A stretch of DNA of 63,900 bases, the filler included, from Nitrospinota bacterium (GTDB taxonomy: Bacteria > JAUXIQ01), in NCBI GenBank assembly GCA_030620925.1. It is 11 parts of 11 records of this genome, joined end to end, with 100 filler letters (N's around TTAATTAATTAA, not from the genome) between each part and the next. Parts side by side here need not be neighbours in the genome. Positions count along the whole stretch, not along the records: positions 12,948 to 15,982 come from JAUXIQ010000371.1; 10 more parts are not named here. One strand, 5' to 3'. A program made the translations under genes and the position numbers. How positions within the stretch are numbered: the first letter of the stretch is position 1; every line of letters starts with the position of its first letter. The notes under the pieces were generated by a model that was given only the letters and a program-made list of their open reading frames with translations, ran no database searches and was not told where the DNA came from. Shown piece by piece: positions 1-63,900 of the stretch.

Positions 1-82
1 AAGGGGTAGGTAGAAAGGAGCGAAATAGCCCTATTTTTGCTCTGTGTGTTGGGAATATTGTTGGGAAGAACCTTTATAGTAT

Positions 83-117
83 AAAACAAAAGGGCTCAGG
101 ATTACTCCTGAGCCCTT
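83..117 (-). terminator. Intrinsic terminator downstream of tRNA-Met
   Basis: Stem AAGGGCTCAGG/CCTGAGCCCTT (90-117) followed on the minus strand by a U-rich tail (TTTGTTTT). Confidence 0.65.
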
Positions 118-126
118 GTTATATGC

Positions 127-203
<77 letters not shown>

Positions 204-218
204 CCGATACAGCGCCTA

Positions 219-247
219 ATAGTATCCTTTAGCGGATGAAAAGTCAA
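219..247 (-). promoter_or_regulatory. Sigma70-type promoter of the tRNA
   Basis: TTGACT-17 nt-TACTAT just upstream of the tRNA. Confidence 0.6.
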
Positions 248-306
248 GCTCCCGCGATTCTTTAATATATATGCAAATTATGTTTAAATCCTTTCACTTA
301 CCGTCT

Positions 307-2000
<1,694 letters not shown>

Positions 2001-2022
2001 CTATTATGCATCCTTTTGTCTT

Positions 2023-3303
2023 TCAGAGCTGTTTGAAGCTTTTACGGCTTACCTCTACTGTCTTTTCCAGGTCCCGGTCAGTGTGGGCGGTGGAAAGGAA
2101 ACCGGCCTCGAACTGCGAGGGCGCAATGTTTATACCTTCATTGAGCATAGAGGTGAAATATTTTGCGAAAAGCTCCGTGTTGGATCCCTTGGCCGAGTCG
2201 TAATCGCTGACTTCCGATTCGTTGAAAAATGTGCAGAACATAGAGCCCACCCGGGTGTGGAAGGTAGGGACGCCCGCCTCGGCGGCTCCGGCCTGAATTT
2301 CGCCGCACAGTTTCGCCGCCCTCTCTTCCAGCGCGGCGTAAGGGGGGTTCTCCTTGAGCTCCAAAAGGGTCTCTATGCCCGCCGTCATGGCCAGCGGGTT
2401 GCCGGAAAGGGTGCCCGCCTGGTATACGGGGCCTGTGGGGGATATCTGCTCCATAATCTCCTTTTTACCCCCATAAGCGCCCACCGGAAGCCCTCCTCCT
2501 ATGATTTTCCCCAGGGCGGTGAGGTCTGGCATTACGCCGTAAAGCTCCTGCGCCCCTCCACGGCCCATCCTGAAGCCGGTTATCACCTCATCAAATATCA
2601 GCAGTGTGCCGGACTTCCGGCACAGCTCCTCAAGCCCCTTCAAAAACCCCTGCACGGGGGGAACCACTCCCATATTGCCCGCAACGGGTTCCAGGATAAT
2701 GCAGGCTATCTCCTCCCCGCGCGTATTCATGAACTCCGAAGCCGCCTCCAGGTTATTATAGGGGAGGGTGATGGTCTTCCCCGCCAGCTCGGGGGGCACA
2801 CCTGGGCTGTCCGGCACTCCGAAGGTGGTTGCTCCCGAACCCGCTTTTACGAGGAGTGAATCAGCGTGTCCGTGATAGCAGCCGGCGAACTTTATTATCT
2901 CGTCCCGTTGGGTATAACCCCTGGCCAGGCGGATGGCGCTCATGGTGGCTTCTGTGCCGGAGCTCACCATTCGCACCATCTCTATGGAAGGCACTGCCTC
3001 CACCACCAGCCGGGCCATCTCCACCTCAAGCTCCGTGGGCGCGCCGTAGCTGGTACCGCGTCCCACGGCCTCCTTCAGGGCTTCCACCACCCGCGGGTGG
3101 GCATGCCCCAGAATCATGGGGCCCCAGGAACAGACGTAGTCTATGTATTCGTTGCCGTCCACATCGTAAATCTTAGACCCCGACGCACTGGAAATGAAAG
3201 GAGGGTCGCCTCCCACCGCACGGAACGCTCTCACGGGGCTGTTCACTCCTCCAGGGATAATCTCTTGTGCAGCCCGAAACAAGCTTTCAGAATTTTTACC
3301 CAT
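2023..3303 (-). CDS. hemL: Glutamate-1-semialdehyde 2,1-aminomutase
   Basis: [45 protein letters not shown]. Confidence 0.97.
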
Positions 3304-3390
3304 TCTCCCCCTCCATACATAAGGGTTATAAAAGGACGTATTTGGGGCAGGTACAACTTATCTCAAAATCGTCGAGAATGCTGTGAAGCT

Positions 3391-4251
3391 CTAACTCAGA
3401 TATTTACCCAGGAGCAGCTCCAATTCCTGCTTCTTCTCCGCAGGAATTTTCTCCGGAGCGGTGAGGATCGCATCTTTGAGGGCGCCGGGGCAACCGCAGT
3501 CCCTCTCATAAGGCAGCGATTTAACGGCCTCCCTTATTATGTTTTTGGACCTCTCAACGTTGGCGTTAAGCACCGCCAGTATTTGCTCCACGGTAACCGT
3601 CTCCTCCGATTCGCGCCACACATCGTAATCGGTGGGCAGGGCCACGGTGGAATAACATATTTCGGCCTCCCTGGCCAGTTTCGATTCGGTGGCGTTGGTC
3701 ATGCCGATGACATCCACCCCCCACCCCCTGTATATATTCGATTCCGCTTTGGTGGAGAACTGCGGTCCCTCGATGCAAAGATAGGTGCCGCCCTGATGGA
3801 CGCTGCAGCCGGCGGCCCGGGCCGCCCCCGAAAGAATAGAATTCAGTTTCACACAGGTGGGATCGGCAAAAGATATGTGCACAACGATGCCGTTCCCGAA
3901 AAAGGTGCTGATCCTCCGCCTGGTATTATCATAGTATTGATCAGGGATAACTATGTGGCCCGGAGCGATCTCCTCTTTCATGCTCCCCACCGCGCTCAGT
4001 GAAATTATCCATTCCACGCCCAGCTTCTTCATGGCGTAGATATTGGCCCGATAATTGAGGTCGGTCGGCTGAATACGGTGGCCGACACCGTGACGGGGGA
4101 GGAAAACCATCTCTTTGCCGTCGAGGACGCCGGTAATGAGGGCATCGGAGGGGTCGCCGAATGGGGTATCGACTTTTATCTCATTTACCCCTTGAAGCTC
4201 TTCCATCTGATACAGTCCGCTGCCGCCGATAACCCCGATTTTCCCGCTCAT
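3391..4251 (-). CDS. mtnP: S-methyl-5'-thioadenosine phosphorylase
   Basis: IGVIGGSG, PRHG, EGPQFST, GMT, TDYD motifs. Confidence 0.93.
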   Translation of the reverse strand: MSGKIGVIGGSGLYQMEELQGVNEIKVDTPFGDPSDALITGVLDGKEMVFLPRHGVGHRIQPTDLNYRANIYAMKKLGVEWIISLSAVGSMKEEIAPGHIVIPDQYYDNTRRRISTFFGNGIVVHISFADPTCVKLNSILSGAARAAGCSVHQGGTYLCIEGPQFSTKAESNIYRGWGVDVIGMTNATESKLAREAEICYSTVALPTDYDVWRESEETVTVEQILAVLNANVERSKNIIREAVKSLPYERDCGCPGALKDAILTAPEKIPAEKKQELELLLGKYLS

Positions 4252-4339
4252 ATACGCCCTCCCCGATTTTTCTTAATTGACACTTAATTTATACCATCTT
4301 GTCATCCGGCTTTCAATCTCGTTTTATTTATAAAAGTTC

Positions 4340-4367
4340 GTAGAGACAATTCATGAATTGTCTCTAC
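4340..4367. repeat. GTAG-type REP palindrome, copy 1
   Basis: Perfect 28-bp palindrome GTAGAGACAATTCATGAATTGTCTCTAC; identical copy at 16226-16253. Confidence 0.85.
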
Positions 4368-4407
4368 AGCAGGAGGGGGCAGAATAAAGCCCGCGGGGTT
4401 TGCCAGG

Positions 4408-4464
4408 GCAGGCGAGATTCTTCACTCCGTCCCGCTCCGCGGGACTCCGTTCAGAATGACACGA
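4408..4464. repeat. GAGATTCTTC...CAGAATGAC REP-like element
   Basis: 54/57 identical to 51728-51784; related inverted copies at 16391, 61224 and 61480. Confidence 0.85.
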
Positions 4465-4532
4465 CGCTTCGTCTTATGGGCGCCCGGCCGGTCGCCCCTA
4501 CGGCCGCCCAATTTTTCCTCGCAATGTCTCGT

Positions 4533-4632
4533 NNNNNNNNNNNNNNNNNNNNNNNNNNNNNNNNNNNNNNNNNNNNTTAATTAATTAANNNNNNNNNNNN
4601 NNNNNNNNNNNNNNNNNNNNNNNNNNNNNNNN
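4533..4632. other. Artificial contig linker (also 12848-12947, 15983-16082, 19264-19363, 23441-23540, 29190-29289, 35349-35448, 40544-40643, 47889-47988, 51624-51723)
   Basis: N-runs flanking TTAATTAATTAA (six-frame stop); genes are truncated at the edges. Confidence 0.99.
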
Positions 4633-4848
4633 CCACCGGTGGTGAGAAACACGTATTCTAAATAAATTGCTGCACATCAGAGACGAAAAAGCTTACTTTA
4701 GTAAGAATAATACCTTTAAAATAAAATATTGTTATTTGAATTTTAGGAATTAAAAAGTGTCCAATGCGTCGAAAATATGGTATAAATGGGTATTCAGGAT
4801 TTCGGGCAAGAGATTTTTCGATGTTCCCTCTTAATTCAGACTGATGTT

Positions 4849-6306
4849 ATGAAAATTCCACTCATTTTCGTAAGAGACAAGCGGTATTTTTCGCTACCCT
4901 CCTCAAAGTTCGTCAATCGGAGAGTGAAAAACCCTTACCCGGGCGGTAAGAAGCATTACGTATACGGCGAGCCGCCCCTGGGAATCATGTACCTCTCATC
5001 GATCCTGAAGCAAGCGGGACACGAGGTAACCCTCTCGGATCAGAGCCATCCGGAATATTCGGATGAAAAATTCGTAGAATCGCTCATCAAAGAACGACCA
5101 GATATGGTCGGCATCAGTTTCTTGAGCAACGTGTGCTACCCCGCAGCCTGCAGCCTCTCCAGAAAGATAAAAGCCGCTCTCCCCTCAACCAAGATAGTCT
5201 ACGGCGGGGTATTCTCCACCATCAACGCGGAAAAGATAGTCGCTTCCGAGGCTTCGGTTGACATAGTGGCGAGGGGAGATGGTGAGGGCATCATCCGGGA
5301 CCTGGCGGAAGGTCTCGATAAGCTCGACGACATACCGGGCATAACCTTCAGGTCTGAGGCCGGTGAAGTGGTCGAGACTCCTGATCGTGAAATGATCGAA
5401 GACCTCGATTCGATCCCCTTTCCCGATCGAGAAAGCCTGGACATAAACTATATAGCCTCCCTTCCGCTGACTGCGCCGGCGGTCATCTGGGACCGTCCAT
5501 TCACCACGTTACAATCTTCTCGCGGCTGCCCTTTCGATTGCGTATACTGCAATTGCCCCACTTTCAGCAACAGGAAATGCCGGTTCCGCTCGGCGGAAAA
5601 CGTCTTGAAGGAGATCGACGAGATAGAGCGGGAGGGCTACAGCTCCTTCTGTTTCATCGATGACAACTTTCTCCTTAAAACAGAGAGGGTTGAGGAGATA
5701 TGCGAAGGCATGATCGCCAACCACCATTCATTTAAGTGGGCATGTGAGGGGCGGATCGATCCCCAGGTAAACGGAATTTTCGATAAACTCTCCGCGGCAG
5801 GCTGCGACATGGTCATGTTCGGGATCGAAAGCGGTTCTCAGCGAATTCTGGACAGCATGAAAAAGAGAACGAAGCTCCCCGACATTGCAAAGGGGGTGGC
5901 AAACGCTAAAAAAGCTGGTATCTCCATAATACACGGGTTCTTCATACTGGGATCGGTCGGAGAAACGGTCGAAGAGTTAGAGCGGACATTTACTTTTGCA
6001 GAGCGCCTGAAGATAAACACCTTCGGTTTCAACTCCCTGCTCGCTTTCAGGGGAACATCCCTCTGGGATGAAGCCGTCGCCAGTGGTCTTATTGACGAGG
6101 AGAAACACTGGGATAAGATGTTCGCCATCCATGCTATCCATCCCGATGCCATCGATTCCAAGACGCTCTTCAAGCTCAAGGCTAAATTCGTTAAACGCCT
6201 GATCGTCAAAAAAATTCTGAGAAATCCTCTCGTCGCGGCCAAAATCTTCAAAAGATTTCTGGACAGCATGTCGGTGAGAGACCTTTACCAGCTTCTCAGA
6301 TCTTAG
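4849..6306 (+). CDS. Cobalamin-binding radical SAM protein (class B methylase-like)
   Basis: N-terminal B12-binding domain (PPLGIMYLSS...VYGG), SRGCPFDCVYC CxxxCxxC, FIDDNF, GIESGSQ. Confidence 0.9.
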   Translation: MKIPLIFVRDKRYFSLPSSKFVNRRVKNPYPGGKKHYVYGEPPLGIMYLSSILKQAGHEVTLSDQSHPEYSDEKFVESLIKERPDMVGISFLSNVCYPAACSLSRKIKAALPSTKIVYGGVFSTINAEKIVASEASVDIVARGDGEGIIRDLAEGLDKLDDIPGITFRSEAGEVVETPDREMIEDLDSIPFPDRESLDINYIASLPLTAPAVIWDRPFTTLQSSRGCPFDCVYCNCPTFSNRKCRFRSAENVLKEIDEIEREGYSSFCFIDDNFLLKTERVEEICEGMIANHHSFKWACEGRIDPQVNGIFDKLSAAGCDMVMFGIESGSQRILDSMKKRTKLPDIAKGVANAKKAGISIIHGFFILGSVGETVEELERTFTFAERLKINTFGFNSLLAFRGTSLWDEAVASGLIDEEKHWDKMFAIHAIHPDAIDSKTLFKLKAKFVKRLIVKKILRNPLVAAKIFKRFLDSMSVRDLYQLLRS

Positions 6307-6332
6307 ACAAAAAATCAGTGCAGTCGGGCCTT

Positions 6333-7520
6333 CTATCTGATGGCGCTGAGCTTCCGCTGACCGCCCCATTTCTTCAACTGACGCTCCGCCATCCGAATGG
6401 CGGCCTGCCTGGGAGTGATATTCTCTTCCCTGCTCTCTTTCAACAGCCGCCTGGTGGCGCGTCGTATCCGGCGGCACATCTCGCCGTAAATTTTCTCTGC
6501 GCTGTATTCCACCTGCCCCGTCATAAGGCAGCCGAAACCGCATGCGGCCCCCGAATTGGCCACGAAATCGGGTATAACAGTAACGCTCCTTTTACACAAT
6601 TCGGCCTGGGCCTCGGCGGTGGTGGGGATGTTGGCTCCCTCCACGATGAGCCGGGCCTTGATCTTGTCCATGTTTCTCCTGTTTATCACATCCTTCCCGG
6701 CGGCGGGAACCAATATATCGGCATCCACTTCCAACCATCGGCTGCCGGGGAGTTTGCGGTAATCAAAGTTCAGTTTCCGCCTGTCTATCCTGCCGTTAAG
6801 GTCTTTGGCGGCGTATATTCTCTCCACCGGCAGCCCCCGGGGATCGTAGATCACGCCTTCGATATCGGAGACGGCGACTATCTTCATCCCCATCTCGCTC
6901 AAGAACAGCGCCGTGCTCCCGCCCACGGTGCCGAATCCCTGGACGGACACCCCTGCCCCTCTAACGCTCATTTTCAAAGAACGGCAGGCTTCTTCTACGC
7001 ATTCGGCGAGCCCTTTTCCGTTGAGCAGCTCTTCGAGGTTCCCCTCGGTATCCGTTATGTCCAGATCGTCGGATAACTCAAGCTCTACTCCCAAGTCGGC
7101 CATCCTTTCCTTTGCCACGGAGATGGGGTTGATCTCCGCCGTCCCGTAAAGGAGCGCCACGTCGTTGACGTTTATGCCCATGTCCTCGCCCGTAAGGTAT
7201 ATGCTGCGCAGGAAGGGGCGTATCATCATGGAGAACGCCTGGATCAGCTTCTTCTTGTTCCTGCCCGCCGGGTCGCCCACTATCCCCGATTTACCTCCGC
7301 CGATGGGAACGCCCACGGCGGCGAATTTATAGGTCATGGTCTCAGCAAGGCGTCCGATCTCCTTGAGAGTTACCCGGGGATGCATTCGAAGCCCGCCGGC
7401 GGAAATGCCGTTGACCAGGCTGTGAACCACCACGAAACCCCTGAGCCCACTGGCTTCGTCACGCAGCTCGACCCTGTAATAAGGCTCGCCTCCGGCCCCC
7501 ATCCTAACCTCTTCTAACAT
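6333..7520 (-). CDS. Glu/Leu/Phe/Val dehydrogenase family protein
   Basis: GGLRM, MTYK, GGGKSGI, VQGFGTVG, VEGAN, PDFVANSG. Confidence 0.88.
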   Translation of the reverse strand: MLEEVRMGAGGEPYYRVELRDEASGLRGFVVVHSLVNGISAGGLRMHPRVTLKEIGRLAETMTYKFAAVGVPIGGGKSGIVGDPAGRNKKKLIQAFSMMIRPFLRSIYLTGEDMGINVNDVALLYGTAEINPISVAKERMADLGVELELSDDLDITDTEGNLEELLNGKGLAECVEEACRSLKMSVRGAGVSVQGFGTVGGSTALFLSEMGMKIVAVSDIEGVIYDPRGLPVERIYAAKDLNGRIDRRKLNFDYRKLPGSRWLEVDADILVPAAGKDVINRRNMDKIKARLIVEGANIPTTAEAQAELCKRSVTVIPDFVANSGAACGFGCLMTGQVEYSAEKIYGEMCRRIRRATRRLLKESREENITPRQAAIRMAERQLKKWGGQRKLSAIR

Positions 7521-7755
7521 GGCCGCCCCCTTTCTCCTCTGAAAAATAGAATTAGCGCTGTAACTGTTTGATAACAGATTAGAACTTTATCAGAGGCAGA
7601 TTGCAAATTCTACAAATAACTATCTGACCGCCCGAAGACGCACGATATATTATGTTGCCTGTTCAGCGCAAAACAGCACCGGCTCAATAGTGTTGAAATG
7701 GTCTTAACGTAGTGTTAGAGTTTCAAACTTAAGAGGACGAGGGGGAATTCGCACC

Positions 7756-8436
7756 ATGGACTTCGCAAACGTGGACACCATTATTTTCGATTTCGACGGT
7801 ACGCTGGCCCGCGCCGAAATAGACTTCGCGGCAATGAAAAGGGGCCTTCTGGCCCTTGCCGCGGAATTCGGGATAAGCGAGGGGGAGCTGCAAGAATCCT
7901 ACGCCCTGGAGCTTCTGGAGGAAATCCACGCCAACCTTGAAGGACGGGACAGCGGGCAGGCCACGCTCTTCAGCGGCCGGGCCCACGACATGATAAAAGA
8001 GATGGAGCTGGAGGCGGCCCGCCGGGGGGAGATTCTGGCGGGAGTGGAACGCGCCCTGTTGCAGCTGAAGACGATGGGCTACAAGCTGGGGATAGTCACC
8101 CGCAACTGCACCCAGGCGGTGGAGATAATACTGGAGGGATGCGACCTGCCCCACGACCTGCTGCTCACCCGCGACCACGTCCCTGCCGCCAAGCCGCACC
8201 CCGTGCATCTCGAAGCGGCCCTGAAGAAACTGGGCAGCGTGCCGGAAAAGACCATCCTGGTGGGGGACAGCTCCATAGACATAGTGGCCGGGACGGCGGT
8301 GGGCATACCCTTCAACATAGGCGTCCTCACCGGACGTTACTCCTCGCAGCAACTCATGGAGGCGGGCGCATGCAGCGTTCTGAAAAGCGCCGCCGAGCTC
8401 CCAGCCCTGCTGGTCCCCTCCGCGCCTGAAACATAA
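7756..8436 (+). CDS. HAD-family hydrolase (phosphoglycolate phosphatase-like)
   Basis: FDFDGTL motif I, KPHP, VGDS motif IV. Confidence 0.9.
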   Translation: MDFANVDTIIFDFDGTLARAEIDFAAMKRGLLALAAEFGISEGELQESYALELLEEIHANLEGRDSGQATLFSGRAHDMIKEMELEAARRGEILAGVERALLQLKTMGYKLGIVTRNCTQAVEIILEGCDLPHDLLLTRDHVPAAKPHPVHLEAALKKLGSVPEKTILVGDSSIDIVAGTAVGIPFNIGVLTGRYSSQQLMEAGACSVLKSAAELPALLVPSAPET

Positions 8437-8583
8437 AGGCCTGACCGCCGGGTGAGACGGTGGTCTCTTCTGCCAGAGGATGAGAAAAACCGAAGAGCAG
8501 GCTTTAATAAACCCACCTGCCCCTGATGATGAAAATCAGGTTATAGAAATACTGCCTCGCCCCGAAAAAGCGGAACGCTCCTT

Positions 8584-8901
8584 CTATCGCTTGAATATGC
8601 TCAGCATCCCCTTGAAGAAGCTTATCCGATCATCGACTTCCATTTGGACGAGAGATTCGAACTCTCCCTTGTCGAAGTAGAGGCCCCCACACTGCGTGCA
8701 CTTATCTATCAGCACCTCGTGGTTGTTTATGGTTTTCATCTGCTGGCCGCACTTGGGGCATCTCATCCAGTGCAGAGCTCTGGCCCGCTCCTTTTCGTCT
8801 TCTATCTTTCGAGCGGACCCTTCCGCCTCCTGTCCTTTATAGACGTGCAGCTCTTTTTCTTTTATCCACAGGTCTTCATCTTCACGAAACATGTCGCTCA
8901 C
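8584..8901 (-). CDS. zf-TFIIB zinc-ribbon domain protein
   Basis: CPKCG...IDKCTQCGGLYFDKGE. Confidence 0.8.
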   Translation of the reverse strand: MSDMFREDEDLWIKEKELHVYKGQEAEGSARKIEDEKERARALHWMRCPKCGQQMKTINNHEVLIDKCTQCGGLYFDKGEFESLVQMEVDDRISFFKGMLSIFKR

Positions 8902-9159
8902 ACCCCTTTCCGCCGTCTAATTTTCCCCCCTTATATAAATTTAAAGCGTAAACCCAATATCGCAAAGTTTATCGACCGCTCCGGGGCGCATAGCTGGCGA
9001 AGACGAATGCGACTTCATTTCCCCGGAGCTGTCGCGTGAGAAGGATGTTTTGCTATCACTCACCTCATATATTAAAAGACCGTAGAGTATGATCTCTCTC
9101 TGCTTCATAATGTCCCGGGTAAGGACGCTTATTCATTCATAGAGAGGATACGGCCGTTC

Positions 9160-10065
9160 ATGGCGGCAGATAAAAGTGGCTATCATAAAGGACGCAGGGT
9201 CACCCTGATCGGTCTGGGATGCAACGCGGTCCTGTTCATAATCAAGCTGTTGGCCGGAATATACGGAAACAGCCAGGCCCTCATAGCTGACGCCGTGCAC
9301 ACCCTGTCGGACCTGGTCACCGACACAGTGGTGCTACTCGGTCTCAAATTCTCCAGTATGCCCAAAGACGAAGACCATCCTTACGGCCACGAAAGAATCG
9401 AGACCCTCTCCACCCTCATCCTGGGCGCCATCCTGGTATATATCGCTCTGAAAATAGGGTTCGGCTCGCTGAAGGCCGTCTACCTGCATCAAGGATACGC
9501 AACGAAGACCGTGGCGGTGGCGGTAGCCGCCATATCCCTGGTCACCAAAGAGATACTGTTCCGCTACACTATCAAGGAGGGAGAAAGTATTCGCAGCCAG
9601 TCGGTAATCGCCAACGCCTGGCATCATCGCACGGACGCCTTATCGTCGGTGGCGGTTTTGGTGGGAGTGAGCGCGGCGGCTTTCTTCCCTTCCCTGAGAA
9701 TTCTGGACGCATACGCCGCCATCATAGTGGCTGTAATCATCGTGGTGGTCGGCTCCAGGGTGGGTCTGAAAGCGGCCGGGGCCCTGGTAGATACCGCCGC
9801 CCGCAGGGAAGTGAGAGAAAAGATAGCTGACATCATCAGCGGCGTGGACGGCGTCCAACTGGTCCACGACCTCAACACGCGATACTCCGGCGGATATATC
9901 CTGGCCGACGTGCACATCGAGGTAGACCCCGACATCTCTGTCAATGAAGGGCATAACATCGCCACCAGGGTCAAGGAGGAAGTGCTTTCAGCCGTACCGG
10001 AGGTCATGAACCTTCTGGTGCACGTGGAGCCCTCCGGGGACTATATGGCCCGTCATAAGAAATAA
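9160..10065 (+). CDS. Cation diffusion facilitator (FieF/CzcD family) metal transporter
   Basis: SQALIADAVHTLSD, HPYGHER, HHRTDA, C-terminal dimerisation domain VHVEP. Confidence 0.92.
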   Translation: MAADKSGYHKGRRVTLIGLGCNAVLFIIKLLAGIYGNSQALIADAVHTLSDLVTDTVVLLGLKFSSMPKDEDHPYGHERIETLSTLILGAILVYIALKIGFGSLKAVYLHQGYATKTVAVAVAAISLVTKEILFRYTIKEGESIRSQSVIANAWHHRTDALSSVAVLVGVSAAAFFPSLRILDAYAAIIVAVIIVVVGSRVGLKAAGALVDTAARREVREKIADIISGVDGVQLVHDLNTRYSGGYILADVHIEVDPDISVNEGHNIATRVKEEVLSAVPEVMNLLVHVEPSGDYMARHKK

Positions 10066-10142
10066 CTCTCTGCCTTTTTTCTGCTGGAGGAGTTCAATCG
10101 AGTGGTCGTGAACTTCCCGTGGGATTAATCTCCACGCAAACA

Positions 10143-10176
10143 GGGGGCGCCGGTTTGAACGCCCCCCGCTTTTTTT
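10143..10176 (+). terminator. Intrinsic terminator after the CDF gene
   Basis: GGGGGCG/CGCCCCC stem followed by a T7 run. Confidence 0.55.
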
Positions 10177-10239
10177 CATTTCAGTTGCTAGTCCCTGCGC
10201 AGTAACATCAGCGTTCACCTTGAGGATGGAAACCCTCCC

Positions 10240-10872
10240 CTATGTCTCCAGCCACAGAACGTCGCCGAAGGGGACCTTGTCTCTGGGCTTGGAGCGGAAA
10301 ACTTCGTATTGAGCCTTGGACTCCCCCACCGTGGTGCCATCCCCGTGGCCGGGGTGAAGCCTGGTTTCGTCGGGGAGGGTGTAAATCTTGGATACGATGC
10401 TGTTCACCAGCGTCTCGAAGTTTTCGGGACTCGAAGTTTTGCCGGGGCCGCCGGGGAACACGTTATCGCCCGCTATCATATCACCGTTGAGCAGAAAACA
10501 GACGCCGCCTTCAGTGTGGCCGGGGGTGTGTACGACTTTAACGCTGAAGTTGCCGCACTGGATTATCTCGCCGTCTTGCAGCTCGCGGTCCGGCTTGGAG
10601 CCGAGCATGGAGATATCCCCGGGGTGGATGGCGGAGGGAGCGCCGGTGGCTTTTTTGACCGCGTCGTAGGCCTGGATGTGATCGAAATGGGCGTGGGTGA
10701 ACAGTATCTCCTTGACACTGGTGCCTTCGGCAAGTTTCAGTATCTTCTCCGCCTCGTCTGCGGGGTCTATTATCAGGCTATCGTTGGTTTCCGAGCAGAC
10801 CAGCACATAGCTGTTGACTCCGTATGGTTCCACTGTAATCTGCCTTATTTCAGCGCAACTCGCTCCATTCAT
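10240..10872 (-). CDS. MBL-fold metallo-hydrolase (glyoxalase II-like)
   Basis: THAHFDH, TPGHT, GD, PGHG motifs. Confidence 0.9.
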   Translation of the reverse strand: MNGASCAEIRQITVEPYGVNSYVLVCSETNDSLIIDPADEAEKILKLAEGTSVKEILFTHAHFDHIQAYDAVKKATGAPSAIHPGDISMLGSKPDRELQDGEIIQCGNFSVKVVHTPGHTEGGVCFLLNGDMIAGDNVFPGGPGKTSSPENFETLVNSIVSKIYTLPDETRLHPGHGDGTTVGESKAQYEVFRSKPRDKVPFGDVLWLET

Positions 10873-10935
10873 CGTTTTCCTCCTCGTCTCAGACGTTTGC
10901 TGCCTTCTAACCTTCGTGACAGGGCAAATAAAAAC

Positions 10936-10964
10936 TTGAATAAAATATAACCCGTTACTATAGT
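10936..10964 (+). promoter_or_regulatory. Sigma70-type promoter
   Basis: TTGAAT-17 nt-TATAGT upstream of the crotonase gene. Confidence 0.5.
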
Positions 10965-11041
10965 AATCGGGGTTTTGAACAGATTCAAGCTACTTTTTAA
11001 TGTATTGAGGATCCTTGTAAAATCTCTGGAGGATAAACCGA

Positions 11042-11836
11042 ATGGAATTTCAGGACCTGTTATACGAAAAATCGGAAGGCATCGCCCTTATCACCTTGAA
11101 CCGGCCCGAGGCCAGGAACGCGCTGACCCCGGCTATGATCGACAGCCTGGTGGGCGCTTTCCAAGAGTCGGACGGGGATGACGAGGTAAAGGCCATTGTT
11201 ATCACCGGCGCCGGCAAATCCTTCTGCGCGGGGGGAGACGTCAAGGCAATGGGCGATAGGAAGGAGCCCACCCTGGAGGACATAGTCAAGAGTTTCCGCA
11301 ACGGCATACACCGCATCCCCCTGAGCGTCAAAAAAATCGACAAGCCCCTGATAGCCATGGTTAACGGCGCCGCGGTGGGTGCGGGCCTCGACTTCACGCT
11401 CATGTGCGACATCAGAATCGCTTCGGACCAGGCCAAGTTCGGCGAGGTCTTCGTGCGCGTGGGCCTGGCTCCCGGAGACGGGGGCACCTTTTTCCTTCCC
11501 CGAATCGTGGGCATCGCCAAAGCCTGCGAGCTGACGTGGACCGGGGACATCATAGACGCTCAGGAGGCGGAGCGCATCGGCATGGTGAGCAGGGTGGTCC
11601 CCCACGACAAGCTGAAAGAAGAGACGCTGGCTTTCGCCAAAAGGATAGCCTCGGGGCCCTCCATGGCCATCCGCATGGCGAAGCGCTCCATATACGAGGG
11701 GCTGGAAACCAACAGCCTGGAAAATACTTTAGAAAAGCTAGCACACATGCAAGACATACTCATGCGAAGCGATGACCACCAGGAAGGGATCAGGGCGTTC
11801 ATAGAGAAACGCCCGCCGGAGTTCAAAGGCAGATAA
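11042..11836 (+). CDS. Enoyl-CoA hydratase/isomerase (crotonase family)
   Basis: LNRPEARNAL, FCAGGD, VNGAAVGAG, EKRPPEFKGR. Confidence 0.92.
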   Translation: MEFQDLLYEKSEGIALITLNRPEARNALTPAMIDSLVGAFQESDGDDEVKAIVITGAGKSFCAGGDVKAMGDRKEPTLEDIVKSFRNGIHRIPLSVKKIDKPLIAMVNGAAVGAGLDFTLMCDIRIASDQAKFGEVFVRVGLAPGDGGTFFLPRIVGIAKACELTWTGDIIDAQEAERIGMVSRVVPHDKLKEETLAFAKRIASGPSMAIRMAKRSIYEGLETNSLENTLEKLAHMQDILMRSDDHQEGIRAFIEKRPPEFKGR

Positions 11837-11875
11837 GTTTTTTCTCCACCCTCCTCCAACCTCTACAGCGGAACG

Positions 11876-12020
11876 TCCCGCGGAAGGCGGGATCGAAGAA
11901 GGTAAGGAGATGAGATAAAGAGGGAGGACGAGTTAACCGGAATATTTGTAGGGGCGGTCCCGCGACACGCGGGGTTGGCCCTGAATTTTCAAATCGTAGG
12001 GGCAGGCCTCGTGCCTCCCC
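11876..12020. repeat. REP-like cluster with TCCCGC-N-GCGGG(A) mini-hairpins
   Basis: TCCCGCGGAAGGCGGGA (11876), GTAGGGGCGG-TCCCGCGACACGCGGG (about 11948), GTAGGGGCAGGCCTCGTGCC (11996). Confidence 0.7.
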
Positions 12021-12063
12021 TTTTCGGAATAAAAATATTTCGCTAAAGATAAAGGAGACTGAC

Positions 12064-12723
12064 ATGGGTGACTACTATACTGCTGAAGGCGGAAAGAACA
12101 TCATGAAGTTGAGGGACGCCAGCCCTGAGCTGTTCCAGGAGCTGAACAAGGTCAACGAAAAGGTTTTCGCGCCGGGAGCGCTTTCCACCAAAGATAAAGA
12201 GCTGATCGCCGTGGGCACGGCCCATACCACCTGCTGCCCCTGGTGCATCGACATACACGTCAAAGGTGCCAAAAAAGCGGGAGCCACCAAAGAGGAAGTG
12301 GCGGAATCCATTTTCGTGGGAATCGCGCTGGCGGGAGGGGCCGCTTTCGCTCACTCCTCCATCGATATGAAGTCTCTGGAACAGGGCGGCAGCAAAGACC
12401 CCCACCATTACCCCACGGAGGGGGTACGGGAAAATTATATGAAGCTGGGTTCCCTTAAGCCGGAAGCGGCGAAGGCTTTCGGCAGTTTCGATAAAAAGGT
12501 CTTCTCGGAAGGTGTGCTGCCCGTCAAGACCAAGGAGCTGATAGCAGTAGCGGTAACCAAGGTCACCCAGTGCCCTTACTGCATCGAGGCGCATACCCTG
12601 AGAGCATCAAAAGCGGGTGCCACTGAAGAGGAGATCGCCGAGGCGATTTTCGTGGGTATCGGACTGGCAGCGGGCCGCTCCTACGCCCACGCCTCCATCG
12701 GCATGGCCGCCTACGACGAGTAA
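12064..12723 (+). CDS. Carboxymuconolactone decarboxylase/AhpD family protein, two tandem domains
   Basis: Two repeats of KELIAV...CPxCI.xH...AGATxEExAE.IFVGI. Confidence 0.9.
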   Translation: MGDYYTAEGGKNIMKLRDASPELFQELNKVNEKVFAPGALSTKDKELIAVGTAHTTCCPWCIDIHVKGAKKAGATKEEVAESIFVGIALAGGAAFAHSSIDMKSLEQGGSKDPHHYPTEGVRENYMKLGSLKPEAAKAFGSFDKKVFSEGVLPVKTKELIAVAVTKVTQCPYCIEAHTLRASKAGATEEEIAEAIFVGIGLAAGRSYAHASIGMAAYDE

Positions 12724-12739
12724 TTTAGAAAACCTGGTT

Positions 12740-12847
12740 GGGGGAAACCCTTCTGAAGAAGGGTTATCCCCCAAACCCCTTTCCCAAGACTTTTGTGAAT
12801 AGACATTCGTAAAAGTTTTTGGAGGGAGTTTGAGGGAACCTTTTTAC
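12740..12847. repeat. GGGGGAAACCCTT...AAGGGTT..CCCCC palindromic repeat family
   Basis: Nested palindromes; a related copy lies at 22000-22034. Confidence 0.6.
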
Positions 12848-12949
12848 NNNNNNNNNNNNNNNNNNNNNNNNNNNNNNNNNNNNNNNNNNNNTTAATTAAT
12901 TAANNNNNNNNNNNNNNNNNNNNNNNNNNNNNNNNNNNNNNNNNNNNAA

Positions 12950-13396
12950 TGGTCCCGCGATATAGTTCCGTCTCCTAAAAGGGCTTTATTGGCCGGTGAA
13001 GATACCAGTGCCGCAAAACTCGTAGGGCGAGAAATTAAAGTCAACCGGACAAATACAGCGGGTTTGCTGGAAGTCGATTATAGATGGGATTTTGAAGAAG
13101 ACCCTCCCTCCATGGGCCTGTTTGATCTTATTCTCAGTTATGCAATACTGGAGCACCTTCTGGACCCATATAAACATGTGAGTGATCTGGCGGGTCTATT
13201 GTCCCCTGACGGGTTTCTGATAGTGCATACCGTGTGCCTCGGATTTGATTATCATCGATATCCTATCGATGCGTGTCGGTTTTACCCGGACTGGTTCGAG
13301 GAAATAGCTAAAAAGTTGCGCTTAGCCATAGTTAAAAAAAGGATTAAGGACTCTCACATTTTTTATATGTATCAGAAAACGGATGAGGCCTCGTAA
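12950..13396 (+). CDS. Class I SAM-dependent methyltransferase domain protein (5' truncated)
   Basis: FDLILSYAILEHLLDP...LLSPDG, YHRYPIDACRF; frame open to the contig edge. Confidence 0.75.
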   Translation, partial: WSRDIVPSPKRALLAGEDTSAAKLVGREIKVNRTNTAGLLEVDYRWDFEEDPPSMGLFDLILSYAILEHLLDPYKHVSDLAGLLSPDGFLIVHTVCLGFDYHRYPIDACRFYPDWFEEIAKKLRLAIVKKRIKDSHIFYMYQKTDEAS

Positions 13397-13454
13397 GAGA
13401 AAAAGGGTAAAAGAACCCCTTGACGAGCCGTGATGTTCGTTTTGCTGTTCCGCC

Positions 13455-15110
13455 TCAGAAGGGGCAGTCGATGGTGTGCATGATGTCGTAGGGGTAGCCG
13501 TAGGCCATGCGGATGAACCCTGCGATTTCCCCCGAGGTGGCGCCGGCTTGAAGCGCACTTAAGACCTGTTCGGTGAGGTTGACGTCTTCCCTGGAGGCGG
13601 CTTCCCCTAATTTATTCAGCTCCCGTTTAACCGATTCACTGTGGCGAGAGCTGCGGAGCTCGCGCAGGTTGTCCAGGTGTCTCTCCACCTCGCCCTCAGG
13701 AAGCTGGAAGGACTCCACGGGCTGGCCCTCGTCCGATTCGTCGTTGTATGCGTTGACTCCCACGATGACCCGTTCCCCGTTCTCTACCTTCTGCTGCTGC
13801 TGGAAGGAGAGCTGCCGGAGCCTGTCTTCTATCCACCCGCTGCACATGGCCTTTAATTGCCCATCCTGCTCCTCGACCTGTTTTATGATTTCGCGGGCCT
13901 TCTCTTCGAGCTTATCGGTCAGCTCTTCGATGTAGTAAGACCCTCCCAGGGGATCGACAACGTTGGTGACCCCGCTCTCGTGTGCGATGATCTGCTGGGT
14001 GCGCAGCGCCAGGCGCTGGGCTTCGGCGGTGGGGATGTCTATGCCTTCATCATAGGAGCAGGTCTGTAGGGACTGCGTGCCGCCTATGACCGCGGCCAGG
14101 GCCTCGACGGCAACGCGCACCACGTTGTTCAGCGGCTGCTGGTGCTGGAGGGATTCTCCGGCGGTATTGGTGTGGTATTTGAGCCGGCCCAGGCGGGGGT
14201 CTTCAGCGCCGTACTTTTCCCTGATGATGCCGGCCCATACCCGGCGGGCGGCGCGGAACTTGGCTATCTCCTCGAAAAAATCCATCCCGCAGGAGTAGGT
14301 AAAGCTGAATCGCGGAGCTATCTGCTCTATGCTCAAACCTCGCTCCAGCAGTATGTCTATATAAGCTTGCGCTTCGGTGAAGCTGATGGCTATTTCGTGT
14401 GCGGCATCGCCGCCGCTCTCCCGCGTGGCGTAGCCGTTTACGTTTATGGGGTTCCATAAGGGCAGATTCCTGTAGGCATACTCGTTGTGGTCCATGTAAA
14501 GGCGGAGGCGCCAGGGAATCTCCTGATAGTAGAGGGCGCGGGGGCCGTAAACGCATCCCGCCAGGCCCGGGGTGTTGATGGAAGTCCCCCTGAGAGACTC
14601 CAAGGGTATGCCCTTCTGACGCGCCACCCCCACGTAGGCGGGAAGGCTGATAACGGCGTTGAAGGTAAGCATGAAGCTGACCTTATCCATGGGGATACCT
14701 TCGGTGAGGGCCTCCATGTCCCGGTAGGAGCATACGGGCACGCCCTGGGCACCCACCACGCCTTCTGCAAGGGGGTGATCGGAATCGATGCAGACGTTGG
14801 TGGGGAAATCGCCGATGGCGTTCAACGCCGAAGCTCCTTCCTGCACCAGTGCCTTGAGGCGCAGGTTGGTGGCTTCCGGTGAGGCATAGCCGCAAATTTC
14901 CCGCTTGCTCCAGTAGCGCCCCTGGAACATATCGGCGTAGACGCCGCGGGTATAGGGGTAGCTGCCCGGATCGCCCAGCTTCTGATTGTAATCGGGCGGC
15001 GGCGCATTTTCGGGGGTGTAGACTTTTTTGAGCGGTATGCCGGAAAGGGTGGTATTCCCTTCCGTCCTGGCGAAGTATGCCTCGTCGATCTTATCGATTT
15101 TTTGTCCCAT
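13455..15110 (-). CDS. Adenosylcobalamin-dependent acyl-CoA mutase, large (substrate-binding) subunit, divergent
   Basis: PGSYPYTRG, FFEEIAKFRAARR, LALRTQQIIAHESG, DPLGGSYY, VGVN; no fused B12-binding domain. Confidence 0.9.
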   Translation of the reverse strand: MGQKIDKIDEAYFARTEGNTTLSGIPLKKVYTPENAPPPDYNQKLGDPGSYPYTRGVYADMFQGRYWSKREICGYASPEATNLRLKALVQEGASALNAIGDFPTNVCIDSDHPLAEGVVGAQGVPVCSYRDMEALTEGIPMDKVSFMLTFNAVISLPAYVGVARQKGIPLESLRGTSINTPGLAGCVYGPRALYYQEIPWRLRLYMDHNEYAYRNLPLWNPINVNGYATRESGGDAAHEIAISFTEAQAYIDILLERGLSIEQIAPRFSFTYSCGMDFFEEIAKFRAARRVWAGIIREKYGAEDPRLGRLKYHTNTAGESLQHQQPLNNVVRVAVEALAAVIGGTQSLQTCSYDEGIDIPTAEAQRLALRTQQIIAHESGVTNVVDPLGGSYYIEELTDKLEEKAREIIKQVEEQDGQLKAMCSGWIEDRLRQLSFQQQQKVENGERVIVGVNAYNDESDEGQPVESFQLPEGEVERHLDNLRELRSSRHSESVKRELNKLGEAASREDVNLTEQVLSALQAGATSGEIAGFIRMAYGYPYDIMHTIDCPF

Positions 15111-15178
15111 GCTCCCTCTCCATGGATTGAAGCAAGAAAATGAGTCCTTTATCCGTTGGCCGAACCGGGCCGATTTTT

Positions 15179-15982
15179 TTAGAACGGGTAATCCAGCACT
15201 TCGAAAACGTCGTAAGTGTCTCCGTGGGCCATGCGTACCGCCCCCGTGGCCTCACCGGCCGTGGCGCCTGCTTTTGCGGCGTCCATATAGTATTCGGTGA
15301 GGTTCTCGCCGGTGCGGCCTGCGGCTTCGCCCAGGCGTTCCACCTGGCGTTTCACCTCTTTTTCGTCTCGCGTCTCGCGCAGCTTTCGCAGGCTTTCCAG
15401 GTGGTGTTCGACTTCATCCATGGGAACCTGGAAAGGCTCAATGGGTCGCTCCTCTTCCGGCTCGTCGTTGTAAGCGTTAGTGCCCACCAGTATGCGCTCG
15501 CCGCTCTCTATATCGCGCTGCACCTTGAGCGAAACTTCCCTCACCTTCTGCGATACCCAGCCCTTCTGGATGGCGGGGATGTAGCCGCCCTTTTCATCTA
15601 TGGTAGCAATGAACTCGCGCATATCTTCTTCGAGCTTGTCGGTGAGGTTTTCGATGAAGTAGGAGCCGCCCAGGGGGTCCACCACGTTGGTGATTCCGCT
15701 CTCGTGGGCGATGATCTGCTGGGTGCGCAGCGCCAGGCGCTGGGCATCCGGAGTGGGGATGTCTATGCCTTCATCGTAGGAGCAGGTCTGAAGGGATTGG
15801 GTGCCTCCGATGACGGCAGCCAGGGCTTCTATGGCCACTCGGATGACGTTGTTCATGGGCTGGGCGTGCTGAAGCGATTCGCCCGCAGTGTTGGTGTGGT
15901 ATTTAAGCCTGTAGCTTTTTTCTTCCTTGGGGTTGTAACGTTCCTTTATCAGGTTGGCCCATAACCGGCGGGCGGCGCGGAA
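15179..15982 (-). CDS. Second acyl-CoA mutase large subunit paralogue (5' truncated)
   Basis: Frame open to the contig edge: FRAARRLWA...KYHTNTAGESLQ...GGTQSLQTCSYDEG...DPLGGSY. Confidence 0.88.
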   Translation of the reverse strand, partial: FRAARRLWANLIKERYNPKEEKSYRLKYHTNTAGESLQHAQPMNNVIRVAIEALAAVIGGTQSLQTCSYDEGIDIPTPDAQRLALRTQQIIAHESGITNVVDPLGGSYFIENLTDKLEEDMREFIATIDEKGGYIPAIQKGWVSQKVREVSLKVQRDIESGERILVGTNAYNDEPEEERPIEPFQVPMDEVEHHLESLRKLRETRDEKEVKRQVERLGEAAGRTGENLTEYYMDAAKAGATAGEATGAVRMAHGDTYDVFEVLDYPF

Positions 15983-16225
15983 NNNNNNNNNNNNNNNNNN
16001 NNNNNNNNNNNNNNNNNNNNNNNNNNTTAATTAATTAANNNNNNNNNNNNNNNNNNNNNNNNNNNNNNNNNNNNNNNNNNNNCTATGAACGTCTTTTATG
16101 AAGGTTCGCAAAGTATCCCCGCAACACAATAGATCGCAAGTGCAGCATCCTGCCGCGATTATACCCTTCAAATAACTTATGATTCAGTGGGTTCACTCCA
16201 ACCTTGTGTTTGCCCTGATTTGCCT

Positions 16226-16253
16226 GTAGAGACAATTCATGAATTGTCTCTAC
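16226..16253. repeat. GTAG-type REP palindrome, copy 2
   Basis: Identical to 4340-4367. Confidence 0.85.
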
Positions 16254-16300
16254 GAGTAGTTGTGTTTCCCCTATGAATGAGTTTTCACGTATATTTCAAA

Positions 16301-16525
16301 TCGCGCCTGTCCCGCGTACCACGGGACTACGGAATTAAATTTTGTAAGAGTGGCAACCCGCGGCGCGCGGGACGCCCCTGCACCACCTAATGTCATTCTG
16401 AACGTAGTTCCGCGGTACGCGGGACTCAGAATGACCGTTTTTACGGGTGCTGAACATCCGCTGCTTTTCGCAGACCGCCCATTATACCCTTCACTGTAGT
16501 CCCGCGGTACGCGGGACAGGCGCGA
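16301..16525. repeat. REPIN/MITE-like unit bounded by 30-bp inverted repeats
   Basis: 16301-16330 is the reverse complement of 16496-16525 (29/30); internal GTCATTCTGA...TCAGAATGAC hairpin. Confidence 0.7.
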
Positions 16526-16661
16526 CCACTCCTGATGTGCAGCTTCATGCACCCTTTCTGGGGTAGAATAAGATTGCCTGGCCCTTCCAACTTGTTTATA
16601 ATCGACAGTGCGATAAATTCTGCAAGGACGCTAATATCACACATAAAGAAATGACAGCAGG

Positions 16662-17534
16662 ATGAAAAAAATAGGAATAATATGCAAACCACGGCCGCAG
16701 GAAGCCGAAGGAGTCTTGAAGGAACTTCACAAATGGCTTCTTGACCAGGGGCTCGAAGTTCTCATGGACAATGAAACAGCCCTTATGGCCGGTACGGAAT
16801 CGGATTACCAGAGGGTGCATCTGCCGCCCATTTGCGACCTGATAATAGTCCTCGGCGGTGACGGGACACTGCTCAGCGTCTCGCGACTGGTCTACGATTA
16901 CGACGTCCCCATCCTGGGCGTGAACCTGGGCGGCCTCGGTTTTCTTACCGAAGTCACCCTCGATAATCTATACCCCACACTGAAAAACGTGCTGGCTGAA
17001 GACTTCGAGCTGAACGAGCGGCAACTGTTCGACACTCATATACATCGCAAAGGGGAGAGAATAGCGGAATACTCTGTGGTCAACGACGTGGTGATAAACA
17101 AAGGTGCACTGGCCAGGATAATAGACCTGGAGACCTTCGTAGACGGCAAATACGTAACCACCTATCGCGCCGACGGGCTGATCATTTCCACACCCACCGG
17201 CTCAACGGCATATTCCCTGGCCGCCGGCGGCCCCATCCTATACCCCACCAGGAGAGCCATGATACTTACCCCCATCTGCCCCTTCACCCTCACCAACCGA
17301 CCCATCGTCCTACCCGATGACGTCAAGGTGGAGGTAGTGCTGGCTACGGAAAATGAAGACGTACTGGCCACCATGGACGGCCAGCTGGGTTTCTCCCTGG
17401 AATGCGGGGATATAGTGGAAATCCGCACCAACAATAAAAAGATAAAACTGATTCAACCCATAGACAAAGATTATTATCAGCTTCTGAGAACCAAGCTCAA
17501 GTGGGGAGAACAGCCCCCCATCCGTAAACCCTGA
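16662..17534 (+). CDS. nadK: NAD(+) kinase
   Basis: LGGDGTLL, GVNLGGLGFL, ND, DGLIISTPTGSTAYSLAAGGP. Confidence 0.96.
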   Translation: MKKIGIICKPRPQEAEGVLKELHKWLLDQGLEVLMDNETALMAGTESDYQRVHLPPICDLIIVLGGDGTLLSVSRLVYDYDVPILGVNLGGLGFLTEVTLDNLYPTLKNVLAEDFELNERQLFDTHIHRKGERIAEYSVVNDVVINKGALARIIDLETFVDGKYVTTYRADGLIISTPTGSTAYSLAAGGPILYPTRRAMILTPICPFTLTNRPIVLPDDVKVEVVLATENEDVLATMDGQLGFSLECGDIVEIRTNNKKIKLIQPIDKDYYQLLRTKLKWGEQPPIRKP

Positions 17535-17602
17535 CTGTGAGCCTTCGCTATGCCAGAGTCAGTCGTTCCTCCTCCTGTTACTTCTTCTCGACGGGTCTCA
17601 CC

Positions 17603-19263
17603 ATGCTTAGAGAACTGCACATAAAGAACATGGCAATAATCGAGGACCTGAGGGTGGAGCTCAGCGAAGGGTTCAACGTCCTCACCGGGGAGACGGGCGC
17701 GGGTAAATCGATAATAGTGGGAGCGTTGGGTCTCTGCCTGGGCGATAAATTCTCCTCCCAGGACGTCCGAAGCGGCGCTCAGGAAGGGTGCGTAGAAGCC
17801 GTATTCTCCCTGTCACCGGAAGCTGAAGCGCTGCGAATGGCATCCGAACAGGGCATACCCGTGGAGGGAAGAGAGCTTTTCATCCGCAGGACATTCACCG
17901 ACGCCGGCAGAAGCCGGGCCTACGTCAACGGCAGCCCCTTACCCGTCGCCGCCCTTAAATCCCTGGGAGAAACCCTCCTGGATATCCACGGCCAGCATCA
18001 GCACCAGCAGCTCCTTCACCAGGAACACCACCTCGACATCCTGGATGCTTACGGCCAACTGCTGGTCCCGCGCGCTGTCCTCGAAGAGGGTTACGCCAGG
18101 CTACAGGAAGTCCAGAACAGGCTGGAAGAGCTGCGGGAAACGGATCGGGAGCGATACCGGCTTCAAGACCTCCTCAACTACCAGGCGCGGGAGATAGAAG
18201 CGGCCGGTCTCACGCCCGGCGAAGATGTGGAGTTGGAGCAGGAGCTGATAATGCTTCAAAACGCGGAAAAACTTTATGAAGCCGCCTCCCTCGCCTATTC
18301 GCTGCTTTACGAATCGGAGGGTTCAGCCGGTGAGCATATAGCCAAAGCGTTATCCCATGCGGAAGAAATCACGGGGCTGGACACCCGGATGAGCGAGCTG
18401 TCCGAAGAACTGTCGGCGGCCATGCACCAGTTGCAGGACATAGCCGAGCGGCTCAGAAGCTACCGGGATAAAATCAGCTTCGATCCCGCCCGCCTTACCC
18501 AGGCGGAAGACAGACTACAACAGATAAAAGACCTCAAAAAAAAATACGGGCAGACCATCGAAGAAATCATGGCCTTCAGGGAAGACGCCCTCTCCCGGTT
18601 AACCGACCTGGAGGGTTGCAGCGAAGAAATAGAAAAACTGGAGGGTGAGTCGGCCGAGCTGCGGAGTGAGCTAAGCGCTCAGTCGCTGGAGCTCTCAGAA
18701 AAAAGAAGTGAGGCCGCCCGCAGGCTCGAGGAGGAGGCCGCTTCGGAGCTTTCACAGCTCAAAATGGACGGAACCCTTCTCAACATAAGCCTCCAGCAGG
18801 TGCCCGATCAGGAAGGTTTCGTGGAATACGAAGGCGATACGGTGCGCTTATACCCCTGGGGAATCGATCAGGCGGAGTTCCTCTTTTCCGCAAATCCCGG
18901 CGAAGAGCCCAAGCCGCTCGCAAGAATAGCCTCAGGCGGGGAGATTGCCCGGGTGATGCTGGCCCTGAAGAGCATCCTGGCCGAAGTGGACAGAGTGCCG
19001 GCGCTGGTTTTCGACGAGGTAGACGCGGGCATCGGAGGAAGCGCGGCCGAGGTAGTTGGCATAAAGCTCGAAGCGGTGTCCCGAAAGCGGCAGGTCTTCT
19101 GCGTAACCCACCTCCCCCAGATCGCGGCCACGGCGGGACATCACTACCGCGTGGAAAAGGTATCCAGCAAGGGCAGGAACGTCACCACCGTCAGGAAGCT
19201 ATCCGACCAGGAACGCCTGGAGGAGATCGCCCGTATGTCGGGCGGCAAGAAGATTACCCAGGC
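17603..19263 (+). CDS. recN: DNA repair protein RecN (3' truncated)
   Basis: LTGETGAGKS Walker A, ASGGE, FDEVDAG, VTHLPQ; follows nadK. Confidence 0.96.
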
Positions 19264-19363
19264 NNNNNNNNNNNNNNNNNNNNNNNNNNNNNNNNNNNNN
19301 NNNNNNNTTAATTAATTAANNNNNNNNNNNNNNNNNNNNNNNNNNNNNNNNNNNNNNNNNNNN

Positions 19364-19566
19364 ATGAAACCGGGTATATCTATCTCCACCGGGCAACCGG
19401 AAATGCAGGGTTTGTTCTTGCACTGGATGCACCGCTCCGCTTCCTTCAGCGCCTGCTCCTCAGTAAAACCCAGGGCCACCTCGTTGAAATTTTTGGAACG
19501 CTCCGCGGGTTTCTGCTTGGGCATATCCTGTCTGGGGATAAGCATGCGTTCCTTTTTATCCATCAT
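19364..19566 (-). CDS. nfnB: NfnB/SudA (GltD-like) N-terminal fragment
   Basis: RSKNFNEVALG, EAERCIQC...CISGCPV; downstream of nfnA. Confidence 0.85.
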
Positions 19567-19571
19567 GTTAC

Positions 19572-20429
19572 TTATTTCTCCAATTTGCACTCATGGTCCG
19601 TTTGATCGATCATGAGGTCATACTCATGCAAGGCTACGGCTTCCTCCTGATTGTAAGCCCCGAGTCGGCGTGCAAGCTCATCGAAGTCCACCTGGTGGCC
19701 GTCAAACTCAGGCCCGTCCACACAGGCGAAATGAATTTCATCACCCACCGTCACCCGGCAGCCTCCGCACATACCCGTTCCATCCACCATTATGGGATTG
19801 AGGCTCACAACCGTCTTGACACTGTATCGCTCTGTTACCTCACAGCAGGCTTTCATCATGGGCAGAGGCCCGATGGCTACCACGATGTCAACGTGTTCGC
19901 TTTTCAGGACATTCTCCAGGGATTCGGTTACAAACCCCTTGCTGCCGTAACTGCCATCGTCGGTGCAGACGATGGTGCGGTCGCTTATGGCCTGCATCTC
20001 TTCCTCCATAAGTACCAGCTCTTTGGTGCGGGCCCCTATGATGGAGATAACCGTATTACCCGCCTCTTTCAATGCCTGGGCGATGGGCTGAATGGGAGCC
20101 CGGCCTATACCTCCACCCACACAGACCGCCACTCCATAGTTCTCAATTTGGGTGGGCTGTCCCAGGGGGCCTATCAGGTCCTGAATAACATCGCCCTTCT
20201 CCAACTGGCCGAGCTGTATGGTGGTCTTCCCCACCTCCTGAATGATGAGCCTTATTATACCCTTCTCCTGGTCCTTGGCCGCCACGGTGATGGGAATCCT
20301 CTCGCCGTGCTCGTCTATGCGAAGAAGGACGAACTGCCCTGCTTTGTGCTTAGCCGCTATCTCCGGTGCCTCCAGCTCTATCATTATCACGTTGGAGGCC
20401 AACCTCTTCCTGGTTATTATACGATACAA
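19572..20429 (-). CDS. nfnA: NfnA/SudB, PyrK-like FAD/[2Fe-2S] subunit of the electron-bifurcating transhydrogenase
   Basis: AGQFV, GERIP, MVDGTGMCGGCRV...CVDGPEF. Confidence 0.9.
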   Translation of the reverse strand: MYRIITRKRLASNVIMIELEAPEIAAKHKAGQFVLLRIDEHGERIPITVAAKDQEKGIIRLIIQEVGKTTIQLGQLEKGDVIQDLIGPLGQPTQIENYGVAVCVGGGIGRAPIQPIAQALKEAGNTVISIIGARTKELVLMEEEMQAISDRTIVCTDDGSYGSKGFVTESLENVLKSEHVDIVVAIGPLPMMKACCEVTERYSVKTVVSLNPIMVDGTGMCGGCRVTVGDEIHFACVDGPEFDGHQVDFDELARRLGAYNQEEAVALHEYDLMIDQTDHECKLEK

Positions 20430-20752
20430 GTATCCCTTTTCCTATTTACCTGAGATTCAATTAACAAGACGGTGCTGGAGACCTGTTTTACCCGACCCTT
20501 GTATTAATACATCGACACAATAACAGTCAGGGTAAACACCTGCACGAAAACAGAGACCGTCGATTGAACGTTTATCCTCAATGTTTTAATATAGCTCGCG
20601 ATCTCCGATTGTGTATCTTTTTAGACCTCCGCTCGTCATGGGCAGGTATTTCAAACTGCAGCGGGCTAAGCGGGAGCCGCCCTCACTAAAAAAAAGCGGC
20701 CCTCTTCGTTATGCCCTCAACCTTAAGAACAGGATTCCGTGCAGACACTCCT

Positions 20753-21946
20753 TCAGGAAAGCTTGCTCACCGCTTCTTCAAGCCTATCCAACCCTTTGCG
20801 GATGTTTTCCATGGAGGTGGCGTAGGAAAGCCTCACATATCCTTCGGCAAGAAACGCGTCCCCGGCCACAACGGCCACGCGGGCGTGTTCCAGCAAAAAG
20901 GCGGAAAAGTCTCCTGAGCTGTTAATCGACCAACGATCCCAGCTCTTCCCGAACAGGCCTGATACGTTGGGAAAAGTGTAGAAAGCGCCCCGGGGCTTCA
21001 GGCAGGAGATACCCGGCATGGCGTTCAGCCTCTCGCACATGAAATCCCGCCTCTCTTTGAAATGGCTTACCATATCCTTCACCGAATCCTGGGGCCCGGT
21101 GAGGGCCTCGATGCTGGCCATCTGGGCGATAGAAGTGGGGTTGGAAGTGCTTTGGCTCTGCAGCTTGTTCATGGCCGATATCACTTCCTGCGGTCCGGCC
21201 ACGTACCCTATCCGCCACCCGGTCATGGAATATGATTTGGAAACTCCATCCACCAGGAAGGTGCGTTTTTTAGCCTCCTCGCCGAACGAAGCCACGCTCA
21301 CGTGCTCGGCGTCGTCGTATATTATCTTGCCGTAAATTTCGTCGGATATGATGTATACGTCGTGCTCCACCGCCAGATCGGCCAGTTCCTTGAGCTCTTC
21401 CCTGGTGAATACGCTCCCCGTGGGGTTGCACGGGCTGTTGAGTATAACCGCTTTGGCCCCCGAAGCCATGGCTTCTTTCCATTGAGCGGCGGTGGGTTTG
21501 AAATCAGTCTCCTCGGTGGTGCTGATCACCACTGTTTCCGAACCCGAAAGTTCTACCTGGTCCGGGTAAGTCACCCAGCACGGAGCCGGAATGATAACTT
21601 TATCCCCTTCCTGAAACAGCGCCTGGGAAATATTATAAAGCGCATGCTTGGCGCCGCAACTGACCATCACCTCGGGACGCTCGAAAGAGACGCCGCTGTC
21701 TCCCTTGATACGATCGATGATGGCATCCTTGAGCTGATCTATTCCGCCTACCGGAGTATATTTCGTGAAACCGTTCTTTATGGCCAGCTCGGCCGCCTGC
21801 TTTATGTTATCCGGAGTATCGAAATCGGGCTCTCCGGCGCCGAACCCTATCACATCGATTCCCTGCGCCCGCATAGCCTTGGCTTTGGCGGTAACGGCAA
21901 GGGTGGGCGATTCTTTAATCTTGTTTACCCTTTCTGCTAATGCCAT
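20753..21946 (-). CDS. aspC: Aspartate aminotransferase (PLP class I/II)
   Basis: GEPDFDTP, NSPCNPTG, SDEIY, SKSYSMTGWRIG. Confidence 0.92.
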   Translation of the reverse strand: MALAERVNKIKESPTLAVTAKAKAMRAQGIDVIGFGAGEPDFDTPDNIKQAAELAIKNGFTKYTPVGGIDQLKDAIIDRIKGDSGVSFERPEVMVSCGAKHALYNISQALFQEGDKVIIPAPCWVTYPDQVELSGSETVVISTTEETDFKPTAAQWKEAMASGAKAVILNSPCNPTGSVFTREELKELADLAVEHDVYIISDEIYGKIIYDDAEHVSVASFGEEAKKRTFLVDGVSKSYSMTGWRIGYVAGPQEVISAMNKLQSQSTSNPTSIAQMASIEALTGPQDSVKDMVSHFKERRDFMCERLNAMPGISCLKPRGAFYTFPNVSGLFGKSWDRWSINSSGDFSAFLLEHARVAVVAGDAFLAEGYVRLSYATSMENIRKGLDRLEEAVSKLS

Positions 21947-21999
21947 CTTTTTCTCTCCTAAAACATCTTTGGGCAGGCATTAATTCAGTTCATAAGCCA

Positions 22000-22034
22000 G
22001 GGGAGACCCTTCTTAAAAGGTTCCCCCCCAACCC
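22000..22034. repeat. Degenerate copy of the GGGG-ACCCTT palindromic repeat
   Basis: GGGGAGACCCTTCTTAAAAGGTTCCCCCCCAACCC resembles 12740-12780. Confidence 0.5.
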
Positions 22035-22053
22035 TGATAATCTGTGAAAAATC

Positions 22054-22548
22054 CTATTCCTTTTTTAAAGACGCGAATTTATCTTTCAGTGCCGCCTCTA
22101 CTATCGGCGGAATCAGATGACCCACCTCTCCCCCGAGTTCTGATATCTCTTTGATGAGGCGTGAGCTGACGTAGGAATACTCTTCGCTGGGCAGTAAAAA
22201 TACCGTTTCTATGCCGCTGTCCAGCGACCGGTTCATCATGGCCATCTGATATTCATAGTCGAAGTCCGTGACCGCACGGATACCCCTGATGATAACGTCG
22301 GCCTTTTGCTTCCTCACGTAATGGACCAGCAGGGTATCGAAAGATTCCACCCTCACGTTATTCAGATCCCTGGTGGATTCCTCTATGAACCGTTTCCTCT
22401 CCTCGAACCCGAAAAGAACCTTCTTATCAGGGTTGTTGGCCACGGCCACAATCACATTTTTAAACATACATATGGCGCGGCTTATGAGGTCCACATGGCC
22501 GTTGGTCACAGGGTCGAACGTTCCCGGATAGATCGCCGTCTTTTCCAT
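22054..22548 (-). CDS. coaD: Phosphopantetheine adenylyltransferase
   Basis: YPGTFDPVTNGH, IRGIR..DFDYE, SS motif. Confidence 0.96.
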   Translation of the reverse strand: MEKTAIYPGTFDPVTNGHVDLISRAICMFKNVIVAVANNPDKKVLFGFEERKRFIEESTRDLNNVRVESFDTLLVHYVRKQKADVIIRGIRAVTDFDYEYQMAMMNRSLDSGIETVFLLPSEEYSYVSSRLIKEISELGGEVGHLIPPIVEAALKDKFASLKKE

Positions 22549-22819
22549 CAGACTATCCTCTCATCCATGGTGATTTCCAAGAATATGGCGTCATCGGTGA
22601 AGTGCAGAGAGTCTTAACAGAGTAGAGCACCGAATCCGAGTCGCATGGGGACCATGATAGTATAGGTGCTGATAATTTAATAAAAGTGGCGCCCGATGTC
22701 AATTAAAACTTTTTCCAAAATTAACCGGAATCTTACCGCCGATTTTCACGTCTGTTAAGGCGCAGGTTAAGAAAGCAGAGACACGGTATTCTGCCTGGTG
22801 TCGCCCCGGGATGCAACTC

Positions 22820-23096
22820 CTATCGAAGCCAGCAGGGACGGATTTCATCCCTCATCCCGCGGGATCACCCGCCCCCCAGTATAATAGATAGTGGTCGCCG
22901 CATGGAACTTCCCCCCCACCCCGTGGTGCGCACCCTGTTCAACCCCCGCATCAACGCCTTCGAAAACCGTTACTGCCACGGCTTCCTGGAGACGGATCTG
23001 ACACGCTTCATGAAGGGTCTGAGCTTTCAACTTGAAGAACAGCGGCTCATCGGCTTCGGCTGCGCCGCCATCCGCTCCTTCATCAACCGCAAATAA
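22820..23096 (+). pseudogene. Possible decayed class I methyltransferase C-terminal fragment
   Basis: Coding-like codon bias; pieces IEASR..ITRP / IVVAAWNFP / HPVVRTLF..AFENRY lie in different frames with stops. Confidence 0.3.
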
Positions 23097-23298
23097 GCCC
23101 GATAAGCGAAGATAATCTGCATGGCCGGAAACCATTGCGCTTTAACAAGAGGAATAGAAAAAAAACAAATAACCCGCTATGTGGGGGGCGTGTAAAACGG
23201 AGGGCGAACTGCAGTCTCAGCACATAACACTGCCCGAATCCGTCTTCGGGGCGGTGGACAAATAAACAGGTCGCCCCGAAACAGACTACCGGTTCTTT

Positions 23299-23439
23299 CT
23301 ATTGAGCGGAGATGATACCGGTTTCATCAATGGTTACGGGAAACCCATCGAAAGTGGCGGGAATACGACCAGCAAGCTCGGAAGGGTCGCAGGAAGCGAA
23401 GACGACGATACAATCCTTCCCCTCCTTTTCTCCCTGGGC
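23299..23439 (-). CDS. Hypothetical protein, C-terminal fragment (not in the ORF track)
   Basis: Open from the contig edge: AQGEKEGKDCIVVFASCDPSELAGRIPATFDGFPVTIDETGIISAQ*. Confidence 0.65.
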   Translation of the reverse strand, partial: AQGEKEGKDCIVVFASCDPSELAGRIPATFDGFPVTIDETGIISAQ

Positions 23440-23540
23440 GNNNNNNNNNNNNNNNNNNNNNNNNNNNNNNNNNNNNNNNNNNNNTTAATTAATTAANNNN
23501 NNNNNNNNNNNNNNNNNNNNNNNNNNNNNNNNNNNNNNNN

Positions 23541-23725
23541 CCATGCCCGGGGAGGTCTATTGCTACGGGAGTATGCGAATCCGCCACGGCCTCCATATGT
23601 TTTTCCCATACCCTTGTGTTGCACCCCGTGCCGTGGACGTACATCACCCTCTGCCCCTTCTTTGCCTTCGGGTCGCCTATGGCGTGATAATGGATTTTAA
23701 GCCCTCCGATTTCCACGAATCCCAT
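23541..23725 (-). CDS. Alpha/beta hydrolase (3' truncated)
   Basis: YVHGTG...W...AIDLPGH; GGAGA RBS. Confidence 0.8.
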
Positions 23726-23915
23726 GAATCTTCCTCCGATATGCTCTGGCTGATGCGTTTATGTTTTCGGTCGTAATTGTTTTAAGCTCGCAATCGAGAG
23801 GGGATTATATCACAAGAAAAGGGTGTGGACGTAACTATGCGCTCAGGAAAAGGGCGGTCTTGTTCTTCGGGGCGGGAAAAATTTGAGGTCTCTTGTCAGT
23901 CTTATTCAGACTGGA

Positions 23916-24386
23916 TCAGACGTGGGTGCAAATTTCTATCCTTTCCGGGTTCACCAGCCGCTCGAAATCGGTGTATTTCATCTTGACCGTCTCCACGTGG
24001 CTTCCGGCGTTGAAGACCATATATTCGTTCTTCGAAAGCTCAGGGTCCACGTAGACTTTCATGTCGTAGAGGTTGCCGAAAGGCGGCATGGCTCCCACCT
24101 CGCAGCCCGGGAACACGCTTTTGAATTCGTCTTCGGCGGCCAATCTGATGTCGGGAGCATTGAAGACATCCTTGGCTTTCAGGAAGTCCACCTTGCAGTT
24201 GGCCGAGATCACCACCATGGACAGCGTTTCCATTGATTTCAAGATGACCACTTTGGCCAGCATCTTGCCGCGAACGTGTTGGCGGGCGGCGATTTCCTGG
24301 GCGGTGTACGCTTCGGTATGAACGTTAACCTCGTACTCCACCCCCTCCGTTTTGAGAAAATCGTCTAAATTCTTCAGTATACTCAT
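23916..24386 (-). CDS. YbaK/EbsC aminoacyl-tRNA deacylase family protein
   Basis: HTEAYTAQE, AKVVI, GAMPPFG, FNAGSH. Confidence 0.9.
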   Translation of the reverse strand: MSILKNLDDFLKTEGVEYEVNVHTEAYTAQEIAARQHVRGKMLAKVVILKSMETLSMVVISANCKVDFLKAKDVFNAPDIRLAAEDEFKSVFPGCEVGAMPPFGNLYDMKVYVDPELSKNEYMVFNAGSHVETVKMKYTDFERLVNPERIEICTHV

Positions 24387-24567
24387 GGTCTGTACTCCTC
24401 TGGTATAAGATATACCCCTGAGTAAAATGTTGTGCCGACAACTCTATTTTAACTGTAAATTACTCCCCTCTTAATATGCTGTCAATAATCATATTTTTCA
24501 CTCGTTCATCAGTCAATATGGTACGGGAAATTCCTTTATTCACTCCCCATTATTAATACGAAAGACA

Positions 24568-25719
24568 TCAGGGGGCATAGCTGAGAGCCTGTTCGAGGTC
24601 GGCTATAATGTCTGCTGCGTCTTCTATACCCAGAGAGAGGCGCAAGGTCCCCTCTGTTATGCCCGCTCGCTCGAGGTGTTCCCGGGGCACGTTCTTATGG
24701 GAAGAGGTAACCGGCATGCTTATGAGGCTTTCCACACCTCCCAGGCTGGCGGCGGGGATGCAGGTGCGCAGGTTGTCCATTACTGCACCGGCTCCCCTCA
24801 GACCACCACTTACCTCAAAGGCCAACATCCCTCCGAAACCGCGCATTTGCCTCCGGGCCAACTGATGCTGGGGGTGAGAGGGAAGGCCCGGATACGAAAC
24901 CCGCAGCACTTTGGGGTGCTCCTCCAGGAATCGGGCCACTTCCATCGCCGTCAGATTATGGCGCTCCACTCTCAACCCCAGCGTCTTGAGCCCTCTGTTC
25001 AAGAGGTAACCTGCGAATGGGTCGAGAGTGCTTCCCAACGTGCTGGCGGTCTCACGCACCTTTTCTACAAGCTCTCTTTTGCCCACCACCGCTCCGGCCA
25101 CCACGTCGCAGAACCCGTTGAGGTATTTCGTTGCGCTGTGCACGACCAGGTCGGCACCCAGCTCCAGAGGCCGTTGATTGTAAGGAGTGGCGAAGGTATT
25201 ATCCACTATAATTGTGGCTCCATGACGCCGGCCAAGCTCCACCACCGCCTCGATATCAACCAGCTTGAGCACAGGGTTAGTGGGGGTCTCGATGAAAATA
25301 ACTCCCGTGTTTTTGTCGACCGCCTCTCGCATCTGATCGAAATCTGTAGTGTCCACCAGGGAGACGTTTATGCCATGCCCGGGCAGAAACTGAGAGAATA
25401 GTTTGAGGGTGGTGCCGTAGAGGTCGGTAATGGAGACCAGTCGCCCTCCTGAGTTCAGGAAAGTCATCACCGAGGCGGAAATGGCGGCCATACCTGAGGA
25501 GGTGATCAGGGCGGCATCTCCTTCCTCGAGGGAAGCTATTTTATCCTCCGCCACTTTTATTGTTGGGTTGCTGAAGCGGGTGTACAGGTAGTTTCCCCTG
25601 TTTCCCTGCCTGAAAGTGGAAGTCTGATAGATGGGCGTGGCGACGGCCCCGGTTTCGGGGTCGATTGTTTCACCTGCATGCACCGCCCTTGTGGTAAAGC
25701 CTTCTCTACGCTCAGCCAT
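24568..25719 (-). CDS. Cys/Met metabolism PLP enzyme (cystathionine gamma-synthase/lyase, methionine gamma-lyase family)
   Basis: PIYQTSTF, YTRFSNPT, SSGMAAI, ETPTNP, DNTF, HSATK, SLGGVESL. Confidence 0.92.
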   Translation of the reverse strand: MAERREGFTTRAVHAGETIDPETGAVATPIYQTSTFRQGNRGNYLYTRFSNPTIKVAEDKIASLEEGDAALITSSGMAAISASVMTFLNSGGRLVSITDLYGTTLKLFSQFLPGHGINVSLVDTTDFDQMREAVDKNTGVIFIETPTNPVLKLVDIEAVVELGRRHGATIIVDNTFATPYNQRPLELGADLVVHSATKYLNGFCDVVAGAVVGKRELVEKVRETASTLGSTLDPFAGYLLNRGLKTLGLRVERHNLTAMEVARFLEEHPKVLRVSYPGLPSHPQHQLARRQMRGFGGMLAFEVSGGLRGAGAVMDNLRTCIPAASLGGVESLISMPVTSSHKNVPREHLERAGITEGTLRLSLGIEDAADIIADLEQALSYAP

Positions 25720-25918
25720 TGTCAGTCATCTCCTTTTTCACGGCTATATTCCTCTAAGGATTTGTTGAAGCGAGGTTGTGCTTATGCTATGTTCACCATT
25801 AAATATATAACGGGCATCGGTCCGGAATTAACGTCTTGAATAAGGCGTTTTGCTATGCAAAGATAGAAGCCTGTTTCGCAGATGAGCCTTTTAACATTTT
25901 AGCGAGAGGAGAGGGAAA

Positions 25919-26911
25919 GTGGCAGGCAATATTTTAAATACCGAACTCTGCTCCATGTTGGGCATCGAATATCCGATCATGCAGGCAGGGATGGGGTACC
26001 TGGCCCGCTCGGACCTCGCCGCAGCGGTTTCTGAGGCAGGAGGGCTGGGGGTTATAGGGGCGGCCTCGCTCACGCCGGAGATACTGCGGGAAGAGATAGG
26101 AAAGGTGAAGGAGCGCACTGAAAATCCCTTCGCCGTGGACATCCTTTTCGCCCGGATGCCCTCCGGGGATGACAGCAGGATCAACGAGTACAGCGACGAA
26201 GTGAACGATTTTATAGAGATATGTTTCGAGGAGGATGTCCCTGTAATCGCGTCGGGCCTGGGGAATCCGGCACAAATAGTTCCCCGCGCTCATGAGACGG
26301 GCAAGAAGGTAATCGCCCTGGTGGGCAACGTGAAGAACGCCCTGCGCGTTGAGGCGGGTGGCGTGGATTTGATAGTCGCTCAGGGGCACGATGCGGGGGG
26401 GCACACCGGCCGCATAGGGACCATGAGTCTCGTTCCCTCGGTGATCGATGCGGTGAAAGTCCCGGTGGCGGCGGCGGGAGGCATAGTCGACGGCCGGGGC
26501 CTGGCGGCTGCGATGATGCTCGGTGCGGTTGGAGTCTGGTGCGGCACTCGGTTCGTGACCACCAAGCAGGCGCATTCGCACGATAACTACAAGGACAAAA
26601 TCTGCGAGATAAACGAGGAAGGCACTATCGTTACCCGGGCCTTCACCGGCAAGACCTGCCGCGTCATACCCAACGAGTTCACCGATTCATGGATCGGGCG
26701 CGAGGACGAGATAGAACCTTTCCCCCTGCAGGGCATTAAGGTGGGCCAGGATGTTGCGTTATCGGCGCGCCGGGACGGCAATACCAACCTGGGCTCGATG
26801 CCCGCCAGCCAGGGATCGAGCATGATCACCAGCGTAAAAGACGCGGGAGACGTGGTAAGGGAAATGGTCGCCCAGGCCCATGAGGTTCTCGCCCGCTACA
26901 TCCGGGCGTAG
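25919..26911 (+). CDS. Nitronate monooxygenase / FabK-like FMN enzyme
   Basis: PIMQAGM, AVSEAGGLG, AGGHTG, AAGGIVDGRG, GTRF. Confidence 0.88.
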   Translation: MAGNILNTELCSMLGIEYPIMQAGMGYLARSDLAAAVSEAGGLGVIGAASLTPEILREEIGKVKERTENPFAVDILFARMPSGDDSRINEYSDEVNDFIEICFEEDVPVIASGLGNPAQIVPRAHETGKKVIALVGNVKNALRVEAGGVDLIVAQGHDAGGHTGRIGTMSLVPSVIDAVKVPVAAAGGIVDGRGLAAAMMLGAVGVWCGTRFVTTKQAHSHDNYKDKICEINEEGTIVTRAFTGKTCRVIPNEFTDSWIGREDEIEPFPLQGIKVGQDVALSARRDGNTNLGSMPASQGSSMITSVKDAGDVVREMVAQAHEVLARYIRA

Positions 26912-26925
26912 TCAGGAAATACCTG

Positions 26926-27714
26926 CTACCGGCCCTGAAATTCGGGAGGCCGCTTTTCAAGAAAGGCCGTGAGCCCCTCCTTGACGTCCTCGCTGGCGTA
27001 GACCTGCTTGACCATCTCGTCCACGTCTGAAGAGTCTATCTGTTTCTGCGGGCTGAGGCACTTATGCACCATCTTCTTGAACCCGCGGACTGACAGCGGG
27101 GCGTTCTGAGCTATCTCCCCGGCTATTTGCATAGTGGTCTCATGCAATTGGTCGTGAGGCACCAGGTAGTTTACGAGACCGATTTCGAGGGCCTTGCCGG
27201 CATCGAAGATTCTCCCCGTGAAGAGCAGTTCCTTGGTGTACATGATTCCCATGGCGTTGACCAGCCGCTGCACCAGGCCGTAATTGAGTAGTATGCCCCT
27301 TTTTGCCAGGGGCATGCCGAAGTGGGCTCTTTCCGAAGCGATTCGTATGTCACAATTCACCGCCAGCTCGCAGCCTCCGGCCAGGGCGTAACCGTTGACC
27401 ATGGCGATGACCGGATTCGGAAAGTCGATGATGCTGTCCAGGGCACCTTCCACATATGAAGCGTCGCTGCCCCGCTCGGCCCTCTCCTCCTGTGTCTTCA
27501 GGATTTCGGCCATATCCGCCCCGGATGAGAAAGCCTTATCGCCCGCGCCGGTAACGACAGCCACCCTTATGTCCTCATCTCCGGCCATGGATTGCATTAT
27601 GTCCGCAAGCTCGACCCACATGGCTGTATTGAACGCATTTCGCTGTGCAGGGCGGTTTATGGTGATGGTACAAATGTGTGCATCCTTTTCGATAAGGAAA
27701 TTTTCCTCCGCCAT
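26926..27714 (-). CDS. Enoyl-CoA hydratase/isomerase (crotonase family)
   Basis: INRPAQRNA, FSSGAD, NGYALAGGCELA, EKRPPEFQGR. Confidence 0.92.
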   Translation of the reverse strand: MAEENFLIEKDAHICTITINRPAQRNAFNTAMWVELADIMQSMAGDEDIRVAVVTGAGDKAFSSGADMAEILKTQEERAERGSDASYVEGALDSIIDFPNPVIAMVNGYALAGGCELAVNCDIRIASERAHFGMPLAKRGILLNYGLVQRLVNAMGIMYTKELLFTGRIFDAGKALEIGLVNYLVPHDQLHETTMQIAGEIAQNAPLSVRGFKKMVHKCLSPQKQIDSSDVDEMVKQVYASEDVKEGLTAFLEKRPPEFQGR

Positions 27715-28065
27715 GTGGCCTCCTCTCCCAATTTCTATACCTGGTTATAAAGTTGCCTTAAAACAGTTGTTTTTTTGATGGAGATTTAATATTATACCAT
27801 TCCACGTAGAGGTCTCAAGTTTGATGTGAATATTTCACCTGTTCGTCCTATATTATTTTTATCGCAAAGTGAGTTTAAACGCCTTAAAGCATAAGTATAC
27901 TTATAATAAACTTTTAGCGGTAAAATATATAAAACGCCAATTGATTCATATCTTATTGAAATATTTAAAGTTTTTATTAAAATATGTCGAAAAATTAAAA
28001 TATAGCGTGTTAAGGAAGGGTTGTGAAAAGTTAGTCATCCGCTCAATTTGTTATGGGACGTAAAG

Positions 28066-29189
28066 ATGAACATAGAGAAATATTTATTTGGTGAAGATGT
28101 CCCGGAAGAAATAAGGCGAGCGATAAAAATGGAGCTCGATAAGCGGTCTCGCACTGAAGAAGAAGTGCGGGAGGGCGAAGAGCTGTTCCGCAGCCTGGCC
28201 GAGGGTCTGGTCCAGGGTATTCTTATCCACAGAGATTTCAAACCCCTCTTCGTAAACCGGACTTACGCCAATATCTTCGGCTATACTCCCGACGAAATAC
28301 TCGGAATGGAGAGCATATTCGGTCTTGTTGCGACCTATGAACGGGAGCGGTTTGTGCAATACAAGAACGCTCACGTGCGTGGCGAATACGCACCTTCCAA
28401 GTTCGAGTATCAAGGAATTCGGAAAGATAACTCCTTTATCTGGCTGGATACCAGAGTATGGATGATTAAATGGAGGGGCGAGCCGGCGATTTTAACCGTC
28501 GTCTTCGATATAGCTCTTCGCGAACGTGAAATAGAGTTACGCAGGAGCGAAGAGCGGTTTCGCGCATTATCCGGGGCTGCATTCGAGGGAATTGCGATTC
28601 ACGAAAGGAACAAGATTCTTGAGGTGAACCGGACTTTAGTCGATATGTTCGGCTATGAAATTCCTGAAATAATAGGGAAAGACGTGTCTGAGTTCACTGT
28701 ATTGGAATCCCGTGACCTGCTGGCTTCATTTATCGTATCAGATGTTCAACAAACCCAGGAGATGCAAGGCTTAAGAAAGGATGGATCCACTTTTCCAGCA
28801 GAAATCTCAGGCAGAGTTATCACTTACAGGGACCGAATGATAAGGGCTCTGGCGATTCGCGACGTCACAGAGCGCAAGCAAGCAGAAGAAGAACTGCAGA
28901 AAAGGCAGCGGGAGACTGAGACCCTTGCTGAGGCCGGCAGGATTTTTAACTCTTCTCTGGAAATCGAAGCGATATTCCAAGAAATAGCGAAATTGGTTTC
29001 AGAGGAGATAGGGGAATCGTGCGCAATTTTTCGTATAGGAGAAAATGAGCTCTGGCCTATCACCGTATATAGCAAGGGGGAGGAAGACAAGAAATCGTTG
29101 ATAATATTGACCGATAGGCCTATACCCATTGAAGGCACAATTACCGGCTCCTGCGTAAAGAACAAAGTACCCGTCCTGATTGAAGATGC
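28066..29189 (+). CDS. PAS-PAS-GAF sensor protein (3' truncated, probably a histidine kinase)
   Basis: Two PAS/PAC repeats (GYTPDEILG, RKDGSTFP, RDVTERK) followed by the start of a GAF domain. Confidence 0.82.
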
Positions 29190-29289
29190 NNNNNNNNNNN
29201 NNNNNNNNNNNNNNNNNNNNNNNNNNNNNNNNNTTAATTAATTAANNNNNNNNNNNNNNNNNNNNNNNNNNNNNNNNNNNNNNNNNNNN

Positions 29290-29605
29290 CATGGGGCTCA
29301 TCCTTCTGATCAATCCCGATTTCCTGATCTATGACGGCGCCTACTACTCCCATCTCGTCCCTGAAGGCGGCAGGCTCACCGGCGCGGTAGTGCTTATCGT
29401 GGGTCTCCTCTTTGGACTGGGGGCAATTGCGTTAGGCGAATATATGAAGATTTCCATGGAGGTAGTGAAAAACACCAGAACTATAACCCAGCTACTGGAA
29501 AAGCTCATCCACCTCACAGGAGTCGCTAAAAGCGCGCCACCGCCCGTTTCAGGCACCGACTCATTGGAAACCGGGATCGGAGATAACCCCGACTCGCAGG
29601 ATTAG
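29290..29605 (+). CDS. Hypothetical membrane protein (5' truncated)
   Basis: TM helix followed by GEYMKISMEVVKNTR. Confidence 0.55.
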
Positions 29606-29642
29606 CGGATAAGAGATCCCGCTCTTCACCGAAGCACGTCCC

Positions 29643-30077
29643 TTAACGGGAGGCTTCCCCACCGTTTAGCCCCTTCGGAGGCAGCAATGTTTTCCTTAAA
29701 ACAAATATAACCACTTGCGCCGCCCCCGCTCCCGCCGCATTCGATAAAAGGTCCAGAGATTCAAAAAACCTGTAAGGGAGGAAGTGCTGGAACAACTCAA
29801 GTAAGGCCCCATAACAAAATGCCAGCGAAGCCGCCGCCAGTGCCGTCCTCAAACTGTATTTCCATCGGGAGCTCAGCGCATTCCAGAACAGAAAACTCAG
29901 CAGGCAGTAGGCAGCGGCGTGGCCCAATTTGTCGCTCACGTCCAGCCTGACCAGCTGCTTGACGGCGGGTGTCACGGAGATGATCAGTAAACCTGCCGCA
30001 TAAGCCAGCAGGGGGAACCAGGCAAGCCAGAAACCGCTATTGAATTTGCCTTTACTTTTCTCTTTCATGCGGAACAT
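29643..30077 (-). CDS. VanZ-like membrane protein
   Basis: DKLGHAAAY, ELFQ..LPYR, DLLSNAAG. Confidence 0.85.
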   Translation of the reverse strand: MFRMKEKSKGKFNSGFWLAWFPLLAYAAGLLIISVTPAVKQLVRLDVSDKLGHAAAYCLLSFLFWNALSSRWKYSLRTALAAASLAFCYGALLELFQHFLPYRFFESLDLLSNAAGAGAAQVVIFVLRKTLLPPKGLNGGEASR

Positions 30078-30186
30078 AACAATAATCAGAAGATTTCAGT
30101 TCAAGCGCAATGATTTAACGTGAAATTCGGAAAAAATTTCTCTCCCCTCTAGCTATCTCAAACCCCTTCTCTTGATCATGTTAATT

Positions 30187-33100
30187 TCAGAGGTGTGATA
30201 ACTGCTTGTGGTAGGATTGGATCGAACCAACGGTAGGCTCTACACCCTTACAGCTCAAAATAGCCCGGACAGCGGATTCAGCCCCCCTGAAGGTAGTGAA
30301 CAAAGGAACCCTGAAATCTACCGCCGCCCGCCTGAGAACCCGATATGAGTCTTGCGAATTTTTTAAGTCCGACAGGCATATTATCATGGCCACCTTTTGA
30401 TTCTCCACGGCATCTATAATGTCCTCGTCGTCCATCACCTCTCCCACGGAGGTGGAATGAGCGGCAGTGAACAGTTTATGGGTATCACGCGTGGATATGA
30501 TGTTGAAGCCTGCCTCGTTAAGCTTATCCGCCAGCTCCATTAAGGCCGGACCCTTATTTTGCAACTGAGTGTGCATTACCACCGTTCCCTCCAGAGGCAG
30601 GGGGCTGTTAGCCGCCTCCTGGGCCTTGAAATATGCCTGACCAAAATCGCTGTCCACACCCATGACTTCGCCCGTGGAGCGCATTTCAGGCGCCAGCACC
30701 GGGTCCACACCGGAAAACTTGTTGAAAGGAAACACTGATTCCTTGATAGTGATGAAGGGCGGCTCGGAATAACTCTTGAGGTTGAAATCCGATAGCTTCT
30801 TGCCCAGCATAAGCTTGGTGGCGATCTTTGCCAGCGGCCTTCCCATGGTTTTGCTGACGTAAGGCACGGTGCGAGAGGCCCTGGGGTTGGCCTCCAGGAA
30901 GTAGACTTTACCTCCCACCAGCGCACACTGTATGTTTATGAGCCCCAGCACCTTGAGTTCTTTGGCCAACCTGGTGGTATAGTCCACTATTATTTCCTTC
31001 ACCTCCGGCCCTATACTCATGGGAGGGATGACGCAAGCGGAATCCCCGGAGTGAACTCCGGCCTCCTCGATATGCTCCATGATGGCGGCCACGAATACCT
31101 CCTCACCGTCGCACAGTGTATCTACATCGAGCTCCACGGCGTCCTCGAGGTACTTGTCCACCAGGATGGGATATCCCGAGCTTACGCTGAACGCTTCTTC
31201 AAGGTAGACCTTGAGATCATTATCATTGGTCACCACTTCCATGGCCCTGCCCCCCAGGACGAATGAGGGCCGCACCAGCACGGGATAGCCTATCCTCTTC
31301 ACCACACCCATCGCTTCTTCCTCGGTCCGGGCGGTGCCGTATGGGGCCTGCGGAATTTCCAGGCGATTCAGAATTTCGGCAAACTTCTCCCTGTCCTCAA
31401 CCACCTCCATCATGAGCGGGTGTGTGCCCAAAATATTGACCCCCGCCCGGTGCAAAGGAAGAGCGAGGTTAACCGAAGTCTGGCCGCCGAACTGCACGAT
31501 GACCCCGTCCGGTTTCTCCCGTTCCACCACGTTCATAACGTCCTCGAAGGTGAGCGGCTCGAAGTAGAGCTTGCTGGAAGTATCAAAATCGGTGGATACC
31601 GTCTCGGGATTGTTGTTGATCATGATGGAATCCACACCCTCCTCCCGCAGGGCCAGGGAGGAATGAACGCAGCAATAATCGAACTCTATGCCTTGCCCTA
31701 TCCTGATGGGCCCGCTTCCGATGACTATCACCTTTTTCACATCCCGGGGGTTGGCTTCATCCTCACCCTCGTAAGTGGAGTAGAGGTAAGGTGTTCTGGC
31801 TTCGAACTCGGCGGCGCAGGTGTCTACCATCTTGTAGGTGGGGATCACGTCATTGGCCACTCTGAGCTCCCGGATTTCCCCTTCCGTCTTCCCGAAAAGA
31901 TGGGCCAGTTGCCGGTCTGAGAAACCCATCCGTTTGGCTTCTTTGAGGGATTTACCGCTGATACCGCTGAGTTCGAGCCCGTCGGCGAATGAGAGCAGCT
32001 TCTCCAGCTTTTTCAGAAACCAGCGGTTGATGCCCGTGAGAGCGTGAATCTCATCTATCGACATGCCGTTGCGAAGGGCGTCGTAAATGTGAAAGATGCG
32101 CTCATGAGTCCCCAGCTTCAGCAGCGTTTCAAGCTCCTTGCGGTCGGTGACCGGTTTGTCCTTCCCATCGAAACAGTATCCGTGGCGACCTATCTCCAGC
32201 GATCTCACCGCCTTCTGGAAAGCCTCTTCGAAGGTGCGTCCTATGGCCATCACCTCGCCCGTGGATTTCATCTGAGTGCCGATAACCGGCACTGCGTCGC
32301 GGAACTTGTCGAAAGGCCAGCGTGGGATTTTCACCACAACATAGTCTATGGTGGGTTCGAAAGCCGCAACCGTCTCCCCGGTGATGTCGTTGGGGATTTC
32401 GTCCAGCGTGAGACCCACGGCTATCTTGGCCGCCACCCGGGCGATGGGGTAGCCGGTGGCCTTGGAGGCCAGTGCGGAGGAACGGCTCACCCTGGGGTTG
32501 ACCTCTATAATCCGATAATCACCGTTGAGATAATTGAGACCGAACTGTATGTTACACCCCCCCTCCACCTTCAAAGCCCGTATGATCTTTATCGCCGTGG
32601 TGCGCAGGGTCTGGAAATCATGATCGTTCAACGTCTGGATGGGGGCCACCACGATGCTGTCCCCGGTGTGGTAGCCCATGGGATCGAAGTTTTCCATGGG
32701 GCATATGATTATGCAGTTGTCTTTCCTGTCCCGCATGACTTCCAGCTCAAACTCGCCCCATCCGTCCACGCCCAGGATGGCCTCTTCAACTAGAACCTGG
32801 TTTACCATGCTCTGGGCCAGGCCGGTCTTTAACGACTGCCGGAACTCCTTCTCCTCAAAAACCAGCGCGCTTCCCGTGCCCCCCAGGGTGTAGGCGGGCC
32901 TGATAACCACGGGGAACCCCACTTCCTCTACAAACGCCAGGGCGTCTTCCAGCGAGCTTACAGCCCTGCTGATGGGGATGGGTTCCTCTATGGACTGCAT
33001 TAGTGCGCGGAACCTGTCCCTGTCCTCGCCGTCGCGGATCGCCTCCACCGGCGTTCCCAGCACGCGCACACCATACTTTTCAAGGACGCCCGCTTCCTCC

Positions 33101-33414
33101 AGCTCCTCGGTTATGTTGAGGCCGGTCTGCCCCCCCATCGTGGGAAGGAGACCCTGGGGGCGCTCTTTTTCTATGATGCGCGCCACCGTTTCCGGGTTGA
33201 GGGGCTCCACATATATGGCCTCTGCGGTCTCAGGGTCGGTCATTATGGTGGCCGGATTAGAGTTCACCAGCACCACTCCGTAACCTTCTTCCTTCAGAGC
33301 CTTGCAAGCCTGAGTACCCGAATAGTCGAACTCCGCGGCCTGCCCTATAACTATAGGGCCGGAGCCGACGACCATGATCTTTTCTATGTCGGTAAGCCTG
33401 GGAATGCCAACCAC
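30187..33414 (-). CDS. carB: Carbamoyl-phosphate synthase large subunit (true start possibly ATT at 33405)
   Basis: GSGPIVIGQAAEFDYSG, duplicated ATP-grasp domains, IGQGIEFDYC, C-terminal MGS domain. Confidence 0.97.
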   Translation of the reverse strand: MVGIPRLTDIEKIMVVGSGPIVIGQAAEFDYSGTQACKALKEEGYGVVLVNSNPATIMTDPETAEAIYVEPLNPETVARIIEKERPQGLLPTMGGQTGLNITEELEEAGVLEKYGVRVLGTPVEAIRDGEDRDRFRALMQSIEEPIPISRAVSSLEDALAFVEEVGFPVVIRPAYTLGGTGSALVFEEKEFRQSLKTGLAQSMVNQVLVEEAILGVDGWGEFELEVMRDRKDNCIIICPMENFDPMGYHTGDSIVVAPIQTLNDHDFQTLRTTAIKIIRALKVEGGCNIQFGLNYLNGDYRIIEVNPRVSRSSALASKATGYPIARVAAKIAVGLTLDEIPNDITGETVAAFEPTIDYVVVKIPRWPFDKFRDAVPVIGTQMKSTGEVMAIGRTFEEAFQKAVRSLEIGRHGYCFDGKDKPVTDRKELETLLKLGTHERIFHIYDALRNGMSIDEIHALTGINRWFLKKLEKLLSFADGLELSGISGKSLKEAKRMGFSDRQLAHLFGKTEGEIRELRVANDVIPTYKMVDTCAAEFEARTPYLYSTYEGEDEANPRDVKKVIVIGSGPIRIGQGIEFDYCCVHSSLALREEGVDSIMINNNPETVSTDFDTSSKLYFEPLTFEDVMNVVEREKPDGVIVQFGGQTSVNLALPLHRAGVNILGTHPLMMEVVEDREKFAEILNRLEIPQAPYGTARTEEEAMGVVKRIGYPVLVRPSFVLGGRAMEVVTNDNDLKVYLEEAFSVSSGYPILVDKYLEDAVELDVDTLCDGEEVFVAAIMEHIEEAGVHSGDSACVIPPMSIGPEVKEIIVDYTTRLAKELKVLGLINIQCALVGGKVYFLEANPRASRTVPYVSKTMGRPLAKIATKLMLGKKLSDFNLKSYSEPPFITIKESVFPFNKFSGVDPVLAPEMRSTGEVMGVDSDFGQAYFKAQEAANSPLPLEGTVVMHTQLQNKGPALMELADKLNEAGFNIISTRDTHKLFTAAHSTSVGEVMDDEDIIDAVENQKVAMIICLSDLKNSQDSYRVLRRAAVDFRVPLFTTFRGAESAVRAILSCKGVEPTVGSIQSYHKQLSHL

Positions 33415-33446
33415 CTCCCATTAATACTCTTGATGCAACGGTCCCA

Positions 33447-34529
33447 TCACGCACCACGTAATATATCGGCCACCATATCGAACCAGTGGTCCATGTCACG
33501 CGGCCCGGGATTGGCCTCGGGGTGGGCCTGAAAACCGAAGACAGGCATCGACTCGTGCTCCACGCCCTCCACGCTGTCGTCGTTGAGGTTGACGTGGGTG
33601 ACCCGCAGGCCCGTGCCTTCCAACGATTCCCGGTCCACGGCGAAGCCGTGGTTCTGGCTGGTGATGAAAGTCTTTCCGCTGATCAAATCCTTCACCGGCT
33701 GATTGGTGCCTCGATGGCCGAACTTGAGCTTATAGGTGTTTCCGCCCAGGGCCAAAGAGATTATCTGATGCCCCAGGCAGATGCCGAAAACGGGATACTC
33801 CCGGTGTAGCTCGCGCACCAGGTGAACGGCGGATTCCACTCGCTGGGGGTCGCCCGGTCCGTTGGAGACCAGTATACCCTGTACTCCGCTCTCCTCCACC
33901 TCTTCCGGGCGCACCGTGTAGGGGAACAGGTGTACGTTGATGTCCCTTTTCAACAGCGATCTTATGATGCTGTGCTTCACGCCGCAGTCGATGAGGGCTA
34001 AAGACTTCTCGCCCGACTTCCCGTAGGTAACCGACTCACTTGTGCTCACCCGGCCCACCAGGTCGTAGCTGGAAATATCCTCCCTGGCCAGGGCCGCCTT
34101 CAATACTTGGTCGGGGTCGATGGGACTGCGGGAAACCCACAGCGCTCCGTTAATGACCCCGTGCACACGGATGCGCCGGGTAAGCGCCCTGGTGTCCACG
34201 CCGGTGATGCCCGGTATGCCATGCTCCTTGAGGAAAGGGTCCAGGCTCTGAGCCGAATCCCTGTGCTGGGGATAATCGCAGAGTTCCCGCACTACCAGCA
34301 CGTCCACCTGGGCGCGGTCGGATTCGAACCGTTCGGCCCTCACACCGTAATTACCTATGAGAGGATAAGTAAAGGTAAGTATCTGGCCTTTGTAAGACGG
34401 GTCGGTGATGGACTCTTCGTAACCCACCAGGGAGGTGTTGAACACAACTTCCCCCTCGGCCCGGCCCTCTGCTCCGAAGCCGGCGCCCTCCATAACTGTC
34501 CCGTCCGCCAGGGCTAAAACGGCATACAT
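33447..34529 (-). CDS. carA: Carbamoyl-phosphate synthase small subunit
   Basis: TDPSY.GQI, SNGPGDP, GICLGHQ, HPEA. Confidence 0.96.
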   Translation of the reverse strand: MYAVLALADGTVMEGAGFGAEGRAEGEVVFNTSLVGYEESITDPSYKGQILTFTYPLIGNYGVRAERFESDRAQVDVLVVRELCDYPQHRDSAQSLDPFLKEHGIPGITGVDTRALTRRIRVHGVINGALWVSRSPIDPDQVLKAALAREDISSYDLVGRVSTSESVTYGKSGEKSLALIDCGVKHSIIRSLLKRDINVHLFPYTVRPEEVEESGVQGILVSNGPGDPQRVESAVHLVRELHREYPVFGICLGHQIISLALGGNTYKLKFGHRGTNQPVKDLISGKTFITSQNHGFAVDRESLEGTGLRVTHVNLNDDSVEGVEHESMPVFGFQAHPEANPGPRDMDHWFDMVADILRGA

Positions 34530-34575
34530 GCCCCTCGATCCATGATATATGGTGAATGGTAAGGAAGACCGCGTG

Positions 34576-34603
34576 AAAAACCCGCCGGCGATTACCGGCG
34601 GGT
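34576..34603 (-). terminator. Terminator/attenuator hairpin in the carA leader
   Basis: ACCCGCCGG-TAATCG-CCGGCGGGT followed by TTTT on the minus strand. Confidence 0.65.
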
Positions 34604-34629
34604 CGGCTCAGTATCTAATATCACCGCAA

Positions 34630-34657
34630 AGTATAAACCAAAATGCTCTATTTGCAA
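34630..34657 (-). promoter_or_regulatory. Sigma70-like promoter for carAB
   Basis: TTGCAA-16 nt-TATACT. Confidence 0.45.
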
Positions 34658-34831
34658 GTGAAATAACCGACCGGTTGCCGGAGGACTTCATCAAAGTTTC
34701 ACCACAAACCCTCTTAAACGTTCTGAAAAATTGCCCGAACTATGCCTTCCGGTGATACCTGGAAGATGCTCCCGCGGAACAGCGACCGCGCAGAAACCGA
34801 CGCAGGGCGTGGGTTGCTTCCAGCCGCCGAC

Positions 34832-35348
34832 TCACAACTCGTAGGTGTGGTACTCGTTCTGGCAGGGGTTCCCCACAGCCACGTGCATGAGGCCCGAAGC
34901 AGGCCGGGAAATCATAGAAGAGATGGTCTTCAAAGTGGCCGACTCCGCCTCAGGGTCACTCAACTGATGCCGACAAATGGATTGAGGGTAGTTGTGGTGA
35001 TCCTTGAGAATCTCCATCATGGTCTCCACGGAGAGGGACCCGCTGTGCTCTGTGAGCAGCTCTTTCATGCGTTTTGCTCTTATGGCCGTATCGGGATGCT
35101 CAGGCAGTAACTTGTCGTGCTCCATAAGCTCGGGGATCAAGTAGTCATTAGCGTGGGCCAGGAAACCGTTTTCAGGGCGCAACACGCCGTCCCCCTCCAC
35201 CAACGTCTCCACATCGGCGATGACACCCGAGGCATGGGCCAGCACGTAGTTGCACGAAGAAGCCCGCCCGGGCGCGTCTGAGCTCGCTGATTGCCGCATC
35301 AACGCTCTCCTGTTCGAGCATCCTCCGGAAAAGAACGTAGCGCGGAAC
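34832..35348 (-). CDS. Peptidase C45 / acyl-CoA:6-APA acyltransferase family (5' truncated, frameshift near 35270)
   Basis: VPRYVLFRRMLE...+1 shift...RASSCNY, HAND, DHHNYPQSICRH, GNPC. Confidence 0.78.
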
Positions 35349-35448
35349 NNNNNNNNNNNNNNNNNNNNNNNNNNNNNNNNNNNNNNNNNNNNTTAATTAA
35401 TTAANNNNNNNNNNNNNNNNNNNNNNNNNNNNNNNNNNNNNNNNNNNN

Positions 35449-37640
35449 AGTGCTATCTGATTGATGGTCTTGACTATCTTGGCCGTCTTATCGGATGAGG
35501 TTTTGATTTTGTCAATGGCCTCTGACAGCTGGTTTATGCTCTCGGCGCCCTTACCGGCGCTTTCCCGCGCACTGTCGGAAATGCTCCTGGCCTCCTTGGC
35601 GTTGGCGGTGTTCTGCCTGGTCGTGGCGGACATCTCCTGCAGGCTGCTTGCCACCTCTTCCAACGACCCCGCCAGCTCGGAGGTGCTCTGGGAGAGGGTC
35701 TGGCTTCCGGCGTTTATCTGGCCCGAAGCCGAAGTTACCTGCTCCGCGGCCAGGTCCACCTGCAGCAGACCCTGGTCCAGGTTTTTCACCGCCTTGTTGA
35801 GTGCGTCTTTTATCTTGGAGTACTCGCCCTGGTATTCGCCCTCCACACGGGCGGTCAGATCGCCGTCCGCCACCTTGAGCAGCACGTCGGCAGCTTCATT
35901 AATGGGATTGCTTACCTCGTCCAGCATCTCGTTCATGCCCCCTATCAGATCGGCGTAGACTCCCTCGAACCCGGCGGTATTACCTCGCTGGTTCAGGTCT
36001 CCACCCCGGGCGGAGGTGATGAGCGACTTCATTTCGTCGACGAGGCCGTGCATTGACTGCGAGATGCCTATGAAGTTCCTGGACAGGACGTCCCGCTCAG
36101 ACTGCGGAGTTACCTCGTATGAAAGATCGTTCCTGTTGAGTGCCTCTGCGGCGCCCGCCAACCCCTTGATATAGTCGATCAATTTTCTGAAGGAGTCGGC
36201 GAGGACGCCTATCTCGTCGCCCGAGCGGTAATCCATGGTCTGCTCGATATCGCCTTCGGCGATCTTTATGGACGAACGCACCATTTTGCCCAAAGGGTTT
36301 GCGATAGTGCCCGCAACCCCCAGGGCCACCGCGAGGATGGCGATCAAGGATATTACCACCACCAGTCCGATGCGTATCAGGAGGGCCCTGGTGGCCAGAG
36401 CGGAGCTTATCTCCATCTTCTTGATGGGGGCGAACGCCTCCGCTTCGTCTATTTCCGCCAGAAGCGCCCAGGTTGTCCCCCCGATGTCCACGGGTGTATA
36501 GGCGGAGAGCACCGGGTTGCCGTTGTAATTGATGATGATCTCCTTACCCGTCTTACCCGCCAGGGCCGCCGCCGTGGCGTCGGTATCCACGCTGCCGTTT
36601 CTGGAATTCTTGAAAGAGGCGACGACGCTGTGGTTCTTGGGGTCCAGGTAGGAGTCGGAGCGCATCAGGTTGTCCGGCCCAACCAGGTAGGTCTCCCCCG
36701 ACCTTCCCATCCCCGACCGGTCGGCCATGATTTTATTGAGCCGGCTGATGGGTATCTGGAATATGGCCACGCCTATCTTCTTGCTGCCGTCGAATATCGA
36801 CGAAGCGATAAAGCTGGCCGGTGCTTCATAGGAAGGAGTGTAGGGGGCGTAATCGATCAGAACCACGGTGTCTTTATAAGGTGAAGCGTTGGCCTTCTCG
36901 AACGCTCTACCGAAGTTCGTCCGGGCGTAAGGGCCGTCGATCAGGGAGGTGGAGAAGTCCACTTCTTTGAACACCGAATAGACGATGTCCCCCGTCTCGG
37001 CGTCGACCAGGACTATGTCGTAATAGCCGAACTTCTCCAGGTAGCTCCTGATCACGGGGTGCACCTTTCCGTGCAGTACGCTGTAGCGCGAATCGTCGTC
37101 GGCCCGATCCAGCAGGTGCTTGGAGCCCAGCGGGTTGACGTTGGCCTCTATGTAGAAAGCCTGGAGGGCGACGGAATCGTCGTCAAGCTGTTCGAAAGCG
37201 GCTTCGGCGTTCGGAGCTCTGCCGCTATTCTGCTTTTTGTATTCTATTGTGAATTCGCTCGTGTAGTATGTGAGCAACTCCTTTCTAATCCGCTCCACCA
37301 TTTCATCGGTGATTTCGTTGTCGGCGCGAAAATCACGGAAGAAATCCTTAAACTGCCTCATGGCGTCAACCACCATTTGGTCTTCCGAGAAGGTGATGAT
37401 CTGGTTGCTGATCTTCTGGAAGTGACGCTCTATCGCACTGCGTTTTATTTCCCGCACCGCCTCGAGCTGCGCGAACGTCTGCGCCTCCAGTGATGCGGCG
37501 GCCTGCTGTTCGGCGTCTCTCAGCGCTCCGTCGGCCTTGCTGTAGGAAATCCAGACTGCAGCCGCCAGAGGGATGATCCCCACCAGAAGAAACAGGATGG
37601 TCAATTTTGGTTTCATCTTGATGTCAGACAACCTGAGCAT
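35449..37640 (-). CDS. Methyl-accepting chemotaxis protein with Cache sensor and HAMP domains (3' truncated)
   Basis: Two TMs, periplasmic Cache domain (FGYYDI, GETYLVG), DEIG HAMP, MCP signalling helices. Confidence 0.92.
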
Positions 37641-37680
37641 CTTCCCGTCCTCTTTTTTCTCGCCCTGTTACTGGTGCACC

Positions 37681-38343
37681 TCAGTTATCGCTTGGCTCGT
37701 TGTCGGTGTCTTCGTCGACGGCTGCGGATTCGGCTGCCTGGTCGGTTTCTGTCGGTTCCGACTCCGAAGACTGGCGAGCGGCCTCGCTTGACTCAGAGAC
37801 GTTGTAGGTGGCATCGTTTGACATCTCATTGATGTCTATCACTTCCTGGGTGGTCAGTACGTTTTCGATATCCAGCAGGAGAATGATCCTGTCTCCGGCT
37901 TTACCGATGCCCAGGATGTAGTCGGTGTTGACCTCCGTGCCGAAAGTGGGAGGGTCGTCGATGCTATCGTCTGCGATTTCCATTACTTCAGATACCCTGT
38001 CCACCATGATGCCCATAGTCACACCCGCCGCCTGGACCACTATCATGCATGTCTCTTCTGTCTGCTCGGTAGACGGCATGGCGAACTTCAGCCGCAGGTC
38101 TACTATGGGGATGACCTTACCCCTAAGGTTGATCAATCCCAGAATGAAATGCGGGGTGCGGGGGACCGAGGTGATACTCATTATCCCGATGATCTCCTGC
38201 ACCTTGAGAATTTCGATGCCATACTCTTCTGAGCTGAGGAAAAAGGTCAGATACTTGCCTCCCAACTGGCTGGTGTCCCGTTTGCCTTCGCTGAGCTCAT
38301 GTGCTAACTGCTGAGTTGCAACTCCCATTGTTCCGTCGTTCAT
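37681..38343 (-). CDS. cheW: Chemotaxis coupling protein CheW
   Basis: YLTFFL..EEYGI, VPRTP..GLINLRGKVIPIVDLR; acidic tail. Confidence 0.95.
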   Translation of the reverse strand: MNDGTMGVATQQLAHELSEGKRDTSQLGGKYLTFFLSSEEYGIEILKVQEIIGIMSITSVPRTPHFILGLINLRGKVIPIVDLRLKFAMPSTEQTEETCMIVVQAAGVTMGIMVDRVSEVMEIADDSIDDPPTFGTEVNTDYILGIGKAGDRIILLLDIENVLTTQEVIDINEMSNDATYNVSESSEAARQSSESEPTETDQAAESAAVDEDTDNEPSDN

Positions 38344-38931
38344 AATTTTCTCCTTACTGAAAAAACGGATTTACTTCTCAATGAAGGGGTGCGTCCTTAT
38401 TCTCACCCCCGTATTTATAAAAAAGGCATGTAGCCATAGACCGACCTTATCGGTATGGCCGCCGGCGAAGGCCGTTAACGGTTTTAACGATGTCGATTCC
38501 GGGGACATCGCCTTTCCCTTCAAAAGCATTTTAAAAACCTCCGCCTTCAACTACCGCCTTGTAAAACAGTGATAGTTTATTTATCGTCCGCTCATTTTGA
38601 GACCATTAGCGTATCCCGATGTTCAATAACGATAAATACCGCGCAACTTGAGAGAATACGTTTTTCTGGAGCTTTCGATCATACGGTGGGGCTTTGGCGG
38701 GAGAAATATGGTTGCCAACTCTGCGTGCTTCAGATATATTTGTAGCACGCGGGGTTTCCCAAAAGCCCCACGGGGCCGGGATGATGAACTCCTTTAGCGA
38801 GGATTCAGCCTCATCTTCCCGGCTTTAGTTTTTATAGCTCCCCATGCACCTCCTTATCTGTTTTTGAAAACACTTCTTGACGTTTATGAATCGCCAGCGT
38901 ACTTCGCTGCCCGGAAATAACAAATAAAGTT

Positions 38932-40542
38932 TTAATTGTCAGTCAAAACTTTGGAAACTGTTCTTATCAATTCGGGTAAATCCACGGGCTTCTTGACGTA
39001 CGCCACTTTGGTTTCCTCCAGGAATTGTTGAGTGTCTTTGTTGATAACATCCCCGGTAGAGATAATGAATTTTTCCAGCCTGGAGGGATACTCTGCTTTT
39101 AAAGTTTCATAGAGCTCTCTACCGCTCATCCCGGGCATTTTCAGGTCGCATAAAATGATGTCGAACTCATCGCCGTTGGAAATATAATCAAGGGCTTCAT
39201 TGCCGTCTGTTACCATAACCGCTTCCCAGTCGTATCTGGCGAACAGCTTGCTGTAGAAGGTCAGGATATCTTTTTCATCTTCCACGATTAATGCTCTTTT
39301 CTGAGCGGGGAGGGTATATCTTCCCCCGGAAAAGCCCGGTTCTTCTTCCGCTACTAATGGTTTTGTGATCGGTAAGCTGATGGCGACCTCGGAGCCCTTG
39401 TCGGGCTCACTGCTTATTTTTATGTTGCCGCGATGGTTCCTGATGATGCCCAATGAAACGCTCAGGCCCAGACCTGTTCCCTCACCGACATCTTTAGTGC
39501 TGAAAAAGGGGTCGAAAACCCTGTTCAGAACGCTCTTATCCATGCCGATTCCGTTGTCTTTAAATGAGACTACGATGTCGTCTCCTATCCGATTGGAGGT
39601 TATCACAATATTTCCCGGCGTTTTCTTTTCTAATATTGCTTGCTGGGCGTTGCTGATAACGTTTAGAAATACCTGCTCCATCTGGTTCTCATCCACCATG
39701 GTCTGGGGCAGCTCGCTGTCCAGATCGAACCAGACCGAGATGTTGTCGGCGGTCAGATGATAAGAAATAATGCTGAGCACCTGTTCGATGCAATCGTTGA
39801 TGGAAATAAGTTTCTTTTCGGGGACGACCTCCCTGGTGAAAGAAAGGAGGTTGTTTGTAATGGTTCTGCAGCGGTCTACGCTTTTTATTATCGCCTCATA
39901 GTCTTCCCTTTTTTCCTCATCGCCGGCGAGGAGCAGCATCTGTGTGCGGCCCAGGATCACCGAGAGGGGATTATTCAGCTCATGCGCGACGCCTGATATG
40001 AGCTCGCCGGTGGCCGAAATTTTTTCCGCCTGAATCAACTGTTGCTGAAGGGTCGAGCTCTTCAGCGCCACACCTATCTGTGCCCCCAGGGCTTCCAGAA
40101 GCCTGACGTCGTCCTTTGAGATGGATTTTTCTTCTCGAGTAACCATAGGCAAAGAGCCCAGGATTTCCTCCTGGCTTCTAATGGGAACTATTACAAAGCC
40201 CTTGAATCCTTCATCTTTGGCGGCCGGCACCTTCATCATCGGGTGATTGGAGAAATCGCTTCCGTAGAGGGATTGCCCTGTCTTTGCCACGTGGCCGCTT
40301 AGGCTGTCTTCCACGCTCAACACGCTGACATTTTCCAGGTACTCTTCGGGCATAATTGTGTGGACGAAGGAGTGCAGGTTTTGGCCGGCATCGTCCAGAA
40401 GGTAAATGCCTCCTGTCGTGAGCCCGACGAAATCCAATGCCCGATCAAGCGCTTTCTCCGACACCTGCGTTATATCGAAGGGTTTGTTGAGCATGTCCAT
40501 GATGCTGTTCATGAAGGCCATTTCCCGGTTGGCCTTCTGCAG
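38932..40542 (-). CDS. Hybrid sensor histidine kinase GAF-HisKA-HATPase-REC (5' truncated)
   Basis: VAHELNNPL H-box, N/G1/F/G2 boxes, receiver domain DLKMPGMSG. Confidence 0.92.
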   Translation of the reverse strand: MQKANREMAFMNSIMDMLNKPFDITQVSEKALDRALDFVGLTTGGIYLLDDAGQNLHSFVHTIMPEEYLENVSVLSVEDSLSGHVAKTGQSLYGSDFSNHPMMKVPAAKDEGFKGFVIVPIRSQEEILGSLPMVTREEKSISKDDVRLLEALGAQIGVALKSSTLQQQLIQAEKISATGELISGVAHELNNPLSVILGRTQMLLLAGDEEKREDYEAIIKSVDRCRTITNNLLSFTREVVPEKKLISINDCIEQVLSIISYHLTADNISVWFDLDSELPQTMVDENQMEQVFLNVISNAQQAILEKKTPGNIVITSNRIGDDIVVSFKDNGIGMDKSVLNRVFDPFFSTKDVGEGTGLGLSVSLGIIRNHRGNIKISSEPDKGSEVAISLPITKPLVAEEEPGFSGGRYTLPAQKRALIVEDEKDILTFYSKLFARYDWEAVMVTDGNEALDYISNGDEFDIILCDLKMPGMSGRELYETLKAEYPSRLEKFIISTGDVINKDTQQFLEETKVAYVKKPVDLPELIRTVSKVLTDN

Positions 40543-40645
40543 CNNNNNNNNNNNNNNNNNNNNNNNNNNNNNNNNNNNNNNNNNNNNTTAATTAATTAAN
40601 NNNNNNNNNNNNNNNNNNNNNNNNNNNNNNNNNNNNNNNNNNNCC

Positions 40646-41242
40646 GCTTCGGAATTTATGGCGGTAGCGACCAGCCAAACCGTGATTTCAGGGTTAGAGA
40701 TAGAGGCGGGGTCTCTGGAAGGCTATCTTTTTCCCGAGACGTATTACTTTACCTACGGCACAAGCTCCAGAGAGATAGTAGATACCATGATTGGCGGCCT
40801 GGAGAAGAACTATGAGTCTGCTTTTTACCTGAGAGAAAAAGAGCTTTCCATGAGCAAACATCAAATCCTGACGCTGGCTTCCATAATAGAGGAGGAAGCG
40901 AAAAAAGAAGATGAGCGCTCTCTTATCTCCGGCGTGTTCCATAACAGGCTCAAGCGCGGGATGCTCCTCCAGGCAGACCCCACCATCAGATATGCAATGG
41001 GCGGATTCAAGGGACCAATCGAGGAGGATATGCTGAAGACCCCCTCCCCATACAATACCTATCTTCATGCGGGGTTGCCCCCCGGCCCCATATCAAACCC
41101 CGGCCTGCCCTCCATAAGAGCGGCGCTCTATCCCGCCCCTACCTCCTACCTCTATTTCGTGGCCCTGGAGGACGGCACACATAAATTTTCAAACACTCTG
41201 AAAGAACACAACCGGGCGGTCCACTCACTGCGCGAGAAGTAG
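40646..41242 (+). CDS. mltG: Endolytic transglycosylase MltG (5' truncated)
   Basis: LEGYLFPETY, ASIIEEEA, LQADPT, SPYNTY, GLPPGPISNPG. Confidence 0.95.
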   Translation, partial: ASEFMAVATSQTVISGLEIEAGSLEGYLFPETYYFTYGTSSREIVDTMIGGLEKNYESAFYLREKELSMSKHQILTLASIIEEEAKKEDERSLISGVFHNRLKRGMLLQADPTIRYAMGGFKGPIEEDMLKTPSPYNTYLHAGLPPGPISNPGLPSIRAALYPAPTSYLYFVALEDGTHKFSNTLKEHNRAVHSLREK

Positions 41243-41363
41243 AGAGAGGCTAAATTGCTTATGAAATCGGCTATTTCCTTGTTTTTAACCCGCAACGAAT
41301 GATATATTAAAACAGACAAAAATAGTACGGATGTAAAACCGTTTGTCGACAGAGGAGTCGATT

Positions 41364-42056
41364 TTGGCTTTAGGTATACGCCGTAAGCTTAGAAATACTT
41401 TCATTGCCGGCCTGCTGGTCCTCATACCCACGGCCATAACCATATACGCCTTCTATTTCGTCTTCTCCAAACTGAACAATCTGCTCACCTTGCCCCGGCT
41501 CACGAAGATAGTGAACCTATTCGGCCTGGAGCTCCCCGCCTCTTTCGATATTCCCTTCCTGAGCTTCTTCGCTACCATAATCCTGATCTTCCTGGTGGGC
41601 CTGTTTACGACCAGCTACGTTGGGAAGAAGATAGTAGAATCCCTGGAGAAGGCCCTGGACAAAGTACCCCTGTTCAGGACTATCTATCAGGCATCCAAAA
41701 ACATTATGGAAGCGCTGGCCGACCCGGAGAAGAATTCCTTCAGGCAGGTGGTGCTGCTCGAATACCCCAGGAAGGGTATCTACGCCGTGGGGTTTGTTAC
41801 CAGAGACGCCCCCGCCGGGATAGACGAACTGAATAAAGAGGACCATCTGGTAAACGTATTCGTCCCCACCGCCCCCAACCCCACTTCAGGTTTCCTGGTG
41901 ATACTGCCCAAAAAAGAGCTGTTACCCTTGAATGTGAGCGTAGAGGAAGGGTTTCGACTCATTATATCAGCGGGAACGATTTCACCCGACGATATCCGCG
42001 TTCTATCTTCCGAGATCGGCAAGCCGGAAAGTAGCAGCTCCGAAAAGACTCAATAG
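41364..42056 (+). CDS. DUF502 membrane protein
   Basis: FIAGLLVLIP, EYPRKG, VFVPTAPNPTSGF. Confidence 0.9.
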   Translation: MALGIRRKLRNTFIAGLLVLIPTAITIYAFYFVFSKLNNLLTLPRLTKIVNLFGLELPASFDIPFLSFFATIILIFLVGLFTTSYVGKKIVESLEKALDKVPLFRTIYQASKNIMEALADPEKNSFRQVVLLEYPRKGIYAVGFVTRDAPAGIDELNKEDHLVNVFVPTAPNPTSGFLVILPKKELLPLNVSVEEGFRLIISAGTISPDDIRVLSSEIGKPESSSSEKTQ

Positions 42057-42423
42057 GCTTACCCTGCAAAAGACCCCATACAGCAAAAATCCCGCTTTTT
42101 TCTTTATAGAGCCATGCCTCGAAGGCTCCCGATCGCAATTATTTACCGTTTGATTTCGTGCTCGACGTGAAAAATATCGTTAACGGGTGGTTATTCTTGA
42201 GGACGCGGGAGAGCCCGGCCCGGGTTTGCTTAAAATGGTGCAGCAGAGTTCTCCGAAGCGAGGCGCACGGAAAAAGGTTTTTACCAGAGAAAAATAGCGC
42301 GTTTGAGGGGAATATTGCGCACGATCCTTAAACCAAATGATAATGTTTTACCCCTATACTTTTCTGTATGTTATATTGAATATCAGAGCGGTTTTACGGT
42401 TGTTGCCCATTAATCAAAATGGG

Positions 42424-42855
42424 ATGGGCCACGAGGTGCGCAAAAAATACAGTATAATGGATGTTACAGCCGACATCGGCATAATTACGTCTGCACAAAG
42501 CTTGAAAGAGTTGTATGAGAACGCCGCGTTTGCTCTTTTCGATATCATGTGCGACGGGGGAGAGGTGAGACGGGAGGTTGAGGCGGAGGTTATTGTGGAG
42601 GGGGATGATGCCCCGTCAACGATGGTAAACTGGCTTAACGAGCTGCTATTTATTTTTGAGACGCGCTCCCTGCTCATGGTGGACTTTAAGGTTTTCAGCG
42701 CAGACTCCGCCCAGGTTAAGGCAAGGGTCGGTGGCGAAGAGTTTGACCCTTCGAGACACAAGGTGGCCAGGCATGTGAAAGCAGTAACCTACCATCGCCT
42801 CAAGGTTATGCAGACGGAAGGGGGTTGGGAGGCGGAAATACTTTTAGACATATAG
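42424..42855 (+). CDS. Archease
   Basis: DVTADIGI, WLNELLF, VKAVTYH, terminal LDI. Confidence 0.9.
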   Translation: MGHEVRKKYSIMDVTADIGIITSAQSLKELYENAAFALFDIMCDGGEVRREVEAEVIVEGDDAPSTMVNWLNELLFIFETRSLLMVDFKVFSADSAQVKARVGGEEFDPSRHKVARHVKAVTYHRLKVMQTEGGWEAEILLDI

Positions 42856-42889
42856 CTATACATTGCCATGGTTTCAGGGAGGTTCAGGC

Positions 42890-43693
42890 ATGGGAAGAAA
42901 ACCGGCAGTAGCTGACGCCTTTTACCTCGCTTCTTCCGACCTGTTGAAGACCCAGGTGAGCGGGTTGGTGGAGGAAAACCTGGAGAAGGATGAAGTGGTG
43001 GGAATAGTTTCACCGCACGCGGGGTTCGTCTATTCAGGGAATGTAGCGGGCGCCGTCTATTCAAGGATAACCCTCCCGGAAACCGTAATCCTCCTGGGGC
43101 CCAATCATACCGGATACGGCCCTGCCGTATCCATCATGGCGGAGGGAAGCTGGGAAATGCCCTTAGGGGAGGTAGAGGTGGATTCGGCCACCGCCCGCAG
43201 GCTGCTCGAGCGGTCATCAGCCTTCGATGAAGACCAATCGGCGCATACGTCAGAACATTCTCTGGAGGTGCAGATTCCCTTCATCCAGCATTTCACGTCG
43301 GAATTTAAGATCGTCCCCATTATCTTTATGCACATGTCTCTGGAGCGTTGCGAGGAGTTGGGCCTGGCTCTGGCCGGGGTCATAAAAGGAGGGGACAAGA
43401 AGGTCCTTTTGGTAGGCAGCACTGATATGACCCACTTCGAGCCGCATGAGACGGCTGTGGAGAAAGACAGGATGGCCATCGACTGCATCCTGGCGCTAGA
43501 CCACAGGGGCCTCTACGAGACGGTTATCGGGGAGGGCATCACCATGTGCGGTGTAATACCCACGACGGTCATGCTGGCAGCCTGTAAGGAACTGGGGGCG
43601 TCTGAGGCGCACCTGGTGAAATATCAGACTTCAGGAGACGTCAGCGGAGACTTTGACAGCGTGGTGGGCTACGCCGGTGTATTGGTAAGCTGA
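42890..43693 (+). CDS. amrB: AmmeMemoRadiSam system protein B (MEMO1 family)
   Basis: RKPAVA..FY, PHAG, GPNH, EHSLE, STDMTH, MCG, VVGYAG. Confidence 0.93.
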   Translation: MGRKPAVADAFYLASSDLLKTQVSGLVEENLEKDEVVGIVSPHAGFVYSGNVAGAVYSRITLPETVILLGPNHTGYGPAVSIMAEGSWEMPLGEVEVDSATARRLLERSSAFDEDQSAHTSEHSLEVQIPFIQHFTSEFKIVPIIFMHMSLERCEELGLALAGVIKGGDKKVLLVGSTDMTHFEPHETAVEKDRMAIDCILALDHRGLYETVIGEGITMCGVIPTTVMLAACKELGASEAHLVKYQTSGDVSGDFDSVVGYAGVLVS

Positions 43694-43727
43694 AAACCCG
43701 GGCGGTTTTGCAGTTTATGATAGGGGG

Positions 43728-44747
43728 GTGAGTGCCTTGAAAGAGGCCATGCTTTACGAAAAAATGGGGGAAGGAAACGTTCGCTGCAACCTGTGTTCCC
43801 ACAGGTGCCTCATTCATGAGGGTGAAACGGGAATATGCGGGGTGCGGGAAAATACTGACGGCGCCCTCTATACCCATGTTTACGGTAAGGCCATCTCCAC
43901 CAACATAGACCCCATCGAGAAGAAGCCCCTCTTCCATTTCTATCCCGGAACCCCGATACTCTCCATAGCCACCGTGGGCTGCAACTTCAAGTGTATGCAC
44001 TGCCAGAATTTTGACATATCGCAGATATCCAGGGATAAAAAATCGATCATCGGACGGGATTTGATCCCCCGGCAGGCGGTGGCCCTGGCTGAGGATAATG
44101 GCTGCACAAGTATATCTTACACCTACACCGAGCCCACCATCTTCTTCGAGTATGCATACGAGACCGCAAGCCTGGCGCACCGGAAGGGAATGAAGAACGT
44201 CTTCGTCACCAACGGGTATATGACGGAGGAAGCACTGGATACCATCGAGCCTTACCTGGACGCGGCCAACGTGGATTTAAAAGGTTTCAGCGAAAAGTTC
44301 TATAAGACGGTCTGCGGAGGCAGGCTGGAACCCGTGCTGGACACCCTGAGGCGTATGGTGGCCAGGGGCATCTGGGTGGAGGTGACCACGCTGGTAATCC
44401 CCTACTATAACGATTCTCCCCGGGAGCTCCGCTCAATAGCGGAGTTTATTCATGATGAGCTGGGGGCTTCGGTCCCCTGGCATATAAGCCGGTTCCACCC
44501 AGCGTATAAGCTGACTGAGAGCGTCAGGACGCCGGTTGAGACGATAAGCGAGGCGCGCCGGATGGGGTTGGAGACGGGGCTCGAGTATGTCTATACTGGA
44601 AACGTGCCCGGCGACGAGGGCGAGAACACCTTCTGTCCCTCCTGCGGGCAGGTGGTCATAGGGCGTTACGGCTATCACGTGCAGAAGTATAATATAGAAA
44701 ATTCATGTTGCAATAAATGCGGGGCGTCAATAGCCGGCGAGTTCTAG
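43728..44747 (+). CDS. amrS: AmmeMemoRadiSam system radical SAM enzyme
   Basis: CNLC..C...C, DPIEKKPLFHF, GCNFKCMHCQN, TYTEP, RFHP, C-terminal CPSC/CNKC. Confidence 0.94.
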   Translation: MSALKEAMLYEKMGEGNVRCNLCSHRCLIHEGETGICGVRENTDGALYTHVYGKAISTNIDPIEKKPLFHFYPGTPILSIATVGCNFKCMHCQNFDISQISRDKKSIIGRDLIPRQAVALAEDNGCTSISYTYTEPTIFFEYAYETASLAHRKGMKNVFVTNGYMTEEALDTIEPYLDAANVDLKGFSEKFYKTVCGGRLEPVLDTLRRMVARGIWVEVTTLVIPYYNDSPRELRSIAEFIHDELGASVPWHISRFHPAYKLTESVRTPVETISEARRMGLETGLEYVYTGNVPGDEGENTFCPSCGQVVIGRYGYHVQKYNIENSCCNKCGASIAGEF

Positions 44748-44795
44748 GGGGATTGTCTCTATAAAACCAGGAACAACATTTTACGGGGGCGTTCT

Positions 44796-45449
44796 ATGGA
44801 ATACATAAGGACGGGAAATCTGGTAAAAGGTTTTTTCTCGGGGAAGAGGGATATCGTTGTCCCTTTGATTATCAGCGTGGTGGTGCATGGGCTGATAATA
44901 TATTTTATCGTCGCCGGTGGCCCGAATGTCCCCGGGCAGAACGGTAAGCTTTACGCTGGTAAAAAATTGACCATGGCCGAAGATTTCGTGGTGGGTCAAT
45001 CCAACCTGCTGTTGGGGAGACTCTCAGATAGGCTGTCTAAAATCCGAAATTCTTCCAAGGGCGATGCAGCCCTGGAATGGTCGCTGGACAGCATGCCGGT
45101 CAAAATAACTTCCGCTTCCAAGGTCGCGGGACTCAAGTTGGTGAAGATCAAGCTGGCAAAGCTGGGAAAGAAAAACGGCGAAGATAGCTACGACGTAAAC
45201 ATGAGGGTTTATACTACTTCTGGGAGAGTTTTCGACGATATACTTCTGCTTTCCCACATGGTGGGAGACGCGACGCTGCACAGCAAATTCACGACGGATA
45301 AATTGGTCATCTACGTGAAGGATAAGAAGACCTCCGGCGCTGCCCGGTTCAGCGTATCCACCAGGGAAGCCAGGAGGTTTTACCTTAGAAGAATTACCCC
45401 CAACGAATTCCTTATAGACGCCGCCGTTCAAGAGGTAAATGACTGGTAA
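44796..45449 (+). CDS. Hypothetical protein with N-terminal membrane anchor
   Basis: 217-aa co-oriented ORF in the operon; one TM helix. Confidence 0.65.
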   Translation: MEYIRTGNLVKGFFSGKRDIVVPLIISVVVHGLIIYFIVAGGPNVPGQNGKLYAGKKLTMAEDFVVGQSNLLLGRLSDRLSKIRNSSKGDAALEWSLDSMPVKITSASKVAGLKLVKIKLAKLGKKNGEDSYDVNMRVYTTSGRVFDDILLLSHMVGDATLHSKFTTDKLVIYVKDKKTSGAARFSVSTREARRFYLRRITPNEFLIDAAVQEVNDW

Positions 45450-45479
45450 ATACTGTTAAAAAATAGTGGAGGCCGAACA

Positions 45480-46688
45480 GTGAGTGAATGGAACCAGGGG
45501 CTGAGAGAGGAGATAAAATCCAGGGCCGGGAGTCTCACCGACAAGGTGACGGAGATCAGGCGCGACTTTCACCGGAACCCCGAGCGCTCGAAGCGCGAGG
45601 AGCGCACGTCGGACATCGTGGCTCAACATCTGGAGTCGCTGGGCATAGAAGTCAAACGCTGCACCGGCAATTACGGCGTCATAGGCACCCTGAGGTGTGC
45701 TTCTGATGGAAAGACGGTGGGCCTGAGGGCGGATATGGACGCCCTGAAGCTTCAAGAAGAGACGGGCCTGCCTTTCGCCTCACAGGTGGACGGCGTCATG
45801 CATGCCTGCGGGCACGACGCCCACACCGCGATGCTCATGGGCGTGGCCAAGACGCTGGTATCCGTTAAGGACAAGCTGAAGGGCAACGTCAGGTTCCTCT
45901 TCCAGCCTTCGGAAGAGGCGTTTCCCGGGGGCGCCCTGGGGATGATCGAGGAGGGGGCCATGGAGGACCCTCATGTGGATGCGGTATTTGCCTGGCATGT
46001 CATGTCCAACCTGCCTCAGGGTCAGGTCGGCCTGCGCACGGGGCAGATCATCGGGGGCGTCACGGCGGTGAATATACACGTCAAAGGTGTGGGGGGGCAT
46101 TTCTCCTCCCCTCATCTGGCGGTGGACCCCATCGTCATAGCCGCCAACGTATTGGTGGCCCTGCAATCGGTCATGACCAGACAGGTGGACCCCATGGAAT
46201 CCGCCGTTCTAACCTTCGGCACCATCTCCGGCGGCACCAGGGACAACGTTATCGGGCAGGAGGTCATCATCAGGGGTAACCTGGGGGCGATGAACGACCA
46301 GCTTCGCTATCAACTATCGGAGGGAATAGAGGGATGCGCCAGGAGCGTGGCCGAGAGCATGGGAGGTTCGGCGGAAGTAAAGCTCTGGCATGGTTACCCC
46401 ACAACAGAAAACGAAGCCGGGATGACCGAGTTTACACACCGGATTATGCTCGAGGAACTGGGTGAAGAAAGCGTGGTGGAAATGGACCGGGTGCTGGGCG
46501 GGGAGGATTTCTCCTACTTCCTGCAAAAAGCTCCGGGCGCCCTCCTTCGGCTGGGTGTATGGGATATGGATAAACACTCCGAACCCACGCACCACCATCA
46601 CCCGGAATTCGATCTGGATGAGAGGGCCCTCCCAATGGGTGTGGACCTGCTGGCGCAGGTGGCGGCCAGATATTTGCTCGTCGATTGA
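45480..46688 (+). CDS. M20D amidohydrolase
   Basis: RRDFHRNPE, LRADMDAL, MHACGHDAH, FQPSEE, GEDF, HHP. Confidence 0.93.
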   Translation: MSEWNQGLREEIKSRAGSLTDKVTEIRRDFHRNPERSKREERTSDIVAQHLESLGIEVKRCTGNYGVIGTLRCASDGKTVGLRADMDALKLQEETGLPFASQVDGVMHACGHDAHTAMLMGVAKTLVSVKDKLKGNVRFLFQPSEEAFPGGALGMIEEGAMEDPHVDAVFAWHVMSNLPQGQVGLRTGQIIGGVTAVNIHVKGVGGHFSSPHLAVDPIVIAANVLVALQSVMTRQVDPMESAVLTFGTISGGTRDNVIGQEVIIRGNLGAMNDQLRYQLSEGIEGCARSVAESMGGSAEVKLWHGYPTTENEAGMTEFTHRIMLEELGEESVVEMDRVLGGEDFSYFLQKAPGALLRLGVWDMDKHSEPTHHHHPEFDLDERALPMGVDLLAQVAARYLLVD

Positions 46689-46723
46689 GGGCCGTTGCAT
46701 GAAAGATACCACGGCCTTTTTAC

Positions 46724-46753
46724 TTGACACAATTTTAAGCACTTGATTATATT
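46724..46753 (+). promoter_or_regulatory. Sigma70-type promoter for tatA-relA
   Basis: TTGACA-18 nt-TATATT, preceded by a terminator-like GGCCGT/ACGGCC-TTTTT. Confidence 0.5.
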
Positions 46754-46837
46754 GAGTAAAATAAGGAAAAACAAGGGTTCTTGGGCCGTTGAGGAAGTGG
46801 TTCTTCAGCGTTTCGCCAATTTTCGGAGACGTGAAAA

Positions 46838-47065
46838 TTGTTTGGCGGAAATGAGTTAGTTTTAATAATAGTCGCGGGGCTTCTTATTTTCGGGATCAAA
46901 AACGCTCCCCGAATCGGTTCCAGTTTGGGCAAGAGCATACAGAGTTTCAAACGGGCGTCGAAGGGCGCGGACGAAATAGATATTACTCCTATTGCCTCCG
47001 GCAAAGAGGAAGACGAGAAGGGAAGGGAACAGGAAACCGGCGATGCCGGCGGTGGGCAGGAATAG
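46838..47065 (+). CDS. tatA: Twin-arginine translocase TatA
   Basis: ELVLII..LLIFG...P.IG.SLGKSIQSFK. Confidence 0.88.
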   Translation: MFGGNELVLIIVAGLLIFGIKNAPRIGSSLGKSIQSFKRASKGADEIDITPIASGKEEDEKGREQETGDAGGGQE

Positions 47066-47888
47066 ATGATACACCTGGAAGACATCATTGATAAAGTCGA
47101 ATCCTATTATCCCCAGGCAGATGTAGACAGCATCTGGAACGCCTACATGGTCTGCGCCAAGGCTCATCGCGGGCAGATGCGCAAGTCGGGGAGCGCCTAT
47201 CTATCTCATCCTCTGGAAGTAGCCTACATTCTGGCCCAACTCAGGATGGACCCCACCACCGTAGCCGCCGGCCTGCTCCACGACATAATAGAAGACACCT
47301 CCATGAAGACCGAGGAGCTTCGTGAGTATTTCGGCGAAGAAGTAACGCAGCTCGTGGATGGAGTCACCAAGTTGACGAAGATGGACTTCAGCAGCAACGA
47401 AGAGCAGCAGGCGGAGAATTTCAGAAAGATGATTTTAGCCATGGCCAAGGATATCAGGGTCATCATCATCAAGCTGGCCGACAGGCTCCACAACATGCGC
47501 ACTCTTGATCACCTTCCCGAGCATAAATGGCGGCGGATAGCCGGGGAGACGCTGGACATCTACGCTCCCCTGGCCAACCGGTTGGGAATAGGCTGGATAA
47601 AGTATGAGCTGGAAGATGCCGCTTTCAAACATCTCTGGTCTGAGGAATACCAGGAGATAAAGAGAAAGGTTTCGGCAAAACTGGAAGAGCGAAATGCGTA
47701 TGTAAGTAAAATCACCGAAATAGTCTCCAAGGAAATGGAGAACTCAAATATTAAAGGCCATATCGCAGGTAGATCAAAGCACTTTTACAGTATATTCGAA
47801 AAGATGAAGCGCCAGGATATAAGCTTCGAGGAAGTTTACGATCTTGTGGGTATCCGCGTCATCGCTTTTGCAATGCCCGACTGCTATA
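47066..47888 (+). CDS. relA: RelA/SpoT (p)ppGpp synthetase/hydrolase (3' truncated)
   Basis: H.GQ.RKSG, HPLEV, LHDIIED (intact HD), KLADRLHNMRT, GR.KH.YSI. Confidence 0.95.
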
Positions 47889-47988
47889 NNNNNNNNNNNN
47901 NNNNNNNNNNNNNNNNNNNNNNNNNNNNNNNNTTAATTAATTAANNNNNNNNNNNNNNNNNNNNNNNNNNNNNNNNNNNNNNNNNNNN

Positions 47989-48120
47989 GCCGTATTGAGC
48001 GGCTTGCTAGAGATACGTTTCCAGCACCGGCCGCTCCCGGCCCGGTGGACGGCGGCCACGACCAGCTTGCCGGTTTTAAGGACCGTGAGGCTGTGTTCTT
48101 GGCAGAACTGATAGAACAAC
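47989..48120 (-). pseudogene. Degraded fragment of an FAD-dependent oxidase (LhgO-like)
   Basis: FYQFCQEHSL...TGKLVVA, then a frameshift to ERPVLETYL*QAAQYG with an in-frame TAG; no N-terminus. Confidence 0.45.
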
Positions 48121-48326
48121 TCGTTTTCTCATCCTGATTTTTTAAGGGATAACAGTGTAGATACACTCTATTCTGTCCTGGGTATTAATCGCAGATGAAT
48201 TCAACGACTACAATAGCAAAATCTAGTTATGATGTTAACAAGATAATTCTTTGGGAAGGTCGATAGAAATATTTGCACTCCGTCGTAACCTGGCAGTTAC
48301 TCTATATGGTGGTTGGTCGGAAATGA

Positions 48327-48941
48327 TTAAAAGTTTCGATTTCTTGCCTGACTATTTGGTTTGGTGAGGGGCATGGCTATTATTTCCCTCACCTTGAGAT
48401 CGAAGAAGCTGTTCATGCTGGCGGACTTGATGACAACTGAAGAGTCCGCCCCACTCCCCGTCCCGGCGATGGCGATAACATCTCTGTCCACCGGTATGAG
48501 GCCGGCATCCGCGGCCATGATGCTTATCTCTATGCCCGCCTTGATACCCTGGGAGAACCTTCGCAGCGTCACGGCGATGGTCTCCAGCATGTCTATCCCT
48601 ATCCACTGCAATATGAAAGAACCGGAGACGGAACTCAGGGCGTGAGTACCCATGTGTACCCTTACCCCCTTTTTTTCCAACTCATCACGCACCTCGTCCG
48701 TCAGCGCCTGTTCGCCGGGTTTGTAGAACCCGGCATGATTTGCAATCACGATAAGCCGGCCGCTGTATCCGCTCTCCCTGGCCATGGCAATGAGCATCTT
48801 CGCCGTTTTCCCTCTCCCCGATGCGACGACTATATGGTCTATGCCCAGCTCTTCCGCCCTCTCCAGAGACGCTTTCAGAGTCGTCTCGGTATTAACGGGC
48901 CCGGGCTTCTCGAAATAGATTATCTTCGATTGCGTGTGCAT
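48327..48941 (-). CDS. Pyruvate kinase C-terminal alpha/beta domain protein (MTH1675/COG1751-like)
   Basis: YFEKPGPVNT, VVAS.RG.TA, MAADAG, AIAGTG.GAD. Confidence 0.85.
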   Translation of the reverse strand: MHTQSKIIYFEKPGPVNTETTLKASLERAEELGIDHIVVASGRGKTAKMLIAMARESGYSGRLIVIANHAGFYKPGEQALTDEVRDELEKKGVRVHMGTHALSSVSGSFILQWIGIDMLETIAVTLRRFSQGIKAGIEISIMAADAGLIPVDRDVIAIAGTGSGADSSVVIKSASMNSFFDLKVREIIAMPLTKPNSQARNRNF

Positions 48942-48952
48942 TTTCCCCTTTC

Positions 48953-50374
48953 CTACTTCTCCTCCTTCTCGATTATGCTCTCGTCTATTCCTTCCACCTC
49001 GAGCTGAAGTTCTTTTATTTTGGTGACTATGGCTACGTTGAAATTTTCCAGGTCGATATATTTTCGCGCCACGCGCAGGAGGTCCTCCCTGGCGAGCCCC
49101 TTTATCTCCTCGATGTCTTTGAGATAATAATTGTCGGGCAAACCGTAAAATTCCTGATTTATTATCAACCCCGCCACATCGCCGTAAGTCTCCATGCTCC
49201 TGGCCAGGCTCCCCTCGTAGTAGCTCTTGGCCTCAGCCAGCTCCTGTTCGGTGACAAGATTCTCTCTCATACCCCGCATGACCTCCAGCATGAGGTTCAT
49301 TGCCTGCGACGTGGAAGCGGTCTTTGTCTGCAGGGAAAAAAGATAGTAGCCCCTGAAAATGCTCCCCGGAACCGCATAAGAATATACCGAGTATGCCAGC
49401 CCCTCTTCCGACCTGATACGCTTGAGCAATCGAGAAACGAAGCCGCCGCCGCCCATAATGTAGTTCATAACTCTTAACGCGTTATAATCCGGATTGGTCC
49501 TCCTGAGAGATAACATCCCCAGGTTCACATAGGATTGGTTGACATCCATATCGATGAGGCGCACCTTCTTTATAATCTCATCCCGCGGGGGCGAAAGCTT
49601 GAGGGGCGGCGAAGAGCTGCCCTTCCAACCGCCGAAATACCGCTCTACCATACCCCGCATCTCCTTCCTGGACATATCCGCCACCATAACCAGTATGCTG
49701 TTGCCGGGGATATAATAGCTGCGGTAAAATTCCAGGATGTCCTCTCTGGTTATGTTTGGAACAGTATCCTCGTAACCCTCCACCGGCCTGCGCATGGCAT
49801 GGTCGTGATAGACCATATCAATTATCGCGTCGCGGACGAGGCTTCTAGGGGAGTCTTTCTTTTGTGCGAATCCCGAAAGGACCTGTTTCCTCTCCCGCTC
49901 CAGCTCCTCTTCCCTGAACGCCGGGTCTTTCAGCACTTCGGTGAGGATGCTGAACCCCTCCTCTACGTCTTTGCGGAGGGTTGAAAGGCTTATGGTGGTG
50001 CCGCTCTTGCCGGGCGACACCGAAAGCGAGGCTCCGATTAAATCCAGGCTTTCAGCTATCTCCAGAGCGGTTTTACCGGAGGTTCCATTATCCAGCAGGC
50101 CGGCCGTGAGATTACCCAACCCCGCTTTATTTTCCGGTTCATAGAGAGAACCTGTCTTTACCATTACCTGCACGTGAACCAGGGGCAGCTTATGCTTCTC
50201 CACCACTACTACCGTCAGCCCGTTAGGTAAGACGAATCTCTCTTTGGGCAGGGCGTAGGGGCCGGGTGAATTCGCTTCTACCCCCTCCATCATCACCAGC
50301 AAAGAGCCGGCGAAGAAAACCGCGGCAACTGAGAGTAGGGTTTTCAAATAACCCCGAGTGTATCTTTTGAGCAT
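48953..50374 (-). CDS. M16 family peptidase, non-catalytic subunit (HXXEH replaced)
   Basis: Signal peptide, LPNGL, NLTAG at the HXXEH position, GGGGFVSRL..IR...GLAY. Confidence 0.88.
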   Translation of the reverse strand: MLKRYTRGYLKTLLSVAAVFFAGSLLVMMEGVEANSPGPYALPKERFVLPNGLTVVVVEKHKLPLVHVQVMVKTGSLYEPENKAGLGNLTAGLLDNGTSGKTALEIAESLDLIGASLSVSPGKSGTTISLSTLRKDVEEGFSILTEVLKDPAFREEELERERKQVLSGFAQKKDSPRSLVRDAIIDMVYHDHAMRRPVEGYEDTVPNITREDILEFYRSYYIPGNSILVMVADMSRKEMRGMVERYFGGWKGSSSPPLKLSPPRDEIIKKVRLIDMDVNQSYVNLGMLSLRRTNPDYNALRVMNYIMGGGGFVSRLLKRIRSEEGLAYSVYSYAVPGSIFRGYYLFSLQTKTASTSQAMNLMLEVMRGMRENLVTEQELAEAKSYYEGSLARSMETYGDVAGLIINQEFYGLPDNYYLKDIEEIKGLAREDLLRVARKYIDLENFNVAIVTKIKELQLEVEGIDESIIEKEEK

Positions 50375-50404
50375 TTTCGTTCCTTTACACCATCCGTGTT
50401 AAGT

Positions 50405-51622
50405 TTAATTTTCCGGAATCAGATAGGCTATCGTCCTGTTCTTGTGTATAAAATACTTGCTCGCCACCCTCATAATATCCTCTTTAGTTACCGCATTTAA
50501 CCGATCCACATACTCCTCCAAAAGCTTATAATCCCAGAGAAGGTTGAATCGTCCCAAAAGCATCCCCTGCCCCCTTACCGACTGTTGCCTGGAGACGAAA
50601 GCGCTCAGGGCGCCGTTAACCGCCTTTTTAAGCTCTTTATCCAGCACCGGCTCGTTTTTAAGGCGCTCTATTTCCTCTAATATGGCCTTTTCCGCCTCAA
50701 CAGGCTCGTGTCCCTTCTGCATGACGGCATAAAAAGTAAACAGCCCGGGGTCCAACGAGGAATCAGTATCCGCTCCTATTGAGCTTACAATCTGCATTTC
50801 GTAGACCATTTTCCTGTACAGCCTGGAGCTTTCCCCTGCGCTCAATATGCTGGATATTACGTCTAATGCGAAAGTGTCTTCATGCTTGAACCGGGGCACA
50901 TGGTAGGCGATAGCCATGAGAGGGATTTTGACTTCTTTATATACCGTTAACCTCTTCTCGCCCCGCTGTTCAGGCTCCTGGGGGATCAATAGCGGCGGGT
51001 CCGGGCCGCGCGGAATCGACCCGAAGTATTTTTTTGCCAGGGAGACAGCCCTTCCCTTTTCCACATCGCCGGCGATTATCAGTGTAGCGTTATTGGGAAC
51101 GTAATAAGTCTTCCAATACTCAACGGCCTTATTCCGATCCAGTTGTTCAAGGTCGCTCATCCATCCTATGACGGGCCAACGGTAAGGGTGAACCTTGAAG
51201 GCGACGGCCCTGAACTCCTCGTATAAGTTGGAAAATGGAGAGTTCTCCCTGAGCCTGCGCTCTTCCATGACCACCGACCGCTCGGAAATGTATTCATCGG
51301 GCAGGAAGAGTGAGTTGACCATACGATCCGCCTCAAGCTCCAATATCAATTCCAGTTGTGACGAAGGCAGGATCGAATGATAAACAGTAATATCCATGGA
51401 AGTGAAAGCGTTCTCCGTGCCTCCGTGCATCTGGACGATGCGCGAATAGTCTTCAGACCCAACCTTTTCCGTGCCTTTAAAAATCATGTGTTCGACCAGA
51501 TGAGAAATCCCGGTATAGCCCGGCTTTTCGTTTCTGGACCCCACTTTTACCCATACCTGCACTGAAACCACCGGGCTGGCATGATCTTCCAGAACCAGGA
51601 CTTTCAACCCGTTCTCCAGATA
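50405..51622 (-). CDS. M16 family Zn peptidase, catalytic subunit (5' truncated)
   Basis: VGSRNE, HLVEH, NAFT, EERR, HPY..P.IG. Confidence 0.92.
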   Translation of the reverse strand, partial: YLENGLKVLVLEDHASPVVSVQVWVKVGSRNEKPGYTGISHLVEHMIFKGTEKVGSEDYSRIVQMHGGTENAFTSMDITVYHSILPSSQLELILELEADRMVNSLFLPDEYISERSVVMEERRLRENSPFSNLYEEFRAVAFKVHPYRWPVIGWMSDLEQLDRNKAVEYWKTYYVPNNATLIIAGDVEKGRAVSLAKKYFGSIPRGPDPPLLIPQEPEQRGEKRLTVYKEVKIPLMAIAYHVPRFKHEDTFALDVISSILSAGESSRLYRKMVYEMQIVSSIGADTDSSLDPGLFTFYAVMQKGHEPVEAEKAILEEIERLKNEPVLDKELKKAVNGALSAFVSRQQSVRGQGMLLGRFNLLWDYKLLEEYVDRLNAVTKEDIMRVASKYFIHKNRTIAYLIPEN

Positions 51623-51727
51623 ANNNNNNNNNNNNNNNNNNNNNNNNNNNNNNNNNNNNNNNNNNNNTTAATTAATTAANNNNNNNNNNNNNNNNNNNNN
51701 NNNNNNNNNNNNNNNNNNNNNNNAAGT

Positions 51728-51860
51728 GCAGGCGAGATTCTTCACTCCGTCCCGCTATGCGGGACTACGTTCAGAATGACACGATGCGGCTCCGTAGGGG
51801 CGGTCCCGCGCGTGGCGGGATGTAACCCGCCCTTTTGGGGCGTATTGTCATACGCCCCTG
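51728..51860. repeat. REP-like cluster
   Basis: Copy of the 4408-4464 element, then GTAGGGGCGG-TCCCGCGCGTGGCGGGA-TGTAACCCGCCC and GGGGCGTAT..ATACGCCCC. Confidence 0.8.
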
Positions 51861-51893
51861 GGGGTCTGTAATGATTATTGTGTCGACGGTGTT

Positions 51894-53036
51894 TTATGGC
51901 ATGAGGAGGGCCTTGGCGATTACGCCTCGCTGGATCTGGTTGGTGCCCTCGTAAATCTGCAGCAGCTTGGCGTCTCGCATCAGTTTTTCCACGGGGTATT
52001 CTTTCATGTACCCGTATCCGCCGAAAACCTGCACGGCATCTGTGGTGATGCGCATGGCAATATCGGATGCGAAAGCTTTGCTAATGGCCGATTCCTTGCT
52101 CTGTCGCATGCCCTGGTCGGCCATCCACGCGGCCTGCCAGCAAAGGAGGCGGGCGGCTTCAACGTCTTTGGCCATGTCGGCCAGAAGGAACTGGATTGCC
52201 TGGTTCATGGCGATGGGCATGCCGAACTGGATTCTTTCCAGGGAATACTTCGTGGACTCCTCCAACGCTCTCCTGGCGACGCCTACCGCCAGTGCCCCCA
52301 CCGAGGGACGGGTGCGGTCCAGGGTCATCATGGCTATTTTGAACCCGTCACCTTCGTTCCATAGCAGGTTGGCCGCGGGCACCCTCACGTCCTCGAAGAT
52401 GACCTCCGAGGTGTCCGAGGCGCGCTGGCCCATCTTGTCTTCCCGCTTGCCCTTGCTTATGCCGGGCATTTCTCCATTGAGGATGAAGGTGCTTAAACCC
52501 TTGTGGCCCTTCTCCTTGTCAGTGGAGACGAAGACGGAGAACAGGTTGGCGACTCCACCGTTGGTTATGAAGCATTTCCGGCCGTTGATGATGTAGTCGT
52601 CGCCGTCCTTAACCGCCTTGTTCGTTATGCCCGACGCGTCCGAACCGGCTTCCGGCTCCGTGAGGCAGAAGGCGGCCATCTGAAATTCGGAGCAGAGCGC
52701 GCCCAGGTGCTTTTTCTTCTGCTCCTCGGTTCCCGCTATTATGATGGGCATAATCGCCAGGTCGTTGGCGAAGAGGGCGGTGGCTATCCCCGCGCATCCG
52801 AAGCCGAACTCCTCGGCCAGTACGCAGCTTTCCAGGGTCGAAAGCCCGCCTCCTCCAAATTCTTCCGGCGCTTCGGCGTTGAGCAGCCCCAGGTCGAAGA
52901 CCTTGCGGGCGATATCCCAGGGGTAATCCTCCGTCCTGTCGTATTCCGCTGCGACAGGTATTATCTCCTTTTCGACGAATTGGCGCACCACGCGCTGCAG
53001 TTCCTTTTGTTCCTCTGTTAGGGCGAAATCAACCAA
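51894..53036 (-). CDS. Acyl-CoA dehydrogenase (butyryl-CoA dehydrogenase-like)
   Basis: CLTEPEAGSD, NGRKCFITNG, DKMG.R, QVFGGYGY, QIYEGTNQIQR. Confidence 0.95.
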   Translation of the reverse strand: MVDFALTEEQKELQRVVRQFVEKEIIPVAAEYDRTEDYPWDIARKVFDLGLLNAEAPEEFGGGGLSTLESCVLAEEFGFGCAGIATALFANDLAIMPIIIAGTEEQKKKHLGALCSEFQMAAFCLTEPEAGSDASGITNKAVKDGDDYIINGRKCFITNGGVANLFSVFVSTDKEKGHKGLSTFILNGEMPGISKGKREDKMGQRASDTSEVIFEDVRVPAANLLWNEGDGFKIAMMTLDRTRPSVGALAVGVARRALEESTKYSLERIQFGMPIAMNQAIQFLLADMAKDVEAARLLCWQAAWMADQGMRQSKESAISKAFASDIAMRITTDAVQVFGGYGYMKEYPVEKLMRDAKLLQIYEGTNQIQRGVIAKALLMP

Positions 53037-53215
53037 TCTCTTTCTCCTCTTGACAGGTATGTTGACCGGGAACGGTTGAATGGCAGGTATCCGTGTATAT
53101 AGATTATGTTACCTTTAAGTCAGTGATAACACAAGAAAAAAGGGCTGAAGCGATCGATCGTGCGGCGAATGAAATTGAAGTGTTTTTCAGTGGCTTCCCG
53201 GAGTCGATTCGGCGT

Positions 53216-53920
53216 TCATTTTGCTGCTTCACCGAGGGCGACGTCGTCTTTGATGATTATATGCCGACGCTCGAAATCTATGATACCGTCTTTCTTGAGT
53301 GAGTTCAAGGCGGCGGTGGTGGTCTCTCTGGTAGACCCTATAAGGTTTGCGATGTCCTGATGGGTTATCTTCACCTTTATTCTGCGGCCCAGCCGATGGT
53401 CCTCTCCGTGTTCGCCGCCCAGTCTCATCAGAAAGCGAGCAAGTCTGCTGGGCACATGGCAGAAGAGCAGTTCCTCAACCCTGGATTCTATTTCCAGGCG
53501 TCTGAGCCCCATGAGTTTGGTGATCTTTACGGATAGTTCCGGTTTATTCTCAATGAGGGTCTCGAAATTGTTTTTGGACATGGTGCAGATGGAGGTGTCG
53601 TCCAGTGCTTCGGCGAAGGTTTTTCTGGGACCTTCTTCCACCAGGGCCATCTCACCGAATACCTCGCCCGTCTCTAAGATGGCCAGGGTGATTTCCTTGC
53701 CGTCGTCGGAGAGTTTGGAAATCTTTACTCTGCCCTCCTTGATGAAATAGATTCTATCGGAGGGGTCTTTGGGCAAGTAGAAATAACTTCCCCTGGGCAC
53801 ACTCTCCATGTGAGTTATTTGGCCCAGGCCGTTCATTTCTGCTTCGCTGAATCCGGCGAAGATGTTCAATTTCTTCAGGTACCAGACCTTGGACTGAAGT
53901 TCCAGTCGTTCCTCATCCAT
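53216..53920 (-). CDS. Crp/Fnr family transcriptional regulator
   Basis: cNMP-binding domain (FGE...R) and HTH THQDIANLIGSTRETT. Confidence 0.93.
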   Translation of the reverse strand: MDEERLELQSKVWYLKKLNIFAGFSEAEMNGLGQITHMESVPRGSYFYLPKDPSDRIYFIKEGRVKISKLSDDGKEITLAILETGEVFGEMALVEEGPRKTFAEALDDTSICTMSKNNFETLIENKPELSVKITKLMGLRRLEIESRVEELLFCHVPSRLARFLMRLGGEHGEDHRLGRRIKVKITHQDIANLIGSTRETTTAALNSLKKDGIIDFERRHIIIKDDVALGEAAK

Positions 53921-54001
53921 TTCTGAACCCTACCCCTTTTAATCATGATTTAAAAGGAAAATTAATAGGGAAAACCTGATTTGTCAACTCCCGGGCAATT
54001 T

Positions 54002-54988
54002 TTATAGGCCTTTTATCTTGTGCCCGGCGTAACATGCGGCTCCTATGGCTCCTGCCGAGCTCCCCAGCATGGCGGGGACAATAGATACACCTTGTGTGAA
54101 GGCCTTAAGCGCCCTGCGCAGAGCCTCCTCTTTCGCAGGCTCGAGGATGAAGTGGCCCGCTTTCATGAGCCCGCCTCCCACCACTACGGTGCGGGGGGCG
54201 AAGATATTTATCATGTTGGCTATTCCCACTCCCAGGCTGCGGCCGGCTTTCTCCAGAATTTGCACTGCATCGGCATCGCCTTTAAGAGCGGCCTTGTGCA
54301 CCGTCTCCGCGTCTACCTTGTCCGCAGACCCGCCCGCAAGTTCCGAGATGATCTTTCCCCGCCCCTCTTTTACGGCGTCTACCGCCATCCTGGCTACGGC
54401 GGCGGCGGAAGCCATGGCTTCAAGGCAGCCTCGGTTTCCACAGGCGCATATTGCACCTCCCTTGTCAATGGTGATATGCCCCGGTTCAGCGCCGGCTCCC
54501 AGGACCCCGCTGAAAATCTCCCCGTCGATGATTATTCCTCCCCCGATGCCTGTTCCCAGCGTGAGGCAGATTACGCTGTCGCTTCCCTGCCCTGCGCCGA
54601 GTCTGTGCTCCCCGAAAGCGGCAAGGTTAGCGTCGTTCTCAAGAAAGACTGGTATCTCTAATCCACGGGTTAATATTTCCGTTATGGGCGTTCCTTCCCA
54701 TCCGGGAAGGTTGGGGGCCTGCACCACAATACCTCTGGCGATATCCAGCGGGCCCGCGGTGCCGATTCCGAGAGCGCGCAGGTCTTGCTGTTTTATACCC
54801 CGGGAGGTCAGGAGGGATTTTTCGGCTTCCATCAACCTTTCCAGGGCCTGGTCGGGCCCTCTACGGGCATCGGTGTCAATCTTGCTCTGGGCCACCACTT
54901 CCCCCCTGTTGTCCAGAAGGACGAGCTTGATATCGGTGCCCCCTATGTCCACGCCTGCGGTAAGCTTACCTTTTTCGGTGTTATTCAT
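54002..54988 (-). CDS. glk: ROK family glucokinase
   Basis: GVDIGGT, PNL..W, ENDAN, TLGTGIGGG, E.GH, CACG..GCLE. Confidence 0.88.
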   Translation of the reverse strand: MNNTEKGKLTAGVDIGGTDIKLVLLDNRGEVVAQSKIDTDARRGPDQALERLMEAEKSLLTSRGIKQQDLRALGIGTAGPLDIARGIVVQAPNLPGWEGTPITEILTRGLEIPVFLENDANLAAFGEHRLGAGQGSDSVICLTLGTGIGGGIIIDGEIFSGVLGAGAEPGHITIDKGGAICACGNRGCLEAMASAAAVARMAVDAVKEGRGKIISELAGGSADKVDAETVHKAALKGDADAVQILEKAGRSLGVGIANMINIFAPRTVVVGGGLMKAGHFILEPAKEEALRRALKAFTQGVSIVPAMLGSSAGAIGAACYAGHKIKGL

Positions 54989-55099
54989 GTCGTTTCCCGA
55001 GGTGATGTTTGACTATGCCGCCAATATGAGATAAAAATTATTACCTGTGGTGAAGAAAGCCATCGTCCCTCAATCATACATAAACTTCGAGGTGAGCCT

Positions 55100-55432
55100 T
55101 TGAGAGAATATCGCAATCATGTTTTAATCTGCGGCGGCCCATCCAAGTGTGGGTCGGATTGCGGCGAACACGATGTGGAGACGCTGCGCTCTGAGTTGAT
55201 CTCTCTGCTGAAAGAGATGGGCCTCCGTGAGCGGGTCAAGGTCTCCACCACCAACTGCCTGGGCGCCAAGGAGCCGGGGCCCATTATGGTCATCTATCCT
55301 GAAGGTATCTGGTACAAAGAGGTTACCTCAGGATGGCTGAAACAGATAGCGGAAAAGCACCTCGCCGGGGGAGAGGTAGTAGAGCCTCTCCTCATTCACG
55401 AAATGGCCCCTTCCCGGCGGCGGTCTGAATGA
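55100..55432 (+). CDS. Thioredoxin-like (2Fe-2S) ferredoxin domain protein
   Basis: HVLIC, TNCLG...GP.MVIYPEGIWY, HL.GG.VV. Confidence 0.8.
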   Translation: MREYRNHVLICGGPSKCGSDCGEHDVETLRSELISLLKEMGLRERVKVSTTNCLGAKEPGPIMVIYPEGIWYKEVTSGWLKQIAEKHLAGGEVVEPLLIHEMAPSRRRSE

Positions 55433-55507
55433 GGGGAATCGGTGCAGGATTAAGCGGCACCTTAAGATTCCCCTCTATCACTTATCCCCCCGCAAGAGAC
55501 ATTTTAT

Positions 55508-55897
55508 CTATTGCGCAGGCTGTTGCAGCGCCTCTTCAATAGTCACCTTTACTACGTACGTTGGCGGGGGGAGCTTGGCGGTCGCCGGGTTGCTTTTGAG
55601 CCCCTCCACCATCATGTCATAGATATCCCCCGATGAGAGGAGTTCCGCATTGCCCTTGAACTGGTATCCTTTCATCCCTTTGGCGTTAACCACATCGATG
55701 GCTACCTGTGGGTTCTGCTCCAGGTTGGCTCTGGTGTTGGGGGATAGGATGTCGGCAAAAATAAGGGTATCATCGTCCAGTATCCTCACGGAGCCTTTGG
55801 GGGATACGTTGGGTTTGCCGTTCTTGTCCGCTGTAGCGACGTAGGCGGGCATAAAATCTTTGATCAGCTCCTTCATGTCTTCAGTAAGTTTACCCAT
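55508..55897 (-). CDS. Pyridoxamine 5'-phosphate oxidase-like FMN-binding protein
   Basis: VATAD..GKPNVSPKG, NL..NP.V, GYQFKG. Confidence 0.88.
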   Translation of the reverse strand: MGKLTEDMKELIKDFMPAYVATADKNGKPNVSPKGSVRILDDDTLIFADILSPNTRANLEQNPQVAIDVVNAKGMKGYQFKGNAELLSSGDIYDMMVEGLKSNPATAKLPPPTYVVKVTIEEALQQPAQ

Positions 55898-56410
55898 GGC
55901 TCGCTCCCTTTGAAATTGACACATTATCTGCTTCCTGGCGTAGGGCCGATTATCAGGCCACCCGCGTGAAATCTGTTCAGAATATATGCGAGAAATGAGA
56001 AATTTGTCAAGAGTATAAGGATATCTTCCGATTAGTATATAAAGACGTTTAAACTGTATTGAGACCCGATGATAAATTTAACTGCTTAACTAATTCAAAT
56101 GCTTATGACCTCAAAAGGTCTTTGAGACATTTTAAATTGAAATTTTCGGAGCGGAATTACGTCAAACTATATGGAGGGCTTTTATGGAGCATTATGGTAT
56201 AATTAGGAAGAATTGAAGAATATTTGGGCTAAAAGCTACGTATATGCTGTTTGGTTGGTTTGAAGAAGAGGCGGGAGGGTAATATATTTAAAAACAATGG
56301 GGACGAGAAGAGTCCTTGATTTTGAAATGGGCAGAAAAAAAATAAAAAAAAGGGCAATTCTAAACGGAATTTGTCTGAAGCTGCCTTGTACGCTGAGGAG
56401 GTGAGTGGTA

Positions 56411-58312
56411 GTGAGTATTTTCAAAAGAATAGAGGAACATCAAGATAAGCTGGACACTACTCCCTGGGAAGGAACATTCAAGGAATACCTTTCCGTGGTT
56501 ATAGAACAACCCAACCTGGCGTGGCTTGCCCATCAGCGGATTTATAATATGGTGAGATCATACGGGGTGGAAACGGATGAAGATGGCAAGGAGTACTTCG
56601 AGTTTTATAAGAAAGAACTGTTCGGCGTGGATGATTCCATTACCAGTGTTATGGAATATCTTAAGGGAGCCAGCCTGGGCTCAGACGTAGGTAAGCGTAT
56701 ACTGATGCTCTACGGCCCCCCTTCATCCGGGAAAAGCCAGTTGGTCATACTGTTAAAGAGAGGCATAGAGGAATTCACACGCACCGAGGAAGGAGCCGTT
56801 TACGCCATCGCCGACTGCCCGCAGCACGAGAACCCGCTGCACCTCATTCCCTTTTCGCTGCGCAAGGATTTCCTGGACGAGCATGGGGTAAAAATAGAAG
56901 GAGAGCTTTGCCCCATCTGTTCCCTTAACCTGAAGGAAAAATACGAGAACGATATCTACCGGGTGCCAGTAAAAAGAATTTTCTTCTCAGAAAAGGAGAG
57001 AGTGGGCATAGGTACCTTTGTGCCCTCCGACCCTAAATCCCAGGATATTTCCGAGCTGGTGGGAAGCATCGACCTCTCTACCGTGGGCGAATACGGCTCT
57101 GAGTCCGACCCCAGGGCATATCGCTTTGATGGCGAGCTCAACGTGGCCAACAGGGGGATGATAGAGTTCATAGAAATGCTCAAGGCGGACGAGCGGTTTC
57201 TCTATATACTTCTCACCCTTTGCCAGGAGAAGAACATCAAGACCGGGCGGTTCCCGCTTATTTACGCCGACGAGATGGTCATCGCCCATACCAACGAGGC
57301 GGAGTTCAACGAGTTTATTGCGGACAAAAGGTCCGAGGCCCTTCGTGACAGGATGATCATCGTTCGTATGCGCTATAACCTTGGGGTTTCTGATGAGGTA
57401 AGGATTTATAAGAAACTCCTCAAGCAGGCGCAGGTGGAAGATGTGCATATCGCTCCGCATACCCTGGAGGTCGCTTCCATGTTCGCCATCCTCTCCAGGC
57501 TGGAGGAGCCAAAGATGGCGGGCCTCACCCTGGTGAAGAAGATGAAGCTTTATAACGGCGAGGAGGTGGAAGGTTTTCGCCAGAAGGACCTCAAACAGAT
57601 AAAGGAACAGACCGAGCGGGAGGGGATGGACGGTGTATCGCCTCGTTTCATCATCAACAGGATGACCTCCACCCTTACCAGGGCGGAGGTGAGCTGCGTT
57701 ACCCCTATCGACGCCCTGCGCACGATAAAGGACGGCTTCGAGAGCCACGCCCAGTTAAAGAAGGAGAGCCAGGAAAACTTCAATAACCTCATCGCCGAAG
57801 TCAGGAAGGAATACGACGAAATCGCCAAAGTGGATGTGCAGAAAGCCTTCTTCATCTCTTTCGAAGATGAGGCGATGACTTTGTTGAACAACTACCTGGA
57901 CAACATCGAAGCCTACCTCGACGACCGCAAGCTGCCTGATCCCATAACCGGCGAGGAAGTGGAACCTGAAGAGAGGCTCATGCGGTCTATTGAGGAGAAG
58001 GTCAAGGTTCCCGAGAGCGGCAAGGACGCTTTCCGCAACGAGGTGCTGCGCAAAGTCGCCGTGGCCCAACGAAAGGGGGAATGCTTCGATTACACCACCC
58101 ATGAAAAGCTGAAAGAGGCCATAGAAAAGCAGCTTTTCGATGAGCGAAGAGATACCATAAAGCTCACCGTTTCCTCAAGGAACCCCGATCCCGAGCAGCT
58201 ACGCAAGGTGAACGAGGTCGTCAATACCCTGGTAGAGCGGGAGGGTTACTGCACCCACTGCGCCAATGAGCTTCTCAAATACGTGAGCAGCCTTATGGCC
58301 AGGGAGAAATAG
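56411..58312 (+). CDS. prkA: PrkA/YeaG AAA+ serine protein kinase
   Basis: GPPSSGKS, DPKSQDI, ESDPRAYRFDGELNVANRG, HTNE. Confidence 0.95.
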   Translation: MSIFKRIEEHQDKLDTTPWEGTFKEYLSVVIEQPNLAWLAHQRIYNMVRSYGVETDEDGKEYFEFYKKELFGVDDSITSVMEYLKGASLGSDVGKRILMLYGPPSSGKSQLVILLKRGIEEFTRTEEGAVYAIADCPQHENPLHLIPFSLRKDFLDEHGVKIEGELCPICSLNLKEKYENDIYRVPVKRIFFSEKERVGIGTFVPSDPKSQDISELVGSIDLSTVGEYGSESDPRAYRFDGELNVANRGMIEFIEMLKADERFLYILLTLCQEKNIKTGRFPLIYADEMVIAHTNEAEFNEFIADKRSEALRDRMIIVRMRYNLGVSDEVRIYKKLLKQAQVEDVHIAPHTLEVASMFAILSRLEEPKMAGLTLVKKMKLYNGEEVEGFRQKDLKQIKEQTEREGMDGVSPRFIINRMTSTLTRAEVSCVTPIDALRTIKDGFESHAQLKKESQENFNNLIAEVRKEYDEIAKVDVQKAFFISFEDEAMTLLNNYLDNIEAYLDDRKLPDPITGEEVEPEERLMRSIEEKVKVPESGKDAFRNEVLRKVAVAQRKGECFDYTTHEKLKEAIEKQLFDERRDTIKLTVSSRNPDPEQLRKVNEVVNTLVEREGYCTHCANELLKYVSSLMAREK

Positions 58313-59481
58313 TGAAGATAGCAATGATGGAACAGGCCTTTCCATGGGATTTGAGGAGGAGGGGCCTGAAAGACAGCATACGGCACGACCACCGGGTCCG
58401 TGAAGCGGTAAAGAAAAACCTGAAAGAGCTCGTCGGGCGGGAGGAGATCATCACCTCCGACGGGAAGAAAAAAGTGAAGATACCGCTTCAATACCTGGAT
58501 CAGTACCGGTTTAAGTACGGTCGGCCGGGGGAAGGCGTGGGCCAGGGTGAGGGCGAGCCCGGCGACGTCATCGGCAAGGAAGGCCAGGAGCAGTTTTCAG
58601 GCGAGGGGCAGGCCGGAGATATGCCCGGCGAGAACGTCTATGAAGCGGAGTTCACCCTGGAAGAGATCACCAAGATGATGCTGGAAGATCTGGACCTCCC
58701 CTGGCTTGAAGAGAAAGACGAAAAACAGCAGAAGACCTCAAGCTATTCCTACGACGAGGTACGCACCAAGGGCATATTGCCCAACCTGGATAAACGCAGG
58801 ACCCTCTATCAGAGCTTGAAGCGCAGCGCGGCGAAAGGGCGCGGAAAAATAGTTAGAATTGTGGATGATGACCTCCGCTACAAAGTATGGAGGGAGAGGG
58901 AGCAGTACCAGTCTAGCGCCGCGGTATACCTGCTCATGGACCGCAGCGGCTCTATGACCACCGACAAAAAGTACATCGCCAAGAGCTTCTTCTTCTGGCT
59001 TGTGCGTTTTCTCAACCTCAAATATCAGAATGTGGACCTGGTGTTCATCGCGCATGACACCGAAGCCCAGGTGGTGGAAGAGAAGGATTTCTTCACCATT
59101 AGCAACAGCGGGGGCACCAAGTGTTCTTCGGCTTACGGGTTGGCTCTGGAGCACATAGTCTCCACCCATCCAAGGGATAAGTGGAATAACTACGTCTTCC
59201 ACTTCTCAGATGGCGATAACTGGGCCGAAGACAACCAGTACTGCAAGGAGGCCGTGCAAGAGCTGCTCCAGCATACCTCCATGCTGGGCTACGGCGAGAT
59301 CAAGTATCGGGATGAGGCCACCTTCTACGGCTGGGGCCGCCCCTTTGATACCTCCTGGAGCACCCTGCACCAGGAGTTTAATAACATAGAACATCCACAT
59401 TTCATCACGGTGACCATCAAGCAAAAAGAAGACGTGTACGAGGCGTTAAAGGAGTTCCTGAGCAGGAAGGAAGAACAGTGA
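58312..59481 (+). CDS. yeaH: YeaH/YhbH (DUF444) vWA protein
   Basis: Gly-rich linker, MDRSGSM MIDAS, SGGT..SSA, FHFSDGDNW. Confidence 0.93.
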   Translation: MKIAMMEQAFPWDLRRRGLKDSIRHDHRVREAVKKNLKELVGREEIITSDGKKKVKIPLQYLDQYRFKYGRPGEGVGQGEGEPGDVIGKEGQEQFSGEGQAGDMPGENVYEAEFTLEEITKMMLEDLDLPWLEEKDEKQQKTSSYSYDEVRTKGILPNLDKRRTLYQSLKRSAAKGRGKIVRIVDDDLRYKVWREREQYQSSAAVYLLMDRSGSMTTDKKYIAKSFFFWLVRFLNLKYQNVDLVFIAHDTEAQVVEEKDFFTISNSGGTKCSSAYGLALEHIVSTHPRDKWNNYVFHFSDGDNWAEDNQYCKEAVQELLQHTSMLGYGEIKYRDEATFYGWGRPFDTSWSTLHQEFNNIEHPHFITVTIKQKEDVYEALKEFLSRKEEQ

Positions 59482-60908
59482 GCCTGGAGAGGTTCGAAGA
59501 GATAAAAAAGGTTGCCGTGGAGCTGGGGCTGGACTTTTTCGATATCTATTTCGATACCGTTCCTCTGGACATCATGGCCGAGATAGCCGCTTACGGGCTC
59601 CCCACCCGACCCCAGCACTGGTCCTACGGGAAAGTCTACAACCGTTATCGGGTACACGGCCGCATGGGGCTCTCCAAAATCTACGAGATAGTTTTGAATA
59701 ATGACCCCTGCTACGCCTTCCTTCTGGATACCAATATTGAGATAGAGAACCTCCTGGTTGCCGCCCACGTTTATGCCCATTGCGATTTTTTCAAGCACAA
59801 CGTGGTGTTCAAAGATACCGACAGGAACATGGTCAACGAAGCCGTGCAGCACGCCATCCGGGTGGACGAGTATATAGAAAAATACGGGCTGGAGCGGGTG
59901 GAGAAGGTTATGGATATAGCATTCTCCGTGGATAAACATATAGACTTTCACAAGAAGCTCTACCGCAGGAAGTACCCCCCCCGTCAGGTAGTTGAGAAAG
60001 AGGTCAAGACTGACGAGTATGCCGACCTCTTCGGCGAGGAATCGTTATCGGTGGTGGAGGAGGTGGTCGGGGATAAGCTGCCCCCCCATGCGGAGAAGGA
60101 CTTACTCTGGTTCATGGCCAACTACGCCCCCATAGAGCCCTGGGAAAAAGATATTCTGGATATGGTGCGCGAGGAGAGCTTCTATTTCCTGCCTCAGTTC
60201 GAGACTAAAATACTCAACGAGGGTTGGGCCAGCTACTGGCATGCCGAGATACTGAACAGGTATGCGAGCCTCACTCCGGCGGAGACCATCGACTTCGCTT
60301 CGCTGCACGCCTCAGTGGTGCATCCGGGAGGCATGGGGTCCATCAACCCTTATTATCTGGGTTATAAACTACTGATAGATATTGAGAAGCGTTGGGATGA
60401 GATGTACCGCAATGGAGAGTCGGCAATTGACGGCCGGACCAAGCTTTTTAAAGTGCGCGAGGAGGAGAACGACTTTTCATTCATCTCCAATTACCTCACT
60501 GTGGAACTGGCCGAGGAGCTTCAACTGTTTACCTACGGCTACTCCTGCTCACATTCCCAGGGGGGTAAAGGCAAGTGCAGCCGGTGCGGTGAACTGGAGA
60601 TAAAGAGTCGCGACCTGGACCAGGTGGTCCAGAGCCTCATCGCCTCTAAATCCAACTACGGAGTTCCCAGGGTGACCATCACCGAGGTTAAGAACGGCGA
60701 GCTTTACATGCAGCAGGACCCCATGGAGCTCGGCGGTCTGGACAAGAAATATGCGGATAAGACCATCGAATATATCTACAAGCTCTGGAAACAGCCGGTC
60801 CATATCAAGACCGTCGACGAGAATGGAAACGAGGTGCAGCTCACCTGCTGCGACAACGGCCAGATGGTCTCCAAGAACAACAACGAGCAAAACGAAGGCA
60901 CCGAATAG
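59478..60908 (+). CDS. spoVR: SpoVR/YcgB family protein
   Basis: HWSYGK, IYEIVLN, AHV.AHCDFFK.N, TKILNEGWASYWH, NPY.LG. Confidence 0.94.
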   Translation: MSLERFEEIKKVAVELGLDFFDIYFDTVPLDIMAEIAAYGLPTRPQHWSYGKVYNRYRVHGRMGLSKIYEIVLNNDPCYAFLLDTNIEIENLLVAAHVYAHCDFFKHNVVFKDTDRNMVNEAVQHAIRVDEYIEKYGLERVEKVMDIAFSVDKHIDFHKKLYRRKYPPRQVVEKEVKTDEYADLFGEESLSVVEEVVGDKLPPHAEKDLLWFMANYAPIEPWEKDILDMVREESFYFLPQFETKILNEGWASYWHAEILNRYASLTPAETIDFASLHASVVHPGGMGSINPYYLGYKLLIDIEKRWDEMYRNGESAIDGRTKLFKVREEENDFSFISNYLTVELAEELQLFTYGYSCSHSQGGKGKCSRCGELEIKSRDLDQVVQSLIASKSNYGVPRVTITEVKNGELYMQQDPMELGGLDKKYADKTIEYIYKLWKQPVHIKTVDENGNEVQLTCCDNGQMVSKNNNEQNEGTE

Positions 60909-61009
60909 ACAGGTTTTATTGCACGCCCTTTAGTAAGAAACTCCCTCAAATAAATCCTCCTTTTATTGTCATTTTGGATGAGGTGAATCTGCGGCACACG
61001 GGGTTCGCG

Positions 61010-61515
61010 GTAGGAGCGCCTTCCAGGCGCGACCGTAAGGGCGTATTACATACGCTCCACGAAGGCGGGATTGATCCCGTGGAACGCGGGACGCCTCTAC
61101 GAGAAATTGCTGGGGTCGTTGGGTGTCGTAGGGGCAACCCCCCCGCGGAAGGCGGGATTGCCCGTCATCGGTATTTATATTATTTGGGCAGGCACAGGGG
61201 CCTGCCCCTACGACAGTGTATCCTGTCATTCTGAGTCCCGCGTTTTGCGGGACGAAGAATCTCGCCTGCCCGAGCAAACCCTGTAGAGCTTTATTCTGCC
61301 CCCTCCCCTTAATCCCCTCCCACCTGTGGGAGGGGAGATTTATTGCTGGCGGAATCGCGGCAAGATGCCGCTCCTACATTGGATGTAGGAGCGCCTTCCA
61401 GGCGCGACCGTAGGAGCAAGGCTTGCCCTGCCCAGGGCGCTGTCCCGCTGCCGCCGGTCGGCCCTACGACTGTGTATCCTGTCATTCTGAACGAAGTCCT
61501 GCCTTCCGCGGGACG
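61010..61515. repeat. Mosaic cluster of REP-like elements (BIME-like)
   Basis: GTAGGAGCGCCTTCCAGGCGCGACCGTA at 61010 and 61385; CCCTACGAC.GTGTATCCTGTCATTCTGA at 61206 and 61462; GTAGGGGCAACC..TTGCCC; CCCCTCCC..GGGAGGGG; at least five mini-hairpins. Confidence 0.85.
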
Positions 61516-61651
61516 TTCCGCTAAGAATCGTATTTACGCGGTAGTTAGCGAGAACCTTTTTATGACATGGGTTTCTGTGACGTGGTAGACTTATGGGAAT
61601 TTTTTTGTGCCAGATGCGAATGATCGAATATGAAGCAAAGCGAGGGTAATC

Positions 61652-63616
61652 ATGCAGGGTTATGGTAATATTTTGCGTATAGACCTTTCCAGCGGGAACG
61701 TTAGCGAGCAGACTATCGAGCCGGAGCTGGCGGAGAGGTTCCTGGGCGGGGTGGGCATAAACGACTGGCTGCTGTGGGAACATTTCACCGCCGTCGACCC
61801 CAGGATCGACCCACTGGGGCCGGAAAACGTAATAATCATGGGTCTCGGCCCCCTTGGCGGCACGGCCACGGGCCTGGGCAGCAAGATGAAGTTTACCTTC
61901 AAGGGGCCGTTGTGCAACATGTTCGGCGACAGCGTGAGCGGAGGCAGCTTCGGGCCCATGTTGCGCTATGCAGGGTATGACCACCTGGTCATCACCGGCC
62001 GCGCGGAGAGGCCGGTCTATATCTGGATAGACGACGGCAGGGTGGAGATAAGGGACGCCTCATCCCTGTGGGGGAAGGGAGTACACGAGGCCACAGAGAC
62101 GATCCGGTCTGAGTTGGGCGACGCCGACGTCGCAGTGGCCTGCATCGGCCAGGGCGGGGAGAACCTGGTGCGCTACGCTTCGGTGACCGTCACCGAGGAA
62201 CGTTCCGCCGGCCGCACCGGTGCCGGCTGCGTGATGGGCTCCAAGAACCTGAAGGCGGTGGCCGCGAGGGGGAGCAAAGGCGTCGGCGTGCACGACCCCG
62301 CGGCCTTCATGGAGGCCGTGGACGATTTTTACCTCCGTCTGCGCAGCGACCCGTCGGAGTCTGACTTCCGCAAGAACGGTACCCTGAGGGCGGTGAACTT
62401 CTACGACAGGATTTATGGCAACGCTTTCCGCAACGGCCAGTACTCCAAGGTGCCCGATCAGAAGGTCAAGCTGCTCAAGGCTGAGTGGTTCATCGACAAT
62501 CTCAAGACTCAAGACATGGCCTGCTCCGTAGGCTGCACCGTGGGATGCTGCCACCTGTGCGAGATCAAGGGAGACGAATCCCCCGCAGCGGCTCGATTCG
62601 CCGGAGAGAGGGGCGATGGTCCGGAATACCTCACCGTGGCTTCTTTCGGAATGGGCTGCGACCTGCCGGACATGGCGGCAGTCACCCACCTGCACCACGT
62701 GTGCAACGACTACGGCGTGGACCTTGTGGAGATGGGCGGCATAATCTCTTTCCTGATGGAGCTCTGGGAGCGGGGGATAATAGACGAAAACGATTCGCAG
62801 CGCTGGCTGGGCCGTCCCCTTTCACTTGAATGGGGGAGCCTGGAGGCTGTGGAGGCCGTCATCCGCTCCATCGCCCTGCAGGAAAACGACCTGGGGAGGC
62901 TCTTTCAGAACGGCCTGCTCCCCGCGGCGCAGTCCATTACCGAGGATAAAGATTTTCCCGTAGAACAATATGCCGTCTACGGTAAGGGAGGCATCACCCT
63001 GCCCGAGGAGATAAGGTCTTATCCCATCTGGGCCATAAACTTCGCCGTGGCTTCCCGCGGGTGCGACCACCTGAAGGGCTATAACGTCATAGACAAGGCA
63101 TTCCGTACGGACATTTCCGAAGCGTGGTTGGGCAAGCCGGGTGCGGGCGTGGGCTACGTGCCCGACCTCAAGGGGGCGGCATCGGCTCACGCCGAGAACT
63201 ACACCGCCGCCGTGAACACCCTCGGCGTCTGCGTTTTCCGCACCGCCCGAGACCCGATGAACATTTCTCTGGACGTCCTGGCCGGGGCCTATCGCGCCCT
63301 CACCGGCCTGGAGATAAGCGGCGGGGAGATGTATACCATCGGGGAGCGGGTCTATAACCTGGAGAAAGCCTTTAACTCCAGGGTGGGACTCCGCAGGGAG
63401 GACGACCGCCTCTGCCGGCGATGGATGGAAGAGCCCGTTACCGGAGGACCCGGTAAGGGCATGAAGGCGGGAGACTATTTCCATGAGCTCCTCGATGAAT
63501 ACTACCTGCATAAAGGCTGGGACGTGAAGACCTCTCTACAAACTCGCCGGAAGCTCATGGAGCTGGGGTTGGAGGATGTCGTCGCCGTCCTTGAAAAAGA
63601 GGACGCCGTAGTCTGA
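61652..63616 (+). CDS. Aldehyde:ferredoxin oxidoreductase family (tungsten enzyme)
   Basis: FLGG.G, DPLGPEN, AGRTG.G.VMGSKNLKA, C..C...C, RGCDH, D.L..R, YY..GW. Confidence 0.93.
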   Translation: MQGYGNILRIDLSSGNVSEQTIEPELAERFLGGVGINDWLLWEHFTAVDPRIDPLGPENVIIMGLGPLGGTATGLGSKMKFTFKGPLCNMFGDSVSGGSFGPMLRYAGYDHLVITGRAERPVYIWIDDGRVEIRDASSLWGKGVHEATETIRSELGDADVAVACIGQGGENLVRYASVTVTEERSAGRTGAGCVMGSKNLKAVAARGSKGVGVHDPAAFMEAVDDFYLRLRSDPSESDFRKNGTLRAVNFYDRIYGNAFRNGQYSKVPDQKVKLLKAEWFIDNLKTQDMACSVGCTVGCCHLCEIKGDESPAAARFAGERGDGPEYLTVASFGMGCDLPDMAAVTHLHHVCNDYGVDLVEMGGIISFLMELWERGIIDENDSQRWLGRPLSLEWGSLEAVEAVIRSIALQENDLGRLFQNGLLPAAQSITEDKDFPVEQYAVYGKGGITLPEEIRSYPIWAINFAVASRGCDHLKGYNVIDKAFRTDISEAWLGKPGAGVGYVPDLKGAASAHAENYTAAVNTLGVCVFRTARDPMNISLDVLAGAYRALTGLEISGGEMYTIGERVYNLEKAFNSRVGLRREDDRLCRRWMEEPVTGGPGKGMKAGDYFHELLDEYYLHKGWDVKTSLQTRRKLMELGLEDVVAVLEKEDAVV

Positions 63617-63640
63617 CCTTCTCCACACAAGCCTGACCCA

Positions 63641-63899
63641 TCATTTCAGCTTTTCCAGGGCCTCTTCCAGGAACGCCTCCGCCAGTTTGTAATCCACCTC
63701 TATCCACAGGAGGTCCTTACCCCGGCGGTATATGAAGTGCCGTTTATCATTGCCGAACAGGGAGACCACTTTACTCTCTTTAACGGTGAGTTCCTTGAAG
63801 TGACCGTAAGGTCCAGCCCCGGCCCTGATCCTTTCCACCATGCGTTCGAATAGCGCCGCGGCCCTATTATCCTCTTTTGAACGTGATATCCATACGGTG
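63641..63899 (-). CDS. Hypothetical protein, C-terminal part (runs off the window)
   Basis: Frame open to the window end: TVWISRSKEDNRAAALFERMVERI...HFIYRRGKDLLWI. Confidence 0.6.
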   Translation of the reverse strand, partial: TVWISRSKEDNRAAALFERMVERIRAGAGPYGHFKELTVKESKVVSLFGNDKRHFIYRRGKDLLWIEVDYKLAEAFLEEALEKLK

Positions 63900-63900
63900 G

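Follow-up and report, generated by a model that had tools for sequence, protein, structure and literature searches.

Two adjacent genes in the metagenome-assembled genome of a marine-sediment bacterium (G000, 89% complete) encode paralogous large subunits of the acyl-CoA mutase family. Together they probably represent functional AdoCbl-dependent enzymes of novel specificity, in a rare orthogroup that lies within an uncharacterised superclade. Both genes are found on one contig of the window, by which we mean the whole stretch of DNA analysed (63,900 nucleotides), made up of 11 contigs of this assembly with N linkers between them. Their coordinates, and those of the other features discussed, are collected in Table 1.

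Table 1. Features of the mutase locus, and of unlinked contigs, in window coordinates
Feature	Position	Strand	Description
Contig C262	12948-15982		Carries both mutase copies
Copy 1 (P0001)	13455..15110	minus	Large (substrate-binding) subunit of an acyl-CoA mutase; complete, 551 aa; from translation
Copy 2 (P0002)	15179..15982	minus	Paralogous large subunit, C-terminal 267 aa; 5' end open
Spacer, stop of copy 2 to start of copy 1	15111..15178	minus	68 bp; read from the sequence
Terminator-like hairpin	13402..13421	minus	34 nt past the copy 1 stop; consensus scan
Methyltransferase-like fragment	12989..13396	plus	Convergent, near the start of the contig; weak matches to Pfam Methyltransf_23/11, weak matches only in NCBIfam
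Crotonases	11042-11833, 26929-27714		
Acyl-CoA dehydrogenase	51897-53036		
AOR	61652-63613		

A tandem locus conserved in the host phylum

The first-pass annotation had described two co-oriented large subunits with no fused B12 domain, and translation and a Pfam search agree with this. Copy 1 matches PF01642 at 1.4e-158 (529 bits, cut-off 22.1) over profile positions 2-512 of 512, and copy 2 at 3.9e-88 over positions 264-510; the B12-binding domain was absent from both copies in the same search. The 5' part of copy 2 is missing because the contig stops at position 15982, and not for any biological reason. Within the window the two copies are 62% identical. The spacer between them holds the purine-rich sequence GGAGAGGGAG (minus strand) immediately 5' of the copy 1 ATG, and the two genes probably form a single transcription unit; no RNA run was found among the public runs that hold the locus. 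Given the terminator-like hairpin downstream, copy 1 is probably the last gene of this unit, with no small subunit after it, the consensus scan having returned 6 sites against 3.9 expected, which is weak evidence when taken alone. The methyltransferase-like fragment lies outside the mutase system and marks its downstream border.

The host phylum is represented in the collection searched by two species-level genomes only, G000 and G001, and the pair occurs in identical tandem order in the second. This, together with contigs from two other public runs that bridge the tandem junction (X1, 14034-15647; X2, 14851-15595), shows that the junction is not an artefact of assembly. Both copies are under purifying selection, dN/dS between the G000 and G001 orthologues being 0.09 for copy 1 (526 codons) and 0.17 for copy 2 (178 codons).

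Family, fold and phylogenetic position

Copy 1 passes the NCBIfam subfamily-domain model TIGR00641 (486.5 bits, cut-off 303.8), and no NCBIfam equivalog is passed by the pair. The score against the MCM (methylmalonyl-CoA mutase, EC 5.4.99.2) equivalog NF006944, a model built on the fused form, is 405 against a cut-off of 876, and that against the IcmF equivalog NF045497 is 216 against 1500. The 24 other paralogue pieces in the genome match the identical four generic models and no equivalog, so that NCBIfam does not discriminate among the split mutases here. An AF2 model of copy 1 (pLDDT 85.8, pTM 0.90) has the (beta/alpha)8 barrel and linker of the catalytic alpha chains, as comparison by Foldseek also indicates, and is least confident in the active-site loops (residues 181-190, pLDDT about 75; 311-330, 62-73; 355-358, below 50). 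The best Foldseek match is HCM (2-hydroxyisobutyryl-CoA mutase) 4r3u_A, with a TM score of 0.88 and 35% identity, followed by MCM alpha chains (0.83-0.87) and IcmF (0.77-0.79). HCM, as HcmA from Aquincola tertiaricarbonis, is likewise the best sequence match of solved structure (E 9.4e-111). With no closer solved relative and only TIGR00641 passed, the earlier suggestion of an uncharacterised mutase clade is borne out.

The orthogroup is rare: only 7 clusters at 56% identity or above were found among 5.8 billion proteins. In a FastTree phylogeny of 80 sampled rows, where canonical clades were recognised by motifs from the literature and no experimentally characterised sequence was included, the pair is placed in a clade of 10 rows (support 100), itself nested within a non-canonical clade of 47 rows (support 98), apart from the MCM/ICM-like clade. 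The copy-1 type and the copy-2 type each hold one G000 and one G001 member, and the pair goes back to an old tandem duplication, retained in G001 as well. A Cys at the position of MCM Asn366 and a residue other than His at position 244 are found in 118/120 of the nearest database proteins, none of which has a name more specific than 'methylmalonyl-CoA mutase', its family or its N-terminal domain. The pair nests in a large unnamed superclade having Cys at the Asn366 position and lacking His244. Its members are stand-alone large subunits, mostly from metagenome-assembled genomes labelled Desulfobacteria, Thermodesulfobacteriota or Pseudomonadota. The dominant signature of the superclade is Val/Ile, Tyr-Asp, Gly/Ala-x-His and His-x-Cys, whereas that of the orthogroup of the pair is Ile, Tyr-Ala/Val, His-x-Asn and Gln-x-Cys, at 42-48% identity to the rest of the superclade. 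Pattern-based searches for related loci in metagenome and genome contigs returned relatives of 38-46% only, because the peptide patterns were generic, and tblastn against plasmids gave identities of at most 42% with generic names only. A literature search found no paper on this mutase clade or on a mutase expansion.

A rebuilt substrate pocket

Pocket residues were read from HMMER alignments to HCM 4r3u_A, human MCM and Propionibacterium shermanii MCM (1e1c_A, which is H244A, and 5req_A, which is Y89F). We take Tyr89, Gln197 and His244 to be substrate-pocket residues of MCM, with His244 the general acid that is retained in known mutases; Arg207 is presumably the carboxylate ligand, Tyr89 the second such ligand, and Asn366 a residue that normally lines the adenosyl/substrate cavity. 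The pair resembles the MCM alpha chain (human 2xij; P. shermanii 1req) in family, in fold and in the length of barrel plus linker, and retains the CoA-channel motifs PxTRG and WxxR together with Tyr243 (Tyr227 in copy 1), His328 (His313) and Glu370 (Glu355). It differs in having no fused B12 domain and in the replacement of Tyr89 (by Ile72 in copy 1), Gln197 (Ile178), His244 (Ala228), Gln330 (Asn315) and Asn366 (Cys351).

None of the three signatures compared is present in full in copy 1. That of MCM (Tyr89/Gln197/His244) is replaced by Ile72/Ile178/Ala228. Of that of HCM, which we take to combine an Ile in place of Tyr89 with Asp117, only the first is found, Ile99 standing where Asp117 would be. 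That of ICM, IcmF and PCM combines Phe (or Leu) in place of Tyr89, Gln in place of Arg207 and a retained His244, where copy 1 has Ile72, either Arg191 or Val187, and Ala228. The first-pass annotation had read the HCM-like Ile, the missing HCM-type Asp and the lost His244 correctly, and also the motifs HTNT and SLQTC in both copies. The N-terminal motifs of copy 2 lie outside the window and were read instead in the full-length relative P0005 (99% identical over 267 columns) and in the G001 orthologue; they are WSSREICGY, LNAIGDFAT and NVNGYV, and Val stands in place of His244. Among orthologues that are 56-84% identical, the motifs WS[KS]REICGY, NVNGY[ASV], H[TV]NTAG and SLQTCS are constant. 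The pair shares with HcmA the Ile at the Tyr89 position and a split arrangement in which the small B12 subunit is, presumably for the pair too, a protein of its own, but departs from it in the SGYH His (Ala in copy 1, Val in copy 2), in HCQT (HTNT) and SLHTN (SLQTC), and in a loop after GT(V/I)Q that has 2-3 extra residues and an unrelated sequence; nor does a small-subunit gene lie adjacent.

If His244 is indeed the general acid, its replacement makes an inactive or non-mutase role compatible with the sequence. The two proteins might then be degenerate or decaying paralogues, or structural or regulatory partners after the manner of the MutA beta chain. In some tandem alpha/beta pairs one chain is inactive (MutAB of P. 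shermanii and Mycobacterium tuberculosis; 1req, 6oxc), and these pairs provide a precedent both for two homologous tandem genes and for a heterodimer of paralogous chains; the replacement of Gln197 and Gln330 as well as His244, and the want of an adjoining small subunit, point the same way. In those heterodimers, however, one chain, the beta subunit, has degenerated and carries no cofactor, whereas the present copies have their cofactor-side motifs in common. Because the AdoCbl-side motifs are identical in both, neither looks degenerate. Copy 1 retains 45/46 of the positions conserved at 95% or more across an alignment of 80 canonical and non-canonical sequences, a core that includes the neighbours of the Tyr243 equivalent, Asp354/Glu355, Arg286 and Arg289. 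Its fold is less like beta chains (TM 0.60-0.66, 20-22% identity) than alpha chains (0.83-0.88), and its score against the MutA beta-subunit model TIGR00642 is 163, far below the cut-off of 617. The replacements are moreover common to nearly all of the nearest database proteins, which is not the pattern of decay, and selection has preserved both copies. A non-catalytic role is accordingly improbable. The first-pass annotation had allowed for inactive beta-type subunits without a partner; the pair is far more alpha-like than beta-like, and candidate partners are encoded in the genome, as follows.

Mutase genes elsewhere in the genome

The pair belongs to a set of about 22-24 mutase large-subunit genes in G000, a setting that had escaped the first-pass annotation; these paralogues have 1:1 orthologues in the sister genus. 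Against these, only 7 stand-alone B12 small subunits were found in this 89%-complete genome, two of them (at 335-736 of contig C13 and at 3848-4252 of contig C253) with no large subunit alongside; G001 has at least 12. Small B12 subunits and MeaB, which the first-pass annotation had left to be located, are thus both present, with one MeaB gene and two adenosyltransferase genes (Cob_adeno_trans) in G000. No small-subunit gene adjoins the pair, either downstream in G000 or upstream in G001, where the neighbour is a reductase. The crotonases, acyl-CoA dehydrogenase and AOR that had been thought to fit a mutase pathway are real genes, but being on other, unlinked contigs they are uninformative about the pair.

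The same inventory bears on whether these are ordinary MCM, ICM, HCM, ECM or PCM enzymes that have diverged merely through the depth of their lineage. With two species-level genomes standing for the phylum, high divergence is to be expected of all its proteins. But G000 has separate canonical copies, one of MCM type on C176/C4 (Tyr/His/Gln/Asn signature, adjoining OAD_beta and a biotin carrier) and one of ICM type on C197, so the divergence is not lineage-wide. Since the specificity positions of the pair also differ from the aligned MCM and HCM signatures and from that of ICM, we regard this explanation as very improbable indeed.

Candidate substrates

The nearness of HCM in sequence and fold, and the shared Ile at the Tyr89 position, raise the question of a 2-hydroxyacyl-CoA mutase of the HCM/Lcm kind, in which the thioester shift would yield a 3-hydroxyacyl-CoA ready for beta-oxidation. 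In G001 copy 2 is immediately preceded, on its own strand, by a gene for an ApbA/PanE-family reductase (TIGR00745, 166 bits, cut-off 141). A reductase of this type would convert a 2-oxo acid into the 2-hydroxy acid, for subsequent activation with CoA. The link between reductase and mutase recurs, in that a paralogue of this reductase (63-66%) directly follows another mutase and a small subunit in both genomes. Yet the two mutases found beside reductase paralogues do not group closely in the tree, and for the pair itself the adjacency is seen in G001 only, because the G000 contig ends at that point. The residue that we take to bind the substrate hydroxyl in HCM, Asp117, is moreover the one replaced by Ile99 in copy 1. 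On balance such a substrate is unlikely.

Somewhat less unlikely, though still doubtful, is a substituted succinyl- or malonyl-CoA, a carboxylated and possibly bulky substrate whose carboxylate would be bound by Arg191 of at least copy 1. HMMER pairs this residue with Arg207 of MCM and with the Gln that HCM has there, and it is kept in 4/4 copy-1-type sequences and replaced in 4/4 of the copy-2 type, which have Pro at position 191. MAFFT, however, sets Arg207 opposite Val187, four residues earlier. Of the first-pass claim that the Gln197/Arg207 segment is rebuilt, the part concerning Gln197 therefore stands, whereas an Arg persists in copy 1 at, or within four residues of, the Arg207 position. 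Since copy 1 and its three orthologues all keep it there, a non-carboxylated substrate does not follow from the sequence; the smaller side chains suggest that the substrate may be bulky. Family-III CoA-transferases include succinyl-CoA-dependent enzymes for substituted succinates, and G000 has 20 matches to this family, two of which, on C39 and C41, adjoin further paralogues of the mutase. A precedent for a bulky dicarboxylic thioester is IaaGH of Aromatoleum aromaticum, which is described as a split B12 mutase for benzylmalonyl-/phenylsuccinyl-CoA paired with a family-III CoA-transferase (PMC8360864); it exemplifies specificity beyond the five classic mutases. Against a carboxylated substrate, the presumed second carboxylate ligand, Tyr89, is Ile in copy 1. 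A VOC-family gene near the pair in G001, considered as a methylmalonyl-CoA epimerase, fell short at 32 bits (cut-off 115). Likewise no PFL-like glycyl-radical enzyme, of the kind that adds fumarate, was found in the 89%-complete G000 (0 matches to PF02901).

We return to the reading given at the outset, of functional large subunits with a novel specificity. An acyl-CoA would be bound in the (beta/alpha)8 barrel of each large subunit. A B12-binding protein of about 135 aa, the product of a separate small-subunit gene and loaded with the help of MeaB and a PduO-type adenosyltransferase, would dock onto the large subunit in trans, and the CoA-thioester group would then migrate to the adjacent carbon in the radical 1,2-shift usual for the family. 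Pairing in trans is assumed because no small subunit is adjacent, the locus being bounded by the terminator-like site and convergent gene in G000 and by the reductase in G001. With the pocket rebuilt, methylmalonyl-, isobutyryl-, 2-hydroxyisobutyryl- and pivalyl-CoA would all be excluded as substrates. The superclade contains no characterised enzyme: family membership, fold, conservation, selection, rarity, the conserved tandem order and the accessory genes are observed, and catalytic activity, B12 dependence, pairing in trans and a new specificity are inferred. The age of the tandem duplication, and the differences between the copies at pocket-loop positions, suggest that the two most likely either act on two related substrates or form an alpha/alpha' heterodimer. 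Fixed differences between the copies are not clearly enriched in the pocket windows (5/31 in the Gln197-Arg207 loop, 60/522 overall).

It is tempting to go further and to picture a combinatorial B12 rearrangement metabolism in the host, although taken as a whole this is a speculative proposal that may well be wrong. It would comprise some 22-24 substrate-specific large subunits, mostly encoded by scattered single genes, which would share a smaller pool of small subunits, the one MeaB and the two adenosyltransferases, alongside about 20 family-III CoA-transferases or racemases. Branched, quaternary or dicarboxylic acids would in this way be made fit for anaerobic beta-oxidation. The pair would contribute a rearrangement undescribed so far, in which catalysis proceeds without the His244 general acid and with Cys in place of Asn366.

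Significance

So far as we know, few specificities have been recognised among acyl-CoA mutases, namely those of MCM, ICM/IcmF, ECM, HCM/RCM, PCM, IaaGH and Lcm. Each of these has given access to a pathway, or to a biotechnological means of moving carbon skeletons. The pair documents a rare, conserved and selected branch of the family in which most of the recognised specificity and catalytic positions have been replaced, and more than 20 pocket variants make the host genome a natural library. If these enzymes are active, they would widen the range of reactions known for B12 mutases and reveal catalysis without His244, and they would help to explain how anaerobes of marine sediments break down branched acids and others whose beta-oxidation is blocked. 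If the small subunits are truly shared among the large subunits, this would be a new organisational principle for the mutase family.

Organisation and conservation of the tandem mutase genes

Two acyl-CoA mutase large subunits (PF01642), copy 1 and copy 2, are encoded in tandem on C262, one of the 11 short contigs from a single metagenome-assembled genome (MAG) that are joined by N linkers in the 63.9 kb window. Copy 2 is separated by 68 bp from copy 1 downstream of it, and is partial because the contig ends; Pfam profiles found no B12-binding domain in copy 1 or in the C-terminal 267 aa of copy 2. The tandem order is real, since the junction is spanned by contigs of two other public sequencing runs (X1, window 14034-15647; X2, 14851-15595). 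The original observation of tandem, divergent large subunits with altered motifs is confirmed by the PF01642 matches and by HMMER alignment of the motifs. Public contigs aligned to the window show sharp depth peaks at 13968-14375 and 15600-15803, over conserved mutase motifs, and one of them links 15735 back to 14242, the equivalent sites of both copies; the assembly breaks around the mutase genes were probably caused by such paralogous conserved segments.

Locations of the mutase genes and other features discussed in the text
Feature	Location	Strand	Remarks
Contig C262	window 12948-15982		3035 bp; carries mutase pair
Copy 2	window 15179-15982	-	last 267 aa; PF01642 3.9e-88
Copy 1	window 13455-15110	-	complete, 551 aa; PF01642 1.4e-158
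Terminator-like hairpin	window 13421-13402	-	3' of copy 1
Methyltransferase-like fragment	beyond hairpin		convergent to mutase pair
PanE/ApbA-family reductase L123	G000:C122:7351-8331
PanE/ApbA-family reductase L245	G001:C76:4260-5243
PanE/ApbA-family reductase L041	G001:C400:743-1640		precedes copy 2 - copy 1 pair
ICM-type subunit L005	G000:C197:773-2454		adjacent ORFs 773-1249 and 1255-2454
Mutase paralogue L010	G000:C118, 1-3317
Palindromic repeat cluster, C263	window 16301-16525
B12-binding radical SAM protein	window 4786-6303		PF02310 + PF04055
PrkA kinase - DUF444 - SpoVR-like triad	window 56405-60905

A search for ribosomal S8e in the source genome (G000) gave no match, which marks it as bacterial; it comprises 2.5 Mb in 445 contigs at 89% completeness, and its GTDB phylum holds only one other species genome, G001. 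The latter has the same tandem pair, across contigs C400 and C475 with overlapping end sequences. Between the two genomes dN/dS (Nei-Gojobori) over 526 codons of copy 1 is 0.09, at a dS of 1.47 that is close to saturation; over 178 codons from the C-terminal part of copy 2 it is 0.17. Of 46 positions with at least 95% conservation over 80 aligned rows, copy 1 retains 45. Its AlphaFold2 model (pLDDT 85.8, pTM 0.90) matches the alpha chains of 2-hydroxyisobutyryl-CoA mutase (HCM; TM 0.88) and methylmalonyl-CoA mutase (MCM; TM 0.83-0.87), with TM values of only 0.60-0.66 against inactive MCM beta chains. Selection, core residues and modelled fold therefore have, as far as sequence can tell, the pattern of working enzymes, and not of decaying or beta-type subunits. 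The possibility of inactive beta-type subunits, raised in the first-pass annotation, is contradicted by the low beta-chain TM and by a copy 1 score far under the cut-off of the beta-subunit model TIGR00642. The best-supported reading, in which we place moderate confidence, is that both genes would encode the large subunits of active, AdoCbl-dependent mutases with a new specificity.

Near-identical sequence was found in public runs (20 rows, 11 studies), labelled as sediment, marine or cold-seep in 12 rows (8 studies) and as soil in one, with seven unlabelled; contigs from four such runs are mostly at least 95% identical over long pieces. Elsewhere in the window, contig C263 bears a cluster of GC-rich palindromic repeats with the core GTCCCGCGTACC(A/G)CGGGAC and an inverted pair of 30 nt with 97% complementarity. 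Four typed core variants gave five matches on three contigs of the genome, and the cluster looks like a REP-type element. The PrkA-DUF444-SpoVR triad is an ordinary, widespread conserved cluster.

Pocket residues and phylogenetic position

The motifs of copy 1 were mapped by HMMER alignment to the solved structures of HCM (4r3u_A) and of human and P. shermanii MCM, and the functional roles of the residues are presumed from the MCM, HCM and IcmF literature. In MCM numbering, Tyr89 is replaced by Ile72, Gln197 by Ile178, His244 by Ala228 and Gln330 by Asn315, while SLHTN becomes SLQTC (Asn366 to Cys351) and HCM Asp117 becomes Ile99; Tyr243, His328 and Glu370 are retained as Tyr227, His313 and Glu355. 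The earlier proposal of a non-carboxylated substrate, with loss of Arg207 (the carboxylate-binding Arg of MCM, whose HCM equivalent is Gln), is unproven: HMMER sets it opposite Arg191 of copy 1, whereas MAFFT sets it opposite Val187, four residues earlier. Compared with known mutases, the Gln197-Arg207 loop has two to three extra residues, and it is modelled with lower confidence, so that, given this disagreement, loss of the Arg is not established.

For copy 2 the N-terminal motifs (WSSREICGY, LNAIGDFAT, NVNGYV) were taken from the full-length P0005 (99% identical over 267 columns) and the G001 orthologue, in both of which the Arg191 position is Pro. Fixed differences between copy-1-type and copy-2-type sequences occupy 60 of 522 comparable positions, and in the pocket strands and loop include Lys69/Ser, Pro103/Ala, Thr180/Ala, Ala184/Pro, Gly185/Thr, Arg191/Pro and Tyr194/His; the cofactor-side motifs are identical. 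Such a pattern would be expected of enzymes for two related substrates, or of an alpha/alpha' heterodimer.

In a collection of 5.8 billion clustered proteins, only seven clusters beyond the window's own reach 56% identity: P0003-P0008 at 56-84%, plus, for copy 2, P0005. Relatives outside this orthogroup are at most 48% identical and plasmid records at most 42%. Relatives are named no more precisely than 'methylmalonyl-CoA mutase', its family or its N-terminal domain, and the sole passing NCBIfam model is TIGR00641 (subfamily-domain). In the 120 nearest proteins the Asn366 position is Cys in 118, and the His244 position is Asp in 91, Asn in 11, Ser in 10, Val in 4, and Ala and His in 2 each. 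This residue pattern places the pair, on sequence criteria, in an unnamed superclade that is very large and consists of stand-alone large subunits; few of its members share the pair's signature (Ile, Tyr-Ala/Val, His-x-Asn, Gln-x-Cys).

An 80-row FastTree phylogeny combined the paralogues from G000 and G001 that reach 260 aa, excluding shorter fragments, with P0003-P0008, every fifth protein in the series P0009-P0121 and nine loci from named genomes; it contains no experimentally characterised member, and canonical groups were identified by motif. The pair falls in a 10-row clade (support 100), in which copy-1-type {G000, G001, P0003, P0004} is sister to copy-2-type {G000, P0005, G001, P0008}, with P0006 and P0007 outside both. 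This clade is nested in a larger non-canonical one (47 rows, support 98), and MCM- and ICM-like (isobutyryl-CoA mutase) sequences form a separate 33-row clade. The view that the pair's clade is uncharacterised is upheld by this position and by the lack of any passing NCBIfam equivalog.

Partner genes and possible substrates

No small subunit lies beside the pair on the downstream side in G000, where a terminator-like site and a convergent gene follow, or on the upstream side in G001, where a PanE/ApbA-family reductase (L041) and a generic VOC protein are found. Seven stand-alone B12-binding small subunits are encoded in G000 (at least 12 in G001), of which five adjoin other large subunits and two (C13, C253) adjoin none. 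With these accessory genes, one MeaB and two PduO-type adenosyltransferases in the genome, pairing with a trans-encoded small subunit would be possible. Other cobalamin clients include the B12-binding radical SAM protein, a MetH-like protein (C43) and, on C90, a corrinoid protein accompanied by an MtaA-like methyltransferase. The suggested tie to crotonase, acyl-CoA dehydrogenase and AOR was unfounded, those genes being on other contigs.

Two substrate classes are worth testing. 2-Hydroxyacyl-CoAs are favoured by HCM as the nearest relative, by Ile at the Tyr89 position, and by the reductase upstream of the pair in G001, which has a 63-66% identical paralogue 3' of another mutase and small subunit in both genomes; against them, the HCM Asp is missing. 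Substituted succinyl- or malonyl-CoAs are favoured by Arg191, which the copy-1 type keeps and the copy-2 type replaces, and by a genome rich in family-III CoA-transferases; against them, Tyr89 is lost, the VOC protein near the G001 pair does not qualify as a methylmalonyl-CoA epimerase, and no fumarate-adding enzyme was found in G000, which is 89% complete.

Reductases L123, L245 and L041 are paralogous (63-78% identical) and adjoin two unrelated mutase types; one type of reductase lies 3' of a mutase and small subunit, preceded by PrpD-like and MaoC/HadA-like genes, and the other is upstream of the mutase pair in G001. Mutase paralogue L010 is flanked by a flavoprotein of the Old-Yellow-Enzyme type and by a homologue of the 2-hydroxyglutaryl-CoA dehydratase D-component, an indication of 2-hydroxyacyl-CoA chemistry close to a further member of the family.

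Expansion of the mutase family

PF01642 has 26 matches in G000, representing about 22-24 distinct large-subunit genes once split pieces are merged, and 24 in G001. The G000 paralogues, whose pocket positions vary widely, lie on contigs including C39, C97, C118, C122, C154, C176, C197, C226, C259, C282, C311, C319, C330, C353, C363, C374, C398 and C439; a small B12 subunit adjoins only five of them. For most G000 paralogues of full length there is a single counterpart in G001 (1:1), so the expansion is older than the divergence of these genera. A first look at candidate numbers gave 26 for G000 and 29 for G001, against a maximum of 14 and mostly 0-4 in 299 other sampled bacterial genomes; this survey scored only four candidates per genome, and the values for both MAGs are inflated by fragmentation.

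Canonical genes are also present, of MCM type (C176/C4, beside OAD_beta and a biotin carrier) and of ICM type (C197). The latter, L005, has Phe at the Tyr89 and Gln at the Arg207 position; its split into two ORFs may reflect a frameshift, a stop codon or an assembly error. Family-III CoA-transferases (PF02515; 20 matches, for example on C365, C396, C128, C39, C41 and C24) form a second large expansion, which may accompany the mutases; two of the 20 directly adjoin mutase paralogues (C39, C41). What is distinctive here is that the orthogroup is so rare, and that the paralogue family is so large in a phylum of two genomes.
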